Below are positions 1 to 64,000 of a stretch of DNA of 64,000 nt, in pieces. Under the pieces are notes generated by a model that worked only from the letters and a program-made list of their open reading frames with translations, had not been told where the DNA came from and ran no database searches. The stretch spans positions 25,048,001-25,112,000 of the forward strand of contig OX597832.1 of assembly GCA_951406725.2 (NCBI GenBank). The letters run 5' to 3'. Source of the stretch: Octopus vulgaris. Lineage: Eukaryota. The position numbers and the translations under genes were made by a program. Within the stretch, counting starts at the first letter, position 1, and each line of letters starts with the position of its first letter.

Positions 1-340
1 GAAAAAATTATTGGTTGAAGTTGTTAAGTGTTACTTAAGAAAACCAAAAGCCTGAGTTACGGTCTGTGTTTTCATTCACACACTGTACGGGCAGGTGTGA
101 GAGGTAAATCACTATTACACTACTATACAAGATACACAGCATCACCCATAACTATTATTCAATAACAACAACAACAACAGCAACAACAAAACACCCACAT
201 AAGCAAAAACATCAGCAAAAGTAATTATAGTTTAATTCAAAACAAGTTCAAAGATCACGCACGCACAGACGCAAAAATACTTACACCATATACACGTACT
301 TCATCAGTTATCGCTTACTTTTACGTACATAGGTACTTAA

Positions 341-975
341 CTATACAAGCAAAACTAAACACGGTATATACATATAAATAAATATAAGCAAAACTAAACA
401 CAGTATATACATATAAATAAATATAAGCAAAACTAAACACAGTATATACATATAAATATATACAAGCAAAACTAAACACAGTATATACATATAAATATAT
501 ACAAGCAAAACTAAACACAGTATATACATATAAATAAATATAAGCAAAACTAAACACAGTATATACATATAAATAAATATAAGCAAAACTAAACACAGTA
601 TATACATATAAATATATACAAGCAAAACTAAACACAGTATATACATATAAATATATACAAGCAAAACTAAACACAGTATATACATATAAATATATACAAG
701 CAAAACTAAACACAGTATATACATATAAATATATATAAGCAAAACTAAACACAGTATATACATATAAATAAATATAAGCAAAACTAAACACAGTATATAC
801 ATATAAATAAATATAAGCAAAACTAAACACAGTATATACATATAAATAACTATACAAGCAAAACTAAACACAGTATATACATATAAATATATATAAGCAA
901 AACTAAACACAGTATATACATATAAATATATATAAGCAAAACTAAACACAGTATATACATATAAATATATATATA
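341..975. repeat. 39-bp tandem minisatellite, 16 copies (AAGCAAAACTAAACACAGTATATACATATAAATAAATAT)
   Basis: Unit starts at 347, 386, 425 ... 815 at 39-bp spacing, then 856, 895 and 934. It produces the 13-aa periodic pseudo-ORFs 321..857 and 341..1039. Confidence 0.95.
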
Positions 976-1463
976 AGTACATATAAATATCTATATATAT
1001 CTGTTTGGTATTCATTATAGGCAAAGCATACCTATACAATTACCTGTTCATTAAGAAATCGGAGAAATCCTGAACTTTAAGAAATTGGCGAATACAGAAC
1101 ATTATGGTACTTCAAAGAAATCGACTTCCCTTGATCCTCTTTACCCTTCTTGTACAAAGCTTGTAAGTTGAAAGAATTTATTTTATAGTTTGTTTTTTGC
1201 ATTTATCTAACGTTTTTTTTATATTTATGTGACGCTTAACTTAAATGTGGACCTTTGAAACTTTCGCGTGTTTATATATTGTATGTAAAGTACTAGCGAA
1301 CTTTTTGGACTTGATATCGCCTGTTGATATTCATTTCACGAAGTTTATAACTTTCTTAATGCCAACCAACTTCAAAACAATTTATTCTGTCCATCTCGCT
1401 CTGTTTCTCTGCTCTGTTTCTCTGCCTGTCTCAATATCTCACTATCTATATCTGTAAATGTCC

Positions 1464-1553
<90 letters not shown>

Positions 1554-1554
1554 A

Positions 1555-1613
<59 letters not shown>

Positions 1614-1786
1614 ATTTCTCTCTCTTTTTACGATCCCTTTTGACCGAAAACCTACCCACATTTTATTTTTTATTTTTATTTTTATTTTATTTTTTCTCCC
1701 CAAGAAGAAAAGCTCTACTTTGTAATTTGTCCCCTCTGTGTTCAGCCCTGTGTGGCTAATAAAGAGGCTTATCTTCTATCTATCTG

Positions 1787-1855
<69 letters not shown>

Positions 1856-2212
1856 ATATCTATATATCTATTTATCCATCTATCATCTATCTATCTTTCT
1901 ACACACACACACGCACAACCAAACCTTTATAGTGTGTTCATATATTCTAGTATATGTACGCAACTATTCATATATATATGAATGTTTGTCAATATGTATA
2001 TACACGCATATTTATCTACATATGCATAAATACATATAAAATACACTTGTTATGTATATCTATAATTTTATAGATGTATGACCACATGTATATTTATTTA
2101 TGTGTATATATATATGTATGCATATATATATACATATATATGTGTGTGTGTATATGTATATTTATATGGATAGATGTATATATATATGTAGATATATGCA
2201 TATGTAGATATG

Positions 2213-2246
<34 letters not shown>

Positions 2247-2264
2247 CATATATTTATGTATATA

Positions 2265-2304
<40 letters not shown>

Positions 2305-2401
2305 TACATATATGTATGTGTGCATGTGTACATATATATTTATATATATATATATATGTATCTATCTATATTGATATATGTGTATACTCACACACACACT
2401 C

Positions 2402-2447
<46 letters not shown>

Positions 2448-2460
2448 ATGTATCTATCTA
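1464..2460. repeat. (TCTA)n, (TA)n and (TG)n microsatellite cluster, representative of dozens across the window
   Basis: Direct inspection. Similar tracts at about 4380-4670, 6985-7210, 19930-20140, 27770-28010, 28440-28800, 45920-46240, 58870-59275 and 62000-63250. Confidence 0.95.
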
Positions 2461-3101
2461 TATTCATATCTTCATTCATTTTATTGATATAATGTTCATG
2501 TTTATCATCGTTTCTGTAACATTTACACTTCGTATCACACTTTATGTGTGTGCATCTGTTTGGATTGAAACAACTTCAATCTCAGCAATGGTAGGATGTC
2601 AACGCCATAAAATCCTCGGAATAATGGAACAATATCGGAAAGATTTCTAAACCTAAGCATCAAATTAGAAAGATGAACATTATTAAAATTTGAAATTCTC
2701 ATAAGCCGCCATGCTACTTTTTAAAGTGACAAACATATTTTGTTTGTCATTCAATATTTATATACAAAGATCCATACTTTCATAGACAAATAATATACAT
2801 ATTTATACACACGACTGCATGCACACGTACACACATACGCACACACACACACACATACACACACAAACGCACGCGCACACACCCTGTATAGATATGAATT
2901 TTTTTGTTTCGTAATGAGATAAAATACCAAGGGTTTTAGAATATTTTTAGATATCTATAAATGTTCTAAAATCTATACAGCCTTGTTTTTTTTATCTCAT
3001 TACGAAAAGAAAAGTTCTATATACACACACTGACCAACGTTGAACCCCTTATTCAGCATTACCTGACACCTTTGGGTCTCAATGACACCACTACCTCTCA
3101 T

Positions 3102-3176
<75 letters not shown>

Positions 3177-3180
<4 letters not shown>

Positions 3181-4368
3181 GGGTGCAGTGAATAAATTGT
3201 CAGAATTACGCAAAAATGCAAATAACATAGACTTCTCATTTTAAATGGCATAAATATATCTTGAAATACTAAAGTGTAACTTTATTCAATACAATTGTCA
3301 TTGGCTTCAAGCATGGTCTCCAGACCACTTTGTGATCTTCTGAAACTCATCTGGACGGTCTTCTAGTTTAAGTTGGTGAATACGGCCATTATCCTTGCCT
3401 CCAGTCCATCTTTGGTGTCACAAGGGGTTTTGTTGGATATCTCACTCAACTTCGCTCTACACATAATAATCAAGTGGGGCTGCAGTATGGAGAGTTAGGT
3501 GGTCACTTGTTAGGGGTGATGTGGTCGCAGAGATTGTCTAACAACCATGACTGGGTTCTTCTGCTTGTGTCGCATGGTGCAGTCACGGGTCTTCCAGCAG
3601 CCATCCTCGTAACCCAGGCAGCACTAACTCTTCCAGGCACTTGATTTAGGCCTCCGTGTTGAGTCTTAGGCCGTGTGGGAAAATGAATGGAGATAACGTC
3701 GCCATCACTAGTGACCACTCCAAACACCACGATGTTGACTGGATGTTTAATATTTATCTATCTCAGTACATGTTTTGCAGACAGGGCAAGCTAAAGGTTG
3801 TTCATGTGTTCACCATCTGATCCTGGCAGAAATATTTCTCGTCTGGGAACAACCAACGTATGTTCGGTTGGAGGAGATAATAGATTTATTCAAAAGCTTC
3901 GTAACTATGTCTTTCATCTTGTCCTTGACGGATTGGGATAAAAACTGGCCCTTTCTCATCTTGTATGAGGAATACCAAACTTCTTCCTGCACTACCTGCC
4001 TAATAAGAAACTCAGACACTCCCATATCCCTGGCGATGGGCCTGATTGACTTGAAAGAATTGTCAATCATGGCCTGGATCTCACCAACAAATCCAGAAGT
4101 TCTTTTCTTATCAGAACGATCAGGGTGAGTTTTCCGAGCTGCCGTATATTCGTAATCACCATTAGACTCATCCGACTCTTTACGAATCCTCTGCACTTTC
4201 CTCAGTACAGCATGTCGTTTTCAAATTCCTGGCAGAGTGAATTGCGTCATGGTGCTGTTTTTTCTCACAGACGGTGCTCAACTGACTCTACTACAAAATC
4301 AAAAACGAACAATGGGCATGCATGAAATTAAAAATATAAACTGGTGACCATTTACCCATCTTACCCTG
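3177..4368 (-). mobile_element. Decayed Tc1/mariner DNA transposon (maT/DD37D-like) with imperfect TIRs and TA flanks
   Basis: Left end TA|CAGAGGGTGCAGTGAATAAATTGTC; right end GACCATTTACCCATCTTACCCTG|TA. Transposase fragments lie between them. Confidence 0.85.
3282..4250 (-). pseudogene. Frameshifted transposase pseudogene
   Basis: HTH segment SIRPIARDMGVSEFLIRQVV; VFGVVTSDG; a DDD-domain PPNSPxxxPLDYYV-like motif near 3450-3505; C-terminus LETMLEANDNCIE*. The usual QQD motif is missing before TAPCDTS. Confidence 0.85.
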
Positions 4369-4380
4369 TATCTGTGTGTA

Positions 4381-4469
<89 letters not shown>

Positions 4470-4472
4470 GTT

Positions 4473-4506
<34 letters not shown>

Positions 4507-4604
4507 TCTGTCTATCTATCTATATATGTATATAAACACAAGTGTATGTCAGAAATTAATAAATTTTTTATTTGTATTACTTTTGGATTCATTCTCGTAT
4601 ATAT

Positions 4605-4667
<63 letters not shown>

Positions 4668-4867
4668 AAAGTAACTATTTGGATCTTGGGTATATCTCTA
4701 GCAGGTTAGCAATATGCTGATTAAGTCACTTTCAGCGTTTAGGCTACCTTATGTCACCCACACTTAGCCAACCACCTACTGGCGACCACAACATACCAAA
4801 CATAAACTAGTATATTTAGTGAAGTATCCTACTGGAAGCGACACCCCCAACAACAAGACGCTTTCTG

Positions 4868-4949
4868 CACTGATGGATGCAACACAACAAGCTGTAGAGC
4901 ATCCCACCCACAAGGATCAGATACAGGATGGGTCGAAACGATCGTAGTG
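4868..4949 (+). ncRNA. Degenerate Penelope-type minimal hammerhead motif
   Basis: CAC-TGATGG ... GGGTC GAAAC GATC GTA GTG. Helix III is the palindrome ACGATCGT and CAC/GTG can form helix I. The core is damaged. Confidence 0.5.
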
Positions 4950-5031
4950 GGGTATAAGGATTCTTACTAACTCCATTTTACTTTTACCTCATTATACACA
5001 CACACACATATGTAACAAGCTATTTGCTTGA

Positions 5032-5080
<49 letters not shown>

Positions 5081-5167
5081 TATACACTTGAATATATATA
5101 AGTTTCCAACTCGGTTTATTAATGACTCAGATGACTAGAATAGAAAAACATCTTCATATTCATAAAA

Positions 5168-5318
5168 TGGTCAGTGTGGTAAGTAGCTTGCTTACCGAGC
5201 ACATGGTCCCGGGTTCAGTCCCACTGCGTAGCACTTTGAGCAAATGTCTTCTACTATAGCCTCGAGCTGACCAATGTCTTGTGAGTGGATTTGGTAGCCG
5301 GAGACTGAAAGAAGCTGT

Positions 5319-5320
<2 letters not shown>
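5168..5320 (+). mobile_element. SINE family A, 5' part
   Basis: GTGTGGTAAGTAGCTTGCTTACC...GGGTTCAGTCCCACTGCG, matching the full copy at 9869. Confidence 0.85.
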
Positions 5321-5372
<52 letters not shown>

Positions 5373-5459
5373 AGAAAACGTAGAGGATAAACAATCAGCA
5401 AACATCAGCCAGTAAATATTCGTTTACTTGAATCACTTATATGTTCGTAATCATATAAG

Positions 5460-6276
5460 CATTTTATCCGGCGTGCTAACGGTTCTGCCCGCTTCCTACT
5501 TTCACAACAATAATACTAACCCTTTTAAGGCGTGAAATATTGTATGGTGCGGGGGTCTAGTCGATTACATCGACCCAGTGTTTCACTGGTACTTTATTTA
5601 CCGAACTCGAAAGGTAAGTTCGATCCCGGCGGAATCTGAACTAAGAACGAAGCGGCAGACGGAATACCTATTTCTTTACTGCCCACAAGGGACATCACAC
5701 AGTGGGGACAAACAAGAACAGACAAAGAGATTAAGTCGATTATATCGACCCCAGTGTGTGACTGGTACTTATTTAATCGACCCCGAAAGAACGAAAGGCA
5801 AAGCTGACCTCAGCGGAATTTGAACACAGAACGTAGCGGCAGACGAAATACTGCTAAGCATTTCGCCCGGCGTGCGAAAGTTTCTGCCAGCTCGCCGCCT
5901 AAATATTAATTATTATTATTTTTAATTTTTGCCACTAGGGCAGCTTGGGGGAGATGGGGATGACTCGATCGCGAAAGAATGAAAGGAAAGTCGACCTCGG
6001 CGGAATTTGAACTCAGAACGTAGCAACGGCCGAAATACCTATTTCTTTATTACCCATAAGGGGCTAAACATAGAGGGGACGAACAAGGACAGACATAGGT
6101 ATTAAGTCGATTGCATCGACCCCAGTGCGTAACTGGTGCTTAATTTATCGACCCCGAAAGGATGAAAGGCAAAGTCGACCTCGGCGGAATTTGAACTCAC
6201 AACGTAACGGCAGACGAAATACCGCCAAGCATTTCGTCCAGCGCGCTAGTGATTCTGCTAACTCGCCGCCTTAATG

Positions 6277-6351
<75 letters not shown>

Positions 6352-6557
6352 ACTTCAACTGCGCCGAAATTTGAAGTAAAAAAAAATAATGAGTTGACAG
6401 AAATTTTTCTAGACATTTTGGGGAAAGGGGCCCAAATTTTTGGAGGAGGGTCCAGTCAATTAGATCAACCCCAGTACTTAGCTAGTACTTAATTTATCGA
6501 CCCCGAAAGGATGAAAGGCAAAGTCGACCTCGGTAGTTTCTGCCAGCTCGCCGCCTT
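5460..6557 (-). mobile_element. Cluster of SINE family B copies, including head-to-tail multimers
   Basis: Repeated GAAAGGCAAAGTCGACCTCGGCGGAATTTGAACTCAGAACG and ...GCCAGCTCGCCGCCTT heads at about 5900, 6272 and 6557. Confidence 0.9.
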
Positions 6558-7098
6558 CAACCTTTGGACATTATCGCATCCACGGCGAACAAGGGACCTA
6601 GATTACAACGTCCTACCTCAACCAGATCTTAGTCCGCCACAAATTTACTCACCTACAGATGAACGGGCATGGAACAACGTGCAATGAAGCATTTTGCTAA
6701 AGAACACAACTGACTTCTCGAGCCGAGAATCGAAACCATGAACTTGTGATTGCAACTGCAGCACACAAACCACTGAGCAACGTGCCTTCCCCGTGTATAA
6801 ACCGTCTGATAGAAAATTAATGGATCTGATCTGTTCACATTTATTGGTTTCTGTGTGAGGAAATATGCTCACTGATGTTATCAGTTAACGTTCAGTGAGA
6901 CAAAATATTTGCTAATGAATTAATATCTTTACATTGGTGTAGGACCGTAATACACGTTATTTATTATGCTCCTCGCTCTGTGTGAGTATGTATGTATGTA
7001 TGTATGTATGTATGTATGTATGTATGTATGTATCTATCTGTCTATCTATCTATCTATCTATCTCATTACACATATACATAAATATATGCACACACATG

Positions 7099-7340
<242 letters not shown>

Positions 7341-7357
7341 CGTCGGACAGTTTTTGC

Positions 7358-7436
<79 letters not shown>

Positions 7437-7437
<1 letters not shown>

Positions 7438-7545
7438 GAGAGTTTATAAAAGAAACAGAAGACGAAGACGGGTGGTGTACAATGCAAACAGATGTATTAG
7501 TATAACGCTCAGGAATAGAAAAAGTCTTTTACGTTTCGAGCCCAC

Positions 7546-7552
<7 letters not shown>
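7437..7552 (-). mobile_element. Short repeat with truncated HHR (GAGC GTGG GCTC GAAAC GTA AAAG); family shared with 38020-38145 and 42465-42600
   Basis: Three homologous copies in the window. Confidence 0.65.
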
Positions 7553-7638
<86 letters not shown>

Positions 7639-8233
7639 GGAGTAGGTAAATAATTGCGAAACAAGGTGGGAAAAACTAGTTCTCGAATACCAGAGGTAGA
7701 GTAATTTTCTTTATTAAAAAGCAGCAAAAATATCGCAAAAACTGTTATTTTATGTTCGCGAACGGGTATGTGAAAGTCTGAGTAACAGCTTTTGTGATAT
7801 TTGTACTGCTTTTTAATAAAGAATATATGTGTGTTTGTGTGTGTGTGCGTGTGTATATAATTTGTGTATGTCTGTGTGTGTGTGTGTGTGTGTGTATAAA
7901 TACACACTTTTCCATTTTTATGTTTTTGTATGTTTTTGTTATGTTTAGAGTATTACCTCACTTTACCAAAAACCCGCTTCACGAGACCCTGGATTAACGA
8001 ATTTTATAATAAATTTAAAATAATTAAACGACAATTTTGTGTGACAACACTGGTTCTGACGTGTCTACACAGCAACGGAGTAAAATGACTGCACAAGATT
8101 TCTTTCCTACTATGAGATGTTATTGCTCTGCTTTACGAATTTTCACTTTACGAGCGGTCTCTAGAAACAAGTTAACTCGTATATCGATGTATTACAGTAC
8201 ACACCGACAGACATATATATGTGTGTGTGTGTA

Positions 8234-8281
<48 letters not shown>

Positions 8282-9194
8282 CAAATGAGTGGCAGTTCGT
8301 TATTTAGCCACAAATGTAATTTCTTCCTATATAATTTGCCCTTCATATAAGCTATAATGTGTTATTCAGGCACTCAACTATGAGTCTGCTACATGCTATG
8401 GCAGAAACAATTGTATGCTAATGGAGTTCAAATGCCGCTGTGGTAGACTTAACCCGACTCTCGCTTTAGCGCCAAAACCTGTCATCTTGCACGCCCTTGG
8501 CGGTTTCCACACCGTTTCAACCATGCGGTCCAAGTTTCCCGCTTGAGAAAGCCGTCCTCCGTCCAACCTCTAACGAATTTCAGAGGCCTTGTAAAGGTTC
8601 ATGAATGCTGCTTTCTCCCCTCACGGAAAGATTAAAAAGAAAGATAAATATTCCAGGGGAAAAGGGACTTGAAATTAATTATGCAGTAAAATTTGCCACG
8701 TTTAGATTACAAGGGAAACATCAGAGATGCTTTACCGCACGCGGAAACTAGCCCCAAACGTGAGCTATTGCAAGTGTTCTTCTAGTGGTAAATAGCGCAA
8801 TCACATTTTTGAGAACCCATCTGTATCTTGATTGAATTTCTCAGTGTCAATCCTTTCTCCCTTAGCTTGTACGTTTCACCTAAGTGGACAACGAGGATTA
8901 AATAAGAGGACTTTATCTTTTAAAATTATCTGATCAGTTCGTGTATTATGACATAATTCTAGTTTGCAGTTCATGTTTGTACAGTCAGAATCGTTAGAGC
9001 ATCGGATAAAATGTTTTACATAATCACCTTACGGTTTTTACGTTTCAGAGTTCGAATCCCGTAGACATTACCATTACCATGGCCTTTTAATACGTTCGTG
9101 GCTCTAAACATAAAGTACCATCCAATTACTTGTGACGGGGCGTTAAAATCAAATAATAACCTCTCATAATTTCAGACTTTGTGCCTAACAATTA

Positions 9195-9540
9195 CTGGTT
9201 TCTAATTTTGGCACTAGGCCAGCAAGTTCAAGGGCGGTGGTAAGTCGATTACATCGATCTCAACGCTACTAGTCTTTATTTTATCGACCTCGAAGGGAGG
9301 AAATGCAAAGTCGACGTCGGCGGGATTTCAACGCAGAATGCAAAGACAGACGAAATGCTGCTAAGCCGTTTGTGCATCGTGCTAGCCATTGTGCCAGTTC
9401 GCCGCCTTGAATAAATATTCTTTTCTACTCTAGGCACAAGGCCCGAAATTTGGGGTGAGGGGCCCAGTCATTTAGATCGACCCTGGTACTTAATTTATCG
9501 ACCCCGAAAGGATGAAAGCTCGACCTCGGCGGCCGCCTTA
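9195..9540 (-). mobile_element. Two diverged SINE family B copies
   Basis: AAAGTCGACGTCGGCGGGATTTCAAC and ATCGACCCCGAAAGGATGAAAG motifs. Confidence 0.8.
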
Positions 9541-9868
9541 GTATATTGCTAATAATTATTAACGGATGGTGGAATGACAGAATCGATTGACCATGGAGAG
9601 AATGTCGAGTGATAATCGATTAAGTCGCTTGAATTTCTGAGTTCAATTCCTAACGACGTCGACAGAATACAACGGCGGTCAAGTTCTTGGTATCGTGTAA
9701 CTACAAACTCTCAAAGCTTGTTAGTGTTGTGCCCGAATTCAAAACCGTAAAATACACACACACACACATACACAAACATATACGTATTAACGTATGCGTA
9801 CATGTATGTATGTGTAAATATATATATATATATATTTTTTTCCATTTATAATAAAATAGATATATACA

Positions 9869-10272
9869 GGCGCAGGAGTGGCTGTGTGGTAAGTAACTTG
9901 TTTACCAACCACATGGTTCCGGGTTCAGTCCAACTGCGCGGCACCTTGGGCAAGTGTATTCTGCTATAGCCTCGGGCCGACCAAAGCCTTGTGAGTGAAT
10001 TTGGTAGACGGAAACTGGAAGAAGCCCGTCGTATATATGTATATATATATAAGTGTGTGTGTATATGTTTGTGTGTCTGTGTTTGTCTCCCTAGCATTGC
10101 TTGACAACCGATGCTGGTGTGTTTATGTCCCCGTTACTTAGCGGTTCGGCAAAAGAGATCGATAGAAAAAGTACTGGGCTTACAAAAGAATAAGTCCCGG
10201 GTCGAGTTGCTCGATTAAAGGCGGTGCTCCTGCAAGGCCGCAGTCAAATGACTGAAACATGTAAAAGAGAGT
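9869..10272 (+). mobile_element. Full-length tRNA-derived SINE family A with internal (TA)/(TG) microsatellite
   Basis: Head GGCGCAGGAGTGGCTGTGTGGTAAG (A box), GGTTCAGTCC (B-box-like), tail GACTGAAACATGTAAAAGAG. At least 9 copies in the window. Confidence 0.9.
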
Positions 10273-10376
10273 GTACAAATTATAAAAATATACAGTACAG
10301 CATTGTTTCTAGTGCGTGGAATTTCACATATCGTGGGGTGTTTTGGAACTCAATACCCACGAAAGTCCATGGATTC

Positions 10377-10457
<81 letters not shown>

Positions 10458-10747
10458 TGTATGTATCTATGTATATATGTATGTATGCATGTATATATAT
10501 ATATATATAAGCAAAAGTACCAGATCTAAAATCTCTCTAAGAGATCAACGCAGTAGTTGTACTGACAAATAATGTTCGCAGCCACTTCAACTTGACTTTT
10601 CAACAGACAGCCACGTTGAAGTGGCTACTCTATGTCTGAAAGCGCTAATATAATTTTATGAGCATTACAAAATATAATTTCTTTTAATGTTAAAATACCA
10701 TAATAATAAACATGAAAACCAGACCATGTTTTAACTGTATTCAACTG

Positions 10748-10781
<34 letters not shown>

Positions 10782-10908
10782 AGAGAATGACGGGATGGAC
10801 GCTTCATTTTTGTGCTGGTACCGCATTATGTCGTACGCGACTGAGAGGATTTGCATCCCCAACGTAGAATTTTTGATGTAATACATGTCTTTAAAGTAGT
10901 AATTGTGC

Positions 10909-10986
10909 GCGGCTGAAGAAGGCCATAGACACACATTATGCATTGTTATAAATCCGTCTAATAAAGGCCCGAAACAAATGTACCGC
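10909..10986 (+). ncRNA. Minimal type-I hammerhead ribozyme
   Basis: GCGG CTGAAGA A-GGCC-a-TAGAC...GTCTA-ataaa-GGCC-C GAAAC AAAT GTA CCGC. Helix I GCGG/CCGC is perfect and the core is intact. Confidence 0.8.
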
Positions 10987-11049
10987 TGAATCCTTGGCAT
11001 CATGTTTTTATTTTGATTAATTTATATATATATATATATATATGAGGAA

Positions 11050-11315
11050 CACTCCGTCGGTTACGACGACCAGGTTATCAGCTGATAGGATCAACGGAAC
11101 AGCTTGGTGGTGAAATTAACGTGTTAGTGGCTGAGCACTCCTCTGACACGTGTATATTAACGTAGTTCTGAGGAAGAATCAGCGTGACACAGAGTGTGAC
11201 AAAGCTGGCTCTTTGAAATACTGGTACTACTCATCTTTGCCACTCGAGAGCAACATGAAATAAAGTGTCTTGTGGTCAATTCCCGGGGTCGTGAGTTCAA
11301 TTCCTGGCGACGCAA
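11050..11315 (-). mobile_element. SINE family C, diverged or partial
   Basis: ACTCCGTCGGTTACGACGAC...GTGAAATTAACGTG...GTGACACAGAGTGTGACAA, as in the copy at 16781. Confidence 0.8.
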
Positions 11316-11913
11316 GACACACACACACACTCTCTCTCTCTCTCTCTCTTTCTATATATATATATATATAAATACAAATACACACACATTCACGCTCTTT
11401 ATTCTTCCTGCTTGTTACTGTCGCTGAATCACTGTCACCATGTTGAAGGAACACCTTGAAGCGTTTAATCGAACAAAGCGCTCACAATAATCATTACTTT
11501 TATATCTGATATCAATTTAATGGCATTGCAGAACTGCCAATATCGGACAGTGAGAACGAGTACTCAACACCACATTGGTGGTTAAATATTCTTTATTTGT
11601 GAGTTAATAACGCAACCAATGGTTTCATGTCAAGAGATCTTCACAATTGTCCAAGCGTGCCACATGGAAGTGTTAGTACTCGTGTTCACTTTGGATATCC
11701 ACGTGCTTTTCTATCCGTCCTTTCCACCTGTTTCCTTTTCACTAGGCTGTCTTCCACAATCCTATGTTGTGGTATGTTTGAAGCATCGTCTTCTTACTTT
11801 TAATTTTTCATCTAAAACTTCCACAGTGCCTCATATTAATATATTCCCAATGCAAATCCATTTAACTTTGTTTCTTTTGTTCTTCAAATCGCCGTTCATT
11901 ACCACTTTACCTG

Positions 11914-11985
<72 letters not shown>

Positions 11986-12365
11986 CCTATCTACCTATCT
12001 ACCTATCTATCTATCTATCTATACGCACACACACATATTTATATATTAGTAGTACACATTCAACTAGAATATTAGCTCATCTGCATGTGTGTGTGTGTGT
12101 GTCTGTGTGTATGTGTGCATGTGTGTGTGTATGTGTGTATGTGTGCATGTGTGTGTGTGTATGTGTGCATGTGCGTATGCGTGTGTGTGTTGTACGTGTA
12201 GTACGTAAACATAAACCTACTGATTCTAAGTAACATTACGTGGAAGTGTTTAGACTGTACTATGCTGTTCGTATTTTATTTCTAACACAAAAGTCTCACA
12301 AAAGTATAAAATGTTTAATATGTTACACACACGCACACACACAGATATATATATATATATATATA

Positions 12366-12745
12366 CTAGCAGTATCGCCCGGCGTTGCTCAGGTTTGTAA
12401 GGGAAATAACTATAAAGCATTTTTAGAGAGTTATAGCCAAAAAATAGCAAAAAAATGGAAAAAAAATGATGGTAAATTTTTTTTTTGAGAGTAAAAAAGG
12501 TTGAGTTGCGTCCCCTAGACAGTCTGTGGTTTGTTTTTTTTGATTCTCGACCCCATGTCGAATTTATCGATTTTTTTCAGAACTGGGGTTAACTTTTCAA
12601 AATTTTCGCTGCGTTAGTTTTGAATTATGACATTGGGCTATGTGTGTGTCAAGTTTCATCAGTTGAAAGCCGTGGTCAGGGTGAGGGTACGAGAAAACAG
12701 ACACACAGAAACACGCACAGACAAACTGCCGTTTATATATATACA
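12366..12745 (-). mobile_element. Non-autonomous Helitron
   Basis: Minus-strand 3' end has a GC hairpin CCTGAGCAACGCCGGGC followed by ATACTGCTAG|T. The 5' end is TATATAAACGGCAGTTTGTCTGTG. Termini are shared with 47696-48071. Confidence 0.75.
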
Positions 12746-12797
12746 TAGTCATACACACACACATATACATACATATATGTGTTCGTATGTATGTGTT

Positions 12798-12828
<31 letters not shown>

Positions 12829-13262
12829 ATATAGACACGAGCACATAGGTGAAGAACAGCTTCAATAAAAGCCTATATATTAATAATACAAAGTTCATGT
12901 ATCACAAAACCTTTGGAGGCTGCTTGACACAGATTGCAGCTCGTTGGAGACGGTTGGTCAGTCATGTCATTGGAAACACATTCATCAGCCTATTCTTCCT
13001 TCGTGTAATCTGTTCACTTATTCCATTAATCTTTCTAGAAGTCCATAGAAAAGTATGAAATATGGCGAATCGCAGAAGTAACTTTCATCTCCACGCACAA
13101 TCGTTTAGTCGTTAGAATATAATTTTTTCATGATCAACGCTCCAGGTTTTATGCAGTTAAAAGAAGGAAACCGTTTATGTAAAGAAAAAAAATTTCCTGC
13201 GCCGCTGACTCTGCGCCATTTTCTCGATTTCTCGTTGATCTGCACTTCGTTTAACTTAATAT

Positions 13263-13701
13263 ATATTTCTTTACTACCCTCAAGGGGTTAGACACAGAGA
13301 GGACAAACAAGGACAGACAAAGGGATTAAGTCGATTACATCGACCCCAATGCGTAAGTGGTACTTAATTTATCGAACCCGAAAGGTTGAAAGGCAAAGTC
13401 GACCTCGACGAAATTTGAACCCAGAACGTAACGGCAGACGAAATACCGCTAAGCATTTCGCCCAGTGTGCTAACGTTTCATATTTCTTTACTACCCACAA
13501 GGGGCTAAACATAGAGATGACAAGCAAGGACAGACAAAGGGATTAAGTCGATTACATCGACCCAAGTGCGTAACTGGTACTAAATTTATCAACCCCGAAA
13601 GGATGAAAGGCAAAGTCGACCTCGGCGGAATTTGAACCCAGACGAAATACCACTACGCATTTCGCCTAGCGCACTAACGTTTTTGCCAGCTCGCCGCCTT
13701 A
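13263..13701 (-). mobile_element. Dimeric SINE family B with 19-bp TSD
   Basis: Two monomers head to tail, flanked by ACTTCGTTTAA(C/T)TTAATAT at 13244-13262 and 13702-13720. Confidence 0.9.
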
Positions 13702-14258
13702 ACTTCGTTTAATTTAATATTTTCGGGCAACACTTTTAAGGAAATGCATGAGGTACACAACATTGTTTTTGTGTCTTTTGGTAACCAATATTTTCGCTTT
13801 TTTTTTTTGTTAATTTGTTGTTTAGATTAACCCCACGTCATTATTAGATCGAGCTGATCTATTATAGAAGATATTCCAGTCGTGACCCATCGCGTATGTT
13901 TAAAGCATTATATGACTACGCTATCTTATACGTTCCTGCTTCATTTAATATGGTACGCAATGATATGAGGGATAATTCGCTACTGTTAGTTGCAGGTCTT
14001 ATATAATCAAGTTAAGGCGTGTGGAGTCGTGGTTAGAGTGTTGCATTCACGATAAAAGGATCGTAGTTTCGATTTCCGGAGGAGGCAGTACGCTCTGTTC
14101 CTCGGCAAAGCACTTCATTTGATGTAGCTCCAGTTCGTTTAGCTTTAAAGGGGTAAATTTACAACAGAGTGGCCCCTCGTTCAAGTGGTTGTTTTGATCT
14201 CTGCTACTTATGTGTCATGACGCAAGAGGGTAACTGGCCAATATCAGTTCCAGGACCC

Positions 14259-14296
<38 letters not shown>

Positions 14297-14419
14297 CAGT
14301 TCTACTAACCTCAAGATTCCCAGTTCTATTCCAGGCAGTGACCTGAATAATAATAATAATGATGATGATGATGATGATGATAATAATAATAATAATAATA
14401 ATCTAAAAAAAAAATTTCT

Positions 14420-14573
14420 GTATCAGACATTCACTAGTCCAACACCAAAAAAACCCCAAATATATGGCACACTAGGCATAACAACAACGTGAACTTCCAA
14501 CCTGTTGTCTCTTGAGGTCCCTGGGTGAGACTTGGAGCCAAATGGTACAGACATAAAGCAAAATTCAATCATA

Positions 14574-14628
<55 letters not shown>

Positions 14629-14870
14629 CATAATAATAATAATAGTACTCTACCCAAAAAATGTAAATACAACAACACATACATATGCACTACTAGGCAC
14701 TGCCCACATCCTACGCAGAACACTTTCCATACAATAACCATCAGAGCATCACAACAAATCACAGCACATACCCAAGGCACACAGAGCTGCGCTCGGTAGT
14801 GAAGTGAAAGCACGCTATAAAAATAAAAATAAAAATAAAACTACTGAATAATAATAATAATAATAATAAT
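14420..14870 (+). mobile_element. Two stacked 3' ends of R4/Dong-like non-LTR retrotransposons in (TAA)n
   Basis: C-terminus ALLGTAHILRRTLSIQ* plus a 3' UTR ending in (AAT)n. A second 3'-UTR-like unit at 14420-14575 also ends in (AAT)n. Confidence 0.7.
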
Positions 14871-14920
14871 TGCATTGAAAAATACCTTAGGAATGAGAAC
14901 CTAGGTTCGAAATTTCCCCA

Positions 14921-14967
14921 AGACACCTGATGAAGGCAGGAGGGTATATCAGCTGAAACGTCGTGTT
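14921..14967 (+). ncRNA. Minimal type-I hammerhead ribozyme (Penelope-type)
   Basis: GACAC CTGATGA AGGC...AGCT GAAAC GTC GTGTT. Canonical core, GUC cleavage triplet, ACGU palindromic helix III, helix I GACAC/GTGTT. Confidence 0.85.
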
Positions 14968-15013
14968 AACAACAGCAAAAATGAGGACAAATACTTAACT
15001 AATGTAAATAATG

Positions 15014-15095
<82 letters not shown>

Positions 15096-15621
15096 AATCA
15101 GACTACTTCTCTCAAAAACATAACACTAATCCTCAGTATATTTTTTATTAATTAAATACAGTTCTATCCGCTGACGCCGCTGATTTGTATTTTAATGAAT
15201 TAGCAATGACAGTAGAGCTGCCAGAGGGAGTCCAACGGTTAAAGGCCTCGTCTATGAACATTACACGCCATTGCTTTGTTAGCAGCCATGATATTAGTAA
15301 AGTCGGTATCACACTTATATTACATTGATAAAAGTGATATAAATAGCAATGAGAGGTTATTGTAATATCAAATGCTACGTGTTTAAACTGTTGCTGCAAA
15401 TCTGTTGTGCGCGAGGTTAATTGGCTTTTCAATAACTTTGGTTGACGACGTAGGTAAGGAAATCCCAAATGCCATCTAGAAAGCTGCATATATGGCTTCA
15501 CGAAGTTCTATAAATATCAGCCACATATCACTGAAATCTCATGGTAAGTCTCCGTCGTTTAGCGATGAGGATTCAATTGTTTGTTCAACAGAATTACCTG
15601 GTCTTGTCTTAACATATTGAG

Positions 15622-15839
15622 TATTCTTTTCTACCCTAGGCACAAGGCCTGAAATTTTTGGGAAGTGGGCCAGTCGATTAGATCGACCCTAGTATGCAAC
15701 TGGTACTTAATTTATCGACCCCGAAAGGATGAAAGGCAAAGTCGACCTCGGCGGAATTTGAACTCAGAACGTAACGGCAGACGAAATACGGCTACGCATT
15801 TCGCCCGGCGTGCTAACGTTTCTGTCAGCTCGCCGCCTT
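15622..15839 (-). mobile_element. SINE family B monomer with TSD TTAACATATTG
   Basis: Near-consensus copy with the duplication at 15609-15619 and 15838-15848. Confidence 0.9.
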
Positions 15840-16127
15840 AACATATTGTTTCCACAGAAACGTGTGCCCTTAGGGAAATTCTCAATTGGGGTCAGCATCA
15901 CTGATAAGGCTGTATCATTTGGATAGCTGGTGCTATCAATCCGATGGAATTCTGTGCCGTTTCCATCTGCGCAACTTCACTCACCATAAGATCCGACTGA
16001 AAATAGAAGTTATTTATAAAACACCCTTGTGTCTTTTAAAATACTCCTTCAATGGCCTGTACGATTTGCTGTCTACGTTCTCAACCATCGTATTGAAGAA
16101 CCATATAATCAAACTTACTGGCATTCC

Positions 16128-16430
16128 GTCATTTACGACGACGAGAATTCGAGCTGATCCGATTAACCGGGTAGCCTGCATGTGAAGTTAACGTGCAAGT
16201 GACGGAGCACTCCACAGAGATGCGTACTCTTAACGTAGTTCTCAGGGAGAGTCAGAGCGATAGATAATGTGACAAAGCTGGTCCATTGAACAAAAGGTAC
16301 CAATCATTTTCGAGAGTAGAGTATACTGGAGCAACGTGAAATAAATTATCTCACTCTAGGACGCAACGCATCGCCGGGAACCTGACTCACAACCTTACGA
16401 TCGTGTGCCAAATACCTTAACGCATGGGTC
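16128..16430 (-). mobile_element. Older SINE family C relative
   Basis: TTTACGACGACGAG...AACGTGCAAGTG...AACGTAGTTCTCAGGGAG. Confidence 0.75.
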
Positions 16431-16705
16431 ACGCATGTCTTCACTTACCATACAATCTAGCGCTCAAAACAGTCAGAAACTGTTAAACTTATAGCTTAGC
16501 GGCATTTCGTCCCCTTTTAATACACTGAGGTCGACTTCGCTTTTCATCCTCTCAGAGTCGATAAAATAAATACCAGTTGAGTACAGGGCTCAATGTAATC
16601 GACATGCCAACATTTCAGGCCTTGTGCTCATAGTAGAAAGGATTTTGAACTCAGATCCTTAAACCGAAAGAAATACTACTAAGTATTCTGCCCGGTGAGG
16701 CAACG

Positions 16706-16767
<62 letters not shown>

Positions 16768-16780
16768 GATGGGGGGGAAG

Positions 16781-17160
16781 CACTCTGTCGGTTACGACGA
16801 CGAGGGTTCCGGTTGATCCGAATCAACAGAACAGCCTGCTCGTGAAATTAACGTGCAAGTGGCTGAGCACTCCACAGACACGTGCACCCTTAACGTAGTT
16901 CTCAGGGATATTCAGCGTGACACAGAGAGTGACAAGGCCGGCCTCTTGAAATACAGGTACAACAGAAATAGAAAGTAAGAGTGAGAGAAAGTTGTGGTGA
17001 AAGAGTACAGCAGGGATCACCACCATCCCCTGCCGGAGCCTCGTGGAGCTTTTTAGGTGTTTTCGCTCAATAAACATTCACAACGCCCGGTCTGGGAATC
17101 GAAACCGCGATCCTATGACCGCGAGTCCGCTGCCCTAACCACTGGGCCATTGCGCCTCCA
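16781..17160 (-). mobile_element. Full-length tRNA-derived SINE family C with 11-bp TSD
   Basis: Minus-strand head TGGAGGCGCAATGGCCCAGTGGTTAGG...GGTTTCGATTCCC (A and B boxes). TSD TAATGAGGATG at 16761 and 17162. Confidence 0.9.
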
Positions 17161-17578
17161 CTAATGAGGATGATGATGATGATAGGAAATGATATCGTTG
17201 TAAAAATGTAATCATATTCTCAATGTTTAAGCTTTCGATATTTCGTTCAACTGCAACTAACGAATTACGGTTCAGGGGTCTCATATCGACACAAAATTAT
17301 ACAAACGTTCAGTTTATTTGTTTATTTACTGAAAGACAAAAAAAACACACACAAAAAAAAACATGAAGAAACGTGGTTTAATGAATATTTAATGAGAGTA
17401 GATGACAATAATTTCGATCGTTATTTGCCTTCGCTCGCAGTTGTCACCAGCGAGGTTAAACCTGATTAGAAATAGCAATCAGTGGAAAATTGGTGGAAGT
17501 GCTTCTTATGGCCATACACCCCACCCACCCCCTCACCGTTATGAATTATAATTTTTACGTGGAGCTTATAAACACACG

Positions 17579-17642
<64 letters not shown>

Positions 17643-18024
17643 CTCTTTGTTTTTCTGTTTGTCTCTGTCCCTCACCCTCTCTTTCACACACACACATACA
17701 CACACACACATACACACACTCTTTCTGTTTGTCCCTGCGTGTCTGTCTCTCTCTCTTTCACACGTACGCACACACACTCTCTCTCTTTCTGTTTGCCTCT
17801 CACCCTCTTTTGCACACACACTCACTCTCTCTCTTTCTGTTTCTCTCTCACTCTCTCTTTCACAAACACTCACCCTCTCTTTCACACACACTGCCTCTCT
17901 CTCTCTTTCTGTTTCTCTCTCACTCTCTCTTTCACAAACACTCACTCTCTCTTTCACACACACTCACTCACTCTCTCATTCTGTTTGGCTCTGTCCGTCT
18001 GTCTACCTGTCTCTCTCTCTTTCA

Positions 18025-18057
<33 letters not shown>

Positions 18058-18932
18058 GCACACACACACACACATACACACACACACACATGTATTCTCA
18101 TAAAAGGCTAAATATATATTTGATGATTACAGACATTTGCCTGCTTTATTTCGTCTTGACTCTCATTGCCCGTTCTCTCATGTCCGTTTCATTACATATG
18201 TGTGTTCGTGTGTACGTGTATGCACTCACGTGAGCACATGTGTATGTATGTATGTATGTATGTATGTATGTATGTATGTATGTATGTTTGTATTGCTCTT
18301 CTTACAACTTGCTATTTACTGTTCAATCTACAAATGTTATTTTGTCACTGCTTACCTCAGTTCCTTTTTCTCTCTTAGTTTGTTTATTCAGTCCGTCCCT
18401 GTATACCTTGGCAGATGACATTGTTCTCATCACCTAACTAAATGATATTTTCGGAAGGTGTCGAAATTTTCATGTTATTCGGTCGACAACTGATGTGGTG
18501 CCTTAAAGCGTGTGAATTTTAGCGTTTTTCTCTTGATCTCGTAAATTACTTTGTCGTTTTCTGTGCCACCTTTTACTATTTACGCACATAAATACAGAGA
18601 GAATACATTCGCACATACATACATAACTCATACATACATACGTACGTATTTATGTATGCAGCATGCATGTATATATATATATATCCATGTCCGTATTGCG
18701 ATTTCGCTTAGGTATGGCGACACTAATAACCAGTTGTTAAAATTCAATATATATATCTTTTCGAGCATCATAACAATCATGGCGCGACAAGAAATAAGAA
18801 TGACGTAATTAAGTTCATTAGTTCATTATGTAATTACTCTTCGTTTGTCACTCATTTAATTCTTTTATGTTTATATGTAATTCAGTTATATATATATTTA
18901 GAAAACAAAGTTGTTTTATTCCACACGGGTAG

Positions 18933-19320
18933 AAATATAGGAGGTATGGAAGTTGAAAATGCACTTAGAATAGTTTAAATATTTTTTATTAATATATTTA
19001 AAGTTTTTACCGGTTTCACAGTTTACACTGATTTTCAAAAAATTCAGACAGAAAGACGTGGGCTATGTCGCAGCTGTCCTGCTTCTAACTAGTGTTTTAA
19101 GCTTGCCCTATTTTTATAGGGAGTTCTTGGGTCAAATTAGTACATGTTTTGAATAGGACACAAATCAGAAGCATGGCAGCTGCGACATAAGCCACGTCTT
19201 TCTATTTGAACTTCTGGAAAATCAGTGTAAACTGTGAAACCGGTTAAAGCTTTAAATATATTTTAAATATATATTTGAACTATTCTCAGTACATTTTCAA
19301 CTTCAATTCTTCCGATATAT
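18933..19320. mobile_element. Fold-back element with ~150-bp imperfect inverted arms, each containing an HHR-like motif
   Basis: GAAGTTGAAAATG...ACCGGTTTCACAGTTTACACTGATTTTC...TATGTCGCAGCTG is mirrored by CAGCTGCGACATA...GAAAATCAGTGTAAACTGTGAAACCGGT...CATTTTCAACTTC. Confidence 0.85.
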
Positions 19321-19927
19321 ATAAATAAATATATATATATATGGAGCAAAAACGCAATAGAGGACATTAAAACGTTGGGTTAGATAAACGATACAAAGGC
19401 CGACAAGAGAAACAACAATTAGAAAGACACATACATATATGCAGATATACATACATATATGTATATACCTACATCTATATGTATATATACATGCATATAT
19501 GGGTACAGGAATAAAAAAAAACATAGACAGAATGGGAAACGAGAACATAAGAAACAAAAACATAGAAAACGAACATTTTTCGAACAACGAAAAAAAAAAT
19601 AAACAGAAAAACGAGACAAGCAACATAAAGAACATTCCCTTCATCAGTTGTCCACTGTTTTAACTACTCCGCGTTTAGAAGGTAAGGATAAGACATGACT
19701 TCCCAAAGCAAATTAAATAAAATTTGGGATTTTTTGCGGAAAGTGGTAACAAAAACAGGACGGTGAGAACAAAACAGTAAAAACAAACGAGCTGTTAAGC
19801 CCAGACGATCTGAAGTGAGGAACGCTGTAAAAATGAGATTTGAGAAGAGACAGATGAAAGCACGTCTTGTCTTTAGGAATGGAAGTGGAAGAAAGAAAGA
19901 ATGGCCATTGGTCACGTATGAGCAACG

Positions 19928-19982
<55 letters not shown>

Positions 19983-20000
19983 AGAGAGAGAGAGAGAGAG

Positions 20001-20049
<49 letters not shown>

Positions 20050-20059
20050 TATATGTAGG

Positions 20060-20144
<85 letters not shown>

Positions 20145-20771
20145 AGGGGAATGATGGTGGGGTAGGCATTCGAAGGCGATAACAAAAGATGACGGGTGAT
20201 GTTGTGAAGCTTAAGCAGCGCCTATTGAAGTAGGTATTAGCAAGAGTAAGTTGATTGGAAATACCCACAAAGGCCATGGAAGGATGTATCATTAGATTGT
20301 CTATCGATTAACCAATTTCCTATGGTTATATCTGTTGTTATTCATATAATTTGATATTCAAATCAATCTTTTAAAGACTGTCAAAGGAAGTATTTTTACT
20401 TGATTGAGTTCAAATTGCGGAATAACGATTTCGGCTCAGTAACTACAAATATTATACAAAAAAAAAAACAATAAAAAAGAAAAAGAAAAAGCATTCTAAT
20501 ATCATTGCCAAACACGTAAAACTAGTATAATAACAATATTACTATTAAAGATGATGAGATTAACAAAAAAATACTAATAAAGATAATGATAATAAAATCA
20601 CTCATAATGATAATCTTAATGTCAATAACAACAGAAACATCAACTATCACCACCACCACCACCACCACTACCACCACCGCCGCCGCCGTCGCCGCCGTCG
20701 CCACCACCGTCAACAAAAAACAACAAAAATGATTTTATTAAAAATAAATAATCTTATTGCTCTGATGCTGG

Positions 20772-20802
<31 letters not shown>

Positions 20803-21315
20803 TTTAATGATAATGTTGATAATGATAATGATGGTGATGATGTTGAATTTAATAATAACAGTTGCGATGATTTCAAGAATTCATAAATTATTTATTCCTT
20901 TTGTTTTTTTTACTGTTTTCGTTTCATTTCATTTTTTTAAGGGATTTTTCGTTTCCCTTTCGTATTTAATTCTTTAAATCGAAGATATATTTAGATATTT
21001 TATTTTTTCACAGAAATCGAATTGCTATTTAATCGATTATTTTATGAGTAACACCTCACCTAGATTTTTTTTCAAAATTTGTCTTTTGTTTTGATTTTTT
21101 TTGTTTTCCTCTTCTACCTCTCGTTGTTTATTTTTATTAGTTTTTTTGTTCTCATTTAGAAATTTTTTCTTGTATCTTCTTTCTTAATTTACAACTTCTA
21201 CTACCACTGATGCTGCTGCTGCGGCTGCTGCTGCGGCTGCTGCTGCGGCTGCTGCTGCTACTGACGCTTCAATCATCATTATTCAAATTACTGAGAATTG
21301 AGCAATTATTTTATT

Positions 21316-21495
21316 CTTTTGTTTCAGTCATTTGACTACGGCCATGCTGTAGTATCGCCTTTAGCCGAAAAATCTTTATAAGCCTAGTACTTATTCTGTC
21401 GATCTCTTATGCCGAACCGCTATGTTACGGAGATGTAAAGACAACAACATCGGTTGTCAAGCGATGGTGGTGGACAAAAACAGACACACAAAGAT

Positions 21496-21528
<33 letters not shown>

Positions 21529-21671
21529 CACGACGGGCTTTTTTTCTGTTTCCGTCTACCAAATCTACTCACAAGGCTTTGGTCGACCCGAGGCTGTATT
21601 AGAAGACACTTGCCCAAGATACCATGCAGTGGGACTGAACCCGGAACCATGTTGTTGGTAAGCTAGCTACT
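21316..21671 (-). mobile_element. SINE family A interrupted near its 5' end (remainder at 22673-22701)
   Basis: Homology stops at TTGGTAAGCTAGCTAC and resumes at AAGCAGGCTTCTTACCACACAACCA. Confidence 0.85.
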
Positions 21672-22672
21672 TTATTTCATACAATTTGCCACAGGGGCAT
21701 GACATAGAGTAACTGCGGGCTGGACAATTTCATTAATGGGATGAAATGAATATAAAAATATGAATGAGGGGAGCGAACCGCACCCGCCGGCCGCCTGTCT
21801 TCTCGAAAACAACGCTCTTTTTAGAGTAAACAGAATGAGGTTTCAAACCTCTTATCATTTCACAATGACAAGGCTTCCCTTCCTCTTACCCGTAGTCCAC
21901 TTCTTCAACATCTTCAAATTCAGTATCGCTTCTGACCCCATACCCAGCCATTTCTACAACTCACTCAAGCATAAAGCCTGTGTTATGTCGGTGCCACCCG
22001 GCCATAAACGATACTCCTCTCTGAGTTCCTTCGGCCTTTTACCCACGGGCACTTTTATGACCTCCGCAGCCAGCTGCGGAGGTCATTCGGGATCCCGTGT
22101 AGGCCAGAACTATTCCCTCTTGGCGCTTCTCCAACACCTTCTTCATATCCCCGCTCCTGTAGAAGAAGACAAGTAATTCTTCTCCTTTAGGGGGCGGGAT
22201 AGTCACTTCCACCGTACGTGGCACAATTCCCACCGAAGATGGCTCTTCACCCGTCGGTGGCACAATTCGCTCTGATGAAGTTCCGGGACATGCCGGTATT
22301 GTGTTACGGACTGCCGGCAATGTCCCGTTTTTCTTTTTCCTCCTCTTTTTTCTTTCTTACTGTGGAAGGGTGGGTTCTCTCCGAAACTATTCATTAAAAG
22401 TGAACAATTTTTTGGAAGCGAGATATGCCCCCAAAACAACGATTCTCACAATTAAGTGAGAAAAACTATTCCCTCAACTGCAGGAAGACCAGAGTCCAGA
22501 ATCCAGTGAGGACTTCTTGCTTGTACAAAAATAATTACGGCAAACAAACAACCCCCACTGGACCCAAAAAAGCCCCCAAAAGTCTTACCTTACAGTTGAG
22601 CTTCTTTTACAATCAATTTTCGCCCACTTCTATTCAGTGGTACGAGCAACACTGATATTACGCATGCGCGAG
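21672..22672 (-). mobile_element. ~1-kb inserted element, probably a non-autonomous or internally deleted LINE derivative with broken ORF1-like coding
   Basis: More GC-rich than its surroundings and nested in a SINE, with a degenerate 12-bp TSD. Minus-strand ORF fragment 22039..22320; AATAAA at the minus-strand 3' end. Confidence 0.6.
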
Positions 22673-22806
22673 AAGCAGGCTTCTTACCACACAACCATTC
22701 CTTAACAATTAGTAGTACTTGATGACTGCTATAATTACTGTTCGTGCTAAAGAAGCTATCATCATGATTACTAAATAAATACTTCGTCTGATTGCTATTT
22801 TATAAT

Positions 22807-22924
<118 letters not shown>

Positions 22925-22939
22925 AAGAAGAAGAATTCT

Positions 22940-23860
22940 GTCTCTTTTGACATAAGTCGGCAGTTTTAGGACTGAGGATTATTCAGTTCTATCAACCCTG
23001 TTACTTGACGGACACTTTATTTTATTGAAGTCGCAATAGATGAAAGGAGATGACAACCTCGGCAGCTTTTAAATTCGGAATGTTAAGAGCCGGAAGAAAC
23101 GTCGTAAAGTATTCTGGCTGACATGCCAACTGTTCTGTCAGCTGGAATTTTTTTTTTTATCATGCTTAATAATTGCATGTAATATTAGCAAAGAGCCATG
23201 AATTTGTGGAGAGGGTCATAGTCAATTATATCGATCTCAGTACCTGATTAGTTCTTTATTTTATCGATCGACGTTGGAACAATAAAATACAAAATAACCT
23301 CGGCGGAATTTGAACTCAGATCATACAAACCCGGAAGAAGTCTTTCAGGCAATTTCTACAACGCTTTAATGACAGGACAAATCATTGCCCTTCTACTATT
23401 TCTAGCATTTTTTTTTTCTAGCAGAGTCGCTAGAGTGGATAGAGAATTGTTAGGCTGTTACTAGACCGGTACTTTTTTGACCCCTAGATGAAATAACAGC
23501 ACTGCTTACCCCGGTCCAATTTGAATTTATCTACCACATCTAATAATTGTTTCTGATTGGAGGCGTAAAGAAAATTCGATAAGAGATTGTAAGTCGATAC
23601 CATCGACTCAAGGATATGACTGGTATATTATTTTATCCTCCTCAAAATGACGAAAACCGAAGTTGACCTCGGCGGGATTTGAACTCAGAACGTAAAAAGC
23701 CGGGAAGCCATCTCTATTATGTTAGTAATATAGACGGGAAACCTGAAATTAGTGGGGAGCTGATTAGTCGAAGCCATTGACTGAAGTATTTCACTGGTAC
23801 TTTATTTTATCGATCTCGAAATGATGAAACGCCAACTTGACTTCAGTTAGATTTCAACTT
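22940..23860 (-). mobile_element. Cluster of old, diverged SINE family B copies
   Basis: Recurrent ACCTCGGCGG(A/G)ATTTGAACTCAGA and TTTATTTTATCGA motifs. Confidence 0.7.
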
Positions 23861-24583
23861 GGAAAGAAAAGAGCTTCTATGCTAGCTACAATAACTATTT
23901 CTTACATACGCACAAAATCAGAAATATGAAGGGAAGGGTTAGTCGGTATCATTGATGCCAATCTTAACTAGTGCTTTAATGCCACTTCCAATAATTGCTG
24001 TAATTTAGCCACGAAGAGCAAACAGCCTTCCTGTGTCTACTGCCAAATGCTTAACAAAATTGAAAAGATTAAAAACATAAGCAATTGTAGAATGGATGGG
24101 AAGGTAAAATTCTCACTGAATTCGGTAAATGATTGATGAGAGTAATGAGTGAATAACCCTAATTCGAAAGCCCCAAAGAATAACTGGGATTATCATGGTA
24201 CCTTGTGGGTACCATGGTAGCCATTCATATGTACTTTTTCTTCATTTGTCTGAGCTGACAATCTAAATATTGGGACATTTTCTTTAGAGGCTATTCTGGC
24301 TCAGGTTTTGTATTTCCTTTGTTTATCGATTCTACGTAAATCTTAACGATTTTTCTATCTGGTCCATGTAGCTTTCCTTCGCCCAGAGATCTTGAAGCAA
24401 TCGTAAGATATCACGAAGCAGATTACCATCATTACCATCACAACCGTCGACTTTCAATTTGACCCAACGTCAAATTCGACCCAATGTTAACCTCCGTCTT
24501 ACTAATGATTCGTAAATGATTTACGAGAGCAATGCTTACACCTGACGTTTACACACATGCACTCTCTCTTTCACACACACACA

Positions 24584-24617
<34 letters not shown>

Positions 24618-24684
24618 CATACATGCGCACACAGTCACACATGTATGTCTATATGTATGCGATACATATATATATATATGTACA

Positions 24685-24720
<36 letters not shown>

Positions 24721-24743
24721 GATGGATAAATAGGTGTATATAT

Positions 24744-24784
<41 letters not shown>

Positions 24785-24836
24785 TTATGTACATGTATAT
24801 ATATATACATATGTGTGTGTGTTTGTGTATATGTGT

Positions 24837-24874
<38 letters not shown>

Positions 24875-24957
24875 CTATATATACAGCTAGATAGAAAGAA
24901 AGAGAGAAAGATACGATTCGAAACTACTATCCTATATTGTAGTAGTAGTAGTAGTAA

Positions 24958-25026
<69 letters not shown>

Positions 25027-25361
25027 TTGAAGCAGCAGCAGCAGACGACAGTACTGGTAGCAAGAGCAGCAGCGGTATCAGCAGTAGTAGTAGTAAAATC
25101 ATTTGTATTTGACATTCATATGTTTATTTTTATAAACATACATCATATCATTAGAGTTCTTTTAAAATATAAACTGTCTCTTATCACCTTAACACAATAA
25201 CCTGGAAACCTAATTCTTTATAAAACGCCATCATCAGGATTATAGATTATCGGATTAAAAAAACTATTTTCCACCATGTTTTTTTTTTTTGAATCGAAGT
25301 TTATTTCAAATGTCTCTTTTATTTTGAATTCCTAAAATTGTATATAACGTGCTATAATCAC

Positions 25362-25398
<37 letters not shown>

Positions 25399-25599
25399 TT
25401 CTTCTTCTTCTTCTTCTCCTTCTTCTTCTTCTTCTTGTTCTTCTTCTTCGCTGTGGTAGTATCACCCCTTAATCGATGTTAACCCCCATATGTTCTTGTA
25501 ACTTTTACTGTGTTGCATTTTTGTGTGTGTGTGTTTGCGCTGTAAATCTTCCTTCGATATCGTCCTCCATGTCTGGAGCCCTTGTAGCAAAAAACGAAA

Positions 25600-25662
<63 letters not shown>

Positions 25663-25949
25663 GGGCGGCGAGCAGGCAGAATCGTTAGCGCGCTGGATGT
25701 TTGTTTGCTTACCGGTATTTTGCCAGTCGCTACATTCTGAGTTTAAATTTCGCCTAGTCCGACTTTACATCTCAACATTTCGGGGTAGATAAAATAAATA
25801 CCAGTTGAATATTGAGGTCGATATAATCGACTCATTCTCACTCCACAAACTGTCCTTGTGGTAAAAAATTGAAACCATTAAAAGTATTATCATTATTATA
25901 GACGTCGCACAGTATACAACTTTGTTAGGCTGTTGATTGAAGATATTGT

Positions 25950-26665
25950 GTCTACCAGGGGTTTGTACAGTATTTTACACAATATGCGTGCAGTTCCAAG
26001 TAATGCCGACTTTTGCAATACATCTAGATTGTAGGGTATCTCTAAGGTCTTCAGATGTTTTTTTCCAGATTGGGTGGTATTAAACCCAAAGCACCGATAA
26101 CAAAAGATATAACCTTTATGTTCGACTCTCGTAGCTGCTACATCTCAGCAATTTCAATTCTCAGGTCTCCATATTTATCAATCTTTTCTCTTTCTTTCAT
26201 GATGACATGTTGATCTCCTGGCACTGCCATGTTGATTATTAGGCATTCTTGTTTGTCCCTCCTAAAGGTTACTATATCCGGCTTTCGGCACTCTAACACT
26301 TTGTCTGTCTGGAAGTCAAAGTCCACGAGAATTCTTGCCTTCCCCTTTTCATTCATTACCTTTTCCGGTGTATGTTGGTACCAAGCACCCGTAATATCCA
26401 TACTTACGGCATAGTAGTCAGTGAAGTTTTGGGGCTACCTTGTCGTGTCTACGTTTGTACTCTTTCTGCGCAAGCAAGACTTTCACAAGCAGTAACAGTC
26501 ACGCTTTCGACCCTCTTCCCACACATTCTGCAGAGGTCTGTTGCACTTGTGTGGTATATATTCTTTTTCACTGAGTTGGTATTCAATGCCTGATTGTAGG
26601 CAGCAATGATTAGGTTTCCAGTATTCATTTTTTAGGTCACCCTTCTCGATCAACCTCCATGATGC
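25950..26665 (-). pseudogene. R4/Dong-clade non-LTR retrotransposon fragment (zinc knuckle plus restriction-like endonuclease)
   Basis: CRMCG...ESV...ACESLAQKEYKRRHDKV; ILVDFDFQTDKVLECRKPDIV...KEREKIDKYGDL; QKSALLGTARIL. Confidence 0.85.
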
Positions 26666-26677
26666 TTCCTTATTATT

Positions 26678-27080
26678 AAGGTGGCGAGCTGGCAGAATGG
26701 TTAGCTCGCCGAGTAAAATGCTTAGCGACATTTCGTTCGTCTTTACGTTCTGAGTTCAAGTGCCACCGGGTTCGACTTTGTCTCTTGTCCTTTCTGGCCA
26801 GAGCAAATAAGCACCAGTCATAAACTGTGATCGACTATATCGAGCTTTGTGCCTATATTACAAATAATTATTAGTTTTATTGAAAGCGGTGAGATGGCAG
26901 AATCGTTAGCGATCTGGACAAAGAGCATAGCGGTCTTTCGTGCATCGTTATGTTGTGAGTTCAGATTTCCCCGAGGTCGACTCTGACATTCCGCCTTTCG
27001 AGGCCGACGAAATACGTACCAGCTGAGTAATGGGATAACTACATGTAATCAAATAGCCACCCCACCCCCAAAATACTCCC
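26678..27080 (+). mobile_element. Two SINE family B copies (another at 25663-25880)
   Basis: AAGGTGGCGAGCTGGCAGAA...GTTCTGAGTTCAA heads. Confidence 0.8.
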
Positions 27081-27133
27081 TATAGTAGAGAGGATTAGTA
27101 TCATCATCATTATTATTATTATTATTATTATTA

Positions 27134-27227
<94 letters not shown>

Positions 27228-27232
27228 CATCA

Positions 27233-27279
<47 letters not shown>

Positions 27280-27767
27280 GGAAGCGGTGGGCTGGCAGGA
27301 TCGCTAGCACACTTACTTTCCCTTTACATTTCCACGTGTAGTTTCTATTTTCTTTTTGTAACATATTTCTATTTTATATATATACACACATATATATATA
27401 TATATATTGATATTGATATTGATATAGATATGGATATAGATATATTGCATACGAGCATGCACATGTTCATTTGTGTTAGAACATAATTGTGAAAAAAGGT
27501 TGATAAAAACCCAATATTGAGTAAAATATTATTTTATTTTAGCTGGCGCTGAAAAGACTGCTCAAGCAGTTTGTGCTCTCTTTTCGGTTACAATGAAATA
27601 TAATATTATGTATGTATGTGTGTGTGTATCTGTGTATGCATGCATGAATGTATGCATATATGTTATTATATATGTACTTATATGTATGTGTGCAACTGTA
27701 TATATTTATATGTATATGTGTGTATGTAGTTATATTTGTGCGTATTATATGTTATATACATACATAC

Positions 27768-27989
<222 letters not shown>

Positions 27990-28458
27990 TATATATATAT
28001 ATATATAAATATGTGTGTATGTGCGTGTGTACATATGATATATACATACACTCATTACCTACCTTTAAGTATAGACAGCGAAACGGCGATACAATTTAAT
28101 GTCGCCATTCTATGCCATTATAGGTTAAGTTACTATTATTAAATATTCTACACAAAAGCAAATGCTCTGTATTTATGGAGTCGGATTTCCATCGAGTCAG
28201 AGAACTTTTTATTCCTGTAATTCAAAGAAGTTTATATATTCAAGAATTTCGCAATCTACCGAATAATATGCATATATTACTTACAGGGGATTCTAAAGAG
28301 AATTTAAAAAATAACACATTGCAGTGGAATATATAATACAATCTGTTTTAGGCAGGAAGGAATAGAAATTACCTATGTATACATACACGTTTGTGTGCTT
28401 GAGTGCATATCTGTCTGTATATATTTGTAGATGTATATCTACCTATCTATCTATATAT

Positions 28459-28578
<120 letters not shown>

Positions 28579-28658
28579 ATATCTATCGATCTATCTATTT
28601 ATCTATCTATCAATCTATCTATCTATCTATCTATCTATCTATATATCTATCGATCTAC

Positions 28659-28746
<88 letters not shown>

Positions 28747-28750
28747 TTAG

Positions 28751-28782
<32 letters not shown>

Positions 28783-29484
28783 TTATCTATCAATTTATCT
28801 GTATTTATATATATATGTTTGATTGTATGTATGTATACATATTTGTGTGCGTGCATGTATTTATAAATATCTACGTACATATGTCTGCACGTACGCAATC
28901 GCAGAACCATAAACGCACCCTCATGCACTCTAGTATGCACATATTTAACAGATATTATTAAAAACACTAAAGTTACCAAAGAGTCTACTACGCCACAAAT
29001 GAAATTATCTACAATAATAAATATTCTAACACACAAACACACGCATATGTTCGTATATATATTATATACATATATATCAATACATATTTTTATATATATA
29101 TATATATACATACATGCAGATATATATATATATAAATATATATATATATGCCTATAATTACAGCTGCATATGGGGAATATCTTTTATTTATGAATGTTTT
29201 ATAACGCACTAGACCATGTTCAGTTTATATCTTTTATGATTGTACTTTTATTAACTGTGAAAGAGAGAGAGAGAAAGAGAAGGAGTACATGTGTGTAAAG
29301 ACAGTAGTCTTGAGAAATTTATGTATAACTTTTCCAGAAATTCACAGTCTCATTTTCCGAAATTTATATTTTGGCCTCTGTGTTGTTAATTTTATGCTCG
29401 TTGAATTTCGGTACCCTTTCTCGACAAAGATTTTTCAACAGTTATTATGAAGCGTCAGCAGTTAGGTGTTGATTATCTATCTAA

Positions 29485-29570
<86 letters not shown>

Positions 29571-29666
29571 GTATGTCTCTCTCTCTCTCTCTTTCCATAT
29601 ATATATATATATATACATATATATATCTGTCTATCTCTCTATCAATCTATTTATATATATATATAT

Positions 29667-29830
29667 ACGATGGGCTTCTTCCAGTTTCCCTCTACCAAAT
29701 CTACTGACAAGGCTTTGGTCGGCCCGAGACTATAGTAGAAGACACTGGCCCAAGGCGCCACGCAGTGTAAGTGAACTCGGAACCATGTGGTTGGGAAGCA
29801 AGCTCCTTACAACACAGCCACTCCTCCACC
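29667..29830 (-). mobile_element. SINE family A, 5' half
   Basis: TACCAAATCTACTGACAAGGCTTTGGTCGGCCCGAG...ACACAGCCACTCCT. Confidence 0.85.
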
Positions 29831-29921
29831 TATATATACATACATACATATACATATTTATATATATATGCGTACGTATATGTATCTTCTACACATACAT
29901 ATATATACATATGTGTGTGTG

Positions 29922-29972
<51 letters not shown>

Positions 29973-29976
<4 letters not shown>

Positions 29977-30262
29977 AAAAGGTTAAGGTAGAAAATCCTG
30001 AAATAATTTTCTCATAAAAAAACATTTTAGTACCGGTTTCAGTCATTGAGATGTTTTCAATTTTAATTATGGAAAACGAACATTTGCATCGTATTCAAAT
30101 ACTATGAAAATTTTCTTTTAGAAAACTTTTCCTTTAATTTTTCCAAATTTTAATTGTTTTCCATACTTAGAGTTGAAAAAGTACCAATGACTGGAACCAG
30201 TACTAAAATTATTTTATGAGAAAATTATTTTAGCATTTTCTATCTTGAAATTTTTCTTCCTA
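29973..30262. mobile_element. Second fold-back element with HHR-like motifs in both arms
   Basis: AAATAATTTTCTCATAAAA...TTTTAGTACCGGTTTCAGTCATTG is mirrored by CAATGACTGGAACCAGTACTAAAA...TTTTATGAGAAAATTATTT. Confidence 0.8.
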
Positions 30263-30319
30263 CATATCAACACGTGTGTTCCTTTTCAAACTTCTACACT
30301 CCCCCGCCCCACACACATA

Positions 30320-30730
30320 AAGGCTTGGTGGCATGGCTTTCTAGCCACATGGTTCCGGGTTCAGTCCTACTGCATGGCATATTAAGCACGTATCTTCTTC
30401 TGTAGTCCCGGACTGACCAAAACCTTGTGAGTGGATATGCTGGGCGGAAACTGAAAGAAGCCCGTCGTGTATATATATATATATATATATATATATGCCT
30501 GTGTGTGCATATGTGTGTGTGTGTGCGTATGTGTGTGTGTGTGTGTGTGTGTGTGTATTTACGACCCCTTAACTGACCGGTCCGGCGAAAGAGTATACAG
30601 AATAGGAGCCAGGTGTCAAAAGGTAAGCGGTGGGGTCGATTCCTTCGTCTAAAATTCTTCAAACTGGTGCCCCAGCATGGCCGCAGCCTAATGACTGAAA
30701 AGAAAGTAACAGGTAAAAGATAAAAGATGA
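30320..30730 (+). mobile_element. SINE family A, diverged
   Basis: CCACATGGTTCCGGGTTCAGTCC...GGAAACTGAAAGAAGCCCGTCG...CAGCATGGCCGCAG. Confidence 0.85.
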
Positions 30731-32157
30731 ACAAGCGAAGATGCAACCTTCGGCGCACGCAAACACACACACACACACACACACACACTCGCATACATAC
30801 GTACATACACATACACACACGATGCCCACACAAACACACCCACTCACACATATATACACATACACACAAACACACACGTATCGATACACATGCATTTATT
30901 CAGTAGCAAAGCACCTGTTTTCGCTGTAATAAGCAAATGAAGGGGGCGGCGAATTTTTATAACAAAGGAAAATCAATACGTTGAGATCGATACCGTAATC
31001 AATGATTCATGTTACCCTTCTCTCCAACCATGAACTGCTGAAAATAGATCTTTTTATCGAACCCCCGGATCATTTGTTTCATTTATTATAAGCATCATTA
31101 TCGTCGTCGTCGTCATCATCATCATCATCACCAACACCACTATCATCATCATTATCATCATCATCATTATCATCATCATTATCACCACCAACATCATCAT
31201 CATCACCAGCATCACCACCATCATCACCACCAGCACCACCACCATCATCATCATCATTATTATCATCATTATTTTTATTGAAAAATGAAAAGGACAAAAA
31301 TTTTAGAAGAATATTTTACATATTGAAATTAACTTATTTTCTCATCATTAATTCTAGTATTGTTCTTCCTTTAACGGTACCTGCTTCGGTTGTTACTCCA
31401 CCATAACGATGTAGAAATTCGACCCCACTCCCCACCTCTGAATATTTCAATTTGATTTTCGTTTGTGATCGATCGCTTTGTGCCCTTCTTGTTTTGTGGA
31501 AAGGTAACTCATCGTCAGAAGTCTTTAGTTTTGAAAATTACAACACGCTAACACACCTATATAGAAGGAGTACACTATGGGAAATCTAAGAACATTTGCA
31601 ACCTTGGTGATATTTGTTTCGATGCTTTACGATCTGAGTTCAAATCCTGTCATAGCCTGTTTGGGTGCTAGACTGATTCAGGCACCTGGGTTAACATTCC
31701 TGCCTATCAGTACAGTTCAGTATTTTGTAAGCATTTGAGTCTGGGCTCCAGTTTCGCGATGCATTCCTCCGTCCCTCCTTCCTTCACGCGATTCTCAGAA
31801 CTCCTGTAGACAGTCGTGGGTTATACTTTCGTATATGATAACCCGATAAAAAAAATAAGACTATCTAACGACACAATAAACGTTTAGAGACGCTTATGCA
31901 CATACACACAAACGCACAAATACATACTCACATACGCACACACATACACACACACACACACATACACACATACACACACACACCTGTATGTGGGTCTTAT
32001 GTGCATGTTGATGCGAACGTAAGCATCACTGATTTGCTAAGGAGTTCGGATGAGTATCTTAAGTTACCGAGTTTTGTCCCATTGCGTCTTATATTGGACA
32101 AGTAGCTTTACTGTTACTTCGAATTTCACCTAAACTTTATGAATAAAACTGGATCAC

Positions 32158-32840
32158 AGGCGTGGCTGTGTGGTAAGAAGCTTAGTTCCCAACTGCATGT
32201 TTCCAGGTTAAGTCCCACTGCGTGGCACCTTGGACAAGTGTCGTCTACTATAGCCTCGGGTCGACCAGAGCCTTGCGTCAAAAGTGACCGATAGAATAAG
32301 TGCTAGGCTTACAAAGAATAAAGTCCTCGATTTGTTAGACAGAAAACCCCCTGAAGGTTGTGCTCCAACTTGGCCGCAGGCAAATGACTGACACTAATAA
32401 ACAGAATAAAACTGGATGTATTTGTGGTTGAAAAAAACAAGGTTATGGCACACCCTGTCACGCTGAGTTTGGTCAACTGTTAAATTGAAATATTCGCTTA
32501 CATTACAAATCGTCCATCGAATAATACAAGGTGGAGATCCACTTTAGCTTCTGTATATACACAAGCCTTGTGAGTGGTTTTGGTAGAGGGAATCTGTATG
32601 TGTGTGAGTGTGTGTGTGTGTGTTTAAGTTTATCGTCCACCACTGTTTGACAACCGGTGTTGGTGCGTTTATGTTCCCCTCACCTAGTGGTTCTGCAAAA
32701 GAAAACGATAGAATAAGTACCTAGCTTTCAAAAACAAAAACAAAAGAATAATAAGTACTGGGCTTAATTCATTCGACTAAAAATTCTTCATGGCGGTGTG
32801 CCCCAGCCTGGCCGCAATGTAATAGATGAAACAGGCGTAA
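32158..32840 (+). mobile_element. Two partial SINE family A copies
   Basis: GGCGTGGCTGTGTGGTAAG head; GATAGAATAAGT and TGGCCGCA tail motifs each occur twice. Confidence 0.8.
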
Positions 32841-34685
32841 GATAATACATATAGAGATACATACACACATATATACATATATAATACATACATACATATA
32901 TACATACATACATAGATTTATAATGCATACATGCATACTTACATACATACATACATACATACATACACACATATATACATACTTACGTACATACATACAT
33001 ACATACATAAATACATGCATACATACATACATACACATATACATACATAATACATATATACATAATACACACATACAGACATACAGACATACACACATAC
33101 ATAATACATACATACTTACATACATAGAGCATGTCTAGCTATGCAACTATATGCGTGAGAATACATACATAAAACAAAACATAAAAATCTGCACATATAC
33201 ATACATATATGCATACAAAAATACCTTGTTGTTGATGTTGAAATGTCAATAAGGGCGCCTAGGTTAGAAACCGGCTCTTTCCCTTTTGACAAGAAATCTT
33301 GAAATAAAACTGAACAATGACATACATACACACACATATACATTCTTACGTACATACATACATACATACACACGCATATACATACTTACGTACATACATA
33401 CATACATACATACATACATACATTCATACATACATACATACATAACTGAATATCCGTAGGTGTTGTTATCGACGGTATTCAAATTTCAAAGAGACAGACG
33501 ATTACACGCCTACAATTAAACATACATGAAGCAGATAAGCAAATATAATAAATTAATTATCCAGTAATTTCCGAAATTAAAAACAGCCCCACCCCATCCT
33601 CACAACACTCATTCACAAACCTATTGTAGAAAAACATTGAATGACACTCGAAAGAATTTTAAATTCCAAACATCATATTAATTACTATATTTAGCATCCA
33701 AAATTATGTTGTATATCGCCATCTGCTTTCTATTCTTGCTTCAGATTGTGCCGTGGCTTACTTTGTCTTTCTTCCCTCCAGGGGTTAGTTATGAAATGTA
33801 CCACTCAAGTATTGGGGAGTGGGAAGGTCGATGTAATCGTCTTGCGATCTCACTTCATAATTGCTAGCCTTGAGCCAAGGACAGAAAGAATTATTCACTG
33901 ACGGAAATAGAATATTCTAGGTCGTAACTTGTCGCTAAGATGTCGGTAAAAATATAGCCTTCTGTTTTTGTTTTTTTTTTTCTTTTTTCTGAAGGCCGTG
34001 TTGCTTTGTGTTGAACGACTTAATCCAGCACTCTTAATCAAAACTTGTTAGTTACTATGTTGGCAACACTACCTATTTATCTATCTTTCACAAACTTACA
34101 CTTTCACTCACACTCACTGTATTTCTCACTCAACAACAGCTTCTTCTCCTCCCATTATTCCCTCACTCTACAGAGAATATGTTACGGACAGATCGAAGGG
34201 ATCAGCTTCTATCTTATAATATAAATTGGATTAGCAACAAAATGAAATGACATGCATTTACAGAGGGATTGAAACCTTGTCCTACCTGGCGAAGCTTACA
34301 GCGTATTACGCAGTGCTCCGCGGTTTGAGTATATAAATAATGCACAAAAGGAGCATCCGAGTATAATGAAGTGGCAATAATTAATCGTTTAATGGCTAAT
34401 TGAGGAATTTGTATTCGACGTAATCTGAAATTTAATGAATATTTTCAATCGCGATATGTTGCCATAGATACTGCAAGTTTAAGTATGGTTGTGTTTTTGG
34501 TTCGTCGGTCAGAGCTAATTAAATACACAGCAGACAAATCCATCCATCCATCGACCCATCCATTCATCCATCCATTCATCCATACATACATACATACGTG
34601 CATACATACATACATACACACATACACGCAGATAGTGATATGTACATACGTACATACAATCACAAGCAAGAACAGCGTATATGTT

Positions 34686-34748
<63 letters not shown>

Positions 34749-34939
34749 ACATATAGGTATGTATAAATATATGAATGTGTAATGTATGTGTATGCATGAA
34801 TGTATCTATATATGTAAGCATGTATGTATCAGCATATGTGTGTTTCATAATGATGTTCACTCTGTCAACAACACTCAAATTGTTTGTATTTCCTGTTAAT
34901 TATTATCGTTAATTGATCTATTAATCATAAAATATAAAA

Positions 34940-34989
<50 letters not shown>

Positions 34990-35088
34990 TATCGGTTTGT
35001 AAGGAAATAACTATATAAGCATAGAGAGTTAAAAGTGCATTAAAAATGGGAAAATTGGTGGTATATATATACTCATCGTAGACGCGCG

Positions 35089-35133
<45 letters not shown>

Positions 35134-36380
35134 ATATATACATACAGACACACACGCACACAACATGCACACGCTCAAATATATATATCAAGAAAGATAG
35201 CTTGGGCGGAGTGCAGCCCATCGTAAATATAGTGGTCGCAAAGTAGAGCCTAACCTCTTCACACAACTCTTTGTATTTTCATTGATGTCTGTTGGATCCT
35301 TTGAAACTGTTCGGCTTCGTTAGCTCAGAGCAAAGGGAGGCTCACATACTCTGCTTTGAATCTGACCATTTACAGGTTAACACATTGTTTAGTTCCGCTA
35401 CTGTATAACCTGTATTCCAATGATCGCCGAATGGAGCAGGATTCTTAAAGGATTATCTATGCCTTCAATCTGCGTGTAACATCTTAAGAAAGTACATTTC
35501 AAGAAGTAACTGTGACCCCCAAACGTGATCTAGCTGAGGGACTCCTTCCATATGACTACCCACTCCCATACTCCAAGTCAATAAAAGCCGTGTTACTTAA
35601 ACTCCAGAAATACAAAAGTTCACCAACTTCTCAACATTACATGGTGTAAATCACTTTAATGTACGGAGCTTTTACTGCTTGTCTCGAATTAGGCCTCGCT
35701 GGCCTCTAATCCCTTTATTAAGGAGTATGTAAAAATATAACATAAATTGGAATTTACCTTCTGCAATAACTTATTATAGAATTTGATGGTTCCAAATAGG
35801 TGGCCAAATCACAAAATATTTACTGCTTTGATTTTCTGTTAATATTCTGTTGTGAATGCACCTACTATTGATCGCCGATTGCTTGAAACTGCACTAACAT
35901 ATATAAAACTGCATGTCTACGTTGGCATTTTCCCTGCTGAGATTACACCGAATCATATGTAACATTGAATTTCGAGCTATCAATGTGGCAATGCTATCGA
36001 CGAATCGACATTCCTATAAGCGATGGGGTTTATTTTTGTTCATAATAAACACCAGCTCATACGAGGGTAACAGTATGTGGACCCATGAACTAAATTCCAG
36101 AAAATGAGAAACGGATAATAAGACGACGTAATTGGGAGTACATAGGCATATAGATCGATACGTAAGTAGTAAAAGCAGACATATCGATATACTGTAACCG
36201 ATTAATAATGATTGGTAGAAACGTAGCTTTATATAAGCTTGTCTGTATTAATATGTTACGATGTTTAATATGCGCTAGCGTGTGTATGTACTGAAGTAAA
36301 TATACATACATATATGCATATACATATATATATATATATGTCTATGTGTGAGAGAGATCGTGAGTGAGAGTGCGGGTAAA

Positions 36381-36423
<43 letters not shown>

Positions 36424-36706
36424 ATAGATAGACAAACAGATATACATATACATACATACGTACATTCATACTTACACGCACACGCACACACAAGCATACA
36501 CACACACACACATGGTTAAATGCACGTACGTATTTATAAAAGAAATGCACGTAAACATGCGGTGCGGTCTACCTCAGGATTCTTGGTCAGTTCACATCAT
36601 ATACCGACATTTTCCTTTATAGATGCAAGTGGATTCCAACAGTTCCTTCTATCATGCAATATATATGTTCTACTCTATTGATATTCTTTATCAAAGAACA
36701 TGCAAT

Positions 36707-36797
<91 letters not shown>

Positions 36798-36896
36798 CAT
36801 ATATATATACATATATATATATACATGTATGCGTGTGTGTATATATACATCTATAAATATATACATATATATTAGAATATATGTATTAACGTATGC

Positions 36897-36944
<48 letters not shown>

Positions 36945-37882
36945 CGGTATGTGATTTTTAAATATATGCACGTTCGTGTGTGTGTATTTTTATGATGTAC
37001 TATTATGAGATGAGAAAAAAGTATATATGTACTGAAAATATATGCTTTCTGTGATATAAAACGATTTCATTTACTTACAGAATAGCAAAAAAAGATAATA
37101 ATAACAGCAAAAATAAAACGTATCAACCAAAAACATAGAATTAAATAGCACACGTATAGAGATAAGGACAGAGAGGATTAACTTATCGAATGCAAGTATT
37201 TTGGTAATCTAATTTAAAAGAAATAACGCGCCGGGCAACAGAATCCTAACGTGCGTAAGGACGTGCGTACACGCACAAATACATACTCAGAGAGACACAC
37301 ACAGAAGCGTGCAAACGCTTTTAAAGGCTCATTACTGGCTTCCTTTCTTTGGTGCTTTCATAGATTCAATACCTTCACAGAGTCTTCATTTTCTAAAAAA
37401 TATTATCACGCAATGAATACTTTCAGAAAACATCCCCGTTTAAATTCAGTTTCTACTTTTTTTTTGTTGTTTTTTTCTCGATGGTTTTGTATATAAAATG
37501 TGGTTTGCTGGCATTTTTTAGTTATTTGGTTTATTGTTTTTTGTGTCTTTGTTCTTGATAAATCCTTTTTTTTTTTATCCTCGGCGAAGAAAATATAGTC
37601 ACGTGCTGGTATATAATGCTTTGAATTAATGCAAACAGAAATCATGGAAAAATAAACAGCTGTGTGTATATGTGTGCGCATATTTAAGTCTTTGTATCTT
37701 TATGTGTGTGTATATATTTGTGTACATTTATACAGATGTATCTCAGTGTGCTTGTATGCCTATATATTTGCTGGACCATTGAACTCAACACGTTTTTCAT
37801 TCTGTTATTCATTATCTTATATACACACAAACACACATATATATATATATATAAAAGAATAAAGAATATATATATATATACT

Positions 37883-37956
<74 letters not shown>

Positions 37957-38024
37957 TACATATATATTCGCTGGACCATTGAGCGCAATACGTTTTTTTC
38001 ATTCTCTCTATATATATCTCCTTT

Positions 38025-38145
38025 TATTCCTTTCTATCGAAGAGCTTAGGCTCGAAACGTCAAATATTTTTCCATTTTTCCCAAGCGTCAAACAAATACA
38101 CTTGCTTGATGTTTCTACACCTGTCTTCGTCTTTGTTTTTCTATA
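38025..38145 (+). mobile_element. HHR-bearing short repeat (family with 7437 and 42465)
   Basis: CTTT CTATCGA A GAGC TTAG GCTC GAAAC GTC AAA, followed by a conserved ACACCTGTCTTCGTCTTTGTTTTT tail. Confidence 0.65.
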
Positions 38146-38153
38146 GCTATGAG

Positions 38154-38197
<44 letters not shown>

Positions 38198-38205
38198 GTG
38201 AGTAG

Positions 38206-38238
<33 letters not shown>

Positions 38239-38331
38239 TGTATGGGAATATATAAATATATATATACACACATATATATATATATGAATGTAAACTGCTT
38301 GCACACACACACACTCATATATAGTATATGA

Positions 38332-38394
<63 letters not shown>

Positions 38395-38462
38395 ACATAC
38401 TTATATGTATACAAATATATCTGTATATAACTTGATAGATATAATAGATAGCTAGATAGAAC

Positions 38463-38525
<63 letters not shown>

Positions 38526-39098
38526 TAAACACATGTGGAAGCACATTCTTACACGTAGTTTATAGCATTAGGCCGTATCTGGGGCCGGAAAAATATTCAT
38601 AACATTTAAAGAATCTTATTAAAAACTATAAAATGTTTTCAACATCTTTTATCTCAGCACCATTCCTGTTTTTACTTTCACTTCTTTCATATCAACTTGT
38701 CATTCTGTTTTATCAATATATTTTAATATTGGCAAAATTATTGCTATTTCCGTTCATGTTTTCACGTTCTTGTGTATCTATCGGTTTTATTATTATTATT
38801 ACTATTATTACCATTATTGTTATTATTATTATGCTTGGTATATTTTTTTTTAATCAAGGAACAGGAAATTTGGACTTAATCATTCCTATGATCAGCAGTA
38901 ATGCCATGGTGTGAGATTGATCGATTTCATTTCTTAGAGAAAACCAGATAAATAAAAGGCAAAAAAATTGTTTATGTTTATGAAAATGATTACATACAAT
39001 CTCCTCTTATAAATATGTATGCATGCATGCAAGTATGCATATACATGTATATGTATATATATACATATATATATATATATGAGGGGTGTTTACATTAA

Positions 39099-39143
<45 letters not shown>

Positions 39144-39208
39144 GTATACATATATATTTATATACATGAATATATATATATATATATATAAATGTATATA
39201 TATATATA

Positions 39209-39242
<34 letters not shown>

Positions 39243-39265
39243 TATATATATATATACATTTATAT

Positions 39266-39404
39266 AAGGGAAGTTCCTTGCCGTAACCTAGCACAACGTT
39301 TGTATGTACAAACCCATATGATATGATAGGATACGGTAAGATATGATTAGATATGATATATGATATGATATGATGTGGTATGATATTATGTATAGGCGTA
39401 GGAG
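39266..39404. repeat. 139-bp inverted duplicate of 41321-41459
   Basis: AAGGGAAGTTCCTTGCCGTAACC...TATAGGCGTAGGAG is the reverse complement of CTCCTACGCCTATA...GGCAAGGAACTTCCCTT. Confidence 0.95.
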
Positions 39405-39452
39405 GAGGAGGAGGAGGAGGAGAGGTGATGATGATGATGATGGTGATGATGT

Positions 39453-39495
<43 letters not shown>

Positions 39496-39501
39496 TGTAT
39501 A

Positions 39502-39539
<38 letters not shown>

Positions 39540-39621
39540 AAAGAGGACAACAAGCGTCAAGACATAGCAAGTTACTCAAGTCATATGCATATTTTTTATA
39601 TCATTCTTAAAGTATTTGAGG

Positions 39622-39695
39622 TCTGACAGCTGTTTCTGGGATATCCCAAGTGATAGGCGAGTATGCCTGAATATCGGGTATTCTATCGTCAGAGA
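39622..39695 (-). ncRNA. Minimal type-I hammerhead ribozyme with long helix II
   Basis: Minus strand reads TCT CTGACGA [TAGAATACCCGA...TTGGGATATCCCA] GAAAC AGCT GTC AGA. Helix III is the palindrome ACAGCTGT. Confidence 0.75.
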
Positions 39696-40140
39696 TAAAT
39701 AGAAAATATCAACGATCTAGGTATGGAAATATTCAGATAAGAGATGTAGACATGAAAACTTACAGCTAATAAGCAAATAAGAAAATAAAGAAATAAAGAA
39801 ATCACGCTAACGATTCATTTTCCAAGGGTATGAATGCCCTGAGGTAAAATCCATAGTAAATCCAGGTGTTATCATAGTAAATTATAATTAGTGTTTCCAC
39901 AGCGTAGATATCCAGGAAATATTTTGGGAGCACTGGGATTAGTGGGTTCATATGTGGTTAGGCTGTTGCGCTCACGATCGCGAGATCTTGCTTTCGATTC
40001 CTTGTCTAGGATGCCCGTTGTGTTCTTGTCAAGAACACTTCATTTCACGTTGCTCCAGTCACCCCTTTCAATTAGCTTGTGGTACGTTGGCCCTGTCGCC
40101 TTGCCTGCGGGGTGGCATCATTTGAAGGTTAAAACAATGC

Positions 40141-40221
<81 letters not shown>

Positions 40222-40377
40222 CAGATAGATGATGGACTCTCGCGTCAAAGACGACGTATAAACGTTCAGCTTTTGCCGATCGACCTGATCTTAAGAGACA
40301 ATTGGTGGAAACGTGCGTAGCTTTGCATTAAATGCTTATAAATTCCTTGCGATAGTTAAATGATTATTATCATTATA

Positions 40378-40415
<38 letters not shown>

Positions 40416-40865
40416 AATTGAGATAGGGGTTGTAAATGCAACCTTCCATGGGATAACATATATCCAATATACTGCTAGTGAAGTACCCAACAGAGTTAAG
40501 TTAATACATAGATGTTAAGGATTGCGACGCAATCAATTCATTTACTGTATTATATGGGCAAAGGTAAAATGATTTACCACAAATTACTAATACAAGATAA
40601 TACGTTATGGGTATTCAAATAATGCTCCTATTTCATTATGCCGGCCACCATCTAATGATACTGAGTAGTAAGTACGTTTTTCGGGATTGCTTCATGGTTA
40701 TACCGATATAATGTAGGATAAATATAATAACAAGAATAATTCTAGCATGGCATTTATAAATATTTAATACATCACTAAGAGTGTTTCCACAAATTACATG
40801 ATTTTGACATGCGCGCGTTGCTATGTATTAAATGTTGATAAATTCCATCCTAGAATTATATATAT

Positions 40866-41330
<465 letters not shown>

Positions 41331-42028
41331 TATACATAATATCATACCACATCATATCATATCATATATCATATCTAATCATATCTTACCGTATCCTATC
41401 ATATCATATGGGTTTGTACATACAAACGTTGTGCTAGGTTACGGCAAGGAACTTCCCTTTTGTACAAACGTCAAGTTACATTGCGTATTCTTAATTTGTA
41501 TATCATTTCAAACCAGGGCCGTTTCCGATCGAACATACTCCCCCTTGGAAACATTTTAATTTCTATCAAACTACTTCTCAAATAATTTCCCAGAACCCAT
41601 GAATTGTCTCACGTATCTTTTAGTCAATATAATACGATATAATATGGTATTAATTTGACTTCTATTTCTAGTAATAAGAACACCTACATTCCGCTTTGTT
41701 AGCATTTACCTTTATCATCGTTTTCAATACGTCAGTGCTATTCGATTGTCAGGAATAATGCACGGTCAAGACATTTTCTTACAAGTACCCTCATTCACAA
41801 AGGAATCTATCTTTGATCGTGAATGATGAAGTGGCAATATTGAAGGTATTGACGACCATACAGACAGCATAAAGGAAATAGAGACTGTGGTCCGTATCGT
41901 GAGTATGGACAGCATTCACACTATGGAGAGGATTAAGAGTCTTATTAAGAAAGTAATTTCAAAGAATAGGAAATGGATTCATGGAGACAAATAGGCGCCA
42001 GAGATGCACACACACACGCACACACACG

Positions 42029-42076
<48 letters not shown>

Positions 42077-42254
42077 GATATACACACACGTACAGAAATA
42101 TGTGATTCTGTGGCTGTGTTTGTGTGCATATATATATATATATATATATGAAAAGAGAGAGAGAGAGAGAGCGAGAGATGTATATATACACATACACACA
42201 CATATATACATTGCCTATAAATATAATGTATATGGTTGTGTATGTGTGTGTATG

Positions 42255-42353
<99 letters not shown>

Positions 42354-42464
42354 TCTCTCCTCCCCCTCTCTATCTATGTCTATCTATCTATCTATCTACC
42401 TCGTCGTCGTAGACGATCGAATGCCAGGCAATCATATTTGAAGATATCAATATATATCTTCCTC

Positions 42465-42600
42465 TCAATCCTTTCTGTCGAAGATCGTAGGCTCGAAACG
42501 TAAAAGACTTCTTCATTCTTCCTCAGCGTTAAACTAAAACACCTGCTTGTTGCTCCTGCGCCTGTCTTCGCTTTTTGTTTTCTTTAAATTTTCAACAAAA
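42465..42600 (+). mobile_element. HHR-bearing short repeat
   Basis: CTTT CTGTCGA A GATC GTAG GCTC GAAAC GTA AAAG, with helix I CTTT/AAAG. Confidence 0.65.
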
Positions 42601-42606
42601 CACACG

Positions 42607-42645
<39 letters not shown>

Positions 42646-42729
42646 ACATACACACACATATATATATATATATTAACGTATGTATGTATATATGTATGTA
42701 TATCGACATCTTCAAATATGACTGATTGG

Positions 42730-43015
42730 CACTCCATCGCTTCCGACGACGAGGATCCATTTGATTCGATCAACGGAACACCCTGCTCGTGAACTTAATG
42801 TACAAGTGGCTGAAGATTCCAAAGGCACGTGTACCCTTAACGTAGTTCTCAGGGAGGTTCAGCGTAACACATTACGACAAGGCTGGTCCTTTGAAATACA
42901 GGGACTACTCATGTTTGTTAGCTGTAGCTACGAGAAATATATTGTTTCGCCCACTTTACACGGTTAACGAGCTGCCAGGAACTTACGTCCCAGAGCCACT
43001 AACCGATAAAGCCAT
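42730..43015 (-). mobile_element. SINE family C, diverged
   Basis: GACGACGAGG...GATCAACGGAACA...GTGTACCCTTAACGTAGTTCTCAGG. Confidence 0.8.
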
Positions 43016-43219
43016 GCGTAATATATAGACATGTTGACGTATATATATAAACATATACGTACGCATACACAATTTATATATGTTTAATCATATTTTGCGG
43101 GGATTGTCACGATTCTTTTAAGGACACTATACGAACAATCCCCTTGGTTGTTCGTACATTATTCAATATGGCAGGCAATTAATTAATAACTGTTGCTTTT
43201 TTATTTCTCTCTCTCTCTC

Positions 43220-43253
<34 letters not shown>

Positions 43254-44049
43254 ACAACGGAGATTAATTTAGATGCTTTCTCACATCATTCTAGCCATAC
43301 TGCTCCGACACTTTATTATATTCTATTACAGTACATTGCGTCCTAAATACTTCAAGTAAAAACTCCTGTTCGCTATTAGCATTGAACAATGAAGCTCGTA
43401 ATCATAATTGTTGATATTGACACGTATAGTAATGACGATAATGACGAGAATGGTAATGATAATGGTGTTGCTGGTGTGGGCGACGATGATTTTCATTATC
43501 TCGAGGGATGGCGAAGGTGACCACCACAACGGCGATGATAAGGATAAGTTTGTAGCATTAATGATAATAAAGATGATTATGACAATAATGGGTACCGTCA
43601 TCACCTCTTTCTTCCTCTCCTCATTATCACTGTCCTCATCACAATTGCTGTTCTTATCACCTCTCTTTTCCTCTTCCTTTAAATCTCCTCCTCCTCCTCC
43701 TCATCCTTCTCCTCTTAGTTCTTGTTCTTTTCATCAGTTTCATTACCATCAATATTATAATTTTCATCACCGTCGTCGTCCTACTTTTGTGATCATTTAT
43801 ATAAATCACGATCGCAACACAGTTCTTCTTCGTCATCGACATCATTGTCGTAGCTGTCGTCGTTATCATCGTCATCATCATCATCGTCATCATCATCAGT
43901 ATCATCATCATCATCATCATCATCGTCATCATCATCATCATCAGCATCATCATCATGATCCTCGTCGGGTGTCACTATCATCATCATCGTCTTCGTCGTC
44001 GCGTGCCATCGTCATTGTCATAATCATCGTCGTGGTCATCCTCGTTGCC

Positions 44050-44082
<33 letters not shown>

Positions 44083-44153
44083 CATCATCATCACCTCTCC
44101 TCCTCCTCCTCATCATCATCATCATTATCGACGCCGTCAGCCAATCTCTATAC

Positions 44154-44203
<50 letters not shown>

Positions 44204-44637
44204 ACATAATAAATGCGAAAACTAATTTCTGTGTGTCAGTATGTCACACTTAGACCTGCCTTTCACTTTATACTTAAATTGTGGATTGATTTACTCCTCC
44301 AAGCCTGTGCCACCTGGTTCGAGCTTGTCAGCAGATCGATGACACATGCAGGCAAAAGAATAGAAGGCTAAACTCCTTCGTGGTGTCGTGAAGATCATTG
44401 TGGAATCACAACGTAAAACCGTGCAGAAAATACTGCAAAATATTTCTTTCGGCGCTCTCAATTCGCCGCCCACATAAGATTTAAAACAAAAGCAAAAACG
44501 AAAACATCAATGAAAACTTTAATTAAAAAAGTCAGCAGTAAAAATCTTACGGTTTCATTATATATAAATACATGTATATATATTATCACTGAAAAGGTAC
44601 TCAATACATTTGATAAAATACGAATATGTAATTATAT

Positions 44638-45073
44638 TTTCTTTTCTACTCTAAGTACAAGACCCAGAATTTGGGGGAAAGGGACCAGTCGATTAGGTCG
44701 ATCCCTGTACACAACTGGTACTTACTTTGTCGACCCCTAAAGGAGGAAAAGCAAAATCGACCTCGGCGGAATTTGAACTCAGAACGTAAAGACAGACGAA
44801 ATGCCGCTAAGTATTTCGCCCGCGATGCTAACGTTTCTGCCAGCTAACCACTTACTCTTTCTCTTTTACTCTTTTACTTGTTTCAGTCATATGACTGCGG
44901 CCATGCTGCAGAACTCTCTTTAGTCGAGCAAATCGACCCCAGGATTTATTCTTTGTAAGCCTAGTACTTATTCTATCGGTCTCTTTTGCCGAACAGCTAA
45001 GTTACGGGGACGTAAACACACCAGCATCGGTTGTCAAGCGATGTTAGGGAGGGGGACAAACACAGACGCACAA

Positions 45074-45104
<31 letters not shown>

Positions 45105-45265
45105 CATATTACTTCGGGCTTCTTTCAGTTTCCGTCAACTAAATCCACTCACAGGGTTTTGGCCGGCCCTAGGCTATAGTAGAAGACACTTGCCCAAAGT
45201 GCCACACAGTGGGACTGAACCTGGAACCATGTGGTTGGTACGCAAGCTACTTACCACACAGCCAT
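44638..45265 (-). mobile_element. Adjacent SINE B (44638-44850) and full SINE A (44852-45265)
   Basis: Family-diagnostic motifs as in the other copies. Confidence 0.9.
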
Positions 45266-45445
45266 ATATAATTGTATATAAAGAATATTAATGACTGTGA
45301 CTTCGAAGCTTTGGCCACCTGCGCTATCACTGGACTGTGTGTGCATATGTATATATGTGTGAGTATGTGTGTGAGCGCGTGTGTATAAGTAATGTGCAGG
45401 CATACGTATGTACAAACGCATACACACACACACATACACACACGT

Positions 45446-45494
<49 letters not shown>

Positions 45495-45951
45495 CACAGA
45501 TATTTGCTTCTTTTCTAAATAGATATTCGTCCCCATATTTATTCATATTTATGAGGAAGGATCTCATTAACAGTTTTCTGAGTAATTTGTATCGATATGA
45601 AGATATTTCGTGCATACCAAGTAAATATCTTTTTTTTTATTGTGTTTCGGATTCTGTTATTCAAAAATAATATAAAGCATTCATGTAGAATGGCTTCAGT
45701 GTCTGTCCTTAAATTATTGCATAAGCAACTCTTAACCCGCTGCTTCAACAATTATTAGAGAAATTCGCGATTAACCCTCTCAGGTTTGCCTGCGACAGTT
45801 TATCTGAACGTCCATTTAAATACCTATATATATATATATATATCTATATATATATATATATATAAATGTAACTCAAAGAAAGTTTACTAATCTATATTCA
45901 TGTTTTTTAATAATAACTTGTATATATATATACTTGTATATATATATACAC

Positions 45952-46001
<50 letters not shown>

Positions 46002-46020
46002 TTATATATATATATACTTG

Positions 46021-46143
<123 letters not shown>

Positions 46144-46169
46144 ACATATGTATATATATATATATACTT

Positions 46170-46241
<72 letters not shown>

Positions 46242-46766
46242 CACATATTTATTTCTTCAGCCAATGCATGCATTTACACATATGTTTTTACACGCATATA
46301 CTCATACACACATACATGCATATTTTCTCTATACATACATATATACATTTATGTATGTCTTGCCTTCCTATGAGGTCCAACAAAAGCTGGTGCATAGAGT
46401 CACACACACACAGATACCCTTCCCTCCACACACAGAAACACAAACACATACACACACACACACACACATACACACACACACACACATATATATATGTATA
46501 TGTATATATTGTTATTTATTTCAATGAAATTTCTCTACGTAAAACAGATGTTTTCGAACAGATATAATCGTAAAATGAGAACGATCATTCTATGAACTGA
46601 GTCATATTCATTGGATTGTAATTTCCAAACACGGCTTAAATTATTATATCTGAAATTTATGTAATATAGAAATACATATCTAATTGGAAGGAGTTCCTGT
46701 ATGAAATCAAGGCCAATGTATAGACGTCTTAATGTTCTTAAAATGTGGGCAGAGAAATCGACTTGG

Positions 46767-46813
46767 AATCTATACACCTGTTTCGGAGATTGTTGTCTCT
46801 TACTCAGAAAATT
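46767..46813 (-). ncRNA. Degenerate minimal hammerhead motif
   Basis: Minus strand reads AATTTT CTGAGTA AGAGA CAACAA TCTCC GAAAC AGGT GTA TAGATT. G8 is substituted. Confidence 0.55.
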
Positions 46814-46901
46814 AAAATCTCCATTGTATTTCTCAGTTATTAGCAATTCGGATGTTTGAGTCATTTGGTCATTTGGATGCTGACATATTATATACGTGGT
46901 G

Positions 46902-47476
46902 AAGGCGGCGAACTGGCAGAATAGTTAGCACGCCGGGCGAAATGCGTAGCCGTATTTCGTCTGCCGTTACGTTCTGGGTTCAAATTCCGCCGAGGTCGAC
47001 TTTGCCTTTTAATCCTTTCGGGATCGATAAATTAAGTACCAGTTACGCACTGGGGTCGATGTAATCGACTTAATCCGTTTGTCTGTCCTTGTTTGTCCCC
47101 TCTGTGTTTAGCCCCTTGTGGGCAATAAAGAAATATGAAACTTTAGCACGCTGGGCGAAATGCGTAGCCGTATTTCGTCTGCCGTTACGTTCTGGGTTCA
47201 AATTTCGCCGAGGTCGACTTTGCCTTTCATCCTTTCGAGGTCGATAAATTAAGTACCAGTTTCGCACTGGGGTCGATGTAATCGACTTAATCCGTTTGTC
47301 TGTCCTTGTTTGTCCCCTCTGTGTTTAGCCCCTTGTGGGCAATAAAGAAATATGAAACTTTAGCACGCTGGGCGAAATGCGTAGCCGTATTTCGTCTGCC
47401 GTTACGTTCTGGGTTCAAATTTCGCCGAGGTCGACTTTGCCTTTCATCCTTTCGAGGTCGATAAATTAAGTACCAG
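46902..47476 (+). mobile_element. SINE family B tandem trimer (about 217-bp period, third unit truncated)
   Basis: AAATGCGTAGCCGTATTTCGTCTGCC at about 46940, 47158 and 47375. Units 2 and 3 look identical. Confidence 0.9.
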
Positions 47477-47695
47477 ATAGAACATCACTTGACCGGTAAT
47501 CAAAGGGATGTGAGTTCTAGACACATGGCTGACTGCTGACATATTTTCCCGCTTTATATAAATATTTTATCCTGTCTCTGCATTTCTGCGTTTGAGAATA
47601 AATTATTTCCTTATCTGTATCTTACAATACATCTCACGCTTCTAAAAACAAACACTAGTTAGTTTACATTTATTGTAATTTATATATATTATATA

Positions 47696-48071
47696 CTAGC
47701 AGTATCGCTCGGCGTTGCTAGGGTTTGTTTCGACCCTTTAGAATTGGAATACTTGAAAAGTAAAACTTTTGCATTATGTAGCTTGTTATTTTCTTTAAGT
47801 GAACATTTTTCTGGTTGAAATACACCGAAAAATGGCGACACAGCAGTCAAAAAATCGTAAATATATAGGGATTTTCATAGAAAAAAAGCACCTTTTTGAT
47901 GTAAATAATGGTCTGGTTTGAATTTTTTGTTCTACGGAAGGAAGAGCAAGCCTTCTTCTATCATACTCTCAATTTTGGTCAGCTTACACTGCAGGGTCTC
48001 GGAGGAGATAGTGTTAGTTGAAGGCTACCAAACCTGCCATACACAGACAACTTCAGCTTTATATAGAGAGA
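47696..48071 (-). mobile_element. Non-autonomous Helitron
   Basis: Minus strand reads A|TCTCTCTATATAAAGCTGAAGTTGTCTGTG ... CCCTAGCAACGCCGAGCGATACTGCTAG|T. It has a TC start, subterminal hairpin, CTAG end and AT target. Confidence 0.8.
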
Positions 48072-48659
48072 TATATTGACTTCTTCTTGTAGCATAATAT
48101 CTGAAACGTGTATAACGTAGAAATAACTGTAGTTATTTATTTGCAAGTTTCTTAGCTCCTTAGTTGTGAAATCTTCATTCTTGTTTACATAGCCTAATGT
48201 TCTCTAAAGTAAACAGAAAAGAAACTTCGAATGTACTTATACGCCTGTTTCAGACATTATTGCCTTCTTTTCAGAGAAAATGCATCCTTTATTCCCTAGT
48301 CATTCATAATTCCAGTTTATCAGAGAATAGCATAAATAAATAACTATAGATATTCCTACGTAATACATGTCTCATATCTCACTGATTATATTTCAATATA
48401 TCCTTGCATCGATGTTTCACGATGGGTAGAAATTCATATGTGATCTTTTATGGTCTGTAGCCCGAAACGCAATAACATGGATATATCCACGACCGATTGC
48501 CAGTCATATTAAATTCGCTATCATAATTCATCTTTATATCTAATCCCTACATAACTAAGGGAAATTGTCTGCTGGAATTTGTAATATTCGCTGAGCAAAT
48601 TTACCTGCAGTTTAACAACGACACGCGTTCACAAAATGATATGCACACATACTTATATT

Positions 48660-48982
48660 TTATTTATTTATGCGCCATTTTCAAGCCTAGCCAGACTCAT
48701 GGGCCCGGTTTCCCGGTTTCTGTGGCATATGCCCCCCCCCCCCCTCCCAGCTGGACGGGACGCCAGGCCATCGCAGCGTTACTCAAGAAATAGGAAGAAA
48801 GAGTGAGAGAACGTTGGGGCGAAAGAGTACAACAGAGGTCACGACTACCCCCTGCCGGAGTCTCGTGGAGCTTTTAGGTGTTTTCGCTCAAAAAACACAC
48901 ACAACGCCCGGTCTGAGAATCGAATCCGCGATCCTCCGACCGCGAGTCCGCTGCCCGAACCACTGGGCCATTGCGCCTCCAC
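48660..48982 (-). mobile_element. SINE with family C head but a different 3' body
   Basis: Head matches 16781/59617. The body contains CTGCGATGGCCTGGCGTCCCGTCCAG and GAAACCGGGAAACCGGGCCC on the minus strand. Confidence 0.85.
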
Positions 48983-49025
48983 ACAATTTAATATGATATG
49001 CATTTATATATATATATATATATGC

Positions 49026-49071
<46 letters not shown>

Positions 49072-49079
49072 CATACATA

Positions 49080-49118
<39 letters not shown>

Positions 49119-49169
49119 TAGATGGCGGTATATGTACATGAGCTGATATATATATACATATATATATAC

Positions 49170-49221
<52 letters not shown>

Positions 49222-49757
49222 ATATGTATACGACATGCTTCTTTAGGTTTCGTCTACCAAACCCACTTACAAGGCATTAGTCGGCGCAGGGCTATAGTAG
49301 AAAACACTTGCCTAAGGTGCCACGTGTTGAGATCGAACACAGAACCATGTGATTTGGAAATAAATATTTTTCAACACACAGACACAGATATATACTAGTA
49401 TGCATGTCTGCGAATGTGTGCGTGTGTCTATCTGTATAATATATATATATATATACATGGATGCGATATTACCATATTCTGTCGTACAATAATTACACCC
49501 TGTCTTGACTTAGCAGTAATCACTTAACCGGCGTCATTTTTAATTATATAACCAGTGTGACGGTTTAACATTAAAAGCGTCAGTTTCTCACTTTATCAGC
49601 AAATTAACGTTAATTACTGGAATTAAAATTAATGAAGCTTTCAATTACTACATCTGTATGTTTATTAAATAATAGGAAGAATATTTGATGTCATTTGACA
49701 AACATCGTGATCATAAGAATACATATACATACGTGTGTGTGTATATATATGTGTGTG

Positions 49758-49795
<38 letters not shown>

Positions 49796-49884
49796 TGTAT
49801 ATATGTATATGTATATATGTATATATATATGTATATATATATATATGTATATGTATATATATTCATACATATATATATATATAA

Positions 49885-49942
<58 letters not shown>

Positions 49943-50182
49943 TATATGTTCTTGTATATTTTGCATGTGTTGCTCTATTCCTCGCATGATAATCTGTTAC
50001 TTTCCAAAACTCTCATTTAATAAACTTACGTTTGTGACAAATTAAATACTCAATTAGTATTAATTTATACAATTAATGAATGCGAATTGATGTGACAGCG
50101 CAAAAACAAAAAAATGGATGCTACAAATATTAAGACAACAAATGTTATGCGTATGTGTGAGAGAACGACTTTGGGTGTACGA

Positions 50183-50224
<42 letters not shown>

Positions 50225-50592
50225 TTAATTATCTGTTTTTAAAACGCTCTTGCTCATTAGTTGATAAGCATTCGCTGACGAATTACGTTTCGATGAGCTA
50301 CAAAAGACACCATTATGCTAAAGAGACGGTGTTTCGATATAATTGCTCTTTTGCAGTGGGATTCGCTGACATAGTTGCTAGTCTCTTCTGATGTTTGCCA
50401 ATTTGGATTTATTTTCCTAAATGCATCTGAAGCCGCCCGAGAGTCACTATAAACATGGGCGTATTATTTTTGGTACGCTACTGTATAAAAGGGATTGCGA
50501 GTTTTTGTCTCGAGGAAAATATTTCTTCTGTGGCCGTTGTATGTAAGGAAATACCAGCTACAGTTTGCTGATAACCTCTCTCTCATGAAGTC

Positions 50593-51005
50593 GGTGAGCT
50601 GGCAGAAACGTTAGCACACCGGATGAAATAGCGGTATTTCGTCTGCCGTTACGTTCTGAGTTCAAATTCCGCCGAGGTCGACTTTGCCTTTCATCCTTTC
50701 GGAGTCGATGAATTAGGTACCAGTTACGCACTGGGGTCGATGTAATTGACTTAATTCCTTTGTCTGTCCTTGTTTGTCCCCTCTATGTTTAGCCTCTTGT
50801 GGGCAATAAAGAAATAGGAAACGTTAGCACGCCGGACGAAATGCTTAGTTGTGTTTCGTCTGTCGTTACGTTCTGACACTGAGGTCGACTTTGCCTTTCA
50901 TCCTTTCGAGTTCGATAATTTATGTACCAACCGCGTACTGGGGTCGATCAAAACAACTGTCCCCACCTCCCCAAAAATTTTGAGCTTGTGCCTAAAGTAA
51001 AATAA
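50593..51005 (+). mobile_element. SINE family B dimer
   Basis: Second monomer starts after AATAAAGAAATAGG|AAACGTTAGCAC. Confidence 0.9.
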
Positions 51006-51706
51006 AAAAATCTTTTCTCTCGTATGTATGGACGATATTGTAAATGAAATATCAGATCATGCCTTTGCTGAATCCATCCATGACCGGCATTCTTTTCACA
51101 CATCCGTAATACCAGGGGTGTGACCTTTCACTTCGGAGAAGTAGCGGTTTGTCCTGGAGAGGCACCCTGATATCTGAGGTGTGCACTCTGTGGAATAATG
51201 CTGTCCGAAAGATCCTTCGGACGGACACGAATTTGACCACCTGTATTCGCGGTCAGACTCTTTCGGTCATTATACAATATTCAAGACTGAATATGAAGAG
51301 AGGCATTAAAACCGAAATGAAGACGGATGTATATGTGAATGAATAAGAGAATGTGAGTGCGTACGAGGATGTGTGTGTATGTCTGTGTGTTTGTGTGTGT
51401 GTGAGTGAGTGTGTCTATATGTGTGATTGCATTGAGGGTTTCAATAATGCAGGGTGATGCCGACAGATGTCGTTACGATGGCGATGTAGTCTAAAAGGGT
51501 GTCACTTCACACATCATAGGATACCAATATTAAGGTACATATTAGGGGCTCCACTTACTCTGCTGTGTTACCCACATTAAACTGTGGTACATATGCCTGC
51601 AGCAGATGGAATCGACTCTAGTATGGGACTGATTGTTATTTATTACATCGATCACCAAAAAACGAAGGCATAATTAAACTCGTTGACATTCGAAGTCAGA
51701 AAGTAA

Positions 51707-51783
<77 letters not shown>

Positions 51784-52220
51784 TAATAATAATAATAATA
51801 ATGATAATAATAATAATAACAATAACAACAATAATAATAATCATAATAATAATAATAACATTGCATCGTATTTGACTCGGCGTTTTTACGATTCTACATT
51901 TGCACCGCCCTTACCATGTCATTAGCGTCCATGAGGAAAACATAACAAAGATATTTTATAGAGTCATGGCCGATTATATTTCTGTCTATAATGTCGGCCA
52001 TTTTAATATCGTTGAAATATTAGGATCTTCTCGTATTTTGTTTTTATTTTTGTTTCTATTTAATCTTATATATACAGAAAAATGGCAGCAACGTTATTTC
52101 TACTCAAATATTACATTTGATTATAATTACGCGTCTATATGCAAATATACACAAGCCTAAACACACGAGCTTGTATATGTGTGTGTGCCTATGTTTAGAC
52201 CAATGCGTCTATTTGTGTGT

Positions 52221-52266
<46 letters not shown>

Positions 52267-52590
52267 CAGTGTGTGTTTGTGTATGTATTCCCTATGTATT
52301 TGTATGCGTTCTCGTAACATTTTACTGGCCCCAGCCAGTTATCAGACATAATGCTGATGGAAGACCATCCCTGGAGTCGTTCATGCCATTTTGTATGTAT
52401 GTATGCATGTATGTATGTATGTATGTATGTATGTATGTATGTATGTATGTATGTATGTATGCATGTATGTATGTATGTATTTGTGCGCCTATTGTGTTTA
52501 TGTATACATGTAATTGAGTAAATATGAACACATATATGTATCATTTAATATTTACGATAGTGTCTACCTAACTCCCTCTCTCTTCTCACA

Positions 52591-52628
<38 letters not shown>

Positions 52629-53127
52629 CTATATATATATATATATACACATATACATATATCTACACCCATTCTCAGACTCTTACACTCACACACACAT
52701 ACACGTTAATCTCTCTCCCCCTCTCTCTCTTTCTATTACACAAACACACACTCACGCACACACACACACTCTTATACAGACACACGTACACACATCGTAA
52801 TACTATAGCATTTAATTTTCTTCCGACATTGCAGTGTTTGCCCCGATAGCTATCAAATTACTCTGGTTATCTAATTGCCTGGACACAGATAGAGCTAACG
52901 CCAAATGGTTAACATATTAGAATCCATGATCCTTCCCAACATTTCCAATTCCTATTTCGAGTTGTTTGTCTGCGAGCAGCTTAACTTTGCGCATCCAACT
53001 CTCATACCCGGTTTGGAAACTACAAGAGAAATGAGACGGTCATTTTGTATTTATATATTATTTTTGTTACTTTTGTTGTTATTGCTAATATTATTGTTAT
53101 TTCTGTTCTTGTGGAATCTACAAGAAT

Positions 53128-53537
53128 TTGTCTTATGAAGAAAGGCTGAAGACGCCCGACCTTTATTCTCTAGAAAAACGACGACGCCGTGGTGATCTCA
53201 TTCTTGATCACAACATCATAAGCGGAAAGTGTAACCTCTCGAAAGAGCTGTTCTTCACACCTGCTCCAGAGCGTCGGCTGCGGGGTCACTCCGAAAAGCT
53301 CTATCTGCGACGATTTCATCTCAATGGAAGGAGAGGGGCTTTCTCCGTCCGGGTTGCGGATCCGAGGAATAAGCTGCCGGACGAGACGGTGAAGATGCCG
53401 ACGACCGCTCGGTTCAAAGTCTCCCTTGACCACAAGTGGCCTGAACTCTTTACATGAACACCACCCTGTACATAACTCCATGTCCCCCTTACATGGCCTT
53501 GCTTTCTGCTTTTTGAGCCAAAAATTAACTAACTAAC
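53128..53537 (+). mobile_element. 5'-truncated CR1-clade LINE (ORF2 C-terminus, 3' UTR, (TAAC)n tail)
   Basis: SYEERLK..LYSLEKRRRRGDLI...RLRGHSEKL...R.GAFSVRV...NKLP...FK..LD motifs typical of CR1 ORF2 ends; tail TAACTAACTAAC. Confidence 0.9.
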
Positions 53538-53806
53538 AGTGGTTCGCATCCGTAGTCGACATGACTCTTCAGTGCCACATTCGGCTCTGTTCTTAAAATT
53601 CATGTGGAATAAATTGGTTATACGGTTGAAATACACGAAATATTTTTAATAGATTTTTTTAATGCAATTTCAAATTATATCTAATTTTCTATCTAATTAC
53701 ATAAATACAATGGGATATGTTAGATATCAAATGGCTCAGAGGGTCAATCCGAGTAAAACAGAAATCAAAGCCGGTCCATTGATAAAAAAATAGTTGAGAA
53801 CTACGG
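53537..53806. mobile_element. Old hAT-like MITE
   Basis: Degenerate TIRs CAGTGGTTCGCA / TGAGAACTACGG resemble hAT-Charlie CAGTGGTTCTCA ends. No clear TSD. Confidence 0.45.
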
Positions 53807-54038
53807 TTGTAGATGATTAGCTCTGGTAGATCTCACCCCCAGATTCTTCTCATCATTCATGCGTTTCCATCAGAAAATATACAATATATATTTTTTCATC
53901 TGTCTTAACCGCTTTTGTTTTGGTGTTTGCTGAATTTCTCTAGAGAACATTCTTTTTCTTTGTAGTTAGATCGTAGATGAACTTCTTCTAGCATACTGGA
54001 TGTCCACTTAGTGGCCATCCTTTATTATACGCACATAT

Positions 54039-54095
<57 letters not shown>

Positions 54096-54104
54096 CATGC
54101 ATAC

Positions 54105-54135
<31 letters not shown>

Positions 54136-54222
54136 CATGCATACATATACACATATACAGGTATGCATATATAAATACACGCACACATGTACATGTATAT
54201 ATATATTTATATATATATGTGG

Positions 54223-54254
<32 letters not shown>

Positions 54255-54459
54255 CAATTATTCCATGCATTTCTTCGTTGCATACAAACGTGGCTGAGAT
54301 CGCCGATGACCCCATTAGCAATTAACAGTTTCTGAATAATTAATTAGCCATTAGCATTTCAAGAAAAGACATGTCAAAAAACGATCTTTGCCGGTCAGAT
54401 CATTGCCGTTATGCATGTCAATGGCGATATGTTACGTCATCAACAACGACAATGATCCT

Positions 54460-54655
54460 CAACATCATAACCATCATCACTGTCATCAACATCATAACCA
54501 TCATCACTGTCATCATCCTCATAACCATCATCACTGTCATCATCATCATAACCATCATCACTGTCATCATCCACATAACCATCATCACTGTCATCATCAT
54601 CATAACCATCATCACTGTCATCATCATCATAGCCATCATCACTGTCATCATCATC
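54460..54655. repeat. 27-bp minisatellite (ATCATAACCATCATCACTGTCATCATC), about 7 copies, derived from (CAT)n
   Basis: 9-aa periodicity IITIITVII in ORF 54371..54853. Confidence 0.9.
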
Positions 54656-54899
54656 ATCATCGTCATCATCGTCGTCGTCGTCATCACCACCACCACCACC
54701 ACCACCACCACTATCAATGCAATTATCTCCACCCCACCCAGACTTGCACGACCATGGTCACCAAACGGTGACTACCACTACCACCATCGCTACTATCTTC
54801 CTGCACATCATCATCATCATCATCATCATCATCGTTTATGTCGAAAGTCATAAAGCAATATTACGTCATTAACCTCACCATGTTCACCGTCTTCGAATA

Positions 54900-55597
54900 G
54901 TCATCGTAATCGTCATTATAATCATCACCGTAATTATCATCATCATCAACATCATCATCATCATCATCATCATCATCGTCATCATCACCGTAATTATCAT
55001 CATCATCAACATCATTATCATCATCATCATCATCATCGTCATCATCACCGTAATTATCATCATTGCAATTATTTTCTCGTAACAAAAGTGACATATTAGT
55101 TTATCCCCATATTCGCCGCCGCCGCCGCCGACGGCACCACCACCGCCACCACCATCATCGTCATCATCGTCATCATCGTCATCGTTGACGTCGTTGTCGT
55201 TGTCGTCGTCGTCGTCGGTAGCGGCGTTATCATCATCTGTAACAAAAGGGACATATTAGAATCTCGCTTTCGTCAACCGCCATCGAATTTAGCATTGTCA
55301 CCCCTCCCCCTCCATCCACCCATCCACACACACCCTCATCGTCGTCGTCCCCGTCGTTGTTGTCATCATCGTCTTCGTCGTCGCCGCCGTGGCCGTCTGC
55401 AGCCGGATCGTACTAATCCCTTAATTATCTCCGTTAAATTCATCATCGGTTACATTTCATCTTCAGCATCAATCCCCCAACATTTCCATTACGTTCCATC
55501 AGCTCCCACCTCTTCCCCTTCCACTTCCTCTTCTTCTTCATCATCCTCATCGCCATCGCCATCATCATTCATACTCATGACTATCATCGTCATCACC

Positions 55598-55628
<31 letters not shown>

Positions 55629-56064
55629 CCACCACCGCTACCAACAGCTCCAAAGTCGCGAGAACCGCCTCCACTACCACCACCACCACCACCACCAGCA
55701 TCATCATCATCATTATCATCAATCTTCCCTTCCTCATCCTTTTCGTGATCACCTTCGTTATCTTCACCGTCATGTTCATCAACAACATCGTCGTCGTGCT
55801 TGTTGTCGTCACCATCTTCTTCATCCTCCTCCTCCTCCTCCTCCTCCTCCTCATCATCATCAGCAGCAGCAGCAGCCGCAGCTTAATCTTTATCATCATC
55901 ATCATCATCATCATCATCGATATCATCAGTCTTCATCATCAACGTCAACATTGTCGTCGTCGTCATCATCGTCATCATCATTATAATCCCTTCTACCGTC
56001 ACCATCATTCTCATAACCACCATCATCATCATCACCATCAACAGCATCATCATCATCATCATCG

Positions 56065-56106
<42 letters not shown>

Positions 56107-56210
56107 TCGCCATCATCATCATCATCATCGCATCATCATCATCATCATCATCATCGCCATCCTCCTCTTCCTCTTCCTCCTCCTCCTCCTTCTCATCATC
56201 ATCATCATAA
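54900..56210. repeat. Mixed trinucleotide (CAT/CGT/CAC/CCT/CAG) low-complexity field, including a 60-bp repeat in 3 copies at 54920-55065
   Basis: TCATCACCGTAATTATCATCAT recurs at 60-bp spacing. Confidence 0.85.
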
Positions 56211-57039
56211 CATAAAGACAAATGGATCTCCGTTTGTATCGACGATGGTAGCTCAACCATTCGGTCAAGTGATATATACACATTCAACATTCCCCCGTAT
56301 ACCAATATAAGGGAAATGCATTTTTCATTTTTCTTTATTAATTTCGTTAAGTATATCCATTAAATTTCTCCAAATATTTCTCATTAAAAGTGGTTATAAC
56401 ACAAAAGAAAGGAAGAATCATCGTTTTTAAATCAAAATTATTAATTTTTTATTTATCCCTTTTACTTATATTTTGGATGGGGTCAATAATGTGAGACTGC
56501 TGACCTCAGTTCTAGAAGTATATTATCCAATATAGCTCTTCTTGTCCTGAAATAGCAGAGCGTTATTTGTTGGAGATTTAGCTGTTATTTCTAGTAAGCC
56601 TATTTGCTCACATTTACCGTTTCCCTGTTGAGAAACGTTTGACAGTTTACTATTTGCTTTGGATCAGTTGAAGATTTTGACGTGATTTGGGTATCATTGA
56701 GTTAGATTTAGATATAATCTTCACTGGATTAATAGCGATGATGTTCGATTTAAACGGATGTACTGATGCCAAAGTATCAAGTCCTAATGACAAATCATAA
56801 ATAAATAATAGTTGCTAGGATATGACATGTCTTATGAACGAAGAAACAACAAACAAAGCGAAACAGGAAGCGGTGATTTTCTATTGATGTTCGCCATGAT
56901 ATTATGGATAATTCTAGAAGATTCGGATCTATTGATTGAAAGTACATCAAAAGTTCTTTCTTTAACTCTAAGGAAGAAGAAGAATAAAGGAAATGGTAAT
57001 ATGTCAGAATTGCTATTGATTTATATCGGTTTTATGTTT

Positions 57040-57240
57040 TGGCACAAGGCCAGTATGATTGAGGGATGGGGTGAAGTCAAATAAATACAACGAGTCCGGT
57101 ATAGAACTGGTTCTTACTTTATCGGCCTCGAAAGGATGAAAGGCAAAGTCGACCTCGGCGGAATTTGAACTCAGAACGTAAAGACAGACGAAATACTGCT
57201 AAGCATTTCGCCCGGTGTGCTAACGATTCTGCCAGCTACC
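57040..57240 (-). mobile_element. SINE family B
   Basis: GAAAGGATGAAAGGCAAAGTCGACCTCGGCGGAATTTGAACTCAGAACG. Confidence 0.9.
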
Positions 57241-57652
57241 TCCATTAAAAAACGCGCTTCGTTAAAAGAGACGGAAGTTAATTATTTTTGCATGAGAACG
57301 ACCGTTATGCTTCATTTTGAATGTGTGCACACAGATATATCTTTATATATGTAAGTGTATGTATGTTGTGTGCATATATGTATATATATATATATTTATA
57401 TATATACATATATATATACATACATATATACAGACACACATATATATATACATGTGTTTGTGTGTGTGTGCGTGCATATATAAGTATGCATATGTATGTG
57501 TCTGTGTGACTAAACTTATAATGTTGCGTCTCTGACTGAGGTATCGAGTACTATTTGTTATGTTTGAACCGTCTTTCCAATTATATAACGATGTTTATAT
57601 ATGTATGTATGTACATATATACATGCATACATACATATATATACCATGTATA

Positions 57653-57708
<56 letters not shown>

Positions 57709-57746
57709 TATATGTATATAAATGAAATATTTATACACAAACATAC

Positions 57747-57806
<60 letters not shown>

Positions 57807-58876
57807 TATACGAGTTTATGTATATTTATATGTACACAGAGCAAAAGAGAGAAGAAATTTGTATGATGAAAATGTCTCTACTTTTAACTAACAACGAATA
57901 ATCGAGAGAAAACTTTGTAACAAATATACAGTCTTCCATTGATCGAAAACTAAAACAACAACAACAACAACAACAGCAACAACAACAACAACAGCAACGG
58001 AAAACAAACAACAAAATCAACGAGAACAACATCAAAATGAAGAAGAATTAAAAGCGGCAGATTTTCCAACAGAAGTTTAGAGATAAAACTAATCGACCAA
58101 TAGTCTATATTGTATCAATTGTAACTCAGTTTTTGAAAGATTTCCCTGTGGGAATTAAAGAAATGGCGTTCACTTTGTGTTCATCTATGTCTTGGAACTT
58201 CATATTGGTTCTTGTTTCTTTTATGATTTCTCTCTACTTATCTATTTATCTGTCTATATATTTATTTATTTATATATTTATCTATTTATGCATTATTTAT
58301 TTATTTATTTGTTTGTTTCCCTATCTATGTATTTAGATAATTTTCCTCTACGTTTATTTATTTTTAATATATTTATGTATTTCTCAGTTTCTAAAATGGC
58401 GGAATCGTTAGATTATCAGACAAGATGCCTCAGGACATGAATGATTGTTCTATCCTCGCTTAGTTTAGATTTCGTTGAAATCAACTTTGGCTTATATTCT
58501 TTCGAACTCCAACAACCAAAATACCGTTCGAATAGCGTTTAATAAACTACGCTTTTCCCAGAAAATATGTGGCTGTCTTAGATAAGATTAGAATTTAAAA
58601 CAAAAGAACCTCGTTATGATTTGTCGATTATGTAATAATATTTTTTTCCGTTTATCTTTCACTTTTCTCCATTCGTTCGATTGAACCCATGCGATGTAAG
58701 CCAACCTTGAAGGGTTACATCGAACAAATCTCCCCTATGTATTATACTTTTAAAGCCTGCTATTAATGCTATTGGCCTTTTTTGTCAAATCTCCACATTA
58801 CGGTGACAAAAACAAGCGCTGGGATGGCAAACACAAAGACGTACATTCAAGCACACGCTCAAACACCCTCCCACAT

Positions 58877-58932
<56 letters not shown>

Positions 58933-58979
58933 ATACATATATATATACATATACACACACACACACACACATATATACA

Positions 58980-59050
<71 letters not shown>

Positions 59051-59192
59051 GCACATTTATATATATTTACATATATATACACACACATATATGCACATAT
59101 ATATATATGTACATATATATATGTATATATATACATACATATATATATATACACGCATATATATATGTATATATACATAGACACACACACAC

Positions 59193-59248
<56 letters not shown>

Positions 59249-59616
59249 ATATATATACATATATATATATATATTAGCTTTTACCACAAACCTCTCACTA
59301 TTTCTACATCTCTCTCCACATACACACACATATGTGTGTGTATGTATATGTGTGGAGAGATGTAGAAAAACACACACACACACACATATATCTATGTGTG
59401 TGTTTGCGTGTGTAAACATAATTATAAGCCTTCGCCGTATATTGACTATAGTCTAATATTAGCACATATAAACCCCCATAACGGTAAAATTCGAGCTTTA
59501 GTACGCGTGGGAATTGAACTCACGTCTCGTATTTTCGCTATAAATGTGCTGACCAAGATTACACCAAATGAATAGAATTATAGGCTTTCGGTTTTTGCCG
59601 ATTAATCAAATCGTGG

Positions 59617-59976
59617 CACTCCGCCGGTTACGACGACGAGGGTTCCAGTTGATCCGATCAACGGAACAGCCTGTTCGTGAAATTAACGTGCAAGTGGCTG
59701 AGCACTCCACAGACACGTGTACCCTTAACGTAGTTCTCGGGGAGTGTGACAAGGCAAGCCTTTTGAAATACAGGTACACCATAAACACGAAGAAAGAGTG
59801 AGAGAAACCTGGGGTGACAGAGTACAGCAGGGTTCGCCACCATCCCCTGCTAGAGCTTCTTGGAGCTGTAGGTGTTTTCGCTAAATAAACACTCACAACG
59901 CCCGGTTTGGGAATCGAAACAGTGATCCCACGACCGCGAGTCTGCTTCCCTAACCACTAGGCCATTGCTCCTCCAC
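59617..59976 (-). mobile_element. SINE family C, near full length
   Basis: Colinear with 16781-17160. Confidence 0.9.
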
Positions 59977-60107
59977 TATTATAAAAATAAAATCTATTTA
60001 ACGTATTTCTGAAGTGTTAAACAATTTATTTTAATATAGTACGGAACTGAATTTTATACAGAAAAATTCAACAGAGACTTTGAAGTTTTAGTTTTCTCGC
60101 CTTTCTC

Positions 60108-60601
60108 TGACTGTCTGATGAAGGCAAGGGATCTTTTCGGTTTGAACGGCAGTTTTTCTAGCGGTGTCATATGAAATTGTCACCCATAATTACGATCCTA
60201 GTATCGATCTATTGCATTTCAATCTATTTTAGGGTTAGGGTTAGAGTTAGGGTTAGTTAGGGTTAGGGGTGGGGGAAGGGTATCTTTTTTTCTTCAGAAA
60301 TGTAAATAAACCCAATCTGTTTCTTAAACGAGGGACATTTTCATACGGCATAGAATGTTTTTTACCTCAATATACGTCATTGATTGGTTGAAATTGCAGT
60401 AATTGAAGAAAAAAAACAGCAAATATCTTACAAACTATAGAATTTTCTCAATAAAGCCAAGAGAAAAAGATGTTTTATAAACACATTCTACCAGTATAAG
60501 AAGTTTAAAAGTGTTTAGTTACGTGGAAATTATTTTAAAAAACTGCCGTTCAAACCGAAAAGATCCAAGGCAAGTAAGTCGAAACTTCGAAGTCACAATC
60601 A
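60108..60601 (+). ncRNA. Canonical minimal hammerhead ribozyme interrupted by the MITE
   Basis: Removing the MITE and one TSD gives TGACTGT CTGATGA A GGC AAGTAA GTC GAAAC TTCGAA GTC ACAATCA. Confidence 0.85.
60129..60566. mobile_element. MITE with 29-bp perfect TIRs and 8-bp TSD (Merlin-like), containing TTAGGG repeats
   Basis: GGATCTTTTCGGTTTGAACGGCAGTTTTT ... AAAAACTGCCGTTCAAACCGAAAAGATCC. TSD AAGGCAAG at 60121-60128 and 60567-60574. Confidence 0.92.
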
Positions 60602-61345
60602 ACCTTTTTCTTGTTAAAAAGATTATTTACTCATTTTTTATTCTAAGATTTACTGCAACTTTGTCCTTTTTCGTTTCCTGTCGCAAATCAGCTTTTCTGT
60701 GACAGGAGTTTGCTTATCCACGCCTTTCTCAACGCTTTCCCCTTTGGACAGAGAACGATGCAGGAAGCAATTCCTACGCAATACTTCTTACGTAGCTTAC
60801 TGCAAAAGAAAGAAAATAATTGCTTGCATTAATTTATCTTGTTTGTTATTTATCGTCGCAAGTAAAACAAATTTAAGCTGCCAGCAGGCAAAGACAGAGA
60901 TCGAGATCACAGCATTGAGATATAATGAATGTGGTGCCACTTCTAATACATTTACATAACTAGAGATCGTGGGAAAGGCATGACTGCAACACACCCGTAT
61001 AAAACTTAGAAAACTTTTGTAGATTAAAAAAACAAAAGATTTGTTTTCCTTTCTATACCAATTTTTTCGTTACAAATATCATATATGAATGGTTTCTCTT
61101 GAATAAATGATTCCATTTGACTTTATAGAAATATACAAAATGCGTAGAAAAACAAAAGTATTTGCGTAATTTGCTTTGTTTTCTAGTTTCTTTGGAATTC
61201 TTGAATAGTTTTTAAAGAATATTTTCGAAATGTTCGTTTTATTTTATGTTTATGTTTATTTATAGACATTTCTTTTTTTACTTTATCTCACATTTTGATT
61301 CTCCGTTCAGTAACATTCATTTCATTATAATTATTCAAAACCTTC

Positions 61346-61381
<36 letters not shown>

Positions 61382-61620
61382 GTCGTCGTCGTCGTCGTCG
61401 TCATCATCATCATCATTATTACGACCAGCACCAACAAAAATACTCCTCTTCATCTTCCCCTTTTCTTTCGCCTTCATCTTTTTCTAATTCCTGTTGTTGT
61501 TGTTGTTGCTCTTCTTCTTCTTCTTCTTCCTTTTCCTTCTTCTTCTGCTTCTTCAATTTCGTCCTCTTCTTCGTCTTCCTCCTCTCCTTATTGCGTCTTC
61601 TTTTTCTTCTTTTCCATTTT

Positions 61621-61659
<39 letters not shown>

Positions 61660-61960
61660 TAAATTCTTCTTCTTCATCGTCACCATGTTTTTCTTCTTCT
61701 TCATTGTTTGGTCGTCTTTAGTATTCTTCCTTGTTTATAAATTTAAAACGTTGAAGGTAATTCCTTAACAATATCTAACGAATGACTGAATAAACGAATT
61801 ACGGATTAAAGAATCGGAAATAATTGAGGAAAGACACGATAAGTCAAGTGAATGAAGGAATCAAAAGTCAGCCATTTTATTGCATAAACAATAACGATTT
61901 AATTTTTTTATATCATCAATGAATTCATTTGCATTATGATCAAGTATTTATGTATTAGTT

Positions 61961-61991
<31 letters not shown>

Positions 61992-61996
61992 TTATT

Positions 61997-62044
<48 letters not shown>

Positions 62045-62232
62045 TGTATGTATGTATGTATGTATATGTGTATATATGTATACATACATATGTTTATATG
62101 CATCTATATGTGCGTGTATGTGTATAAATGTACACATACATATATATGCATATCTCTCTTCCACTCTCTCTCCATTTATACAGACACACACATACATACA
62201 TACATACATACATACATACATACATACATACA

Positions 62233-62264
<32 letters not shown>

Positions 62265-62284
62265 CATATGCATATATATATATG

Positions 62285-62327
<43 letters not shown>

Positions 62328-63005
62328 CAGGTGAATGCTAAATATTTATGAGAAAGTTTTTCAGAATTCAAATACTTATATATATACACGCACAGACAGG
62401 TTTGTTTGTATGTATGTATGTACAGGTACATAGATATAAATTTCGTTATCGACCAAATATTTTTGAGAAAGTTTATTGTACTACATACACACACACACAC
62501 ACCCAAAACACACACACACACAGAGGCATACACGCACTCATTCACACACATGTACACACGTACACACACTCATAAAGACACAAGCGCACACAATCACTAA
62601 CACATACAGAGACAGACATACACATACGCATATACGTATATGTATATCATATACTTTGTACATATGTGATGTGATGTATTTGCTGTTCTGTGGTTATCAT
62701 CTTAATATTTATGGGGAAGTTTATTACAATTCCTTTATAAATTTCTTATTTGCTTATCTTTCTGAATTATTTCTGCTAAGTTTATTTGTTTACATTCAAT
62801 ATTGAAACACACACTCTCACACACAAGCATACATACACACACGCACGCACACTTATATATATATGTTGTCCTGTCTGTAGAAGAAATTTAGAGATGTGCT
62901 TTCACGTGTAACAATATGATTATATGAGGTCCCTCTCTCTATTAGTCACATACATATATAAACACACTATGTCTCTCAGTTTATGCGCATATATTTGTAT
63001 ACCTG

Positions 63006-63086
<81 letters not shown>

Positions 63087-63462
63087 GTATATATATATAC
63101 ACATATGTATATGTATATACGTATATATATATATATATATGTGTGTACATATACATATATATATGTATATGTATATATATGTATATTTATACATATATAT
63201 ATATATACACACACATTTACACACACACACACATATATATATATAATCATATATATAACGTATTGATTGCTCTTTGATTTGAACATATGATAGCCGTCTA
63301 ACATTCAAACAGATTATACATATTTGATCCGTTATGTGTCGTTTATGTTAACATAACAACAGAAAATGAAAGTAGAGGATAGTGAAGCATGATATATATT
63401 CATAAATGTCTGCATACACACACATAAATATATACATACATGTGCGTATGTGTACTGGGATA

Positions 63463-63509
63463 TTCTGTGGTGCCGGTTTCAAGTTCCTGGCTCATGAACA
63501 GCCACAAAA
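63463..63509 (-). ncRNA. Degenerate minimal hammerhead motif with 8-bp helix I
   Basis: Minus strand reads TTTTGTGG CTGTTCA TGAG CCAGGAA CTT GAAAC CGG CA CCACAGAA. Confidence 0.55.
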
Positions 63510-63881
63510 GTGAAAAGTGCGTTGGGCATAAGAGATATACGTTTGTGTTTCCTTCCCAATTTGTTCTACAATTTCTCTGTATATCCAGTAATAATACTAA
63601 GTATTACTAAATATAGCAGTCTACATAAACCTCTCCACTCGAAGCAGATTGGATGATGATAATCTTTGTAGAGCTCCAAACTCAGCATTGGTATTCGTTC
63701 ATCGAATTGTAGACATGATGAAAAAAATTATTCAAAATGTATAAATAAATGATGAGGAAAGAGTCGGTACAGTTTAGGTTATCTGTTGTTTTCCCTAGAT
63801 TTACCCCGGGAACTTCGTAGTGGCATTTGGGGTAACAGTATTAATAAGAGAGTTGATGGAATATGTGTTAGACTTTATTAA

Positions 63882-63926
63882 GTACGACACCTGTTTCGAC
63901 CCGTCATTCTAAGTCTCTTCGGGTAC
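63882..63926 (-). ncRNA. Minimal hammerhead ribozyme (U4C core variant)
   Basis: Minus strand reads GTAC CCGAAGA GACTT-agaatgac-GGGTC GAAAC AGGT GTC GTAC. Confidence 0.75.
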
Positions 63927-64000
63927 ATCAGAAAAAGAGTCGCACTAGAAGTTTCTTGTGCCGGTTTGCTTAGCGCTATATGTCCATCAAACACATTCCA

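Follow-up and report, generated by a model that had tools for sequence, protein, structure and literature searches.

Can a hammerhead ribozyme still fold and cut after a transposon has landed between the two halves of its core? This question is raised by a short segment of the Octopus vulgaris genome, positions 60,108 to 60,601 of the 64,000-nucleotide stretch that we analysed (hereafter the window; contig OX597832.1, positions 25,048,001 to 25,112,000, forward strand). There, a MITE separates the CTGATGA half of a hammerhead motif from the half that carries its nominal cleavage site. An earlier note on this DNA had proposed that the insert loops out as an extension of helix II and leaves the core able to fold, which would make the locus a naturally split ribozyme. 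In our judgement the answer is very probably no: the locus is best explained as a young and abundant MITE that, likely by a chance hit, sits in loop 2 of the hammerhead within an old, promoterless head-to-head fragment of a Penelope-like element (PLE), and the split ribozyme is predicted neither to fold nor to cut.

The insertion is delimited by two copies of an 8-bp TSD, AAGGCAAG, at 60121-60128 and 60567-60574 (both given on the plus strand), which enclose a 438-bp insert (60129-60566) whose TIRs (60129-60157 and 60538-60566) are identical at 29 of 29 positions. To its left on the plus strand lie core nucleotides C3-A9 (CTGATGA, 60115-60121) and an unpaired A between positions 9 and 10.1 (together 60115-60122), followed by the helix II 5′ strand, GGC (60123-60125), which is contained in the left TSD. 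To its right, the second TSD copy carries another GGC (60569-60571) that re-forms the original helix II hairpin 3′ of the MITE. The segment 60578-60594 (plus strand) then comprises the helix II 3′ strand (60578-60580; GTC, where the family has GCC), GAAA (60581-60584), a palindromic helix III (60584-60593) and the GTC triplet (60592-60594). The nominal cleavage site is after 60594 on the plus strand. The helix I 3′ strand, ACAATCA, which has two changes relative to the family sequence ACTGTCA, and a decayed family tail occupy 60595-60675 (plus strand; the right edge is approximate). The 8-bp TSD had been described as overlapping the end of CTGATGA and the helix II 5′ strand, and our coordinates agree; the GUC triplet and palindromic helix III are likewise present.

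The empty site consists of CTGATGA, one unpaired A, a 3-bp helix II, GAAA, a 10-nt palindrome and GTC, and none of its 22 core bases is mismatched (C3-U4-G5-A6-N7-G8-A9, G12-A13-A14-A15.1 and U16.1-H17). The check proposed with the split-ribozyme idea was a search for insert-free paralogs, and these exist. Specifically, a two-motif pattern comprising both core halves separated by a gap of 11-15 nt yielded 75 exact matches in the genome (2.8 Gb, 227 contigs) and none in a reversed control, and the 15-mer of the 3′ core yielded 1,208 matches versus 10 in the control. The paralogs differ widely and have decayed; their loop 2 varies, and helix II has 0-5 pairs. The MITE did insert into loop 2 of a real hammerhead motif, as the earlier note had held. 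In line with its expectation that a split motif would go unseen by motif searches, a scan of the window gave 0 Rfam matches at gathering score. Neither this blank nor the fold energies of single copies were counted as proof of inactivity.

The description of the motif as canonical does not stand. A canonical metazoan type I hammerhead, which has a 6-bp helix I, a 4-bp helix II and a conserved loop-loop contact according to PMC4209133, is ruled out by the 3-bp helix II that follows an unpaired A and by a loop 2 that varies across the 75 paralogs. The motif is instead of the Penelope type, with an unpaired base 9/10.1, a 3-bp helix II and a palindromic helix III. As described by Cervera and de la Pena (2014; PMC4209133), PLE hammerheads share with it type I topology, the unpaired base 9/10.1, G10.1-C11.1, a short helix I, a small palindromic helix III, and many dispersed, variable and truncated single copies, some of them paired on opposite strands. 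Helix II is 3-5 bp in the octopus family, compared with 6-8 bp for the hammerheads of Schistosoma and Drosophila described there, and the window copy differs further in that a MITE interrupts it and an inversion removed its own helix I 5′ strand. The same source reports that the single PLE motif is inactive and the dimer weak, and one PLE hammerhead is reported to cleave solely with its element's protein (PMC11167929). More generally, loop 2 is said to make a tertiary contact with stem I in most cases, and very short stems II are known (PMC3088659).

Other features of the window deserve a brief description. A second hammerhead-like core at 14927-14966 (plus strand) belongs to a different repeat family, has a longer helix II and lacks a helix III insert; it is probably another Penelope-like terminus. 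A further decayed copy of the same hammerhead family, with a broken 5′ core, is located at 45277-45339 (minus strand). Inspection by eye of the 111 stop-to-stop frames of at least 100 aa in the window, mostly simple repeats, revealed no evident host gene.

The identity of the parent element is indicated by DNA upstream of those paralogs that continue in this direction. A conserved TATA-like box, TATATAAAG, is present about 30 nt before the core, preceded by more than 1 kb of noncoding DNA and, beyond this, by the decayed end of an ORF. The first 460 nt upstream are noncoding, because each frame contains 8-14 stops. The ORF-end fragment gave 80 matches among the 150 that were scored of 2,863 candidates. 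In locus L113 the decayed ORF end, about 1.2 kb of noncoding DNA, the TATA-like box, a hammerhead of the same family and the tail are found in one piece. L113 represents a long-loop sister subfamily, from which the link to the ORF is drawn, and the window copy, of the short-loop subfamily, is 76-78% identical to it over 50-71 nt.

The ORF end shares 40% identity with a better-kept genomic relative that has a weak GIY-YIG match in Pfam (E=0.0014, below the curated cut-off), and this relative retrieves 3,141 proteins at E <= 0.001 with HMMER. Longer proteins, of which homolog search gave none, were found by the HMMER search. Four long relatives (628-722 aa) are collinear with L105, L106, L112 and L113 across RT-like and nuclease parts, and reading them by eye reveals DxxxFYPSI, (Q/M)GS and YRDD, which we take to be RT motifs. 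Among the Atlas neighbours of these proteins, the labels HTH_animal, GIY-YIG and RVT_1 occur. Pfam returned no RT match, and no significant match for 39 frames of read-through translation of the family's upstream DNA; RT matches in the PDB were weak (E 0.66), and a PDB search of P0048 gave nothing meaningful.

RWK and DKT/DKS occur in two of the proteins (P0048 and P0063), and family copies contain CxCX5C (L105 and L113) and CxxC/CxH. RWK, DKT/DKS and CxCX5C are the motifs by which the Hydra clade is defined (PMC8557442). Taken together, these comparisons identify the family, as distinct from the window copy, as a Penelope-like element with a putative RT and GIY-YIG ORF upstream of its terminal repeat. 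As in other PLEs, the terminal repeat of the family contains a hammerhead, and copies can be 5′-truncated or carry an inverted partial copy. The Hydra-clade motifs, RWK and DKT in the long proteins and CxCX5C in family copies, suggest a placement in this clade by motif. We found no intact ORF of the family. Its likeness to the Hydra clade of C-terminal-endonuclease PLEs, as described by Craig et al. (2021; PMC8557442), comprises RWK and DKT/DKS in the matching long proteins, the CxCX5C linker, CxxC/CxH, the hammerhead and an inverted 5′-truncated copy. Unlike that clade, the octopus family has about 1.2 kb of noncoding DNA between ORF end and hammerhead, and its element may exceed the usual 3 kb.

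Among 29 non-redundant core-intact paralogs (L036-L065), 5 continue upstream, 9 have an inverted copy upstream and 15 have neither, a classification based on three references that may miss the upstream DNA of other subfamilies. Paralogs appear to start immediately 5′ of the core, at ACAGT and some 30 nt past TATATAAAG, rather than at the cut site. Such starts suggest that the templates were uncleaved RNAs made from a terminal-repeat promoter, in line with the account in PMC11167929. Another locus (L114, 3747-4658; G000:C17) contains an open 304-aa frame ending in a Hydra-like GIY-YIG domain; it is preceded by an AAT/AAC repeat, and a LINE-like ORF lies directly before it.

Two features of the window copy had been overlooked, namely an inverted copy just upstream and the absence of the family's promoter-like segment. 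Sequence comparison identifies 59979-60114 (minus strand) as an inverted arm, a Penelope-like terminal-repeat fragment with a decayed second hammerhead and the family tail. It is identical to paralog L006 at 92 of 130 positions, scores above all 1000 of 1000 shuffles, begins with ACAGT, and has changes at 6 of 22 core bases. The forward-arm tail region matches L006 at 67 of 94 positions and L113 at 54 of 71, and the two arms are identical to each other at 58 of 89 (65%). Head-to-head inverted copies of this kind are an already described feature of PLEs.

This arrangement changes the interpretation of helix I. In the family, helix I is formed by ACAGT (5′) with ACTGT (3′), versus ACTGT with ACAAT in the window copy. 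The 5′ strand assigned by the earlier note (60108-60114, plus strand) is part of the minus-strand arm: it is the reverse arm's own ACAGT seen on the other strand, and marks the inversion axis (ACTGT, centre 60112) and is not an inherited helix. Its 3′ partner differs at two positions from the sequence indicated by both the family and the reverse arm. Thus, 6 of 7 helix I pairs can indeed be drawn for the empty site, along with 3 helix II pairs and the helix III palindrome, but these helix I pairs are not those of the family and would appear to be a junction product modified by later changes. Because TATATAAAG is found in neither arm, only read-through transcription of the window copy is expected.

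The insert is a MITE, being short, noncoding (it contains no ORF of at least 100 aa), bounded by TIRs and a TSD, and present in high copy number. Searching the genome for the insert returned 2,793 first-look candidates, and the 40 that were scored are mostly 93-95% identical over the full length. At 14 other fetched copies, two of which duplicate one site, the TSD is an exact 8 bp in 11, has one mismatch in 2 and is 7 bp in 1. The exact TIR 24-mer occurs 12,065 times in the genome (6,087 + 5,978), and about half of the first 100 listed TIR matches are end pairs, which gives a copy number of roughly 10,000-12,500. The window insert differs from the majority of 13 close copies at 8 of 437 positions (1.8%), a value biased low by the use of best matches. 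A TTAGGG-type repeat tract lies inside the insert (60222-60266), and the length variation among copies, which range from 436 to 446 bp, possibly comes from this tract.

Several observations make it likely that this MITE derives from the Merlin superfamily. Among 25 loci with IS1595-type (Merlin) transposases, L133 and L134 have GG-ended TIRs of their own and 8-bp TSDs, and the MITE resembles these elements of the same genome in its 8-bp TSD and GG termini. At four loci, single MITE-type TIRs are directed into Merlin ORFs or remnants. At L144, the MITE TIR recurs with 27 of 28 positions identical and is directed into a 298-aa Merlin ORF that lies about 630 bp downstream. Right-end-like TIRs are present on the 3′ side of Merlin remnants at L145, L154 and L158, one of them among the 25 loci and two among 15 related ones. 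No complete transposase-coding element with both MITE TIRs was found among 25 plus 15 Merlin-related loci, and hAT elements also generate 8-bp TSDs (PMC2874221). The open 298-aa Merlin-type frame at L144 (6526-8052; G000:C11), a rearranged locus with the MITE TIR upstream, has a 98% identical copy on C14, and its product is a candidate for the transposase that mobilises the MITE. A 3.3-kb TIR pair on C1 was rejected as an autonomous element, as it is a rearranged MITE; at L067 (G000:C1:33772000-33776100), the two parts of a split MITE flank a 3-kb near-perfect inverted duplication.

The PLE fragment is far older than its insert, because its arms are 65% identical and the MITE is 1.8% from its family. 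On the assumption that the arms were identical when the fragment was inserted, it may be about 10 times older. The junction of the right MITE end with the right flank recurs in contigs of three further organisms, B, C and D, with 8-11 differences over about 340 bases, and its presence in all of them implies that the MITE insertion predates their split. Gap letters number 25 in organisms B and C, and 23 of these fall somewhere within 60539-60631. One contig each of X5 and X8 joins 60125 to 60581 (with 27 letters on one side), which could be a paralog or an empty allele; these joints were left uncounted, as both X5 and X8 also have the filled right junction. X14, which was presumed to be RNA, matched with short pieces of MITE paralogs and did not reach the unique right flank, a result that carries no weight for or against expression; none of the sets compared covered the left flank at 59960-60055.

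On the reading that we favour, then, a PLE with a hammerhead in its terminal repeat spread to thousands of copies, a step observed for the family with its timing conjectural. Many of these copies, among them the one in the window, start at the hammerhead with an inverted partial copy at the 5′ end. This fragment presumably decayed until its arms were 65% identical. The MITE inserted and duplicated 8 bp, the helix II 5′ strand among them, as the two TSD copies attest. In any read-through RNA, the TIRs should pair with each other, the inverted arm upstream should pair with the core, and the helix II 3′ strand should be captured by the second TSD copy. The predicted effect is not a harmless extension of a loop but an insert of 446 nt that separates CUGAUGA from helix II, and the locus would persist as neutral debris.

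Might the hammerhead nevertheless have been competent to cleave, as a dimer or under selection, until the MITE destroyed it? We consider this unlikely. The forward arm has kept each of its 22 core bases, for which the probability is 0.002-0.06 at 12-25% neutral decay, and this counts against the debris reading, in a copy that was picked for its intactness. Two observations favour a knock-out by the MITE. Outside the core, the forward arm is the least diverged of 16 short-loop copies, with 6 of 39 mismatches to the subfamily majority versus 10-18 in the 15 paralogs; the reverse arm has 11 of 39, and the difference between the arms is not significant (Fisher p=0.27). The bare empty-site dimer fold ranks third of 31, which also counts against a reading of the locus as inert debris; paralogs without a 10.1-11.1 pair were given no helix II constraint, and this flatters their rank.

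The fold predictions come from the ViennaRNA nearest-neighbour model, which ignores tertiary contacts and protein help. For the bare motif, the active monomer is 8.9 kcal/mol above the ensemble when the site is empty and 12.6 kcal/mol when it is filled. These values are 24 and 27 kcal/mol when about 40 nt of flank are included, and the gap is larger because the inverted arm pairs with the core. For the double-hammerhead dimer, the gap rises from 8.8 (empty) to 19.3 kcal/mol (filled) in the bare motif, and with 50 nt of upstream sequence it is 45 and 51 kcal/mol, respectively, such that even the empty form is sequestered by its native upstream flank. Moreover, helix I is apparently a junction product, helix II already includes a G-U pair, and the promoter-like box is missing, all of which speak against a knock-out.

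Less probable still is the tolerated split ribozyme itself, in which the insert is held out as a loop on the TIR stem, helix II spans it, and the RNA cleaves itself after C60594 as a monomer or dimer; we regard this as very unlikely. One premise of the proposal is upheld, since the 29-bp TIRs are predicted to pair in RNA with probabilities of 0.65-1.0, and the core is intact. The second premise, that the insert would extend helix II and leave a foldable core, fares poorly: helix II across the insert is predicted with a probability of 0.0002-0.0003, and the local helix II derived from the TSD with 0.15-0.20. The second TSD copy puts GGC just 5′ of the helix II 3′ strand, where it re-forms the hairpin without the CUGAUGA half, and when the structures are fixed this local hairpin is more stable by 3.5 kcal/mol (-44.3 versus -40.8 for split helix II). 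The TSD also separates helix II from the TIR stem by a 3x11 internal loop. Thus, at p ~0.0003, a spanning helix of only 3 bp, one of them G-U, would have to form across this loop in competition with the TSD copy and with an inverted arm that sequesters the core, in an RNA for which the family's promoter-like box is absent.

A natural discontinuous hammerhead is known in Clec2 (PMC2950038), but the search that is described there permitted inserts in loop 1 or loop 3 and not in loop 2; inserts engineered into stem II are a known design. The right MITE junction persists in three other organisms whose flanks are about 2-3% diverged, but neutral sequence would equally persist over such a distance, and organisms B and C carry 23 extra gap letters somewhere in 60539-60631. 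We would be surprised, to a similar degree, if cleavage after C60594 took place with the TIR stem as a replacement for loop 2, be it by the RNA alone, by a dimer formed through the palindrome, or with the aid of a protein.

How, then, did the MITE come to occupy this position? Across the genome, a single intact 3′ core, the window's own, has a MITE end in the 28 nt before it, versus 0.12-0.16 expected by chance. For a loop-2 insertion into a doubly intact core, the expectation is about 0.002 for these two families alone, and this counts against chance. Summed over all young transposons and hammerhead families, however, one such case would seem unremarkable. One of 30 paralogs, the core-intact L040, contains the same MITE (~1548-1980) 13 nt past its cut site; L040 has the best predicted dimer fold among the copies tested. 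A preference of the MITE transposase for such hammerhead or hairpin sites, for which this second insertion and a total of 2 MITE copies in 146 kb of hammerhead loci might be cited, is scarcely credible, given that exactly one junction lies <=28 nt upstream of an intact 3′ core in the entire genome, the selected one, and that no motif common to the TSDs of 14 other copies is visible.

Inert PLE debris with a nested MITE thus remains the reading that we prefer, and the locus is most likely a new instance of known things, a MITE that resides in a PLE hammerhead fragment. The closest natural parallel is the mammalian Clec2 discontinuous hammerhead (PMC2950038), whose core halves are likewise far apart and missed by short-loop searches. 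According to that report, the Clec2 ribozyme is active, resides in an mRNA 3′ UTR, and has homologs in other mammals. Unlike it, the octopus locus is known here from its sequence, and its insert lies in loop 2 with a duplicated helix II strand. We found no report of a natural transposon-split hammerhead in the part of the literature that was searched. Were the split form to cleave after all, it would be a natural loop-2 discontinuous hammerhead of transposon origin, and ribozymes with a long loop 2, overlooked by motif searches, could arise naturally through MITE insertion.

Regardless, the locus illustrates how an insertion with a TSD in a short loop duplicates the adjoining helix strand, which then competes with the long-range helix, and this competition has to be considered wherever a MITE is said to lengthen an RNA stem. 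For the organism itself, the analysis indicates that the octopus genome contains a large, Hydra-like Penelope family whose hammerhead is distinctive.
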